Positions 1 through 64,000 of a stretch of DNA of 64,000 bases are shown here, one piece after another. The stretch is taken from positions 25,648,299 to 25,712,298 of the forward strand of contig NC_134025.1 in the NCBI RefSeq assembly GCF_964204645.1, read 5' to 3'. The notes beneath the pieces were generated by a model. That model was not told the origin of the DNA. It saw only the letters and a list, made by a program, of their open reading frames with translations, and searched no databases. The stretch comes from Tubulanus polymorphus (taxonomy: Eukaryota > Animalia > Nemertea). The first letter of the stretch is position 1, and each line of letters begins with the position of its first letter. Position numbers and translations under genes: made by a program.

Positions 1-3000
1 CCAACTTTATAATATTCCTTGCCAACAACTGCGCAACTAATAAGTACGTGTCTAGTGATGGTACATCCTGGCGGATGTTTATTCATATCAATCTGTCTAA
101 TGAAAGCAAGTTTGGTAAGCCAATTGATGAATTGTTTCCAAGTCAATATCGCCTTAACAAGTTTGAGATATTGATTTTCATCTTCGACGACAATTCAGGC
201 TCAATTTCCGCCGAGAACAAGAGCCCATGTTTATCTTAAGACAGCTAGTGCATTTAATTAATTTCATAATCCAAGTCAGCTAAAAGCGAATACATCTTCA
301 CAAAATATACAAACATCTTGCGGAGGCAATTGATGTTTTAAGTATTGATAAAGCCGTGTTTAACAACCAAGAAGCTGGTTTCATTTACTGACGGAACCAT
401 TAAGCAAGACCAGCGAAGCCTATTTGGACAAAGAATGCGGCTCTTTGCATATAAGGTTACACACGAATTACAGCCCATTACTGCCAAACATCGGATGACG
501 GAGGGAGAAAGATTAAGATGGAAGCTGCGGATTTTGCCTTGAAAGAACAAAGCGGAACGACTCGGCAGTTGCCAGGAACAGGAAAAGAAGCCGTAAAGAA
601 CATCCTTTAAGTAACGCATTGTAAGTGCTGAAAGCATGATTATTGCATTATCATTTGCATGCTCTGTGTTCTAATGCGATTTCACAAGCCAATTTCAGAG
701 TTGGGATATACGTAAATGGAGTATATATACAAAACGATCAGTGGTTCCATATTTCCTGATGAATATAATCTGTTTTTTTTGTTTGATGCGAGAAATGATA
801 TTTGCCGAACTGCAGCAAAAAGCAACGTGTCATTCGGTTTTTATTGCATAATTTTATCCATAAACCGGAATACCGCGGCAAAGAAACATGCTTTTTTGCT
901 AGTGGCAGAGTGGCAAACAACACTAGACACTGACAAGAAATTAAGTCAGGCATTATAAAACTGACGTCCCGATAGGTTCACTGCAAATATCATTTTGTTC
1001 TATGTGATTAGCCATGCATGAAATAGGATTGATACATTTTTGTGGCATTGCAGCACCTTATGGGTACAAAGTTCTCGATGCATGACTAGAGATATCAATT
1101 AGAAAGTGTATTCCATCACAAATGGTGGCCTGTATAACATGACGATGAATGAAGTTTTATCAATTTTCCTCCATGTCGTGCACACAGTTCGGATGATTAA
1201 AAGTCGCTGTAAATAAGTTGCAACCATCTGAAGCCGCATTGATTTTCTATTAATAGTTGAACAGAAAGAAGAAGAGCACGAGCGGTTGTTTTATTCGTCA
1301 ATCTCCACCCGTATGCCCCGAATATCATAGCTTACACACAATAATGTGCGTTGACTAATCAGCTCGCTGGTAATTTGAAAAATCAAGCGTCCAACAGGAT
1401 TGGAATTACAGCAATAAGTAGCCACTCTTGCGGTCGTGTAATTATGTGAAAATCGTGACCGGTACCGCGCGTTCACTTTGTACAGAATGATTGCTAACCA
1501 ATACCGGCCGAGTGATCTGCATACTACTTCAGACGAATTTCTCCAACCACGTCAAGTACGGTTGCATAGTGTTATATCTCGTATACAATCAATGAGAAAT
1601 ACATCGTAATGACATTTACAGTTAGTAATTCTTGGTCAGTTCATAAAACGTTGTGTATGTTCAGTACATGTCCGATAATGGAGTCCGGATAATAAAGTCG
1701 CTACGCAATAATAAATCAAGAACCCATTGGATATGACAACGGATTCTGGACTTTTTCTTATCAAAAATGAAGGGCCTGGTCTGCATCAAAATTTTCCAAA
1801 AAATTAAGCCTCTCATATTCCCTACGTCACGCTATATCTCTCCACGTATGGATTTAATGAAGATAGGAACGAATTTGAACTCGGATGAACATCATTTATA
1901 TTATTAATAGGTGAACAAATTCAGCAGTCAAATGCTTTTGCCGAAGGCGCATAGTATCGATACCGAATTTTTCCAGGATATGACGATGGCAATATCATAA
2001 TTCAACCAGACGTCGGATCCATTTTGATACAGCACCAGAAGGACTTTTCGAATGGCTTTTAAAGACTTACTGGACATCGGGGAGAACATGAGCTCCGGCA
2101 TATTGCGAAGCGAATCGCAGAACGCAGCTCAACATTTTTCCATCGTCGGATGGGATACATTATTGATGGATACAAACAGTAACCACTGCCAGCCATTATC
2201 AGTATGTAGCATCTTGTATCAGGGATGAGAATGTATTGATCATTATATGATGGAACTAGTTATTAGTACTCCCTTGATATTTTCGTCGTGAGCAGGCATA
2301 GTCTTCAAAGCACATTTGAGACTTGCCGCACAGGAACCAAGATTTGATCTAGCCCATTTTCTTTTCAAGGTAATAATAACCCATGCCGAGTTACCAGCAA
2401 GGGCCGATAGGTGGACGAACTATAAGCGCGCAAATGACCAGTTTTGAATAGCTCAGAAATATGAAAATGAATCATTTGATTATTCCCAAATGGGTCGCCT
2501 TTTCTGACTAATTCTGTTCGACGTAAAGTTATTACCGAACCGAAACTTGACACCGACGATTCTATAACGAATGCAAACATTATCATTACGAAAGTAGTAA
2601 ATAGCAACAAAACAGAGCTGCGATGATATGCATTTGCCCCAATGAAACCGGACATTTTTAATGTATATCACGCTAGCAAATAGTCGGCCATCATATCATG
2701 ATTTATGGTAATGATTGATGAATACCCAGGAGGTCGTGACGGCAACGATTTTATCATAGATAATTGTTGACCAAATACCATATTTGAGATATGAAAGTTT
2801 TGAGTATGATTCACGAAGTTGAAATACGAATGGAAGAAAAAATAGACATTGATTCTTATTCAATTCAGGCCTTTACTGGTATGATTAATGAATAAAACAA
2901 AATCATTCTAAACATTTTGAGGTGATTTTGTTACTTCTTGTAGTTGACTGTGCCATATAAAGAAAATGTACTCAAAAGTATGTGTCATGTGATGAACAAC

Positions 3001-4921
3001 GAAAACATCGAATTGTCTGGCCCATATTGTTGAGACAAATAAATATACTGATTATTAATGTATGCAAAAGACTAAACAGTAGTTCCGTTCTCAGGACCCG
3101 AGAAGTGAACTTTCTAAGTAGTCATAACTGTTCAGACACTTTTAAATACACAGTTATTGGGAGCCAGTCCAAGAGGAAGCACAGGATGTCATTCGTTTCG
3201 CATTCCGAAAATTTCTATTTATTCTGTCCATAGTCTTTCGATTCTATTTTCTTCTATAACAGAATAATGTCCAATATCCGTCCTTTTTCTGTGTCACTAC
3301 GTATAACGGGTAAGACTGGATATGTTTCTTCAATACGTTCTCATCACCTGGCACTTAACTGATATTATGATCGCTATTTGTGATCAGACTTTCCTCTGCG
3401 TGAAACATTTCTTCCACGCTAGAAACATCCACAATTTTTGTGACCTAAAGTTTCTATTACTCGCCGAAAAGGCCTACCACTGCTTGTAAATTCATTGCTA
3501 TTCAAAACAACGATCATTTTTACTTTTCCCGGACCCCCAACAGCGTAACAACATTTGTATAAGTGTCGCCGCTTGTTCAAGTCCATATATGTACACGGTG
3601 TCTCACTACGCAGTGGTCAAACTGTGATTATTCATTTTTGTAGACTTTCCACCATTGTGATTAATACGATAATTGGCAACAGCTCATTGATCAAGAGCTC
3701 GATGAAATACCAGAATGATTACACAAATGGCAAACTAGAATTACATATGAAAGATATCATAAATTTCTGCAATTATTGCAATTCAGTCCAAATATTTTGG
3801 CATGAAAATTACTATCAAAATTGCACCATGAGCAGGATAGAGGCGGTAAATTTGATAGATCAAGTATTTTAGAAAGGTCAGTTAATTAATTGACTGTCAC
3901 TCTGAAATGTTATACAGCATATCCACAAGTTCAAATTCCACCAGACGTCACATCTGGCCTTAAATTCATGGCGTAAGTAATTTTGAGACTGGCAAATTCC
4001 ACGGGTTCATCCTTGAAGCAATATCAGATAGACATAAAATGAAGTTGGTTCCCAGTTTATCTTACTAAATGTCACTTCAAATGACTGATCTACCGTCAAC
4101 TGTAGAAAATTATGGCAAAATCAATCGAAGGAATTCAGAAATTTCATACAGCCAACATTCGATCAGTTTCCCAATCAACCATTGTATCAGATACATGTTT
4201 ACATGAAATTAAACGCCGATTTCACAAGCAGAAACTGGATATTACGATAAGGTGTAATTAGATGTAATAGCCACCGGCATAAACAGAAAAATACAAATTA
4301 CGTAGGTGAGAAGATCAATAGATAGCAAAAATACATCCATTTTGTACGGATGAAACCGTGCTATTTCAAAAATATCTTTCAAGGCTTTTCTTAGGGCTTA
4401 GCGATTTGATAGATTTAATGTATGTGTATCTTCCGAAAATCAATCTATGAATCAAGCAAACTATTGCATCCCCTAGGGCTGCGGCAAATCTGTCGAAATG
4501 ACATCATGAGAAAGCAATATACTTTGTGAATATAAGGTCGAGAAGGGTTTCTATTGAATTTGTGACAGTAATGCTTAAACCATCCGCGCACGGCTGGAGC
4601 ACTTTGCCATGTACCATATACAGAATGTAAGCCGAGAATATTCGGGATCTGCATTCGCATCGGAAACAATCGGCTGATCTTGCACTGGCAGGAAAATCAG
4701 AGCCTTCGTCGGAAAAAAAATTGATCGCGTTATATCGACGATTCAGCGCCCTAAATCTGGTAATTTTTGGAAACCGTCATTGCGATAGAAGCGAGATAAG
4801 CGTTGAAAGATGTGGACATTGAATACATCATCGACTCAGATGATGGAGCACCTCCATCGATTCGTCATTAAGACCTTGTTGATTTCTGGCACTTAATTTT
4901 CTATACAAATACATGCCGGTA

Positions 4922-4941
4922 CACTGTAAAAACTAAGAACG
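4922..4941 (+). repeat. Left terminal inverted repeat
   Basis: CACTGTAAAAACTAAGAACG; imperfect similarity to the right end continues inward (TGAACA-TACTGAGAACA vs TGAACACTACTTAGAACA). Confidence 0.95.
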
Positions 4942-5130
4942 CAGTGAACATACTGAGAACACTGAAATAAGGTGTTCCCGAACACTTTTTAATGAATTTG
5001 GAACATCATCGAGTGTTCTAAGCTGATTTAAGTGCAAAAGCTCGTTCTGATGAACGCTGAGAACGGCTATGGAACGGCAAGAACACACCGATCACTCCAC
5101 TAGAGCGTACGTGACTTTTCAAAGCGTTCT
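4937..5130. repeat. Left subterminal repeat region (GAACA/GAACG motifs in both orientations)
   Basis: Dense short motifs such as tgaacatactgagaacactg, ggtgttcccgaacac, gaacgctgagaacggctatggaacggcaagaacac; subterminal repeats are typical of CACTA ends. Confidence 0.8.
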
Positions 5131-6003
5131 AGCACGCTTCACTGCACCTCGCTGACTGTGGAGAATCATCTTTAGTAAGCTTTTGTATTCTTGATCTTAT
5201 AATATTAATCGGCATTCATTGGAAGTAATTATGTCAGATCATGTAGGCCTAAACAAACAGTGCATTTCACAGCCGGCGTAGGCCTAATACGCGCCACGAT
5301 GCGCCATAAATGCAATGAATGAATGCGGCAGAAAATCTTTTGGCGGAGGCCTCCACCATAACTGCGAGCTAAGTGAAGCCACATTTTTTCAGACAATTAT
5401 TAGCGGCCGCTGCCTTGTGAATTAAAGTTTTATACCAAAAAATATTTTCCTCGGTGACTCCGCGCTGTTAATCAGGGCAGGGATCGAACCTATGAACTAA
5501 AGCTACAATCTCGCTCAAGAAAGTGAATTTGATTGATTTGACTTTTCTCAAGGTCGTTGAGCTTAAGCTGTCTGCTAAAAACGAACAGTCGCCAAAATTC
5601 CACATTCATTGCCTTAAGAAATTATAATTCGAGGCCTTTACGGGTATGATAGTTTACATCTCTGTAGGCCTAAATAAAAAGATAAAAGCTGCGGTGCATT
5701 TTATTGGCATGATGATATACTGAAACTGTGTTATTTTTCTTTTCAGTTTCTTTGCCGTTCAGCCATGCCCATGCAACGATATATTGCATTCCAAGATATT
5801 ACTAGTTTTACGCGCATACTGGAAATTTGCTCTTATTTGAATTTTGACGTCAGCGATGAAGTGATTGATAGCCACTTTACCATATGCTTTTTTAACATAG
5901 GACAGTGCAACCTGATCCAGAATATTTGTGCCTATTATTTGATCGAATATCAAGTCATAAATACAACATTATCGTTGTAGAATCAGTACAGTAGAGAGTA
6001 AGT

Positions 6004-8535
6004 ATGGTCTATACTTGTAACTTATGTAACTTTTTTTCAATAAGCAATGATGATTTTAAAAATCACATCTTAAGAAAACATAGAAATGATCCACATTTCA
6101 AAATAACGTGTGATGCCTGTGGTGCCACCTATCATAATTATTTTTCATATCGTAGTCATTTTAAACGCCACCATGCCCATAGGGAAGAAGTTGACCATGA
6201 ACCCGATGACATAGACCTACCAGAACCGCAAAATCTCCAAATAGGCCTAAATGATGATCCTAGACCTGACTTAGGCCTGGTGGAACATGATATTCAACAA
6301 AATCAAAATGAACTCAATGTTGCAGCAGTTGACCAACTGAAAATGAGTGCTGGGCAATTCATTCTAAAAATGAGAGCTGGCCATAAAATAAGTGCAAGAG
6401 CAACCTGTGAGATGCTTGAAACAGTCAGCCAGTTTACTGAAATTGTTTCTGAGTGTACTCGTGATAATATTCTTAGATTAGTTCCTGGACTGAATGAAGA
6501 ACAAAAGAATTTGATTACTCATTACTTTGCTGAAAAACAGGATGTATTTGCTGGGCTTCAAAGTACTTATATGCAGAACAAGTTCTTTAGAGATAATTTC
6601 TCTTTGGTTGAACCTGTGGAAATAGTGTTAGGTCATTATTTCAAAAAGGTCAAGGTTAAAGGTAGATATATTTTCAAGAAAGTCCCTGCTCTTGGCTATT
6701 TTATACCATTATTAGAAACTCTTAAATCAATTTTGAGTATACCTCAAGTAAAGAATTGTGCCAATATAAGTCATGCTAGTGAAGATCAATACATGCGAGA
6801 CATGTGCGATGGTACTTATTTCAAAAACCATCCTCTGTTCAAAAAAAACCCGAATGCACTTTGCCTTCTTGCATACTGTGATGATTTCGAGCTAGCCAAT
6901 CCGATTGGAACTCATGCCAAATTGCATAAAATAATCATATTCTATGTAGTTGTATGCAACATTCCACCTGAATTACGATCAAAATTGCCAGTAATTCATC
7001 TTGTAGCTGTTACACTGAGAAAGTATATTGTTGGTCACAGGGACAGGCTTCAAAAGCTTCTTAAAAATTTTGTTGATGATCTAAACACTCTCTATGATGG
7101 GTACACATTCATCTTACCCTCCGGCATATATCGTACTAATGGGACTTTATTGGCATTCACTGGAGATACGCCTGCAGCAAATGAAATTGCTGGCTTTAAA
7201 GAAGGGGTTGGTGGAGCCAGCAAGCCTTGCAGACTTTGTGATATTCATAAGAATGACATGAATGCTATATTCTGTCCCTCTGACTGCATGATGCGAGAAG
7301 AAGTTGAACATAGAGAGAGGTGTAATTACCTGAAAGAACTTAGTAGGGCTGATAGGCTTCTAATGAGTAGTGAGTATGGGATAAATAATGATTCTGTGTT
7401 GCAAGGTATCAATGATTTCCAGATAACGAAGTGTTTTCCTATGGATGTCATGCATGTACTACTGGAAGGAATTTGCAATTATGAGACCAAATTATGTCTT
7501 CGACATATGGTATCTGATAAAAACATGAATGTTAGTGTTCTAAACAACTGCATAGCAAATTACAGCTATTCTGAACTTGAAATGAAAGATAGACCTCAAC
7601 CCATAGATAGAAAAACTCTTTTTGGTAATGGAAAACTAAATCAAACGTCTGAATCTATGCGGATATTAATGTATCATTTGCCATTCATTTTGAACGCTAT
7701 GAACATACTAGATGATAGAGATGAGTATTGGAGTAACTGGATACGTCTTCAAAAGATAACTATTCTGAGTTTATCCCCTATTATATCTGATGAAACTATT
7801 GCATTTATAGATATATTGGTTGCAGTACACAACAGAAAATTCGTAGAGATTTATCCCGATGAGAGCTATACGCCCAAATTGCACTATATGGTACATTTGG
7901 GGGATCAGATGCGAAAATATGGTCCTCTGCGCACACATTGGTGTATGCGCTTCGAAGGGAAACATGGTTTTTTCAAAAAGATGAAATGGAACAATTTTAA
8001 GAATATTGCTCTAGTTATTGCGACAAAGCACCAGCAGTGGCTTTGTCTTCAGCAACTCGGGACGGATGGGCAAAGATCCATGTGTTTCTTAAATGACGAA
8101 GATGACATAAAATTTGGGCACATAATGCATGAAGACGAAGACCATTTCAATGATATAATGACATATTTAGTACGTGAAACACATAGATTGCAGATAGGTC
8201 CTTTGATGATAAGCCCAAAGATCGTCGTACATGGTCATATTTACATGCCTGACAACATTCTCCTTTTAGAATTCGATGAAGATGAATATCCCGTATTTTG
8301 TAAGATTACTAAGATTGTAGTTGTTCAGGAAGAGAAATACTTGCTACTTGATAGGTTTTTAGTCGAGAGGTATGATTACACTCTCAATGCTTATGAGCTT
8401 CGAGAGGATCACTCTTGTAGTAGAAATAAGATCTTGTCTGTTCAGGATCTCCAATTCCCTTGGGTACTGCCCCAAAAATGCTTTGGTTATAAGAGATATG
8501 TTTTACTTTGCTATAGTCCTCTCGTAATGTTGTAA
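6004..8535 (+). CDS. EnSpm/CACTA DDE transposase (TnpD-like, 843 aa) with two N-terminal C2H2 zinc fingers
   Basis: Uninterrupted ORF. Zinc fingers CNLC...HILRKH and CDAC...HFKRHH. CMC transposase motifs YCDDFELANPIG, FTGDTPAANEIAGFKE, KPCRLC, DVMHVLLEG, PKLHYMVH, WCMRFEGKH. Confidence 0.95.
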   Translation: MVYTCNLCNFFSISNDDFKNHILRKHRNDPHFKITCDACGATYHNYFSYRSHFKRHHAHREEVDHEPDDIDLPEPQNLQIGLNDDPRPDLGLVEHDIQQNQNELNVAAVDQLKMSAGQFILKMRAGHKISARATCEMLETVSQFTEIVSECTRDNILRLVPGLNEEQKNLITHYFAEKQDVFAGLQSTYMQNKFFRDNFSLVEPVEIVLGHYFKKVKVKGRYIFKKVPALGYFIPLLETLKSILSIPQVKNCANISHASEDQYMRDMCDGTYFKNHPLFKKNPNALCLLAYCDDFELANPIGTHAKLHKIIIFYVVVCNIPPELRSKLPVIHLVAVTLRKYIVGHRDRLQKLLKNFVDDLNTLYDGYTFILPSGIYRTNGTLLAFTGDTPAANEIAGFKEGVGGASKPCRLCDIHKNDMNAIFCPSDCMMREEVEHRERCNYLKELSRADRLLMSSEYGINNDSVLQGINDFQITKCFPMDVMHVLLEGICNYETKLCLRHMVSDKNMNVSVLNNCIANYSYSELEMKDRPQPIDRKTLFGNGKLNQTSESMRILMYHLPFILNAMNILDDRDEYWSNWIRLQKITILSLSPIISDETIAFIDILVAVHNRKFVEIYPDESYTPKLHYMVHLGDQMRKYGPLRTHWCMRFEGKHGFFKKMKWNNFKNIALVIATKHQQWLCLQQLGTDGQRSMCFLNDEDDIKFGHIMHEDEDHFNDIMTYLVRETHRLQIGPLMISPKIVVHGHIYMPDNILLLEFDEDEYPVFCKITKIVVVQEEKYLLLDRFLVERYDYTLNAYELREDHSCSRNKILSVQDLQFPWVLPQKCFGYKRYVLLCYSPLVML

Positions 8536-8603
8536 ACTGCTGTTGTTTTTATAGATTTTATAGAAGGCTAGGTCACTGGATGTGGTGTGTCTGTCAGAAA
8601 CTA

Positions 8604-8764
8604 CAGTGGAACCTCGTTACTTCATGAGACCAGAAAATATGTTCATTATAACTGATATATTTTGAATCCAGTATGAAAAATTATAGGAGGTCAAATTATC
8701 CCATTTTGAACAGTTTGTAATAACCGATAAATCGTTATATCTGATGTTATAACGAGGTTCCATG
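8604..8764. mobile_element. pogo/Tigger-type (Tc1/mariner superfamily) MITE, 161 bp, nested between the two transposon genes
   Basis: TA|CAGTGGAACCTCGTTA ... TAACGAGGTTCCA-TG|TA: TIR with a 1-nt deletion and TA duplication. Confidence 0.8.
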
Positions 8765-8896
8765 TATATCCAACTATCTGACTACTCCTTTAATGCTAGA
8801 ATTTTTGTGGAAATATTTCTTATTGCTTAGGTAAACTGTCCGTTTGAAAAAGCAAGGTTTTCAATCTCACACTGACAGTGTCAGCTTTATTAAAAT

Positions 8897-9251
8897 ATGT
8901 GTTCGGTCGACAACAAAACCACACTTCATCGGTGCATAAATTCAGCAGGAAACAAAGTTTTCTTGATCGCGTCATCACTAAAAATGTTAAAAGATAAAGG
9001 TATGTAAGTCGATATTTGGTATTATGTAGTTCAAGTTCAAGTTCATGTAAATATACTGGTTTATTTAATCTTGTATAACAATATTTTTGGTTGTTTAGCT
9101 ACGAAATGGTTATCTTCAAGTGAAGATGATCCACCGTCAGTGTACACCAGCGATGGAACTGAGATCTTCGACGAAGAGGTGTTTGAGGTGATTTCACAAA
9201 CTGATACGACTCTCCTCATATTAAAGTCTGGTGAAACTCTGATCAATTATG
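8897..9251 (+). CDS. ORF2 exons 1-2 encoding a CIDE-N (CAD/DFF-type ubiquitin-like) domain candidate
   Basis: Spliced peptide MCSVDNKTTLHRCINSAGNKVFLIASSLKMLKDKATKWLSSSEDDPPSVYTSDGTEIFDEEVFEVISQTDTTLLILKSGETL matches the CIDE-N pattern A.SL.EL..KA...L ... DGTE(V/I).DE.(Y/F)F ... T.L..L..G. Confidence 0.7.
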
Positions 9252-12200
9252 GTGAGTATATAGGCGTATATATTCTTAGAAATGGTGAATCATCAAATTA
9301 TCGTAGTTGTTTTAACTAATTATAATTCAATTATAACTTTTATTAGACGTCCATAAGAGTACTCTTCAACCTGATTTATCTTCGTCAACTGATACTGACA
9401 TCAGCTCAGAAAGGTCTGATTTCATTGATTCGGAGGAATCGGCATCAATTGTGAGTATATCTTTTATATACTATCAATTATAACAGGGTTCCTACAGCCC
9501 CTCAAATCCCTCGAATAACCCTCAAATTTAGAATTGGTCATGTAGCAAGCCTGTAAAATCCAATATTTAAAGGAATTACCAAAACTAAGCGCTGATGTGG
9601 TGGATAAGCTATCAGCCTCTGCATCAGCTGCTGCCGCCGTTTGGGATGAATGTGTGACTCAAATGGCATACGGTTTACTCAAGAGACCCGAGGGAATCTC
9701 GACATCAAGACAATATACAGAGGCATGCCAAGAACTCATAAAAAGATATCCCAATTTGGCCAGAATCTCAGCTGGTAAAGTTACAAAGCCTTGGGTAAGT
9801 AATCATTATATGATATTATAATTACATTATATTATATTATAACCTTTAACTATTTGCATATTAATCTAAAACTTGGAATTTCAATGAAAAGTGATAGTTC
9901 ATATCTCAAGTTGGATTCATCGAAGCAAAATCCTGAAATGTTTTTAAGGAAAAAGACTAAATACCGGTATATATGTTATAATTTTTAGCCCACTTGGCCG
10001 AAGGCCATTCGGTTAGTCCCTGTGGTTGGTTGCACAGTTTTGATTTAAGTCCAAAAGTTGTCTTAAATTTTAGAAGTGATCTTAGGTTGTTAGATTGGCT
10101 ATAGAACTTAGTTGGTCTTAAGTCTAAGCCGTGACTATGCAACCGGCCCTGGGTCTTAGTGTGGTCTGGCGTGCGTGTGTCATATTTCTTGTGAACGCTC
10201 TACAGACCACAGTTTTTGGCCAATCGGCTTTAAATTCACATATATTGTGTATGACCAAAACATCTCGGAGGAGTTTTATATTTGTATTAATTGGATCCAA
10301 GATGGCTGATTGGCGGCCATCTTGGTTTCTGAAATGTGAAATGAAATGGTCTATCATATGACCAAACAAGGTCATCATATCATCCAATATGGCCGCCTGG
10401 TGACCATCTTGGTTTCTGAAAATGCACAATTTTGATATTACCTGATATAATATTCCATGTAGATCTTTCATATTTCATATGAGAATGTGAAATAGAAGGG
10501 TCTATCATATGACCAAACTAGGTCTTCTTAGCACCTGTCCTATTGTGCTTAGATTTTGTTTGATTAAGGTGGCTTTTAAGAAATCGTTAAGTATGAAAGT
10601 GAGACACATTCGGCACTACAGAAAGAAGAGAGATAATACGTCAGCTAGCAGTAGTTACAGGAAGGCAGTTAAGGTTTCAGGTAATTTTATGAAATAATAG
10701 TTTAGTCGTACATGTATGTATTATTAATGAAATATGGTATGATATTAAAACAGATGAATCTGTTTTAGCTTGCCGTGGTTTGAGTCGGGAGTCTCCGTCG
10801 TCGCCTGTTGGTGGTTTAGACGAAGACCGGAGTTCTTTCACAGCTGTTAAAGCGTCAGGTATTTATAAAATGAATAGTTCGTTGTTGTTCCTGATAAAAT
10901 TCCAATCAAATTACCGCATCTAATTAGATGAGTCTCTTTTAGGTCGTTGTGGTTTGAGTCGGGAGTCTCCGTCACCTGTTGGTTTTTTAAACGAAGGCTG
11001 GAGTTCTTGCGAAGCTGTTAAAGCATCAGGTAGTTATAAAATGAATAGTTCGTTGTTGTTCCTGATAAAATTCCAATCAAATTACCGCATCTAATTAGAT
11101 GAGTCTCTTTTAGGTCGTTGTGGTTTGAGTCGGGAGTCTCGGTCACCTATTGTTTTTTTAAACGAAGACTGGAGTTCTTGCGAAGCTCTTAAATCGTCAG
11201 GTATTTATAAAATGAATAGTTCGTTGTTGTTCCTGATAAAATTCCAATCAAATTACCGCATCTAATTAGATGTGTCTCTTTTAGGTCGTTGTGGTTTGAG
11301 TCGGGAGTCTCCGTCACCTGTTGGTTTTTTAAACGAAGGCTGGAGTTCTTGCGAAGCTGTTAAAGCATCAGGTAGTTATAAAATGAATAGTTCGTTGTTG
11401 TTCCTGATAAAATTCCAATCCAATTACCGCATCTAATTAGATGAGTCTCTTTTAGCTTGCCGTGGTTTGAGTCAGAAGTCTCCGTCACCTGTTGGTTTTT
11501 TAAACGAAGACTGGAGTTCTTGCGAAGCTGTTAAAGCGTCGGGTAGTTATCTGAAATAATGGTTTAGTTGTATATATGATTGACGAAATTCTATTCAGAT
11601 TATGGTATGATATTAAAACAGACGAGTCTCTTTTAGTTTGCGGTGCTTTGAGTCAGGAGTCTCCGTCGCCCGTTGGTGTTTTAGCTGAAGACCTGAGTCC
11701 TTCTGAAGTCTCAAATAGTGGTAAGAATGATTCCAAAGTATATGAAATGTATTAATGTGAATTGAGTTCAGATGCCTCTTTTCTTTAATCTCTTAGACCA
11801 AGCTGACCTTGCTATGTTAGGAGAAAAGCGATTGTTGGACCGACCAAAGATATTCAAACTGATGAAGGCCACACTAGCGCAGCGTCGACAGGAAATAAGA
11901 AATTCAGGCGATATACTTTTCTTCATGCAAAAGTATAAATTTTTTCAACATTTAGATTATGTGAGTGCAAATATCTTTGATTTTGAAATTTCCACATCAA
12001 ATAAGATTTATTTGGTTGTAAAGTTTGTTTTGGATATTTTTAGATTTTCGAGGAATTTCATTTGATGGGATATGCAAGGGACTTTCTACATAATTTTTCT
12101 CAGAGATATGAATCAATGTTAGAAAAGTTAGCCACTTTGGCTATGATGAATGGAGATATTAGCGTAAGTCGCCTAGCCCGATTGATGTTGATTTTTTAAA

Positions 12201-13390
12201 TTACGAAGTACACTTTGAAGAGTTCTGCTTGGATAATGTAATCCTGCTATTTTCATCTGTAAGCTTCAACATTTTGTCCATGTTTCAACACATGGCTAAA
12301 TCTATATAGCTGCGTTCACACGACAACTAGTTAGACCGGTCTAAATCGGTCCGCACTGGGCCCACAGGATGTCGCCATGAGTATTTTACCCCAAAATTTA
12401 TGTAAATGATCATAGATTTATGATTCCCTGGCAGTTTTTTATTTGAACAATTTTGACGCAGTGTACCATATATCTGGACACATCAACCTATAATAGATTC
12501 TAGGTATTTTCCAGAACAATTTATAGGGATATCTATTCAACTATCAACATACGCTGAGATTTTAAGATAAATAATAATCCGTTAGCGTACACATTAATTT
12601 TAGGTAGTAAAGAAATTATATGAAATCTTAAAACTATATTAATAGGCTTGATAAGTAATTGCTGACGATACAATTGAATTGATATTGCAGAGTACGATTT
12701 AGACCGGCTCCTAGTACCAGTTTCTCTCCACGGCACACACACAGATTTAGTTCTGTCCTAATTTAGACCCATCTTAATAATGTCGTCTAAACGCGCCTAT
12801 ACAGTATATGTATTCTAAACCTACGTATTTATCATTCTAGGAGGATCAGCATCAGATTGCTTTGATTGAGTTTGTACACAAGGAAACAAGCTACAATTAT
12901 TCACGTTGTATAATTTCCGTTGTTGACGTAAGTTCATTTGCCTAAGCTTGAGCTAATTATGAAAATATCTGGTACTTAAAATATTTCTGGTATTTAAAAC
13001 ATTTCTCTGACTTGAATTTAAGGATAGTCAAAATCTCATACAATGTTTTTATGGTTACAGTATTGGTATTTTTAGGAAGTGGACTTTGGAAAGACCAGCA
13101 ATTCAGAAAATTCAGCATTCCCAAGTATTGTTGTGGTTGGTGATGGGGTATCGTATGCGCAATATTTTCTTTCTATCGGAACAGTGCTTATCGATTGTAC
13201 CACCTACAAAGATCTATCCGGAATCAAGTTAGCATTACTGGCAACACTGGTATTGTACTACATTTTTGACCTGAACTATCCGAGACCTTTCAAGGAGTCC
13301 CTATCATTCTTTCAGGCAGTTCTATTTCAAGAAAATTGTCGTAAAGGCAATAGAACGGCCAAATTATTCAGCCATTTTACATGTAGTTAA
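8897..13390 (+). CDS. Transposon second gene (TnpA-analogous, SAMD3-like) with N-terminal CIDE-N-like domain; 15 coding exons, about 633 aa
   Basis: Hand-spliced exons, all GT-AG and phase-compatible with no stops: 8897-8999, 9099-9251, 9347-9450, 9573-9794 (alternative in-frame acceptor 9546), 10569-10680, 10769-10858, 10943-11029, 11114-11200, 11285-11371, 11456-11542, 11637-11720, 11797-11960, 12044-12163, 12841-12927, 13076-13390; total 1902 nt. Motifs resembling SAMD3-like proteins: ACQELIKRYPNL, WVAFKKSLSMKVRHIR, LMKATLAQRRQEI, IFEEF, LYYIFDLNYP...FFQAVLF. Confidence 0.85.
9982..10520 (+). mobile_element. Helentron/DINE-1-like non-autonomous repeat fragment in ORF2 intron 4
   Basis: Starts TTTTTAGCCCAC followed by hairpin TGGCCGAAGGCCA; has cttgtgaacgctctacag, repeated palindromes ccaagatggc...gccatcttgg and a duplicated tctatcatatgaccaaac. 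Boundaries approximate; family call is from resemblance only. Confidence 0.5.
10681..11720 (+). repeat. Tandem exon-intron array, 171-bp core unit (87-bp exon + 84-bp intron), six exon copies
   Basis: Exon starts at 10769, 10943, 11114, 11285, 11456 and 11637; each encodes about (A/G)xxGLSRESPSPVGFLNExWSSCEAVKAS and keeps its AG/GT sites. Confidence 0.93.
12309..12797. mobile_element. Degenerate TIR element (MITE) in ORF2 intron 13
   Basis: Ends GCTGCGTTCACACGACA and revcomp GGCGCGTTTAGACGACA (13/17 identical); TATA on both sides; subterminal ttagaccgg motifs near both ends. Confidence 0.6.
13076..13390 (+). CDS. ORF2 terminal exon, SAMD3-like C-terminal domain
   Basis: Acceptor tttttag at 13075; PSIVVVG...LLATLVLYYIFDLNYPRPFKESLSFFQAVLF; TAA at 13388-13390. 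Confidence 0.8.
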   Translation, partial: EVDFGKTSNSENSAFPSIVVVGDGVSYAQYFLSIGTVLIDCTTYKDLSGIKLALLATLVLYYIFDLNYPRPFKESLSFFQAVLFQENCRKGNRTAKLFSHFTCS

Positions 13391-13443
13391 ATAATACATG
13401 TAGTTGAATTCCTGGAAAATCCAGCCTTGGTAAACTAATGAGT

Positions 13444-13685
13444 AGTTTGAGTAAAAATACAATATTAGAATTGAAATCTGACAGTGAGATTTAAAAGATC
13501 AGTTTGGTGGAGCAGATTTTGTGGCCTTTTAAAGTGAGAAGGGTCAGTGTGATTCTACGAGGCATTCATTAATTCATTCATCCTGACCCTACTCACTTTA
13601 AAAGGCCACAACATTTGCTCCACTTAGGCGATCTTTAATTTCAGGGTCAAATTTCATCTTCAATAATAATTTTTCACTAAAACTG
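13444..13685. repeat. Long imperfect inverted repeat (arms about 100 bp, loop about 35 bp) downstream of the ORF2 stop
   Basis: gtggagcagattttgtggccttttaaagtgagaagggtcag pairs with ctgaccctactcactttaaaaggccacaacatttgctccac; weaker pairing extends outward. Confidence 0.85.
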
Positions 13686-13727
13686 TATGCTATAAAACTA
13701 CATTTCTGTATAGGCGGTAACTGTTAG

Positions 13728-13844
13728 GAATTTCATTTCAGGGGATATGTAAGGGATTTTCTAAGTGATTTTTCTCAAAGATATGAATCAATGATTGAAA
13801 AGTTAGCCACTTTGGCTTGGATGAGTGAAGATATTATCATTTAG
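13728..13844 (+). other. Diverged duplicate of ORF2 exon 13 (pseudo-exon or alternative terminal exon)
   Basis: Encodes EFHFRGYVRDFLSDFSQRYESMIEKLATLAWMSEDIII* versus exon 13 EFHLMGYARDFLHNFSQRYESMLEKLATLAMMNGDIS; preceded by ctgttag; AATAAA at 13875. Confidence 0.8.
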
Positions 13845-13970
13845 ATGAACTAGAAAATGCGCATTCAGAAAAGAAATAAACCTGGAAAATCGGCAGAATT
13901 TTGAATTTGCTTGAACTATATATGCTCTTCTTTGATTGTGTTTTTATTTCACGCTTAAGGCTGAACTGTT

Positions 13971-14348
13971 CAGATATATTATATTATGTTTTTTAGTGAT
14001 GCAGACTGAGATGGTCAGATATATATTTTACCATGTGAATGACATGTACTAATGCAGCTATTAAAAGGCAGCATTCTCTTAAAAAGAGCGTGTATGTATT
14101 TGATTTACGCTTATTGTGGCCAAATACATTGGTTAAGGATTTTGATTCAATGGAGTTTGTGCACAAAGAAACCAGATACATTTTATTATGTTTTTTAGTG
14201 ATGCTGACTGAGATAGTCAGATATATATTTTACCATGTGAATGACATGTGCTAATGCAGCTATTAAAAGGCAGCATTCTCTTAAAAAGAGCGTGTATGTA
14301 TTTGATTTACGCTTATTGTGGCCAAATACATTGGTTAAGAATTTTGAT
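13971..14348. repeat. Direct tandem duplication, 202-bp period, about 1.9 copies
   Basis: Near-identical copies starting cagata at 13971 and 14173; explains the twin ORFs at 14039 and 14241. Confidence 0.92.
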
Positions 14349-14450
14349 ACTTCCTTTTTGACAATTTTAATTCAAAATAATAAAATTTTGGATTTCAAGA
14401 TTAATCTCATCTTTTTGGTTTTTCTGCCGGGAATGTGTTGAGTTTTGCAA

Positions 14451-14642
14451 TGTTCCCTCAGGTGTTCCGGAGTTCTACAAGTGTGTTCCCAAAAGGTGTT
14501 CTTGCAGTGTTCCCACTGGTGTTCCAGAGTTCTAAGAGTATGTTCCCAAAAGGAGTTCTCGTAATGTTCCCACAAGTGTTCCATGATTTAAGTGTTCCAA
14601 AACTCTACTCAACTGAAAATGTTCTAAGTAGTGTTCAAGATA
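14451..14642. repeat. Right subterminal repeat region: about 15 co-oriented GTTC(C/T) motifs, partly in a 57-bp tandem unit
   Basis: Units start at 14451, 14508 and 14565 (tgttccc...ggtgttcc.gagttcta....tgttcccaaaagg.gttct). Confidence 0.85.
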
Positions 14643-14662
14643 CGTTCTTAGTTTTTACAGTG
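14643..14662 (-). repeat. Right terminal inverted repeat
   Basis: CGTTCTTAGTTTTTACAGTG is the exact reverse complement of the left TIR and is followed by TA. Confidence 0.95.
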
Positions 14663-17600
14663 TACTCGTACAACGAGTTGAGTAAATACGAGGAAAAAAT
14701 GTATCCCGACGCGAAACACGCCCGGTGTGTACTCGTTCGGCGCGATTATCATCATCAACAAGTACTTCAATGATATATCATCATGTGACAAATCGCTATT
14801 ACGTTTCATTTACAACCGATCCCTTGGTCGTTAGATTTGTAACGCGTTCGTCTTCCGGCGACAGAGTGTGTAAGAACTTACATCCAGACATCGATCGCCA
14901 ATTGACTTTTCAGCAGTTGGCAACCACGTCACATTTCACTCCCGGATGTGGATGGTCGCAAGGATGCGTCGCTGCCAATTATAACCGATAAATCAAGTTA
15001 CGGAAATCAAATGGCGGCTAGATTTTCGGGTTTATCGTTTGAAGCCATCAGAACGTGTTAAATGCTAATGCGAGCGGTAAAACCGTTTTAAAGAGGAGCG
15101 ATAAAGAGGATGGCCCATTTTTTCTATCGGTTTAAAGTAAACCTCATCAATAATTCAGTATTCTGCGAATAAACAGGATACGTGTCATATTCCATAGACA
15201 CCTTGTGATTTAGTAGTTTATGACAAGCTTTCATTGGAAATGTATAAGATCTACTGACTAATTACCAACAGCACTTCTTCTGTTGAAAGATTCTCTCTTC
15301 AGTACATTAAAAACTTCAACGTTCCTTATCAATATTTTCATTACTCTTGACTAGTTGAAAATAAACCATGAATTTCACACTCTTTGTGCGGCTGAAGTCT
15401 TTGGAAAAATTGACTTACAATATCTTAGAACTGACAGATTTTCTGTCGTTCAAACAAACACAATGCCTCTCGTCTCCCAATTCGCCCGATAAGGTCGACA
15501 CTCGCTATTCAGAGAGAAAAATGTACAAATACACAGATGAAGATGCTTTTTTCTTACAGCAAACAAAACAACCACTCGCGGTAAGAAAAAATATATCTGT
15601 GATGCATAAATAACAACTCAAAGATCCAGTAAAACTAGATTCCAACGAGTCGGCAAACACTGTTGTTGCCAATAAGTTGGCCGCCATGTTTAATTACTGG
15701 TAGGAAAAATCCGTGTGGTGAATTTCATCAATAGAGGAAAGGATGAAAAGCTACAAGACGTGACTGATTGAATGGAAAGGTCTTGGGGGACTTAGTAATC
15801 ATAGAACTGATCAATTACACTTTTCCTGCAAGAACACAACCTTGAACTTGCAGTACATATTAGAGACCTATAAAAGTAGCACCTCTTCTAACGCCATCAA
15901 AGGAGCAATATTCCCGTCCATAACATTGCAAAGAACTCCTTGAGAATACCCGGTGGTCTGATTAGTAAGTCCCGAGTCCCATTAACAGCTCAGGTCTGGT
16001 TTCACTATTTTCTCAGCTACCCGACGCGATGGTTGATTTTAATGTTACGTTTGGGCAAGCCCTGCTTAAATATTCAATTACGAAGGAATCTATATCGGCC
16101 AAGTATGTTTGTAAATTACATGAATAAGTTATAACTTACACATCAAAAAGTCAGGTATTATACCACCGAAGCAGTAATCAATATGGACTTGCGGAATGGT
16201 GACAAAACATTCAAATGTGTTGCAGCATGCTCTATAAGCAGCTTTCGAATCCTTATACATCTAACCATGATGCATATTTCATGTTGCTCACAATCAATTA
16301 CCACCAAGTTAACTCACAAAGGGGAGTTCAGGTTTAATTACACACGTAACTCACAGACGAATGGTTCAGGTGTGGCTACATAACAACCGAATTGCTGTCA
16401 ACTTAACTTTATGATTGGCTTTTTCGAATCATCAGCCATTCAATTTCAATTTTCAATAGCCATAGCACTGTACTGCAGTACTACAGTACTACAGTACTAA
16501 TACAGACGGCTTATCATAACATTATACATTCTTGTTTGCAGAAATATCATGAACGATAAAATCCCAAGCACATAGTATTTGCGTAGATGTCCTCTTCTAT
16601 TTTGCGCACAATGGACAGCAGTTATCGCGATAAACCCAAATAAAAAGCCATCACTGGAATTTATTTCACTTTCAATCATTCATCACAATCAAACAAGTGA
16701 CAATACACAGACAAAGCCTGAAGCCTATTCTAAAACAAACTACGATATTCATTGCAGATCGGTGCCAGAATATAGACAAGTTACGTTTCTAATAGAAACG
16801 GCATGCATACCACGTTCTCATCATCACCGGTTTTTGACAGTGTTGAATTTAACGTTGTTTTCCTAAACCTGCAATCTCATGTTTACTGAGTATATAATAT
16901 AAATACATACAAATATGGCTGTCGACTGCGCTGGATACATTATACAGAATCCAACCGCTTTATATCAAAATTGTCAGTCAACACACGTCCCTTAATTAAA
17001 TACTTATTCGATTAGAAGACAACGTAGATATATGACAGATATTATGGTTAATCACAATACTTTTAATGCAAACTACTAATGCATAAATGTTTGCATAGTT
17101 TATACATCAGCACTTGATAGTTTTATGCTCAGGATTATATTTGCTCACCAATTTCATTTGAAAGTACAGATAAATATCGCATCAAGTATATTCAAGTGGA
17201 AATACACATTGCATGTTCTGCTAACCAGACAACCAGACATACATAAGCCAACAACGAATATAAATAAATCCATCATTATCGTCATATCATTTTGCATTGG
17301 AAAATCAATTCCTTTCACTTTTCATAACTAATACAAATACTAACCCGAGGGTGAAGTATTTATTACTAAGAAGGAAACTTTAAAAAAGACATGTTATTCC
17401 AGTAACATTACTGCTTACAGAAGGATCGCTTCAGTTGTAACTAAGCATAGTTGTAAAGTCATTATCCATGAGCTACTTAAGTATCTTATTTTTCCAAATA
17501 TGTAACTTTTATGAGTTGGTAGTTTGATGATGTTATAAAGGGGTTCACGAGGCAGCCATCTTTTTCTAGATCTACGGTTTTCTTGAAGCACCTTTAGTCT

Positions 17601-20600
17601 AGCAGGTGTCACATTCAAGAAGGTCTGAGACAGCTTCAGTGATCATTAGCTAAGTCCTTCACTTCTGGGAGTGCATCTCGAATATTTCATTCCCACCAGA
17701 CTGGATTGATTACGCAACGTATAACAAGTTCTCTAAAAACTAGAACAATTCTTAAACCTAACCTACCGCGCAATAAAAGATAGATTCATATTTCAAAACT
17801 GCATGAACTAATAACTAGCTAAAAACTACACAAAACGATGTAAAATCATTGAACCGAATATTTGAAACTAGGAGTGCGCTAATTGCTTGTATAAAGGTTG
17901 CATTTATTGAAATTCCATCAAAGTGTGACATATATAATTCATACGAGCTCAATTTCAACAAAGAGCTTAAAAACAAATTTGAGTTATTTCTTCGTGTTGA
18001 ATATACCACGAGGAAACGTATATTTCGTTAAAAAACCGCCTACACTAACAACAAAAATACATATCCGAGAATAAACGAGTTCATAAAATGTTGTGATGTT
18101 GGACTTCAGCGATCTAACACACTATATTCCTATTAATTAAATTAGCTTTTGACATTAAGAGTACAAGTGAATGATTTGCCATAGAGAAACAGGTGATGTA
18201 AGAATACGTCGTATGTTCATTTATTGTGAATTTCCAATCGAATCAATTATTTTTAAGCTTCAAAGCATTTCTACAACATACAGAGAGCTTTCTTACGCGT
18301 TAATTAAAACGTTGTTGCCAATAACAGTTTCCCGGAATGTAATGGAATATAATTGCTATAACTATCAATTCCTTTTTTAATTTTGCCGCTGATAATTCAT
18401 CAGTCACTTTCGTCATGTACTCAACGCTATCCTTGCCAAATTTTGTTCCGAAATCATACGTAATTAGCTAACAAACTCTTTCTCATGAAGAACAGTTTGC
18501 TCAATATTTGTCATTTTTCTTCACTTTATCGTGAATGATTTTCTAGAAAATCCTTTTATCTATGTATTTTTTGTTACTCTTCATTGACATTTTTCGCGAA
18601 GTTATTACAAAAACATGCGTTTCAAATCGACTTCTTGAATGTTTCAATGAACAACTATCTTGTAAAGTAGGTTTAAATTGAAAAAAGTAAATATTTACCA
18701 GGATCGTAATGTGGATCTAAAGTGTTCATCCAACCGTGTACTCCTGTAATTAGGTAGCTAATTATGCTAACCTCTAAAATCCACTGGCAATTCATCTTCA
18801 TCGCGAAGAAATAATGTTTAATTCGACAAATTTACAAATTGACGCGTAAAGTTCTTATCCATAATACACATACGTATATGTATACATAATTCTGAATGAA
18901 ACGTTTTAGGAGAAAGACAACAACTAGTAGCCGTAATATCTATCTCAATACAGACAGGAAACTGTCTTATCCATCAATCAAAATATTTGTCTTGTAAATT
19001 GTTAATAATCTCATAAACGCAGCGCAAATTTCCGGAGAAAATCTGATACTATTTTCCTAATAGGCTTTAATATAGATTCCCATAGCTTCCATAATAAATC
19101 CACGCCGAAAATATCTGGAACTCGTTGGAGGACGAGGCACACTGCGCGTCTCCTAGTAGTTGCTGCCAACCAGTCACGCTGCTGCAACTGAACTACTCCA
19201 CAGCGCAGTGACAAGAGGGAATCACACAGGCTAGACTAATGAGATACGTGTTTCACTAGAAAATAGTTTGCATGTAAATGTCCGCTAATTTTGTAATTGA
19301 CAGTTAAACATATGATACAGCTTCTAGCACAGGACACTTATCCAATTGTCAAACAAACTTCATTACAGCAAGAAAAACATCGTCCATAATGAGATCAACA
19401 AATTGCAAGTGATATAAACTATTCCTGAAATATCTCCATAGTTGTGTGCAAAAATCTGATCCACACAATTCAAAAACGTTTCGACTCTATATATTGAATA
19501 AATTTCAAACGCGAAACTGGAAGTTAGTCCTTAGAACCTCACATCTCAGTATGGATCCATTGCAAAAGCATACATTTTCAACCAATTGTATACATAATAA
19601 CAATTTGGTCTGGTTTGCGGAACGTGACTGAGAATTCCTCTTTATAAAGCGAGAGTCTATAACTTGTTACTGGTCAAATAGAAGTTCGAACTGGAATAAC
19701 AATGTTGAATGTTACCATGTATAACATTTTCTAGGATTCTTTCGTCATTTTTAATTGTATACTTGATAAGAAAAAACCGTTCGCCATTCGCTACTGTAGT
19801 GGCAATGTTCACTGTTTGTCGATTGGTTAACATATGGTCTTTAGTGAAAAATTGAAGTACCAAATGGCAGGTTTCTAAAAGTCTCGCTGAAACCTCGTCC
19901 TATTTCTCTCATCAACATCGCAGTAATGGGTTTTTATTTCACACGAATTGCTTCTCGTTCCGCAGCGATCAGTATCATGGCAGCGTTACTTCAGGAAACC
20001 AGCATTGAAATTAAATAAGATATATTGCAATCATTTCAGGCGAAATATCACCTTTGCGCAGTTCCCGACAATGCAAATGACCCGCAATCCGTAGAGACCA
20101 CGATATTAAATTTTAAGGGCAAGCCCATTGAGCTCGCGGTTGACACGGGTCTACGTCGGTTCATGTATGTAGCTGGAAATCCAATAACTCCTGCGTATTC
20201 CATTTGCCACAGATTAAGCACGCGTTGGATGAAATCATTTATTTATTGATTTCACCTGAATAATGATACTTAAAAGAGACCGTAACTGCTACGGTAGGTC
20301 TAACTAACAGCATCGACAACGCAACACGGATGAATTGAATAGCTATGAAAATTATCATATCCTCATTATTTTCAGATACTGATATGTGATACTGAAACTC
20401 ATATCCTCTAATCCCATGGCAGCACGAAATGTCAACGGCTGACAAGGAAATATTCATCTCCAGTAAAAAACGCCACTTAATCCACAAGTAACTGCCACAC
20501 TGATATAATCATTTTGGTTTATAGAATTTCAATGTAGAATGACTGAAATAAGTCCTTGCAACGTTCAGCAAATTTATGCGCTCAGTTCTTGAAATGTTTG

Positions 20601-23600
20601 AATATCTTGGAAAATTGATTACAGGAGTAAGCGTGTGGCAAAAACCGGCCACAGTATTTTCTATATCGATTTCATTTCGCAATATTGCAAATTTTAAAAA
20701 TGAATTGTACATAACTGAAAACTAGAGATTCACGCGGTTGGTATGCTGCCAAAGTTGTCAAAATCCATCTATAGACTGGTGAAATGTGATAAAACACACA
20801 TGACAAATAGATTTGAGAAAAGAGAAGAAATTATCCAACAATGCAGGACAACAAAATACCTAAACAAAATGGCGGCTAGCAACTGTAAAATGGTTTATTG
20901 AAAGTCGTTCTAAACGCCATGCACCCGCCTGAGGATTTTCTTAAAAGGCTTCAAGGCTTGTTATTAATTTTACATTAAAAACGCAGATTAATATTGAAGA
21001 GATTAATAGCGAAGCTGATCATGAATTAAAAAGTGACTGGAATTGATGGCAGAAGACTGAGGAGGCGGAAGCTACAGACGTCACACTGCAGATAGGTGTA
21101 GTGTATCAGACTCGTATGAATCTGATTGTCATAAATATCAGAGCAGATGTGAAATAGAAATAAAACTCCATCTGTTTGAGAGGAAAAGTGGTTGCATTAA
21201 AGTTATCGGACTATTTGTTCTAGGTCTCGTATTTCTGATACCAGGCTGAAATTGGCTATATGGTATTTGCTCATTACTGTCGGATATACCGAACTAAGAC
21301 ATCGGAAATTCAGTAGAGCCAGTAATGAGGAGTATATTGAGAAGCCACTCCACTCTTGGTAGAGTAGCGAAATGTGGTGGTGATCTTTCAAAGTCAGCCA
21401 ACCATGACTTGAATCATGAACTTTCAAGACAGATAGCTCTGCCACGGAGAATATTACGAAAAAAAGCCTCTATACGTTCTTTGTAACGAGAAAAGGGAAA
21501 TGCTCGTCAGAGATCAAGAATGATTTTATTGAGTCATGCGAAAGGGCAGGGGGTAGAATTGATGATTTAACACTTGAGCCGACTGCGGGGAACGAACTGT
21601 AATTGTTTTTTCAACGAGATGTGTCAAAGAAAGATCTTTGATTTAAGTCGAGGAGGAAATATTTGAAATCAGTCTCGGCTTTGATGAAGTTTCAAGTTCG
21701 ACATAGGGAAAGACGAGCAGCATTTTCTCTATTCAGCTTCTGGAAGCTTTTATCAAAACTGATCGTGGCTATCAGAATATTCCCAACACAAGTAGGATTT
21801 CACTCGGATGGACATCCTCCTTCATCACTACTGAAGTAGACATTCACTTCATCATGACAAGAGTAAAGCACACACTTAAATCGTGACTCTTTTTATGTTC
21901 ATTATCATTGGCCGTCGCTTGTAGGTATCAATCAAGCTTAAAAAAGTGTCTACCAACCATTCAAAATAATAATTGACGAAACTGGCAGCAATACCATCAA
22001 TCTCAATAGCCAATCATATATGGTCACTCGTCTACTGATGGATTTGAAATGGTTACTGCGTCTTCATGATCCATATCATACAGTACATATGTAGATATAA
22101 TGTGTTGTTGAGAGTTCGGTGTTGTTGCCTCTGAGGAATTGATCAGTCTCCAGTCGGTTGTATGCAATGAGCCGATTGCAGAATATGCTAATAACATTAG
22201 CGCGCCGAAGTTAGTACGAAACAGGTAAAGCTCTTATGCTGTGAAATGTGCTTTAATATGATTAAGAAGCTCGCTAATTCTATTACCTATATATGCGCTG
22301 TGATAAAAAGACAGAAATTTGTTTCGACGACAAGTCGACTTAAAACGTGATTCCAACTGAATGATTCTCTTGAAAAGCGATGCATAGTGAATGAGAACGA
22401 AAAAGTCGGAGACATTCTACGAATTTATAAAACTGCAATGTTTGGATCCCGAACGCTCGCAAAGTCTCTCCATTTCACCTACTCTTGAAGAAAGCCCGAG
22501 AGTCTTAATAGACAATTTATTGATAATCTGTTGGACAGTATGTAATGTCCTTCCAATTCAATCGATTCGGGTGAAGCTTCAGTCGTTGATAAGGATGCAT
22601 ACATAACTGCAACAGATCCATGTACACGACAAGATCTATATAGACACTCTCACTGAGTTATATATCAAGTTAACTGATTCACCACCAAACTAATCGTATT
22701 ACAATTTCTCGATAACATAAGTAACTGGTCAGAGCAACATGGATTAGCGCGGATATCATTCATTACAAGGACATCTTTTTATCCCACGGCACAAACAACT
22801 GTTTGATTTGATTTATTTTCATCGACTACGGGAAAATGATAATGAATCGATTTGTTTGAACTATTGCCAGGGGTATTTCAACGAAATGACGAACTGGATT
22901 CTTATTTTTCGTCAATAACGTCATTGCATGAACGAATTAAAGTTGAATATCTCAAATCATTGAACCTCAACCCCCGGGACATCGCAAATACAGCTAATTC
23001 AGTGCACGCGCCTAAGACTCGGGTTTTGATGCGAACTTTCTGATTGCTGCTGTCAACAGCGAAGTTAGTATATACAAGTTGCGTCATCACCCACGTGTAC
23101 ATTGGCGACGGTTACAAAAATCGTTGCAAGTGAAAAATTATTTACAAACGACTCTTGAGGAAACTCAAGTATCAATGAGCATTGATTTATTGGCTCAGCA
23201 ATTAAACTTGCCAAAGTAGCTGCAGTTGTTGCTAGGAAGCGCGATCAGAAGCGCAGCTGGAATAGATGATATTCACTTGTTAGCAAAACAAATGAAAAAG
23301 GAATTCATTATACGCGTCATAGTTCATATTTATGCGCTTCGAAATTATTTGAGTATGGCTTTAAATTCCATTCTTTAAATGAACACCGCGGTTCGTTTAG
23401 TACGATTATAACTATACTCCTGCTAACATCTTCCATTAGGGAAGCGGCGAATCAATAGACTCCCTCCTAATGGATGATGCCGTCGTGTTCTAAAAATTTT
23501 ATCGAGCGAACGAATATTTTGCGGCTGTTTATTTCACTGCGAATATGTCATGTGCGTATAAAAGTGAAGCCATTTTCGTAGTAGTTCATCATCGTTTGAT

Positions 23601-26600
23601 TGGCAGAAATATGAATGACTGAGTCGACTACGCAATGAACGTACATCAACCGCAACTCATAATGGCCAACACTCAGACTGGCACATCATAGGAAATTACT
23701 GGCTTCTATCACGCGACCGAAAATACGGGTTCAACAAAGCTACTGAAGAATAGATCCGCATTTCTATTATGATTCCAAATAATCTATCAATATAGTTATC
23801 ATGTTTCCATTGATATGACTTTGTGAAACGTGGTTTGGAAATTTATCACCGCAGGAATGCATGCAGAGAACACACTTGTTGGTATCAGGCAGAACGTGCC
23901 TCCTCGCTATCCCCTATACGAATTGTTTTCAGCTGTATTGAACATCAGAAGGAATTTGAAACCTTATTCAGAAATCAATAAAAAAGGATTTCCATAAACC
24001 AAATCAATTTTCTACGGTTGTTAATATTAAGTTACAATAACCATTTGTTTCCTATTTTTGTCCGATCCCCTTAAGAAGTCTACAGGGCAAGAAGCACGAT
24101 TCTAAATCAAAACTACATTCTTTATACAATATACACGTATAACCGCCTATGTATCGAGGCAAAATGTAACGATATAAGAGGATGAGAACATAAAAAATGG
24201 CGATGACGCACAGTGTTTCATGTTAAACCAGAAAAAAATGCTGGTTCATGTGCTCCAGATGAAAAAGCGAGCCATTGAAGTATAAAGTCACCGCGTCATC
24301 GCCATCATCGGATCGAATCGAAATCGTTAGACCAAGAGAGAACAATATTCATGCCAATGAATATTTTATACTAGACCACGACCATGCAAATCCGTTAGAC
24401 ACAGTCAATTATGACTGGTTATTACAAGTATAACCTGACTAAGAATAATAAAACGAAACTAAGGCTAGACTTGATTGCTATTGGAATTAATGCTACATTA
24501 TCAATTTTATTATTTACGACTTCCTAACAACCAGCTTACAAAAAAACGCAAGCATCAGTACTGAGAGATTTTCAACTGTTTGTATTTTGTTGAGTACTGT
24601 TACATCTTTGTTTTTGCCAATTGAATGTTCTATCATCGGGAAAAATAGACATTTATATTGATCATAACATAACTGTCAACCTAAAATCGCCGAAAGAGGA
24701 ACGCAGCAACGAGGACATTCCCACGAGAATGCTTTAAAATAAATCTCAGCCAATCTTGTAGAACATTTTCAATCGAAGTCACGGCTTATTATAAACATCG
24801 AATGAACATCGCAAATTTTTAGCTGTGATTTCGCAGCACTTTTGATCGATGAACTTGTCAGTTGCTTGTGAAATACTTTGCAAACACAAATCCAGTTTTA
24901 TCAATAATCATTTTATTTGAAGATTTAATTCTATATGATCCTTTGGTTGTCTTATGGATGCCGATTTGTCAAAGTGAATTGATGGCTTTAAAGTGAAGAT
25001 AATTCATCATTTCGAAAAGTTTTTCGCCTGCAAATTATTTCGATATTCCAGACCTAGTCTTTCAAAATATTGCGAATGAGGAAATTGAAATTTTTTTAAC
25101 CAACACTTTCAACGCTGCGCATCCGTCGAACGCTTTTATATCATTAACGAATACCACTTGTAACTGTGCAAAATTAACTGCCACAACAAGCCACTTATAG
25201 CAAGAGAGAGTCGCTGATTGAACTGATCACAACCAGCAATCACGGTGCACTACTTCAATTCATTCCTCCACTGATATCTAATCTAATTCCGTAGACAGTT
25301 TTAGGGTATGATTTTCTCTTATCGAGACTCGACGCATTGACAACCGAGGGCTAGAGATCATCGTTAGGCTCTATGAAAGATGCGCGCAGATATAACGATC
25401 CGTTTCAATCAATACTTGTAGATGAACGAAAGGGTATTCGTTTCAGGGCAAAAAAATAAATTGGCCGCAATTTTTTTCTTATGCATGTATGAATAGGAAG
25501 GGGTTTAACCATATATGTAAGAATCATTTTCACCACCACCAATGGTACAAATCATTGGTTTTTTTTTAACACAGCGGAAAATGGCATTACCCAATACGGT
25601 TTCGAAAGCTTTCAGCTTTCGGTGATCAGTAGTAAGCACTATATAAGAACCCTTTTCAGACAAGGATTCAGATACCTGATATTCCAGGGATGTTGAACGT
25701 GGTAAATGTCGATATGTCAATAACGCAATAATATCGCTGAAAATAAACATTTCCTGCATATTAGCCCTGTTGTATTAAAAGGTGAACGTTAGTTAGCACT
25801 CATGAGACCAAAACACCATGGAGACTGCTTCAGAACGTAATGGAGTTTTAACTTTTAATAGCAAATATCCGCCGCATAACTCTGTGACTGCATTAAACCA
25901 CTTACAATAAAGCCAACTGGAATGTGTATTGTCGCACTAATGTTATTTTTCAATTTTAGAATATCACGCGTATATGTTAGACTGTGTTTGATCTTGAAAT
26001 AAAGAATCGTTCATTTTGATTGATTGATTTAGGTTTGATTTTGTCAAACTGTTTTAATCGATATCTTTCAACATCAACTGACTTTTTCTGTGATCTCGGA
26101 GAAAGATGGGCAAATAAAAAGCAACTATCCTTGTATAAATGTATCGATTTGAATTCCCAAAAAGAAACCCAAACTTTTGAGGCATGCTGGGTGAGGTTTT
26201 CATCCAAGCGTAATTGATAATGATTATCTGAGACTTAGTTGAAGAAAGATGTCTTGGATTTTGCTGGGTAATTTTCGTAGACCTATTTGAGCAAACTAGG
26301 CAATAAGTATTCAGTGTATGAGGCTTTACTTGAGTAATACACCATCAGCCTGATCCTTACAATACCAGGTTGTCTGGTAATTGCTGTTATACAACCAACA
26401 AGCGGGCTTTATTAGAATACAAATCAGTCACGAAATCCGGGCGATCAAGACTTCTTATTTTCTTCAAAGCTTCGTGAAATCGACGATGAAGTGTACATCA
26501 TAGGAGCAACAGCTACATCGACATGAGCGTACATATACAACTAGAAAACGAGTCCCTGAAGGTTGAACTTCAAAGAGAATGTATAGAAAACAAAGTATGT

Positions 26601-26782
26601 ATAGATTATGTATCGAGTGGTAAGACTTAATGGTTGCTATAGTTGAAGTCCTCGTGGAGTCTTGAAAATCTTGTCTTAATAAGAAAAATCTATATGTAAC
26701 TAAGTTTTGAATAAGTAGTTAACCTCCAGACAATTCTATCTATAAATGTCACAGCTGCTAACGCTCTCCACATATGGAACAA

Positions 26783-26817
26783 CCTTGGAGTAATCATTTG
26801 AAATGATTACTCCAAGG
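26783..26817. repeat. Perfect 35-bp palindrome flanked by AACAA direct repeats
   Basis: CCTTGGAGTAATCATTT-G-AAATGATTACTCCAAGG; AACAA at 26778-26782 and 26818-26822. Confidence 0.9.
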
Positions 26818-28628
26818 AACAACTATGGTGTTCTTAAATAAACTTGAACGTGACTCAGGATTCAACATAGCAACACATACACGTAGTAATCAACGTTAGT
26901 TCATTACACCATGTTCAATTAATGGAATCCCAACAGTACAGATGCGCGCATTTAATCCATTCCAATTTGTCGTTACCATGATGCTTATCTTTACTAGACC
27001 AGCTCCATGAGTAGCATCTGCTCGTGTCAATTGGTTGACATCGTCACATCTCGTTTCTACCATTTTGAATCGAAAAAAAGACTAATATGAATAGTTAAAA
27101 ACATCATTATCAGTCGAACTTTGAGAAGAAAATTAACTACCGGTAGAACTAAAAGCACTAGAGCAAAATCACTGATTATTCCATTTATCTGAGCTACAGG
27201 GACTTCTAAAGCTATTATACCCATAACATTTTGGATAATGACATTAGTGTACAACTCTCAAAGGCATATCAAGTAACCAAATTATCACCAACAACATTAA
27301 ATGAAGCGGGAGGTCTGGTCGATTCTATCAAGGTTTTAGTCTAAGACAAGATTGTCCGATATAATGCTGATGGGAGACTGACCAGTTAACGGACTCTTGA
27401 TACATTTATAGATAACTATCAGGAAAATAAACAACTGGTTAAAGCAGATCTCATAAAAGGCAGTCGGAAGAGATTATCATGACAAAGTAAAAATCAATTC
27501 AGTTTTTACAAAATGACCACATGCCTTACGTAAACTCCGGACGTTCAACATCAACAATGAGATTTTACAGTCCATGAAATTGAGTCAACGAAATGTCATG
27601 CTGTAATTTCTGCGTTATTTTTGTGCCCTGTGCAATGTTATCATAACTTGTGGAGAAATTTAACTAAACTGAAACTGAAACTGTATAAAAACCAAATCAT
27701 CAAGTTATCTAGAAATATCAGTTGAATGTCGTTGACGAAAGACAGCTAACCTTAACAATAGTGGTAGGGATTGAAATTTAAGTTCATCTACCAATGATTC
27801 TCTTAATGAGAAATACCAAACATTCATAGGTTTGTAATTGTAACTGACCAAAGTGTAAACGTATGTATCTTGGAGTCTCAAATGTTTTCGATGAAGGCAT
27901 AGATCAAATCATGAAGTGGTTCTCTTGCTTCCACATATTCAGTACCACGCGTTATATACAAGAAATCAATGTGTCACAAACCGTCGTTCCGCGAAAGACT
28001 GCGGTAGAATCTGAGCGTACAACGTCTTAGTTATCAGATAATCCAACAGATTGAAAGCCAATTTTTTTATGATCGCGTCCATAGATTTCCTCGAGAATCA
28101 ATTTATGATGGAAGCAGCGAATGTAACATAGTACATTATATATAAATATGTAGAAAAGTTCTCATTAGATTCTTGAGAGAACTATAATCAGAATGATTAG
28201 GAGAGGTTAGTTATATTTGACATTTACTGTAGATGGTAATGTGTCACGTCATTCTTTCGTCACTTGTGCAGAATGTAGGATATTATACGTCGAACCTGTA
28301 ATACTAACACCTTTCTATCGTTGAAAAAAGAGATAATAGCTTCTACCATCAGCTTTGCGGGAGACGCTATATTCCTGCATATCATATGATCATATATATT
28401 ATCATGCCCATCAGCAAAGTACATGTTTTCGAAAACCCGACGGCATTCATAATGTACGATATAAACCAGTTGAGGTAGAGCGTCTCGTGTGTCTGTTACC
28501 CGAGAACATGTTTCATTTCAGAACGGTTCTTGCGAGGGTTTTGAGGTATCATCATTATCAAGTCTAAATACATAAGCCGGAAAAAAGCCGACGAATTAAT
28601 GTTTTAATACGAAGACATCTCGTCTTAC

Positions 28629-29418
28629 CTTTTTCACAAGCCTCTCCGGTGTAAGCAGTCAACGAACAATCGCAGATGAATCGATTCCAACCTTCTGCGC
28701 AGACACCCTTATTTTTGCAGGTCTTACTCTGACATTGGGGTTCCATGGATCGGCAGTATTCGACGACCGCGTTGACATTTTGTTGCCGAGCGTGCAAAGC
28801 TAGATCGACCTTGTCCCCGTTTATTACTAAATCTTCGATACATCCTACGTAGCCGTTTTTCAGGACGGCTGCCCAAACGGAATGCGGGATGGTGTATGCC
28901 TCACTTTTATCATCGACACCTCCGACGAACATATAACCACCTAAATCTAAACGATCATTGTTTCCTTTTGTGCGATAGATGACCTCATCGCCGTCTACCA
29001 AAACGGTACCACGTCTTCCTGAATGGCTCAGATGAATGTGATGGGACATGCCGTTGTTAACGATGCCCTTACTAGCCTTCACTTTAACCGTCCCCGAACC
29101 CAAATCTAAGATAACGAACAGATACCCGTCCAAAATCTCCATGGCGAAAAAATCGGACAAACTTTCGGCACCGCTATTGTACATGAGGAGGCAATTTGGT
29201 TCGTTCGTACGGAAGCGGAACTCGATGGTGCCCGAGTAGGATGCTTCCCAGGGTGTGAGTTTGATATATGATTCAGGGGTAGTGAATGTTATCGGTTGAG
29301 CTATAATCTGCTCGACACACGTATTGAATTGAATATCGCCGTGGGTTTGGATGAGATCATGTTTTTTCTCAGCGAGCATCGTTATGTCAAACTGCAAACT
29401 ATCAGCAGTGTACATCAC
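28629..29418 (-). CDS. NRXN: Alpha-neurexin exon: end of LNS2, whole LNS3 and EGF2
   Basis: 790-nt exon VMYTADS...QPITFTTPESY...FRFRTNEPNCLLM...DFFAMEILDGYLFVILDLGSG...GYVGCIEDLVING...CKNKGVCAEGWNRFICDCSLTAYTGEACEK; acceptor at 29420-29419, donor gtaaga. Confidence 0.97.
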
Positions 29419-32400
29419 CTGCAAGTATATACATATAAAGAACATGTTAGAAATATATTTGGGAAGAAGCAATAAATATTTCTGAAAGCGGTGCATAAAT
29501 ATTGACCAAATACTACTTGAAACAGAGACCACAGATCAATATGTTCATATGATTTCAATGTTGCCCCACCCTGTCGAATAGACGAAATGATTGAAATGAT
29601 GATAGATATGCACTGTAAACATTTTCTAGGCTTTCAAAAATGAAACAAATTTAAATTGATTCGGTTCATCAATCAGTTACTGGATACTTCTTCGAACAGC
29701 ACGACACAATAAATCAATCCCCAGCGGAATCGCGGTCTTTCTGCCAATTCATTCGCTGTTCTTATTTCGTCACAGTAATTAATGTTGTAACGTACTCATT
29801 GACAACAATGATAAACTTTTCTCTGTTAGATTATTCACGATTCAAAAACTATTCCATCAAATTCCACGCGATCATACATCATCTTACGCAGGCCACGATC
29901 GTGAATGAAAATTTCCCACAAGAGCCGAGCCTGCTCGGAGAAACCTTCAATCCATTCATTCATACTGGAATTTGCATTTAATTTTACTGATGACGTCATC
30001 AATGATAGATCATCTTTCCCGGTATTAGAACTGCATACGTTATTATTTAGATCTATCAAAAAAAGTACGGATTGCTAGTGGCAATCAAAACCCTTGCTTT
30101 ACCATCTAAACGATAGACTAGGAAATGAAAGGAAGGCGACACGCTCTGGATGCTGATGATAAATTTCTAAATCTAATTGAACATCGTCTAACTGACAGGT
30201 GTAAAGCATACTTTCCTAAAAAGGAAGATGTTATGTTTTTAAACCCGTGATTTATTTAGCACCAGGAAATGAGACCGTAATTCTCTACGGCCATTCGTCG
30301 ACAAAACAACACATGGTAATGTCTGATTAATGCCTGTCTGGTCGACATCTGTCTTCTAGATGACATGGCGATTTCCTCAAGATTTCTAAATGGTTTCCTC
30401 CGCAGCATCGGACTGAGAAATCCCATAAGGAAACGTGGTTTCATTAGGGAATTTTGCTCGAAAATTGGGTAGTAGATGTACTTGTTGCCCGCGCGCACTT
30501 CTTCACTGAGATGAAGAGTTGACCACTTCAACGTTCATTACGCGTCTAGCAAACTGCTCATGGTCGTTGTAAGTCACTATTCGTTATTGAATCTTTATGA
30601 TATCGACCATATACCAGCTGACCCAGACTACGATCATGACCATGCTAAGTGGAATTTGGTACCGAAATTAATTTCTGCATAAATAAAATATTGATGCGGT
30701 CACGCACTCAATAAAAGCTAACTAATCTTTCCGTTGCGAACACTCCTCTTGAGCCCAATTTTCATGTAGTCGATCAGTGTTTTTTTTATTTTTCGCTATC
30801 ATGTCATAAACATGACTCTCTTCGTGTCTTCTCCGTGATTAGATATATATTGGCGATGGAACAGCAAACTTCCATGTGGAACGAAAAGCATGGAACTTGC
30901 AAGTAAACATCTATACCGCATAAGCCCTTAAGATAGATAGATATATCAGTATTTCAAAACTCAATATCTTGATTATTTCATGCTTCGGGATACATATCTG
31001 ATTGATAAAAGGAAAAAGCACGATTGATCGAAAGTATACATAATGTAATTATGGATAAAAAGAGGCAGACAGACAATACATACACCACCAGGTTTTCATA
31101 TAAATTAGCTCAACTACATTAATAGATCGCACAGATGCAACGATCCTATCGATCCTAAAGGGTGAATAAAACCTCATCTGAGAGTATATCTCTTAGAATA
31201 AACGTCACTAAACATGTGTACGCAATAACCCTTTAGAAAAGTGTGAGGTAAATACTGATTGGAAATATCGTAATCCGGGATCCAGTTCCACGGTCCAGTC
31301 CTACTCGAAATCTAAGACTGAATAGTATTGGTTTGCTAAATATCTTTATGTACCAATGAGTTTAGTCTTAACTGTGAACAAGGCCGCTTATTCTTTCCCA
31401 TTTTCCCTGTGCAATCATAAACACCTGAGAATATCTTTTTGTATCCCTCTCAGGATACATCTGAAAAAAATCCTACGCAACATATATGCATTTAACATGA
31501 AAAATATGGATTTCGGAGATGCACACAATGTCAGGTTTGACATGCAGGAAAGGTCTGTTGTTCTATTCAATAAGAACCAATTATCATTTCATTATCATAA
31601 TACGTATGTATACAGCTATTATGGCATCGATACAACAGGAATGCGATGCTTTGTGCCTTGATTTTCCGCCTCGAAATCAATAAATGAATAATGCCCAAAC
31701 CATGTCATCCCTGCTTCCAAAATACAATAAATCCTTCAATTTCGGAGCCTGTCATGTTGGTGATCGATTGCGTGTCTCTGACCAAACGCTGCAATTATAG
31801 CAGGCTGTAGCGGACTATATATTATGGCAAGAATCCTAGCAAAAATAATAGTCACTTGCCTCAGTCAATGCACCACACTATAAAACCTTATTGCACATTA
31901 CTCCTTCTCCCTCCAGTTTAAATTCTATGAATTATCAATGAATTATTGTTGTCATTAAAAGTATTCTCTGAGTATGCCTAGCAGCAAACAAGTTTTTTTC
32001 ATGTCAGCATCTAGAAAATAAAAACCCAATAACACTCGATACTGGCAATGAAACGGATTTCCCCTTTAATCTAAATTATAAGATTATCAATCAATAAAAA
32101 ATTTTTATAAAGGATTACCATCCGATTTAATTTGAAATGATCAACTTCAACAATTTGAATCAATTCATTTCGAGGTGTGCTATGTTATAGTATGTAAAAT
32201 ATGATGGCAATATTAGTGATCATTAAAATGTAATGTAAATATGTATGCATCTAATATAGACAGCTTTCAATATATCTTGTTCATAACTACCTGTTCAGAG
32301 ATTTATGCTCAAACAACGAAATCATTATAAACCCCCTATGTAAACTTCGCATCGATACACTTGTACATTTTTTGTTTGTTAACCAAAACAATGATTACCT

Positions 32401-34549
32401 TGTAATGTTGATCTTCAAATATATTTCCTTTATCAAACCAATATTGCATTGAGAACCACCCATAACCCCGTAGCTTATGGGTATATTTTACAAAAATTCA
32501 TATCATGAGTGTCATATTCATCATGCGCGTCTTTCGATCAAAAAATAGTTTACATGACGTATCAACTTTTCGGTGCTGAGCAATCGCCGGAAGCTGCTCG
32601 AGATTTCTGACTTTAAACTGATTGATGACCTGTAACTGTCACTAAGCGCAAACTAAATGACCAATATAGAAAAAAATAACCGCCACAAAACAGTCTGCGC
32701 GGAGTGGCGATCTCTGAACCAGTTGGTTAGACACAATCTAATAACGGACTCAAACGAGCCAATGGTTAGCCAACGTGCGTAATGATGAGTGAAAGATTCG
32801 ATCGCGCATTAACAGAAGAAAACAAAAGAACGCGTTGCTTTTTAACGAATTACTGACATTTCAATAACCATCGATACGCACGAACAAAACATTACTTAAG
32901 GGTCTCCGGGTCTACACACCTCGGGTCGAGGAATAGAACATGGCTAAATGTCATATCATCAATTCTAACCTGTCACTTCCATCGAAATAAGGTATAAAGG
33001 CAATATGTGCGCAGTATTATTGATGCTTGATTTATTCGATAAACATCATAAAAATGTAGTGGCATTTAAAAACCGAACTCGCGCAACTTAATAGGTACTC
33101 TCTTCAGAAATGACTGTTAATACTTCAAATATAATAAATAGCCCGACATCAGGTGAATATATTCACACTGTATTAAGCGTTATCAATCTTTGAATTCATA
33201 TTGCTCTCTGGTGTTCGTTGAAACACATGTAAAAGCATGTTGACGTACCATAAAAATGATTCACGTTATTTAGTCAATTAATGATGAAGCTGGGGTTTCT
33301 ATTTTGGAAAATGATCTAAATAATATAGCATCGTGACAAACTCCCCGGTTTATTTTAGTGCCAACCAATCTTCCATAAAGCAAATAGTTAGTTCTTGGAT
33401 GCATTAACACTCATCCTAAGGGTATCGTATTTACCACGACATTAGAAAGTGCTAGACGTTCCTTGAAGCAAACAATTTGTTATGCTATTAAATCTGAATA
33501 CGATATTTACCCGATTAAACCTCAGAGGTTTCGCCGGGCTACGAATTCTCGTAAATCGAATTAACACAAGAACACGATATAGAGCTTTCGAGAATATTTT
33601 CAAGAGTGTTGACAATGATAACTCGTGAAAATTAGTTCAAGTATTTATGACATAACATCACTCCAGCGTTTTGAAATGAGTGAAAAACGGCAACTCTTCA
33701 CAGCAGTATTTCACCATCAAGTGCGGCAGAAATGCACCGCGCGGAATTCATTATCTTTCGAGAAAATGAAAGAATAAATTTTCTCATTCATTTGTTTCGG
33801 TTGCTCAATTTCTTCTGCGCATGCTTTAGCAGACGGCCACCACTGAATGAAATAGAAGACCTTATCATGTGTAACATGCACAAATTAAATACGATCTCCG
33901 ATTGCGAGAATCTGTGTATGGCAATTTACTGTGTGGTTTTAGGCAAAAAAGAAAAACTACGATAAATTGTAAATGCAATGATTTCAGCTCGCTTGATCCT
34001 TTGGGCATGACTGAAATCCGCGCTATTGCTTATTGCAGAAAAAAATGGTATACCCGACCATAAATCTGCTGTGCAAACTGGGTTGATTGTTTCATTTGAG
34101 TCTATCATACCGCTTTCGATTTGAATAGATTTCTTATTTTTCTTATTTATAGTTATTGAACTAGTAATGCATATGATAGTAGTGCATGTAAACATCATAT
34201 ATTAGGTTGAATAAGGAATCAAGTGAACTCTGAAAAGAAGTCTGATATTCTGCGTCTGTCGGAAGTTGTTGTAATATGAAATTCTAGAATATAGAAATAA
34301 TCAATTGCTTAATCATAGTTATGTATCCTTCAAGTTAGATATCATCAGGAGGTTTGGAGCAAGTTTTACTGTAATAATCAGCTTTTACGATAGGGATTTG
34401 TAAACCGAACCAGATCTCTAGGAATGAATAAAAAAGAGATTGACCGTTACGCGTAGACCAACTTATTATCCACGGGATTACTTGGCTTAATGATGGTTGT
34501 GAGCGAAAATGATAAATTGAAACCTATTTCGAATACCCCCTGCCCTACG

Positions 34550-34575
34550 CACACACACACACACACACACACACA
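34550..34575. repeat. (CA)13 microsatellite
   Basis: Direct reading of the sequence. Confidence 0.95.
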
Positions 34576-35790
34576 TTCGTAGTACTAATTACAAACTATC
34601 TTTAGGACAGTACCATTTACGCCATTTACGTAGAGATAGGGAAGAAGGCCAGTCCCAATATTTCTGGTTTCCATGGTGATTTCTGTGCAAATCACTAGCT
34701 TACGACATCTACCGAAAGGGATTTGAATGAGACCAGCTCAGATACAGATGCCATCTATACTATAGAACACGATCACATTTTAGACTCCGCATTCACAGAA
34801 GATGTCTGACATCTCAAAAAGACTTGAGCGTACCGTAGTCCTATATTGGCATCGTACACCAAACCGATGGTTAGAGAACTAGATAGGCCTACCACGCGCC
34901 AACACTCGAGATGTTTTCTAAACGTTGCTTGCAATGCTATACAAAGACAAATTTCTTCAATTTCTTCAGTTTCTTCTGGTAGCACGCCACGGTTCTCTAC
35001 CAATCAAGAATTGAGATTGAAAATCGAATGTTGTCTGGGAAACGAAACTACCTTGAGCAAGCAGTTGAAAAAGTTGATTAAACATCGTGCACAAATAAAA
35101 AGGTTTCTCCGCGCGAAGGATATTTGATGTTGGAACCGAAACCTAATCTCAAATAAAACAGTTCGGTTTGGCCAATAACGCCACTTTCCTTCAAGTATTT
35201 TTATTCGAGTTTACTAAGAAAAATACGTAGAATATCTGTGCGTCAAGTTTATTATTTCAAAATTTTTATTCGAATTTCACTCAGTTTTATTTATGCATAT
35301 GAATCTTAAAAAATATCGGTACTTTAAAAGTTTAGGGATGGACCTGTATGAATAGAATCTTATTTCATTCAATGCAGGGCTTTTTATTAAGCAAATCAAT
35401 ATCATATCCTTTTGCCGCAGTAATATTTCTCAGTTATAGCACAAGTAATACATGCTGCTATGGGAAAAAAGACAATGTAAAGAATGAACAGACGAAATAG
35501 AGGAAGCTCAAGTTAAATTTTCCATGTGTGAAATGAAATGACACACTAGACGTAGAAAGGAGGCCAAGGATGACACTGGCATGAATTCCAAGTACAATAC
35601 TTCGAAATCGACACATCTTTCAATTGGTGTCTTTTCAAATGTCATCTGTACCTTTATAGTCTTTCATCAACTTGTGTATTTCATCCTAACATTGAGAATC
35701 AATGGTTACTTGCAAAAGAGTATAGTGTCTCTACATTATCACTAGAAACAAGCTGTGAACTTGATGAATATCTGTACTTGAAAGACGTAC

Positions 35791-35949
35791 CTTTTTCAAA
35801 CAGCCTTTGAAGTTGTTTCGCACTGTTGCACCGGGTAATCCTGCAGTGTTTACCGAGCCACCCACTGTCATCACATTGCTGGACAACATTGTATAATCCC
35901 CGGTAGTTGTGCCTTGACTTCGAAATTTATCATCCACGCTGGCAGCGAT
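35791..35949 (-). CDS. NRXN: Alpha-neurexin exon, LNS2 C-terminal part
   Basis: IAASVDDKFRSQGTTTGDYTMLSSNVMTVGGSVNTAGLPGATVRNNFKGCLKK resembles neurexin [37 protein letters not shown]; phase 0-0. Confidence 0.95.
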
Positions 35950-37453
35950 CTATAACGTACCCAAATAAAAACATATAGAAGCAATCAATGCGAACCGTAA
36001 GTCAAGTCATTCGGACAAATATTATAGTAGTTACCCGAAGGTCATTGCATTTAGTGTAGAATGGAAAAGAACATTGATAAGAATAATCACATGTAGAAGA
36101 ATGAAAAAAAAGTCAAACCTTCCGGAAGTAAGAACAAGTCTTTTTTGTTTTTATGATGCAGATACAAGACGAAGATGTTTTTACGCATTTAGCCTCGTTG
36201 TCATGGAAATGATCACTTATTTATCGAGGTGATTATCTTATTTTTATAACTGATTGGGGAATTTGTGACATGGCATGTAAAGACTTTCAGTGAACACCTA
36301 ATTAAAACATCCACTCATCAAAAGCTCTCTATATATTTGTCATCCGCCATCTTTATTCACGAGGCTAATTGGCTAGTGTTCTTGATTCTGAACTCAGATG
36401 ATACGACGCTTCACTACAACACATCCTCAAAGACGTCTTTGATGATGATGTGTGTACTCTTCGATACCGTACTACAGTTATAATAATTACTACGATCTAG
36501 TATCGTACGACATGCGACATGCATAAACACACTGATCACTCGATTTTTTTGGAACCACATCGTTAATTCAAAAAAATATCGTTATTCCATTCACGCAATC
36601 GCTCAAAAATGTTTTGCAACCAACAACTTCGCACGGACATTCGAATCTACTTTCTACTTTTTTTATTAGTCATTCAAGCAATCACACCATTCCACCAGAA
36701 GCGATAGAGCGACGACCTGCATGCATCATAGGTTTTCCCGATTTCTATCAGGTCTGTTGGGGACATATTTCATGAGGCAGGCTGTCGAAAATAGGATATA
36801 AGATGTCATGATAAAACGCACACAATCCGATATGGGAGTTAAGAACAATGTATCAATTTTCCCAAGACACTTAGGTATGTTTGGAGGGCTTATTCCCCAT
36901 AAGGGGAGATGTATTTTACATACAAATGGCAACGTATATATTTGTAACAATAGGAGAACTTAATACGACTTTAGAAATCAATAAGTATTTGGTGGTACCA
37001 TCCATGAAACTGATTCACTGCACATTGAGAAACAACAAATCATTTTCTAAGAATTGACGACATCATCATAAAAACATTGACGAAAATAAAGCTTCTTTTA
37101 GAGAATATCGTTAAAACACGCAAGGCAAAGGATTTAGTTATATGATCATGCATTCAAATAAGCCAATAGAGGAGCAAATTCATATCAAAGAAACCATACT
37201 TACAAGACAGAGCCCACGTCCTTTTGTTAACTGTTGATATCAACCCAAAAGAAATTAGCAATGCACCAGAAATCAATCCAAGTGAAAACCCTATCCAGAA
37301 GCGATTTAGCATGTTATCCAGATGGACATGCAGGTTGTTTATAAGAACTTGCACCAAACGTTGACAAATATTTTCTTATCCCGGAAAATGCATTATATAA
37401 TATTTAAATCGGTAGAAAAACTACTGCTTTGATCTGAGGATTTAAGCACTTAC

Positions 37454-37620
37454 CTCTTTCGATTCCCGGGTAACTAAAAGATGATGCCATCTATTATCAT
37501 CGAATCGATCTGCTCGTCTTTTTGGAGACACGTCCAATTCCATCGCTCCGGAGCCTAGATTCACGGTTAGTATGATGGCTCCATCTTTCAGGGCCAAATT
37601 TATATAATCTCCGACAAACC
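37454..37620 (-). CDS. NRXN: Alpha-neurexin exon, LNS2 middle (not in the ORF track)
   Basis: GFVGDYINLALKDGAIILTVNLGSGAMELDVSPKRRADRFDDNRWHHLLVTRESKE resembles neurexin [21 protein letters not shown]...FNDNAWHDVKVTR; cag acceptor, gtaagt donor; phase 1-0. Confidence 0.95.
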
Positions 37621-38113
37621 CTGTCAGAATAAGACAAAATACTGGTCGCGTTAAATCGATAGGTCTCCCTATTCCATAAAGGTATCTAATAAATTCTTAT
37701 CAGGATCTAGATTCGTAGATGTTCAAGTGTTAAAACCGAATGCAACGGTATAAATACAGTTAATGTGACAGAGATCTTCATTAAATGAGCGTAAATTACG
37801 CAGAAATAAATCTAAGAGGAAAATACATGACAAAACTGTGCTAAAAGCACAGGCAAAATCTAATAGGAATATCGGCAAATTGTCACATTACTCTTTCGGA
37901 TTAAATATTCAAGTGAGAATGCTTTAGCTGATGCTGATAGTGTGAAGTGGTGTTTGCAGACACAACTTAGTATTCAAGCACATGCTTTAGTGGGCTATCT
38001 TTTACTTCCTTAACAGCTTCATGCGTCAAGGCAGTCGGTAACTTTCTTCCCACCAAATAATGCTGCCAGATAAGTCAAACAAAAAAGGTGTCCTATTCGT
38101 ATATTGTTTTTAC

Positions 38114-38260
38114 CTGTGAAAAATAGAAGACCACTGGATTGGCGCGTTTTGAAATAAAGCGATATTCTATCTTTCGTGCTGAGTATCGGATCTCCTTTGT
38201 TTGAAAGATTGTAAATAAGGTACTGTTCACCGTCAAATGTGGCAACGGTTGGATTGTGTT
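38114..38260 (-). CDS. NRXN: Alpha-neurexin exon, start of LNS2 (laminin-G) domain
   Basis: (E)HNPTVATFDGEQYLIYNLSNKGDPILSTKDRISLYFKTRQSSGLLFFTG resembles neurexin [34 protein letters not shown]/GT borders; phase 1-1. Confidence 0.93.
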
Positions 38261-41200
38261 CTGAAAAATACAAAATACATAGATTCATGATTCATGATAT
38301 ATCGACGATTTCGGCGGCGGCGTGATGTTATAATATCCAAAAATATCAATTTTTTTCAGCTAGAAACATTTCCCCTGGGGTTAGGTGACAACTGGAAATT
38401 TTCTCAGAAGTAATGATGGGTGATCAATCAACGCGTAGAAATGCACCAATCAGTTGTTGACAGCCACAAGAGTGAAACTGAGAAGTTATTTGTTGTTTAA
38501 AGAATAAATTCGTTTCGTATTTGTTTGAGAGGCTGAAATCGAAACGAAATCATTGACGATAATAGATTAAACAGTAACTCAATGATGGGCGTATTTACTG
38601 TAATTCTTTATCTAAGAGCTACAGCGGGAGAAGACATGACCGGATTGACGGTAATGATCACATTAAGAAAAAACGTGGAGTAGAGGAGTTATCTGACAGG
38701 TGGATATAGAGACAAAACTAGTCATCACTAGAGACAGATTATGGCTCAGTACTTGGCAACAGCTTTGCTAATATACATCTCCTCAAAAACGACGGATGAC
38801 TGAACATATTTTAATCATCCTGCGCAGCAGTATCAAATGTTGTTCTCAGCTCGGAAACAAATCAATTAGATCCATAAATCAAGAGAAAATCCGTAAATCA
38901 ATAGTCGAAGCACGACCTGATTACCAACCACAGTTTTTCCCAGTTTGGCGTTAGTGACAGCAAAATAAATGTTGGGTGATCGGGGACTTGTCTGGCAGTA
39001 AGTGCTGCTTGAAAGATAGCATCAATCGAGTGCATTTCCAATGGACACTACTACATTACATTCTACATTTCCATGTGCAAGAAACGGGTTCGCGATCGGA
39101 AATATCCACAGTACTAACGAGCCATACATTGCTACCATTTTGGGTTTTCTTACATGCCAGTGGCTGATGAATGCAAAGCGTCTTTCTGCAGCGCTGAGAT
39201 TACCGAGATTTACAGGGAAGATGATCTAGTCCGATTGAAAACTGTGTACATCGAGGTCAGCGAATCGGCGATGCATATAATTTCGATCATAGACCTCCCC
39301 TAGCCGGGAATCATTTCAGATGTAATTGAACGCTGGCTCAACACAGTCGAATTGCATCCATTTGGAAAAAGTTGATCAGTGTTGATGAAAAGACCAACAT
39401 AGCAGAGGTTGTCCCACAAATCAGATGACATGGACATAAAACGCATAATAAGCCACACTTATCAGACTTATGAGCAACGCGATGCAGAGTAACGATCATT
39501 TGCCAGTAGCAATGGCCACCAATATGTTCATTCAAAAGACAGCCGCTCAGCAGCCTAGAAAATTGCTTTCCAAGTCAATAGGACATGAGAGCTGATCAGA
39601 TATGGGCATTCCTTCCATAAAGAAAATGATCCATCAATCCTTTCTTCGTAAAGAGTCGTATTTTCGACACCGTGAGGCAAACAACACTTGACATTTTTGT
39701 CATCGAAGCATTCTTAAATGGTCATATTTGGTGAAGCTGCTCTCAGAGCCAATGACTTCTGAGATGCAATATTTGGCAAGTACTCATCCGGGATTAAGTA
39801 GATGGTTCGACATACATAATGTTAACATTTGAAATAAGCACATTGGACCGAGCATCAGTAACTATAACGATGCTTCCGGGGGCAACCGATGCATGTTTTT
39901 GTCGTATTAACGTTCTTTTTAACAGTTACACTGTGAGATTTACAAATTTCCTTCGTCTAATCTCCACCTTGCAGCATTCCTTACAGCGTTCTTAGCTAAC
40001 TTCACACAATTTGCATACACCGCCGTATTCTTTCTTTTGATTTGAATAGAACGTGGATATGAAGGGAGCGTTATCATTAGCCACCGAATATAATTGACTC
40101 AACTGGAAAACTGTCAATGTTGAGTTTTCCACAAGATTCCAGCTGAGTAACACAAAAACTCTGTTCACGATGAAATGCTCATTAAGCCTACCATGTCATT
40201 TCCAGATCATCGAGCAATGAAATATCTTGACAAGTCTCCGAAGAATATGCAAAGGAAATAACACTGACAGTCCAACTGAAGTCAATTAGAGGGTGAGGAT
40301 AAAACTGCAATGTATAACAATCTGTTGAGATTAGATCATACTGGTCATATACCATTGGTACAAATCTGTGTAATTATTAACTAACTCAAACTTTCATATC
40401 ACTCACTCATATCTCACTGAAAATGATTACATTGCCAACAACTAAGCAGTGTGATTTTGAATCATGTCTGACCAAGACAAGGAAATAACGTTGTAATCCA
40501 TAAAACAAGTCAGGCATATTCTAATTTCGTTTCCCTCTATGAATGTATTTTATGCAGCTTCAGCAAAGACCCAATTACAACGTTAAACCACACATAAGAT
40601 TGGAACATTTGACCTTTCTGAGTCAGCTTAATATTTCTCGAACACGAAACCTTGACATATCGATCATTATAAAGAATTAAAGACAGCGTTTGACCAGGGA
40701 CCGAGATGAGAAATGAGATAAAGCTGATAGCGAGCTAGCTAATGCTATGTTGGAATAAAAATGTGATGTGATTGCGATAGTTTGGTCAATGCCGACACTG
40801 TCTGATGCATCAGTTTGACAAAATATCTTCCTCAGTTATCGGTCAAATGGGAATAGAACTAGTTACCGCTGTAAGTCGAGATGTCTTTTAAACCACATTT
40901 TCAAATTAATAAAATGTCGTGCGCGATCACATAAAACAGATGTTTTTGTGAATGAATTCTAGTGGGAATTGCACTTGAATTCTATAAGGATTGACAAACG
41001 CATCTCTTAACGCACTAACAAAGATGTAATATACATAGACAATGAATAGAAAAACATGAGTCCTATTCACACTTTAATTAGAAAATCACTCAAAGAAAAG
41101 GCACTTGGCGGGTAAGTCTTTTATGTTTGACATTCGGCTTCTTCTCATTTCTTATCAGTCGAGGGATCACTGCCACAGTACAGTGGAAAGATGACTTGTG

Positions 41201-44200
41201 GCTGACGGCATTCAGGAACAACCTGATAAAGAACCGGATCATTCACCAAACAATTTTCATCGTTAATCTAGCAGAAGTCACAGCTTGACAAGAAACGATA
41301 GCGCACCAACTTCAGAATCTATCATATCGTTGCTTGATCGACGGCGAAGTTTACCGACAGCAGACGAATTGTTTTGAAGTCGAAGTGCTTCAGCAGGTTT
41401 TTCTATATTCCACGCGTTCAATCCATTAATTGCTTACATTATCATCAACGAATTGATCATCCTCATATACAACTCAAAGCACTCTCATAGCGGCGGGCTA
41501 CTCTCTCGTTAGAATTATCGCATTACCGCAGTCGGTCTGCGAGCGAGACGTTTTTTCAAGCGATGGCGTGAGGAGTGGGTTTACTACTTAGACCAGTGGT
41601 CATCGCGCTTCAGACGGATGGAACGGGACAAGTAAGCTACTGTCAGGCTACATTCACACACGAGATCATTAGATTAGTCCGCAATTTTGCAGTTCGATTC
41701 ATCCCGTCATCATGTACGATTCAGCGGCTTCTACCGGATATGATTGGTGATCGATTAGTATATTCCAGTCTGATCTCGCAATGGAACATTTCTACCTACG
41801 CTGCACGCGATTTTCGCAATAAAAAAGTAATTAAACATACCTAGTATTAACCGTATCTCATTATATGGATCTACTCGTAGGATAAATAAACAATATCTTC
41901 AGCGATATTTGTTCAGAGAAACTTTTCACATCATGCCATCGCGACATAAAGGCGATATAAATGGATAGGTAATTCTGAATTCAGCGTCATCCATCTACAA
42001 TTCAGATTACACGACACTGCATGTAGTAGGGAATCAAAGAAGCAATGATGAGATAATCTTTGATGATGAATAACTAAACAACCGCACTACAAACAAAAGT
42101 CTCCGCATCATTATTCAGTTCACACTCCGGGCTATCTCGTTCCGCTTTAATTTCATACGATAATAGATTCTATTTGAAATATGAAAATAAATCAATTCGC
42201 GGTGCGGTTCATTTTCGTAGAAGTTTTCTTGAATAACCTTGCGAACGTATTATTAGACCGGATGGACAATTCGTGTAAAGCGAAACGGTACAGATTTGAA
42301 GATAGTAATGTTGATAGATAAGCGCGTCAAAGTGAAAATTTCAGGGATGATTCGATTGAAGAATCGCTACATCCATTCCTGCAGAATGATTAGTTTAAAT
42401 GGCAAATCAAACTCTAGAAATTGAAATTGATTTTGCTTATGAATAAGATCTGCATAAATTCATCAATCTGATGCATCCATGGAGAATCCAAGTGGCTAAA
42501 CGTGTTTCATTTCAAGGTTCAAATTTGAATGTAAGATTGGATTTCGTTTTCTTTGTTTTTATCGAATTTACGCGTTTTTGATGATAATCAAAGTCTCACG
42601 ACTTAAAACTTCATCGTTATCTTTAATTAGCTTCTTTACGCTAACATATAGCTTTCGATCTTTTATGGATTCTGGCTCTGAAATCAACGACGAGCAAGCT
42701 ACCGTCGAAAGACTAATAAAACCTAGGCAACGACAGAGTGTGTAATGACAAACCTGCGCCAACAACACCATTTATAACAAAATTTAATAGGCAATAGACA
42801 TTTTTCAATTACGTGTTAACAGATGAATTTAATGCGTAGACAGATTTTTCGAACATAATCATCTCGTGTGAGCCGAGCTTTATAAGGCAAACGATTAAGT
42901 CACCGTAGCATACAGAAAGGAGATTAGCTCTCTCGGTAAAGCCAACTGGAAATGACTGATACAATCTCGGAAATAACCTTATACAAGAAGGATAAACAGG
43001 ATTGCCGACACAGACAAAAAAAAACAAGCTCAGAGAAGTACACAAATTAGCTTTATTAAGCTCATATTCGTCACTTATAGATAAATAGAGACTTATCGAT
43101 GCGAGAAATAACATAAAGGGGAAAAGAAACCGATAGCTCAGTTGTAACTATACGGCACTTTCTGCACTATAAAATTCGACGGATCATCATATTCGGATTG
43201 CCACGCATCTTCAGATGCAATGAAAAATACTTAAGGAAGGCAGTGCCGTGTGAATTGTAAGAACTAATAGACGTTCATTATTGAAAAACATGACATCTCA
43301 GTTGATTTACATTGATATCCAATAATAAGATTCCTACAAATCGATGACGAAACACTAGTCAGCACCGATCTGAGATTCTATCTAAACCAAATATCTACCA
43401 GTTGTTTATGACACCAATTACAAGTCTGAATGAAGATCATAGCTTGCAGGGTAGATGATATACTTTTGAAATGGAGTCCCAAAACGAGTCAATCTCATTT
43501 TGTTTCTATCGGTCACCTTCGTTGCCGTTTCTGAAAGCAAGTTATGCGTGATTAATCATTTATGCCAAATCAAATTTTCTGATCGCGCGCGATAGGTGCA
43601 GGTAATGCAAGAACGGGGTCACTGGAAACCAATCGCATCTATTATAAAACAATGATTGATTAAACACCGTTTTATAGCTATGTTTGACAAGTGATGGATG
43701 TTTACACTCGTTTCCAAGGTAACCAATCTCCCACAATTCATCATCATTCTCTCAATTTTTGAAAGACTCGTTCGAACGTCGCGACTGCGTGCACTTTGCG
43801 CGCGCTAATTAACGTTGGTGATAAATACGCCATTTGGGCGATAAATTCTAAACGGCGACCACAATGTCCAATAGATCATTGTAATATACACCTCATGGGC
43901 AGTGCGAGGTTTATGATTTATTAGGCAGATTAGAAAGATGAATTAACACGCGATCTTATGATATTGAGAACGTCGCGGAAAATAGCGAGAGCTCGCATGA
44001 CGTTTTCTGGTTTTGCCGTGCGAAAAAGTGTATTGTCATTAGGCCAACTTATTAATCATAAGGTTCTCGATCAATTATCGCTGATGATACACAGGTCTCT
44101 AGACATGCATTAAACAATGATTGCGAGAAAAAAATATAACACATTTCATATTAATTTTGCCGGTCGTTACTTCCGAGGCATGCCCACTTCTCATTAATAC

Positions 44201-47200
44201 AACATAGTTATATATGAATCTATCACCGATGAGAGAATACTGACGATGAAATTGCTCTGAAGCACAAACTCTCAAGATACATATGATCAGATGGCAGATG
44301 AACAAAACTGGCGGCGAAAATTTAAATGCCATTTTTTTTCATTTTGTAAATTGAAAGGTAGATCATCCTTTCTATTTGCTTGTTTTCTCAACGAAAGAAT
44401 TAATCATTATGACATAAAATATTTAGCGAGGATTTGAATAAAGCCTTGGGAAAATCGTCCGATAGAAGATTACCTTAACCCCTATAAATCCCTATATATA
44501 CGTATAAATCATCAAAAAGAAAGTTGTAAAGACTGGGCCCTGGGCACAATAAGTACAAAATAATCTATACATACTATTCGTGGAGAAAAAACCTACTGTA
44601 TTGCACACAGTAAGACTTTAAAAGCCAAACTCATGGAACTAACGCGAAGGAAATTAACAAGCAACAGTAGGGCTACGAGATTCTTAAGCTTCAATAGTAT
44701 TCACATCACAGATTTCGTCTCATGTTGGTAATTGGTTCCGCCAATTCGCCATTGATTGCCGTAAAACAACCAACCAAACCAGTATCAGAAAAAAAAAGTT
44801 TTTTTTTTCTCGACCAAAGGTCATAAGTTTAAGGCAAAGATATCATGTTTGATACATACGCAATAGAAAATCAGTTAATAACGGCTGTAGGATTAGTCGT
44901 TATGTCTGCGTGTTGTGTACAGTCTGATGAGAGCCATATTTGATCGCAGAATGAGCTTTATTACATGAAATACAAGACGATTTAATCGCATTAAACTGCT
45001 AGATGCGCTCAAGATTCTGATTAAAAGAGTTAATGTAGCTGAAAGCTGATAAATTAAAAGCATAAGAATCTGATAGTGGCAAAGTTAGCCCTCGGTTGAA
45101 AAACACCTGATTATCAATTGGCAAGACTTGATGATTCAATACCAAATCATAAATGAAAGCAACAGATAAACGATGGTGGAGACCAAGGAAATTGATGCAG
45201 TTGTTCACAATTCGCATAACTTTCAGACGCACGATGGCGTACTATTGCACCAGGCTCATTCAATTGTCTGCCGGTTGAAGCACCGGGAAGTTCAATTGAT
45301 TACTGCAATGGATTACATGCTTTGGATGTTGATGAATGTGACAGGTGTGACTGGCAACAGGGGTAAATAAAGCCATACAAATCAGAAATTAGCTGGAAAT
45401 AGATTTCCGCGCGTAACACAACTTCCATTCGCATCAACTTTTTTCTTCTTATCTCCTTCGATTCAACCAGGGATAAACAAACGGCAATCAATAGTGCAAA
45501 TGTATAAAACTTATAAACCCCTTTATCCGAATTATCCTGATTCTACAATAGATGATAGCGTAACACAACAATCTGCAACCTATCAGTTCAGCTTATGAAT
45601 TAAGATTCGTCGGCTTTTTTCGTCCACGTTCATCTTTTCAATTTCATTCAATGAATTCGGAAAATCTAGTGGCATTATGAGAGAAGCTGTATTTGTGTTT
45701 TGGAGCACAAAATCATAAAATTCCATATGGCGTATAAAGGATGACACCGTTTTATACCATCAAGATATAAAAACATGAGTTATCTGCAATTACAGTACTT
45801 CCAAATGATGTGTACCCACGGCAAAATTGCTCCTACAAGCGATACTAGTATATTATTTTACTGGATATATGTCATTCCAAATTAATTTATTAGCACATCC
45901 TGACATCTACTCTACTCCGACAAGATCTAACCCAGCGGCCATAAATCCAGAGCACTAAAACGATCAGATTGATTGCAAGTGTGAGAATTCTTGCCATTTC
46001 TTCAGTCAATAACGTCTGCACTGATAGCAGAACGCAACTGGGGGAAGTGTCACATGAATTTTAAAACTGATTTTATCAAAGTCGACTCGAGAACCCCGGG
46101 GACGCGATGATATCAAAGCATCAGATTTAGTTGAAAAGATAATCAGAAAGTAAAATAGATTCAAGAGCTAACTGTGTTAGACAGGCTGGTAAATCATTCA
46201 TCTGATTGTGGAATTATCTCATTCTTATTCATTCGGAACATCAAATGTCATGTCTTAAGTACTCATCATTTGTGTCAGATGGAAAACATCTTAAGGTATG
46301 ATAATATTACGTCGACAAATCCAAGTTAAATGCTATTCAGTTACTAATCCAGTTTATCCGAGATGCTTTCAAGGCAATGTGTGCAATATGAAACGTAAGA
46401 TTTCACATCGTTGTCTAGTACCGGTAAATTTTTCAGCCTCTTAAAAAGCTCAAAAGCGACGAGCTTATACACAGAAAAACAATACGTGAACTTAAGCATC
46501 AATTTATACCCCGATTCCCTCGTCGTCAATAACGATTGTGTCGTGTGTACACACAATATTACCTGCATTGATCGTCAATATCCAATTCGATTCGATGAGT
46601 AAAAACAGCTTAAAAATGAGCCGAATCATCCTACGCAACGTACAAGAGGATCTGGATCAAAGGGGTATGTACATCATGTTGCAGCCAGGATTATGGAAAT
46701 AGATGAAGGGATACGCATCGGAATACATATTGAAAGACAATGGTATGTTGGGACAATATGGTTACAATAGGTTGCTATCGGTAGATTATTGAGACATTTA
46801 TTTTCAAGCGTAAGAAGTCTCGGTGGGATCGTTCCCGCCGTTTAACGGGGAAATAAAACATCTCGACGCGCACCGAAGGTTTGTCTTGGATGTTGAAAAT
46901 TTATCCGAAGATTACTTCAGTCATTATGGAACCATCAGACACAGTATCAGAATCCGGTGAAATATTCATGATACAGATTAATCACATGACATGCCAGCGA
47001 CGAAGGATACGTGTATCAAAGAGCAACCAGGAATCCTACCTCGACCAGCGAAGGATACCCGATATAGCATTGTCTTATGAACAAAGATAATGAAAAGGAG
47101 ACGCGAGGCTAATTCAGGATATTACCCACTGTTAATTACTGCAACGAGATTTCACTATTATGACAGAAACAAACACTTACCTATTTATGAAGAAGCAATA

Positions 47201-50200
47201 ATACAAAAGGTATTGAAAGCTGGAATAAGCGTAGGTATGCATTACTAATGCAAAGGAACCGAACTATGCTAAGACACTGACAAATAAGAAGAATACAGAT
47301 GTGAAACAAAGTGACATTTCAAATCGCTGAAGATACCTGCATTATTTATTCTTTGACATATTAGACAAGTAAAATACAGCATTCGTTTGTCACGAACTTG
47401 GTTCTATCATTCTCATCAACAGCCTCAATGTGCACAGTTTGAGGAATCCGTGTTCATGTATGTATGTATATTAGTTTCAAGATATTTGTCTTTCGTTCGA
47501 ATCGAACCATCAACTTGCCTCCAGACAACTTCCAATTTTCTTGTCTTCATTTTTTCAATCTATAAACAACATGATTCACACACCCATGTGAAATGAAGTT
47601 GCCCAAACTTATGCCAAATGTAGTAAGTTATTTCATACCTTCCAAGTAGAAATGAACCTTCTTAAGATGTAGGAAGATTGGTTCATCGCAGAAACTAGAT
47701 TTCCAGACATCAAAGGATATGACTCGTAATTCTACACAATTGTGAATGGGTGTGGAATTAACTGCATCCGAAAGACATCGGAAAAGTAGCAAATTTCAAC
47801 AGTTTTTAATGCATGGCTGAGCAGCAATGTTAATTGAATCCATCTAGTCATTGTTAATTAAATAAGCATAAGGCCGATGAGCTGCTACGAAAACCTCCAG
47901 GGGAAGAATTACCTTCAGCATGGGGTGGAAATTAATTTCCGATAAAGTGAACATTCTTTCCTGACACCTTCGATCTTGGTAATGCATTTAACCTGATCAC
48001 TTTTACGAGGAGTGCTGGGATTTTGTAGCGATATACGTATAGTAATAATTAAATCTGAAATTAGCCATACATTTTGTGGATCTAACTTTGAGTGCTCACA
48101 TACCCATGAACTTCACATCACACCATCTAGCCCTTCGCTGAATATTGATATTATCCTGTTTAAAACTACTAGATCGGATTCGAAAGACTTCTTAACAAGA
48201 TTCACCCAGTAAAAGCAGCTATGTATATCTGAGAGTGTCACTTATCGTGCTGGTAGGAGAGAGATCAATAAAGAAATGGTGGCGAGCAATGTCTTTTGTT
48301 AGCGAGATTTGTTTCTGGCAATATTTGTAGGCAATTACACAATGATAATGACTGGCCTGAAGCACATAGAGACGAAATTTCTCAAACCCAGACATAATCA
48401 CAATTGACAACTGCAGGATACCTATATGATATTTGATTAACTTTCTTTTTCAGATAGTTATCGTATTGTTATTCAAACAAATGCTTCAGCAACTTCTCGA
48501 AGAACCCTGAAGCTTTCTAAGCGTTTGGTTCGTTACTAGCATGACCATGCATAGAATGCAGTTCATAGCAATAATGCAATATGGATTCAGAAGAAATATT
48601 GAAGGGCAAGTTGAATCTGATTAGTGGCTTTGAAATCACCCGGGTTTCTATTTCTGATTTGTGAAAAAAAGAAACAAAGCATCTTTCTGTATCAATATGT
48701 CAATGCTTTGTCGCATTTGAACGGTTAGAATACCTACATGTGACAATAGATTGATTACGTTGATCAGTGATCGATCAGATAGAAACTGACTTTGAAAACA
48801 GAACACTCCAGAAAATTCGCACTTATTCTGCAGTTAAAGTGAATGAGCTGATGCCAATGACCATATAATTATTTAAAAGAAATCAACAAAAAAATCATGC
48901 ATATCATAAACAGAAATCGATTCCAGTCAAATAAAACACTAGTCAACCACCGACCTAAAGACAATAACATCTGATCTACCGAAGATTGCAACGCATTTGA
49001 TGAACCGGAAATAGAACGTCTTAGGTTGTCCGCAATTTTTGTCTGAAACAAGTAATAAGTATCTAACCAACAGATACACAGCCATCTGTCCAGGATATAT
49101 TTATCCACGTTCTAATGTACATTGTCGGCTAGCACAATCATGACTACTGGATATTTACCAGAGCAATTAATTTGCTTAGTAAGCTCAAGTAAAATATTGT
49201 GCTAGTATTAGTTTATCATAATATGATATAGAAATACATATATATTCATTATCTAATAGATTCATACATATTATTTTTATCCGTTTTACTTAATGTTTTG
49301 ATTGATGCTGAGGAAATAATTCGAACAGTAGCCGGAGGAAGCACGACGCTTTTTGTTCTAAAATTGGGCTTTGGTACATTCGGTTATTGTTTCAATCATT
49401 GGCATGAACCGCGTGGCATCAGTTATTTGGGTGTGCCTATAAACTGCTCATCCATTGAAGAAAATCGAATCGCATGCAAATAATGTTGTAAAGGAAAACT
49501 TTGATAGTATTTCTCTCCTAGTTTGTTGGTGTTTTAACAACAGTGACGTGGTTGAGTATATATTTTCAAGGGCAAAGTCAATATATTCTAGAAATTCTGC
49601 ATCGGATAGCACAGCGGTAACAAAATCAATAAGATTAAAGATAGTAAAATTGAAATTATCAATAAATCTGTTGGCTGTAATGATAAATATCATACCGCAT
49701 ATTGAATCAAGAATTCCCAAGTGACTATCTATCTACAACTGTTTGGAAAGCTGACACCAACAGAAAGTAAGTTTTGACTTGATGGATCGAATGGCTTATA
49801 AAAGCCAAGTAGGAGTATCACTCAGGATATTAGGTGAATAATTAGTAACGCATAAGTATACGGAGGGAGTACGTACCTACTGAAAAAAATTGTTCTATGA
49901 TATGTTTAAACAATCGTGTATGGCCACAACTCAAGTAAGTTATCATCTAGGGCTACGAGATGACGACGCAGTTGAAGACATATATACAAAAACGGGAAAT
50001 CTCCACCTTTGAAGTTTCACTTTGATGGACTTTTATAGAGACACTTAGTTTTCACGGAAATGAGTTATTTTCAATGCGCGTACTGACGATGATACAGTCT
50101 AAAGCTCAATTCTAATGTAGGTATAAGAAGAGAGCTGGCAAAGATGATCCCGGGGAACATCTACTCTTTAATTGAAAATTGACAACATTCTCACTTGGTG

Positions 50201-53200
50201 AAAAATTTTCCAAAGATCGGGACAACAGCATCCCATTGATCAAGCGATGATCAATGCCCCTCTAGAGGTATGCTTACACCAATTGATCGCATGCAGTCGA
50301 ATCGATAGGGATTGATAGATCAATCCACAATATTCACCACGCTATTGTACTGTAATATCGATGCGAGCCCTGCTGAGGTCTATGGAAAAGTAATGACTTC
50401 CTAGTTGACACGGCTTAAACAACCGGGATATGGAAGAAATACAACAAAATGTGATATCGATGTTCGACTGTATCGCATCTTCGTCATCTTTGTAAATATA
50501 GATCGTGATATAGCTTTTGTTTCCCGCCGAGGAAAAATCATCCTCGTAGTCACCAAGTACATCGGAAGACGACACATTGTCTTCATGAAAACTTGCTGCA
50601 GCGCAGCACCGTCACAATCACCGCAGCCGCTGTCTCTTCCAAGCGTAACCTATACACGAATATCGAGACGTATATAGATTTTCTGAAAGCTGTTATTGTT
50701 TTCGAGAAAGTTAACATAGAAACGTACATAGTGAAGAGAAATAGCGGTTGACTGTAAAAATCAGATGAATGATTCGTGAGCAGAAATTCTTATCAGAAAA
50801 GGAACGAAATATCAGTATATAAAAAAGGGACATGTGAATACGTACAATATCATCGGTAATTGCCACCGTAAAGATGATATATCAAGTTACTATGGAAACG
50901 AAAGAGCATAGTTCTTCTTTAACACTAATTTGTTAAAGTGAAAGCCGGCAAAACTTGCGCGAGAAACTTAAATGGCTTTAAATGCCAAGGTGTTAGCTTT
51001 CATCTCGTGGAAAAATAGTAGACACTGTCTTAACCGACAAGAACCGAATAACATAACACGTTGAGAAACTTTCTATAATAGCGTCAACCAAGATTTTATA
51101 GATTAGAACTTTCGAAAGATTATTGTCTAAATTAGGGACGAAAATACTCTGAGAGGCACCATTATTGATGAAGTAATGCTGTAGTTCAACCATCATTGTA
51201 TAACATGAGTTTGATGAATTAGTATTGACGTCATTAGCGATCCGCAAATTCTTCGGTTCCACTAAATTTTACATATTCAGGCATTCTCTGTAATTGTGGA
51301 TTGTGGAGTGAAAGGCCAAACTGAACTGCTGTCGATACTGAATCCCAGGTAACCATGGTGATACAGATGTTTTTCCAAATAAAGACGGATTTTCTGATTT
51401 TGGAGGTGCAATTGACTTTCAAACACTAAATAGAAGTAATTTTGTTTCGCGACTAGGCGGTGAAACCATTTGACGCGGTGCAAATTCCAAATAATTACAG
51501 TAAAAGCAATGGTTCAGCCTCAGCAATTTTTGCTAATCATTATAACTATCAGTGACTGTCCCCAGTTGCAATAGTGGTTAATCCCCGCTGACAAGTTTTT
51601 CATATTTCGTTGTTGGGGGACATCTTACAGTCATTAAATCTGGTTATTTTGATGGCGACGTATCTGTCCACTTACTAACCATGCAATTATCATCAAAATG
51701 AATGTTGTTGTGGGAACGACGTGACAGTTCTCCAAAGACTGACTCAGCATGCATTACATGTTCCATTGAAGACTGGTGCAGTAATCTTGATAATTAGCGT
51801 GTCCTGCATAGAGGTGATTTCATATACCAGACCCATTATAATGATTTATAAATGGCAAAGAGGAAACAAACATCACTGACACTGAGGACTCTGAATGACA
51901 CATCACGACTGAACTATCAGCTACTATTAGAGAACTATCAGCTACTTTTAAAAAAATTTGTTAAAATTATATTGATTGAAAATAAAAATACATTACCAAT
52001 ACGATAGGCTAGTTTGGAAAAGTAATACGACTGCAAAGGTTCGCATTAACTTCTATCACAATCCATGAGACATTCGAGGACATTCAAGAGCTAGAAATTC
52101 CAAGGTCGGTTAGATATTGCCTTTAGCTATAGAAACAATTCCACCAAATATCGACCAGGAGAATAAAATGAGTAAGGAATTGACCCTTGACTTAACGGCA
52201 CCACTAAATAGTTTCGATCAAAACGAAGACTGTCAGCAGAAACGACCAACTTCAATCCAACGTACATTGTCAGCTTTTTCTTGAGAAATAGATTTTCCTT
52301 TATCATTCAAATAACCAAAAGATATTGAGACAATTTCCAGAAAATTCTCGGAGTTGGCTACAAAACGCCCGCACTGTAATTACATACTGTATTGATTGTT
52401 CTGTAACATGGTGAATATCAGCAGTGTTACTAAATATTCAAAGTTGAATAAATCCACAAACCCACAAACCACATCGATGAACATTAAAAATCTTTCAGAA
52501 GTTGTCCATGCTGTCGAATACGTAAAATACCGTGAAAATGTAGGGCGTAACTATGTTATTCTACTCAAACGATCGGAATCAAATATATTTAGATCAATTG
52601 GAAATTCTAAGAGAATGTAGCCATTTAGGTCCCATCCAAGTAGCCTATATACATTGAAAGCCATGACTTTCCGATAAAATACACAAATAGAGGAAAAATG
52701 TATTCAACCAGCAATTATTCAGATTGTAAATGCGTTTTTTTCCATGTGAATATAGATTTTTCATATGTGTTTGTATTTGCTTTCTTCTTTCCAAGTCGGG
52801 ACTTTTGTAAGAAATAACGACTTCATCATTGAAAATATCATTATTACTAATAAAACAAATATCGAATTCGGGTGATTGAAGTGGAAAAAGAGGTGTTATC
52901 TGAATCCGATAAAAAATGAATTTGATTTTCAGTCATTCAATCGTGGAAATCATGTAACGAGCAACGATATAAAGACGCTTCTTACAAGGTGACATTATTG
53001 ACGATATATCCTGGCTCATTTTCAGAATCTTCCCAAATATCAATCGCAAAATCGAAGCTATTAACTAGACCCACCCAAAATATCGATATAAATGAATCGC
53101 CGGAACCCAGCGTTGGACAACACACGATAGATTTCAACGTAAATTACGAAACCCGTCTGTCCTCACGCTTGAATAAAATGAGTTAATGAATGTTCTAACA

Positions 53201-56200
53201 AGCCAAGATAACTAGAGGGTTGTACATCAATAATCAGGAAATGCAGCCAATATATCAACCATTGTACACAGACAGTTACACCACTTAAAGGGCTTTGCCG
53301 GATGGCTAAGGAGCTAATTATTGGCCAACCTTACAGGACGCTGACAGATTATTGTCGCTTCAAGAAAAACACCCTTTAGACAAGAGGTTTATTACAAGCG
53401 ATGACAACATTTTCAAAGATATTGCAGAATATGAAAGTTCGACATCTGAATACCGATTTGATATATCAAAGCCAGCTCTTTATACGTTTTCGGTGTATGG
53501 ATGTAATGTTTGTCGGTGCTGTATAATTGATTAGAAATATTCCGACACAATTTATATGGAAAAAGTTTTCAGCGGAATATCCGCAGAGCAGCCGCGTGAT
53601 CGATGACTCGTGATTTATGCCACCTATCCCGTAACTGGCGACTGATTTATCAGTGAAATTGCTCGCATGATCGAATACAATCTAACAACTACATTTGAAA
53701 TTGTGTCAGCGCAACTGAATTCAATAGAAATCATTAGAAAACGAGTATCATTTTTATGCGCTTCATCTTAATAAGGTATTCGAAGCTGCGCGAGTAATCA
53801 GCACTGACCAATCTGGCAATTGGTATGAAACATGATTTCGCAATTGTTCATCGCATGCAATTCATGCGTAAACAGTCATTGCTGTTGCACTCAGTCTCCG
53901 TAATGTGACGGAGAAAGCCCCGGAAAACCACTCTAGATACCGTTATCGTTATAACTTATCGTCCGGTCAAAATCACGACGACTGGAAAACCTGAATTCTG
54001 CCCAACGTGCTAATCAGGTTCTGACCGGATTTTTTTTCTGTACGGTCCAAAGCATTTAGGGATAAGAACTACTTAGTCCTAGGCAATGATTAACCAATCT
54101 GTATAAGTCAGCGTGCACCTATTCTCGAAAGGTGCACGAAATCACATAGCAATCTCCGAGACTAATTGGTAAGAAAAATGGTTATCGACCCGATAACAGT
54201 TTTCATACATACAAAATTGGTACAGTACATCGATCAGGATCATGCGGTCGGATATCACGAATTGAAACAATCCGTGATTTTTGATACCCTATGCTACCGT
54301 ACAAATTCCTTTTCTCACTGTGCAAAAATAAACGAGGCCTTACTAGAAGAGCTTGATTATGATATATTGTCTAGCCAACTAATGAATCAGCCTTCAAATT
54401 AAACCAGACTCCCTAAACACGGTTGTTTGTATTTCATCTAGCTAACTGAGAAGTCAACAGTAAAATATCGTTACGTCTTATCCGTCAAATTCATCATATT
54501 ATTAATTAAGTCAATGAAATGATAACCTGTTGGTTCATTCGCGCGGTACTATAATTTCGGCGGCGAATTTCTCGAAATTAAATACTGGCAAATACCAATA
54601 CATTCTCGCAACGCAATAAATCATCAGCCGTGTTTAGTCATATCTTCGAAGCCAGGGTTTTTCATCCTGTGACATTAGCGGGAAGTCTCTAAATCTTGCC
54701 ACATAAATAATGCCCGCTGATTACTTCTTAAAATCAGCTAGCTGACAGGTGCCAGGATTACGGTTCCATATTGATGATGATTTAGTGGCCAGGTCTTTTC
54801 ATAGTCAGAAGTAGCGAGATCTGCAGATATGTTATTTCAAAGATTAAGACTGCTTATATTTCCATCTAGATCGATGGTTCCAGTGCGAGCGACTGCAAAC
54901 GCCAATCAACAACTCTCGCACCGTTCAAAGCAGCGATTTTTCTTTTGAAAAAAAATTTGTTCCCAGATTTTTTCATCGGAGAGAATTATTAGAAATGCTA
55001 AAACCTCACGGCATCATCGACTTCACTATTCTAACCAATTTACGACTTCAAAGGCGTTTTTAAAGTTCTTACATACTGTCACCTGAACCGAGGTTGGTTC
55101 CGATATCACCGTCGTAAGGAGGTGTGAAGCACGGAAAACATCGGCGCGGCGTGTTGACTTCCAAATAACAGTCATTTTTACATCAAAGCCGCACTTTGTG
55201 ATGCTAATGATTGCACTGAGAGGAAAGTTGCACGGAAAGACGACACCACTTTAGGCTCCCGGCTCATTTACATTTAAATTATGGCACCGAACGCAATACG
55301 ATACGCGAAGAACATAGATGACGATCATCAAGATCGCGCGGATCAGAACCAAGTTTTATCATCGGCTCAAAATTTGTCAGATTCATGTGCTCGAAAACAA
55401 ATGCAAGGATTAATCTGTCAGATTACTTGCCATTTTATTATGATGGAATTAACATGTCTGACTCAGAGGGTTACCTACCCTAACGAGCCTCAGAAGGCTG
55501 AACCGGTCACTGTGAGGACAAGCTATGTCCACACTACAACCAAGGTGAATTATTAGATTAAGAGGGGTCTTGATTAAATTACTAAGAAATCGCTAAAATT
55601 TGCATTTTGCCAAATTCCGTCACCAGAACTCATCGATTACTTTCTTCAGAAATCGATTTCGATGCGCTGCTATGCCAGCCTGTATCTCACTGCCCCATCA
55701 GTAGTTTGTCAATCATTATAAAAATTAATTTAGTTTATAGGATTTCCGATAGTCAGAGTGACGTATACACTTCATACATTTCATCTCTTATTTCGGCAAT
55801 ATTTGCCGTTGAAGCTAGATATATATTTGAAAAATACAGTTACATAACAGGTGAGTACGCTGCCTAGCGGTGAATCATTGAGGCTCATCTTTGAATAAGC
55901 TGCAATGATGAAACGTTTAATGCACGGGAAATGAGGCACGTGGGGACTAATCTAGTACTACCAGTCACTTAGGGAGTCATTTAATCAATCTTCAACAGAG
56001 AAAAAAAAGATTTTCGTCTGCAACGTAGCGCTTTACAATAAGTTTGAACGACACAAAAACCGATGAAAGATATGTATAAAACAGTGCATTTATTGGAGAC
56101 GAATGGAAAATACATTTTGTTATGGAACTAATTTTTTGTTCACAGTTTCGATGCCCAAAATCATATCTAGTCTATATCCATAGAGAATTTTTAGTTTGAC

Positions 56201-59200
56201 CAGTATATCGCCGGGATAACTCAAATTGCTCATCAACCGCAATAAATCTTTCTTTACTAAACCCATGAATCATGCAGATTTACCGATTACAATTTGTTTG
56301 TTGTAGACGATCCACCCACAGAGATTATCTCTATGATACCAACTAAAACCGAAGCTGTGAATACTGTCGGGTGCATTGTTATGTCCAACTGTCATCAATA
56401 AAAAACTAATGCCAAATATAAGATATCTTGTTTTTGTGAAAACTAATATCAAAGACCAAATTGCAATAGCATATATCGGGGTACGCAAAGTCGATCCGGT
56501 CGTAACATACAGAGGATTATTTATCACACAGCATAAAAACATGGACCGGACACAAAAACAACTAAAACAAATTGCGTCTTGTATTATGTACGCCCTTGGG
56601 AGCTCCGATACATAGTCCATCTTGCAGAACATTGTATATCAGAACACACTGATAGAAACTACAAGGAGCCATATACACTAGCGTAATGTCTGATGGATCC
56701 CTGACAAATAAAATTCAAGAAATGACTCCCGCGACGCTCATGCAATGTCTTATCCAATACTCTATTCATGCCAACATGCAAACGTCTGCAATCACGCACT
56801 GCTCAAAATAACTGATGCCCGTGAAAAGTCATACCTATGCAGAAATCAATGTTATTGTGGAGGTTGACAAGAACTTATTCAGAAAATCTCTATAAATCAA
56901 ATTTACGTGCAAGCCACATTCGTCATTTTTCAATAAAAACAAGGTGTGGAAAGTAATTGTGTGTACGAATAACCAGAGGCAGTACTGTACGGGATACGTA
57001 GAAACCTACCCATCGAGCTCGCTTGTATATAATTATTTGAAAAAAACTTATTGAATAAATAATGTCGGATAAAAATAATATACTATATTTGGGAATATTT
57101 GAAATCTAGTTAGACAATACTGTTTATACTGGTATTAGCGTACTTAGCTCATCATAATGAAACTATGATGAAATATTAACCAGACAAATATTTGGATATT
57201 TTAGTTCATTCCCCTGGATACCCTCAGATGGCTAGGATAATAACAAATAGGCATTTCGATTAAGTACGAGTGCGATAGAAAAACCGAATACGCCCATGAT
57301 GAGATCAAAATATTTCTGGTTTGTTTGTTTTCGACGCATAACTCCATTTGCTGAGACAATAGAATCTAAAAGCATAGCGGTTTCAATGACTTCTCAAACA
57401 ACAAGCTACAAGCTATAACAAAGATAAATGAATTATTTATAATAAATGATTTATTATGATAAATTTTAAGGTACTTACATAAATCTCAAAGTCGATGAAT
57501 TCAAATTGCTACTCAACTTCTCAAATTTGTACCTTCTTCGTGTGTTTAGGTAATAATGATTAGATAATAATTTAGACGACGTATATTTAAATCGATACTC
57601 ATTTTAGCAGAGAAGCTTCGGTTCTCCATCGAATTGTTCTGTTTATGCACCTTGAGTGTTTATTACGCGAACTTAAAAAGCCGGGAATTTTCTGCCGCGA
57701 AATAATTTACCGAAATAATTGAAGTCTTAGGCAGACGTCGTGCCTCTGGTAAGAAATGAACGAGATAATACATGCGCAATCGATAACTGAAAATTAGAAA
57801 ATGACTGCTGAACAAATACTTCAACTTTCCGTCTAACAACAAATTTCAATATTGCCCATCGTAAAATAATTATGTTCCAATCAAATATGTGACTTACTCA
57901 GTTCGCCCGAAGATAATCGTTCACTTTCACCATAAAATATCATATATTAGTCCGACAACTGTTAGTTTTTTTACGCTGCTTTTTGGGTTATTTGTGAAAT
58001 AGGGTATAATGCCTATACGTGCCCCCCGAGATTACCTCATCGATTGCTAACTTGTACAAGAAATGTTTCGATAAAACCAGTTCAAATTACATCAATAGCA
58101 CAATTGCGTTGAATTAATCGCTTGCAGCACGAAATGAAATAAAGAACGCCCAAGGCTTATTTGTGGCAATGATTTCTAAATTGACTTTTGATGGTATCAT
58201 ATAATAATCTTAAACGATTGTAAAAGGTTAAACCACAACAGAGGTAGACAATGCTGAAATAAGTGCTACCATTCACTTAACAATCAAAGTGAAATAACGG
58301 TCGAACGAATGGGTGGGAACTCTACTATGAAAATTTGAGTAATATTTATTTTTGGAAAAATTGTTAAAAGAACTAGAATATTCAGACTACGATAAATTAT
58401 AATGGTTTTTTGTAACTGTTAGATCCATACCTTTTGATCAATGGAAAAAAAACAGTCTTGAAGTCTTGAAACTCATATAGATTAGATAGTAAAATCAATT
58501 GCGAAGGGAGGGACAAATTACATAATGCTGTGAATTACCGGACACCATGATCAATATAGTAAAATACTGAACTCGATGTTATTTGGTTCTAAAAAAGAAT
58601 TGACAGATTATAATATATTTTTTAAAAGTTACGTCTATTTTATTTTTAGCATTTTGTAACAACAATTTTCGCATCGGTTCTGGAAAAGATTTATAGTGTG
58701 AAATAATCGAGTGATGACTTGATCGTTTCATTTCGACGAAACTCGAAGTCTATCTCATTTTCATAAGACCATAAAATCTACTACGCTTGGAGACGTTTAA
58801 ACGAAACCGATCATCAATTCTTGTTCCCGTTGTAGAAACGGCAAACCTGCATTCACAAGATATCGCGACGACTCTAAGCCATCAGCGACACATGACAATA
58901 TAGAGTTGATTCCGCTTGTATTGATTTAAGTCGCGCGCAGTTTCCTCGGTCTCAATATACTTTAACTCGTGATTTCAGTAATGCGACCGAGTTGCCATTT
59001 AGCATCGATGAAGTCGAAATGAAAAAGCCGAGTAAAAGATGTCCAAAGAGACGTATAGGATCACTAGCTCATTCACGAACATCATGCCATGAATTGAAGT
59101 TTAATTTATCCATCCCAGTGGGCGCTTCGACAGTAACAGCGTACAGGAAGAGATCGCTCAATGGACCACGTGTGCCATTCATCATGCCGTGCGGGATAAC

Positions 59201-60759
59201 GTAAGACAGCGCTAAATTTCAGTGAATTCCTAATACCGAACAACCATTAGCAGATGAATCTTTTAAACTTCATCATGTGACATCATCCTGGACGGTAGAA
59301 ACTTTAAACATATAGACACAGATATTAGACAAATATTATGCGACTCGAGAAAAATTTCATTCAACATTTTTTTCTTTAAAACTTATTTTCATCGATCCAT
59401 TGGATGTATTTAAATGGATTCGTACTTCAGACGTTAAGTCACGAGATGCGATTTTCTAGTCCGATGTTTGTTTTAGCAGAAATTTTCATGAATACATGAA
59501 TTGTAAAATGGCAGCTCACTATCGACAACAACACGTTCAAAATACTGCTCAGTTGGTTACTTCACATACAAATAATCAGCCTTGCGTGATTTGCTCATCT
59601 ACTTTTTAGACGTTCAGACGTTCTTTCTTCAGAATGGCGGCTTTTGAATCTTTAGAGCTATGCTTATTCAGATAATATCGCGGTCGAAAAAATTGTAGGA
59701 TCAAGTGACTTGACTACGGAAATAGATTTGACATTCTATACAGAACAACGACGGCGCTAGATAAATTTGACTGAAGATAAAGCGTAGATTTTCTGATTGG
59801 TTTCAGGTTCCCAAGTCAACAGTGCCCCGTAAGCTGCTTAGTGAAGAAAAATACCTTTTCAAAATCTCACTAAAACCAAGCAAAATTGGCTTTAAGAGGC
59901 CATTTGCTATTTATTTCATCGGCATTGTCATTCTTTTTTACGGATAGTATATTCAAAATCCATATATCGAGTAGACATCAGTTGTTCTGGACATATTTCA
60001 TGCCGTTTGTTTAGTAGGATTTGTTCTGTATAAACAGAGATGATGACTTTATGAGATTTGGCAAATAGACACTGGGTAAATTTCAACAAAATTCAATAAA
60101 GACGTAATGATCGCCAGTATCAACACTGGCAGTCGCTAGTGACGTATAGGAAATGCGATTTCTTTCCAATGATTTATTGCAATATGTATACATGAGCAAG
60201 TTCTGATTTCACGCCTTTGTGTCGAATTATGAAAATGACGATTTCCAGCACATAAGAATATTATTTACACCATGTTCGGCAATATGTTGACGTTACCTCC
60301 ATGGTAACTATGAATAAATTACGCATCTCGGAGCGGTATTTCAGAGTATGATCGAATTAAACCAATAATCTGAGTTTGAAAAAAACATACATTATTTTCA
60401 TTCACTATTCATTATTCGTATGCCAGTCGTTTTTTTTATGTGTTTAATTTCACCCTACGGTTTGTTGTTTTAATCCATAATGCTACGCGTTGGCGAAGCT
60501 TCTTCCTAGATATAGCTAGAGTCAATAGGAACGAAGGCGAACAACAAAGCGCGGCTTTTTGTCGATCACTCGCCTGGAAGATTGAGTATGGTACATCGCA
60601 CGCGACGTGGAACAGGATGGCGCATACGAACATAAAGCTCACATCAAGAGATGCGACAACAACAAAAAAATACGACAAACAATCCCATAAACGAACCAAG
60701 ATTCATTCATAAGATACATTATTCAAAGCACTGAATATGGACAATCCGATATGATCACC

Positions 60760-60868
60760 CGTTTCGATAAAAATCTAAAAGAAACTCGGTGATCTTGTAT
60801 GTCATTTTATTTTTGCACGTTTCGATAAAAATTCAAAAGAAACTCGGTGATCTTGTATGTCATTTTTT
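60760..60868. repeat. Tandem duplication, 58-bp period, about 2 copies
   Basis: cgtttcgataaaaat..aaaagaaactcggtgatcttgtatgtcatttt at 60760 and 60818. Confidence 0.9.
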
Positions 60869-63800
60869 TCTACGCAAAGGCTAAAGGTGTGTTGCCATAA
60901 TCAAGCAAATTGAGATATATGATTCTCATACAGCGCGAGTTTCAGACGTAACCTGTGGCAGTAATTCTCTGAATCTTCTCCTGAACATTACCCATAATGA
61001 CCTTTGTTTGTCTAGAAATAATCGTTCTACTGAAGTAGGATGTCTCCCGATGAAAATGTCAATGGTCAATCTCACGTATGATCAAGATACTGTCATTGGG
61101 TTAAATTTCTAGTTCCGAACTAAAAATAATGAGCTTTGATATCAGCGATTAGATACTTCCAAAAGACATACTGAAATGTTATGGATTTCCCTATGTTAGT
61201 TCTGCGTGAGATGGTGTGGCTGAGTTAAACCCATCATGATATAAATGATCGAAAAGCCTTGGAAGAATCACCCCTTGGAGAATGTCCATCCATATCCATC
61301 CTTCCATCTAACTATGTTGATATGATCAATGGACAATGATCACGATATACGCGAAACTACTATCTAACGACATTAGCATCATAAAAGAAGAAACTAATGG
61401 CCAATATCATAGTTATGCATGTATACTGGACAAGACCCATTGATCTCATGCACCGTCTGATAATATATTGAACATTAGAAATGATCTTCCTAGCCCTCGG
61501 ACGGGTCTCCTCTTTCGCTCACTCGAAGGATTTCCGAAAATGCACGCCGAAGACATTTGGATTCGCACACTATTGAGTGCATGCTTTTCAGTTCTTGTAT
61601 GCATCGTCACATTAATGGTTGACACTTTCAATCTGAATCTCTCCACGATAAGCTAGAATATTCTCGATGAATATGATAGCAACATCATCATCCGTATCTG
61701 TTTTCCAATGCACCCAGAACCGAACACATCTATTGTAAGTTGTTTCACAAAGCGTTACTGGTGGCTGAATGCGAGTGTGTGTACCGGGTTCACGCGGATT
61801 CCTTTTCGTTATAAAAGATGATGAATTGAACGAATGCAACAAAACAGATATCGCAAATGACGTCACTAGAAATCCCTAGTGGTGATTTTTGACGAAGTAT
61901 AACTGACTTCATTTTCAATAGGAAGCGGCAATTTTCAGATGTTTTAAACGAAGAGCATTATCTGTAATACTCGGCGTGAATGTCGTCTGTTGGTTGATTG
62001 TCATAAGACTAATGGAAAATCAGTTTCAACGTAACATGAAGAAATCTCACAAGTGTCATTCGAACGTTTCCCCCCTGTACGAAAGTCATCTCATTCCCGC
62101 ATTTATACAACTTCATTCATTGAGTTTCGAAAATGTCACAACGCGCTGCAAACAATCGAAAAAGGCTTTTATACTGCTTCTACGGGTTCTATTTAGTATT
62201 CAGACAAATTCTGTGAATAGAGCTATACTTGGGGAAGTTACTGGTTGTCGTCCAGTCGGAATCGTCGTTAACAATACGAGTTACAGTTTGGCATAACCCC
62301 GTCGATCAGATTTATGGTCACTGACAGTTGATTTCTCATCATCAACACAATATTCCAATACCGAGCAACACATTCCATAAAAGGGCTAAAGATAATAGAT
62401 GGATTTTGTCCAAAGCCGGTGAATGTTACTGTTATTTTGGCTCTTCTAGATGAATCCGTATGATTTTGCATTAAATTGCATGTTACGTGTCACAATCTGT
62501 CTTATTTGTCATATCAATCATATATCCGAAGACCGTAGAAAAGACCTGATTTTCTTTGAATAACGTTTGCTGTTAGCTCATATGATATGAAAATCAACTG
62601 TGATAAAACGCACTTACAGTAGAATCTATTTTTCTATCTACCAGAAAGTACAACTTTTTAAGAGAGCATATTATACGGTTGAAAAGATAAAGACATATTG
62701 CTCTCTAGAATATAAAAGAGTAAAAGTGTGAAATTCATACGATTTATCAGTCCCTGTAGCTATGCCAACTGGATATTCTAGATCTTTAATGCTTTTAAAC
62801 GATTGAATTTGCAGGGAACGTTTTCGATACGCTTAATGCTATAATCAAAACTATTTTTTTTGTTATATTTGCCAGCAGCATGAAAATGATAAATATTTTC
62901 AACTACTCTGCAACTAAAATCGATGGATTCTAGTTTTATACGAAAGTATTTGAACGGAAACAATACAGATTTTTATCGGTGTAAAACTGTTTCGAGGACG
63001 TAATCATTGCCGAAAAAAGTGTTAAGTATTTTCTAAGAGTCGACGAGAAGTTGAAATCTTGATCTTTCACGGGCGAAAGACGGGCGCATGGCGCAAAAAT
63101 CTCCATGGAAACTCCGCATCGTTGAATCGGTAGCATCCAATAAAAGAAGACTAAATTCCGCTAAGTCTTCGCTAATCATTGATGCATGGTGTACCCGATG
63201 AATTAGCGCGACAGGTGAATTGTTTCATTAAGTCATTAATTCCTTTTGTCTCCGCGATGCTTAACTGGAATCATTGCCGATGATAAACGACGTTACGGTG
63301 CGCACGCTGATGTAATTTTAATTACGCAAAAAACACAGTCACATCGCCCTCATTTCGAAGAATACAGTCGTGTTCGAGTAGAACAGTCACCGAAAAACTA
63401 TCTAACAAAATCATCAATCAGGATTTTACATGAATGATTGCAAAATGTTCACAGACGATGAAACGAGAACAGTTCAATGAAACGATATACGCCGTATTCA
63501 AATTCTAGCAACGGCAGCAATATTGGATTAAATAAAGTAAACACTGGCTCTGAATCAGGAAGAGTAATTGAATTTTACAATGTTTGGCGGGGCAGTTAAT
63601 ACTAGTCCTTGATTTATCGCTTTTTTTAACATAAAATATGTCACGATCAATACGGTTACGAACGCAGCAGCAGCAGGGTGCTACGCATGCACGCGAGGAC
63701 CAGCTTGCATTTCTGACTTCGGAGCGAAACTTTTTTTTCGAATCGAAATATAGATGAATAGCGCGCATCACGCCCCGCTAGTGTTTCATATTCTAGAGCA

Positions 63801-64000
63801 ATACCCAGAAATGTATAACACCCAAAATTCATCGACCGTTTGATTTTCAAAAAGAAAATGAACATTTGATAAATCCAAAATTGAATTCATATCGATCTCC
63901 AAGCGAAAATGCCTGGCATTTGCGAGAGATGATAGTTCTCTAGTCATTCCTGTCGTGATGGTTGGAAGTTATTTATGTGACTACCGGCCATATCTCGGAC

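Follow-up and report, generated by a model that had tools for sequence, protein, structure and literature searches.

Some CACTA transposons of plants carry more than a transposase gene. Maize En/Spm and Arabidopsis Spm have CACT-type ends with clustered subterminal motifs, and encode a transposase (TnpD) together with a second spliced protein (TnpA) (10.64898/2026.08.24.746577). Reports of TnpA-like proteins are confined to flowering plants, and the repeat-binding domain of animal Spm elements is described as lying typically on the transposase (10.64898/2026.08.24.746577). Among animal elements, ENS1_Cis of Ciona savignyi has CAC...GTG termini and a 2-bp target duplication (PMC6004678). For animal CACTA elements, no function of the second gene is known from the open-access papers covered.

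CIDE-N is the N-terminal domain of DFF45/ICAD, DFF40/CAD, Drosophila DREP1–4 and vertebrate CIDEA/B/C, in which it bears a DGT motif and an acidic face. Opposite charges join CIDE-N domains head to tail into filaments, and mutating K132 and D167 of DREP3 disturbed or abolished the filament (PMC8647176); in DREP2, the K13D mutation abolishes the oligomer (PMC6292858). SAM, too, belongs to the small number of folds that are known to build head-to-tail polymers (PMC7614096). A precedent for CIDE-N in selfish genetic elements is given by the betabaculovirus CIDE_N genes, MyunGV#8 ORF38 and its relatives, which encode short stand-alone viral proteins of 91–185 aa (PMC5245865). The main text of the preprint on plant and animal Spm elements contains no CIDE, SAM or PB1, and its supplements may list such domains (10.64898/2026.08.24.746577). 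None of the open-access texts covered was found to describe a CACTA element with a CIDE-N, SAM or SAMD3-like gene. PF02017 is already marked automatically on the proteins described below in databases. Here we describe an animal CACTA element whose second gene encodes a 638-aa helper protein that begins with a divergent CIDE-N domain.

A multi-copy CACTA element with two genes

The window analysed is a stretch of 64,000 nucleotides (nt) from the genome of the ribbon worm Tubulanus polymorphus. It holds an intact, multi-copy animal CACTA transposon of 9,741 bp (4922–14662), bounded by a 20-bp terminal inverted repeat with a CACTG end, the left copy (4922–4941, + strand) being the perfect complement of the right copy (14643–14662, − strand). 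A TA dinucleotide stands ahead of CACTG (4920–4921) and past CAGTG (14663–14664; both unstranded), from which flanks of the occupied site a 2-bp target-site duplication is presumed; a complete related element (L057) has the same TA flanks. Just inside the ends lie seven GAACA/TGTTC repeats on the left (4946–5085, +) and 12 TGTTC repeats, partly in a 57-bp tandem unit, on the right (14451–14636, +), which gives 7 and 12 copies in the first and last 300 bases against 0.76 per 300 bases window-wide. Contigs of run X1, one of four runs (X1–X4) from one study, break at 4922 and 14662, the two ends of the element, and the RefSeq models (11 cluster members plus P0001) are assigned to at least six gene ids, spread over several contigs. 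The locus combines the CACTG inverted repeats, TA flanks, subterminal repeats and dispersed copies expected of CACTA/EnSpm elements, and judged by its ends, 2-bp duplication and transposase it belongs with the animal CACTA/CMC elements (PMC6004678). It shares CACT-type ends, clustered subterminal motifs and a transposase accompanied by a second spliced protein with En/Spm, from which it differs in its CACTG ends and 2-bp TA duplication. With ENS1_Cis it shares termini and target duplication; the window element has a 15-exon second gene with CIDE-N, and the passage on ENS1_Cis is silent on a second gene (PMC6004678).

The first gene, ORF1 (6004–8535, +), is an open frame for a single-exon CACTA/EnSpm-type transposase of 843 aa with two N-terminal C2H2-like fingers. 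Its Pfam matches are weak, comprising DUF4218 (E 0.0066) and weak C2H2 fingers. We found 33 relatives at E < 1e-10; the four that were scanned all match Transposase_21 or Plavaka, one of them above the cut-off. Acidic columns are invariant in the transposase alignment, the window protein's own family match being only that to DUF4218. The transposase profile found no relative among viral contigs. Upstream of ORF1, a probable 5′ non-coding intron with consensus splice sites (GTAAG...TTTCAG; 5175–5746, +) is flanked by run X4 contigs of which some end at 5174 and others begin at 5747, the joint itself being deduced from these flanks.

ORF2 is a spliced gene of 15 exons

The second gene, ORF2, consists of 15 exons that encode 638 aa, and its translation is identical to the RefSeq Tubulanus polymorphus protein P0003. 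Exon 1 (8897–8999, +, phase-1 donor) encodes the predicted strands 1 and 2 of the CIDE-N domain along with the greater part of helix 1, the basic face, and exon 2 (9099–9251, +, phase-1 donor) encodes the second half of the domain with the acidic face SDGTEIFDEE; the 99-bp GT–AG intron between them (9000–9098, +) lies within the domain. Exon 3 (9347–9450, +; joints 9250/9346 and 9450/9573) encodes a Ser/Asp-rich linker, and exons 4 (9573–9794) and 5 (10569–10680) encode a conserved helical middle domain (9573–10680, +). Exons 6–11 (10769–11720, +; joints 10678/10767, 11198/11283 and 11369/11454) form six tandem 171-bp intron-plus-exon units (10752–11720), all in phase 1, that encode Ser/Pro/Cys-rich repeats of about 29 aa each. 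The C-terminal SAMD3-like body and the stop codon are encoded by exons 12–15 (11797–13390, +), located by joints and by identity to P0003 at 11797–11960, 12044–12163, 12841–12927 and 13076–13390.

The sequence-only reading had spliced 8999 to 9099, fused the resulting domain in frame to the downstream body and placed the gene between the inverted repeats of a CACTA element, and each of these claims was borne out. The ATG at 8897, the donor GT at 9000 and the acceptor AG at 9097–9098 stand where it had put them; an X4 contig omits exactly the 99 bases 9000–9098 (GT..AG) and extends across exons 3 and 4, joining exons 1 and 2 to downstream ORF2 exons; the 15-exon frame is intact and its 638 aa equal P0003; and the perfect 20-bp repeat encloses both genes. 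Contigs of X4 skip at least 11 of the 14 ORF2 introns at GT..AG ends, 8999/9099 included, and another joint goes to an alternative acceptor. X4 joints fixed the exon 4 acceptor, and repeat position fixed those of five repeat exons. Contigs of runs X1, X2 and X3 showed no ORF2 splice joints, and those of X2 and X3, which share a sample code with X4, contain the 9000–9098 intron unspliced; a further run, X5, contributed no contig. Because of its 11 GT..AG joints we infer that X4, which is not on record as RNA, is cDNA and that ORF2 is transcribed. A 3,960-base X4 contig starts at 5747, crosses the transposase and reaches into ORF2 exons 1–4, a contig being no proof of one transcript.

Alternative forms were noted at both ends of the gene. 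RefSeq models of other copies (P0002, P0006, P0008–P0010 and P0012) join 6004–6661 to 8949 onward, a transposase-finger/CIDE-N form that drops strand 1 with R12 and has both of its splice sites in the window; it is absent from the X4 and X3 contigs, and contigs drop rare forms. A possible splice acceptor stands at 8829–8830, 66 bases ahead of the ORF2 start codon and with no intervening ATG. A transcript that joined the 5′ exon to this acceptor would leave the transposase out, as happens in maize Spm; use of the acceptor was not seen in the run contigs. Beyond the ORF2 stop, 13726–13836 is a partial duplicate of exon 13 into which some RefSeq models splice, and 13971–14348 carries a 202-bp tandem duplication.

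The N-terminal domain is a divergent CIDE-N

The CIDE-N signature that had been read from the spliced exons 8897–8999 and 9099–9251 held in profile and database searches. Pfam matched the spliced N terminus (RefSeq P0001) to CIDE-N (PF02017) at 34.7 bits (E 1.9e-8, cut-off 23.5) over profile positions 14–74 of 76; the full 638-aa protein scored 31.7 bits and the exon 2 frame alone 20.6 bits. PB1, against which the identification was to be checked, was not listed for the spliced N terminus at E up to 5; the sole other family at that threshold was KHA (E 0.065). A single-sequence search of PDB sequences gave four matches at E up to 10, all of them to CIDE-N chains and weak (E 0.29–0.77), and with a four-sequence profile the top 6 of 18 matches were CIDE-N, with SRP54 noise beneath. 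Of the CIDE-N alpha/beta roll, which runs strands 1–2, helix 1, strand 3, helix 2, strand 4, a shallow model of the domain gave strands at 9–14 and 20–25 and a helix at 28–40 with pLDDT 65–69, the remainder lying below 50; the lengths of these modelled elements match those of DREP3, at the low confidence of the model. Three fold searches gave no significant match, with CIDE-N chains only in the noise. Both AlphaFold models, at a mean pLDDT of 37.9 and 45.3, were too poor for a fold match to be demonstrated.

Residue comparison showed how far the interaction faces are kept. R12 aligns with DREP2 K13, K20 with R22, and D53, T55 and E61 with D56, T58 and E64, and V21, I14, F58 and V62 stand in place of DREP2 K23, W15, E61 and Y65; in our own mapping by spacing, V21 corresponds to DREP3 K132 and F58 to DREP3 D167. 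The acidic patch had been called clear, and D53, E56, D59 and E61 of the EDGT signature and acidic face are indeed retained in SDGTEIFDEE, though Ser replaces the first Glu and one key acid is lost at F58. The judgement that the basic patch is weak stood in part: set against DREP2 K13, R22 and K23 and DREP3 K122, K132, K145 and K149, the window domain departs at V21, where the conserved second lysine is lost, and at W38 (with K37 adjacent), but R12, K20 and K34 are kept and match interface positions. The domain is identical in the two full-length protein copies compared, whose five residue differences all fall within the repeat region. By profile and residue comparison, the N-terminal domain is a genuine but divergent CIDE-N with an interface that is only partly canonical, and the reported observation of a CIDE-N-bearing helper in a CACTA element is confirmed.

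Like the DFF/CIDE proteins, ORF2 has an N-terminal CIDE-N with a DGT motif and an acidic face; it keeps part of their basic face and has one phase-1 intron inside the domain and another after it. Unlike them, it is encoded by a mobile element, lacks DFF-C, nuclease and CIDE-C regions, has SDGT in place of EDGT, and carries V21 and F58 at positions that are charged in the interface. The phases of its two introns equal those of the first two introns of vertebrate Dffa, phases alone having been compared (PMC2426694). Since the inner Dffa intron is treated as a chordate gain (PMC2426694), the match may be due to chance.

The ORF2 body and middle domain

In the 638-aa protein Pfam found only CIDE-N, with no DFF-C, nuclease, CIDE-C or SAM; SAM profiles found no SAM in the stretch 4001–15500 of the window, nor did Pfam in P0003. 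ORF2 differs from TnpA in having no Pfam match except CIDE-N. We take its body to be SAMD3-like, a label that comes from an Atlas row of that name at 0.83 and is a lead only. The whole protein resembles, at 0.95, an Atlas cluster of 224 mostly arthropod proteins of which 21% have CIDE-N, and the body alone gave 0.81 for the CIDE-N cluster and 0.83 for the SAM cluster, again as leads only. The body also resembles the SAM-bearing second genes of related elements. Unlike SAMD3, ORF2 has CIDE-N instead of SAM and six added Ser/Pro-rich repeat exons. Protein searches with exon 2 or the C-terminal region returned only the element's own proteins; the extra matches P0013 (SprB-repeat) and P0014 look like repeat-protein noise.

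The middle domain (exons 4–5) ends in a Lys/Arg-rich helix that is conserved in the window and six aligned relatives, and a homologous stretch adjoins the transposase in many loci. It has no Pfam or PDB family match, and there was no profile match in it to the two tandem three-helix HTH motifs of TnpA, its structure model being poor. A suspected resemblance to the BEN domain received no support from Pfam or PDB searches. We regard the middle domain as the candidate DNA-binding part of ORF2. A different arrangement, which we consider unlikely but not negligible, would have the transposase bind the end repeats and ORF2 act elsewhere through CIDE-N as a self-association or partner module; it might, for instance, be a cofactor of the transposase, or a scaffold in chromatin or against silencing. 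The N-terminal C2H2-like fingers of the transposase fit this arrangement, as do the usual location of the DNA-binding domain on animal transposases (10.64898/2026.08.24.746577) and the lack of a DNA-binding family match in the middle domain. The Lys/Arg-rich helix shared by the window and the six relatives argues the other way, as does the variation of end motifs by family (GAACA here, TGTTTAG in L057); such variation leads one to expect that some element-encoded protein reads the motifs, without specifying which one.

CIDE-N occupies a slot that holds SAM in relatives

A 27-sequence transposase alignment was used to collect the best 80 of 511 metagenome-contig relatives and 21 genome-bin loci, which together with the window made a survey set of 102 sequences (the window plus 101 related loci), searched with profiles that were seeded by eye and iterated. 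Loci L081–L101 are animal-type CACTA elements inside prokaryote genome bins and are likely to be host DNA. The ORF2 middle or C-terminal region was found in 53 of the 102 sequences, with the C-terminal motif of ORF2 common to related loci, and a SAM piece in 47, of which 38 also had the ORF2 body. By these profiles, CIDE-N occupies the N-terminal slot of ORF2 that holds SAM in many relatives.

A CIDE-N first exon was detected in 5/102 sequences (the window, L005, L029, L065 and L081), and no sequence of the 102 had SAM and CIDE-N together. The search for CIDE-N beside EnSpm transposases added four loci to the one first noticed, although their contigs end before the body, so that only the neighbourhood of exon and transposase is seen in them. 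In all four the exon starts 60–567 bases past the transposase stop and shares the window's AG|GT phase-1 donor; the contigs end 98–484 bases beyond that donor, before exon 2 and the body, and these short flanks weaken the apparent exclusion of SAM. Pfam placed L029 above the CIDE-N cut-off of 23.5 (28.3 bits) and L005 just under it (23.2 bits), and gave no CIDE-N match for the exons of L065 and L081 alone. When the others served as the profile, each of the four came up at E < 1e-6 among 32,526 frames; the window's exon 1 is far more divergent, and the profile of the four recovered it at E 9.2 only. All five transposon copies of CIDE-N keep K20, K32 and K34 unchanged.

Pfam SAM scored above its cut-off in 3 of 24 SAM exon frames (L074, L090 and L093) and more weakly in eight others, most of the frames being half domains. 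The transposase sits between two SAM exons in L057, L073 and L074, and the position of the transposase within an intron of the second gene in several relatives is a likeness to En/Spm. L057:3–7826 is a complete SAM-type element with 22-bp CACTG ends, TA flanks and the transposase in the SAM-splitting intron; its subterminal motif, TGTTTAG, is unlike the GAACA of the window. A third kind of module, Cys-rich and about 45 aa long, stands directly before the transposase in a clade of eight tree rows (modules at L008:1069–1239, L010:1739–1969, L012:2193–2417, L017:3211–3375, L021:576–731 and L043:3110–3271). Pfam gave nothing noteworthy for it, and no SAM or CIDE-N was detected in the eight rows of this clade; the slot is therefore not reserved for known polymer folds.

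The survey also bears on whether ORF2 is a host cargo gene, or the element one that inserted around a host CIDE-N gene. The gene is rich in introns and CIDE-N is otherwise known from host genes, as such an origin would predict, but the same body stands beside related transposases in 53/102 sequences, frequently enclosing the transposase, and the Tubulanus polymorphus genome has several loci at which near-identical copies are annotated. These observations largely refute the cargo reading, to which we assign only a very slight probability.

Distribution of CIDE-N and SAM on the transposase tree

A tree was built from the 79 of the 102 sequences with a transposase frame of at least 450 aa, merged at 90% identity into 58 rows, of which 29 carry SAM, 5 carry CIDE-N and 24 had neither detected. 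The five CIDE-N rows occupy three positions about a base that is poorly resolved. On the best tree CIDE-N takes four changes, a number as low in 57 of 500 shuffles, and a single CIDE-N origin was neither demonstrated nor rejected (AU p 0.18). SAM is also present in the distant group found at the midpoint root; outside the tree, it lies next to distant transposases that are fragmented. This occurrence in distant groups suggests that SAM is the older occupant and that CIDE-N replaced it, on a tree with a midpoint root and no true root.

The window element has a long terminal branch, which would fit a CIDE-N that is a decaying relic, captured long ago and now drifting, at most a folded spacer. 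The hydrophobic residues at two mutationally tested interface positions (V21 and F58) and the divergence of exon 1, far greater than that of its four counterparts, would be expected of such a relic. We nevertheless consider decay doubtful: the domain still scores above the Pfam cut-off, R12, K20, K32 and K34 and four of five acidic positions are kept, and the domain is identical in two full-length copies, a weaker point given that the copies are young.

A proposed role in self-assembly

Exchange of two unrelated head-to-tail folds, SAM and CIDE-N, in one slot would make self-assembly the most economical role for both. Not every SAM domain polymerises. We consider self-assembly the probable role of the ORF2 domain, and the sequence-only proposal that the domain polymerises gains independent comparative support from SAM in the same slot of relatives. 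In that proposal the polymer would run along the GTTC arrays and synapse the ends, and a preprint puts the domain that binds the repeats of animal Spm elements typically on the transposase (10.64898/2026.08.24.746577).

The same proposal had offered, as a second option, a decoy for the host apoptotic nuclease. The domain would then bind the CIDE-N of host DFF40/CAD or DFF45/ICAD and damp or recruit the nuclease during cutting. CIDE-N does pair heterotypically, the basic patch of DFF40 with the acidic patch of DFF45 (PMC6292858), some betabaculoviruses carry stand-alone CIDE-N genes (PMC5245865), and in the window domain the acidic face is better kept than the basic one. Yet a decoy leaves the SAM in the slot of most relatives unexplained, the protein has neither DFF-C nor a nuclease domain, and the four other transposon copies have preserved their basic face well. 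We find a decoy role weaker than self-assembly, and improbable.

Self-assembly could be part of a longer sequence of events. A host DFF-type CIDE-N module would have been captured by a CACTA lineage and would have replaced SAM, both domains serving self-assembly of basic face to acidic face. The resulting helper chain would make the basic helical middle domain multivalent, allowing it to coat the clustered GAACA repeats at both element ends, and the coated ends might help the transposase to hold the ends together, or might keep the element expressed, as TnpA of plants does with an unrelated fold. We hold this full model, from capture and SAM replacement to a self-assembled helper on the end repeats, to be plausible though slightly short of probable; V21 and F58 at tested interface positions, I14 and V62 in place of W15 and Y65, and the divergent exon 1 count against it, as do the Cys-rich clade, the lack of a DNA-binding family match in the middle domain and the reported location of the repeat-binding domain on animal transposases.

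More tentatively, the animal CACTA helper may polymerise through its exchanged SAM or CIDE-N domain, the latter captured from apoptotic DNA-fragmentation genes, with paired charge-to-hydrophobic changes (V21 and F58) forming in this family a private interface that avoids the host nuclease. If so, the helper would assemble into a filament or a condensate at the ends of its own element, and the origin of the SAMD3 family, together with surplus CIDE-N genes in transposon-rich genomes such as that of Hydra, would be explained. In Hydra, CIDE-N genes are over-represented (10 and 7, versus 1–3 in five other cnidarians), an excess that the cited text does not tie to transposons (PMC7642931). A domain of the apoptosis pathway that spreads by transposition also matters for how many 'cell-death' genes are counted in invertebrates' genomes. 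The exchange of unrelated self-assembly folds in a single slot is a natural experiment that points to function, and since point mutants of CIDE-N that break filaments are known, the self-assembly idea is directly testable.

Other features of the window

Short inverted-repeat or high-copy pieces, probably small non-autonomous elements, are nested in ORF2 introns and between genes (8607–8762, about 10060–10150, about 12305–12800 and 13494–13636). Outside the element, 28567–29535 (− strand) is a Laminin G and EGF-like coding frame of a host gene.
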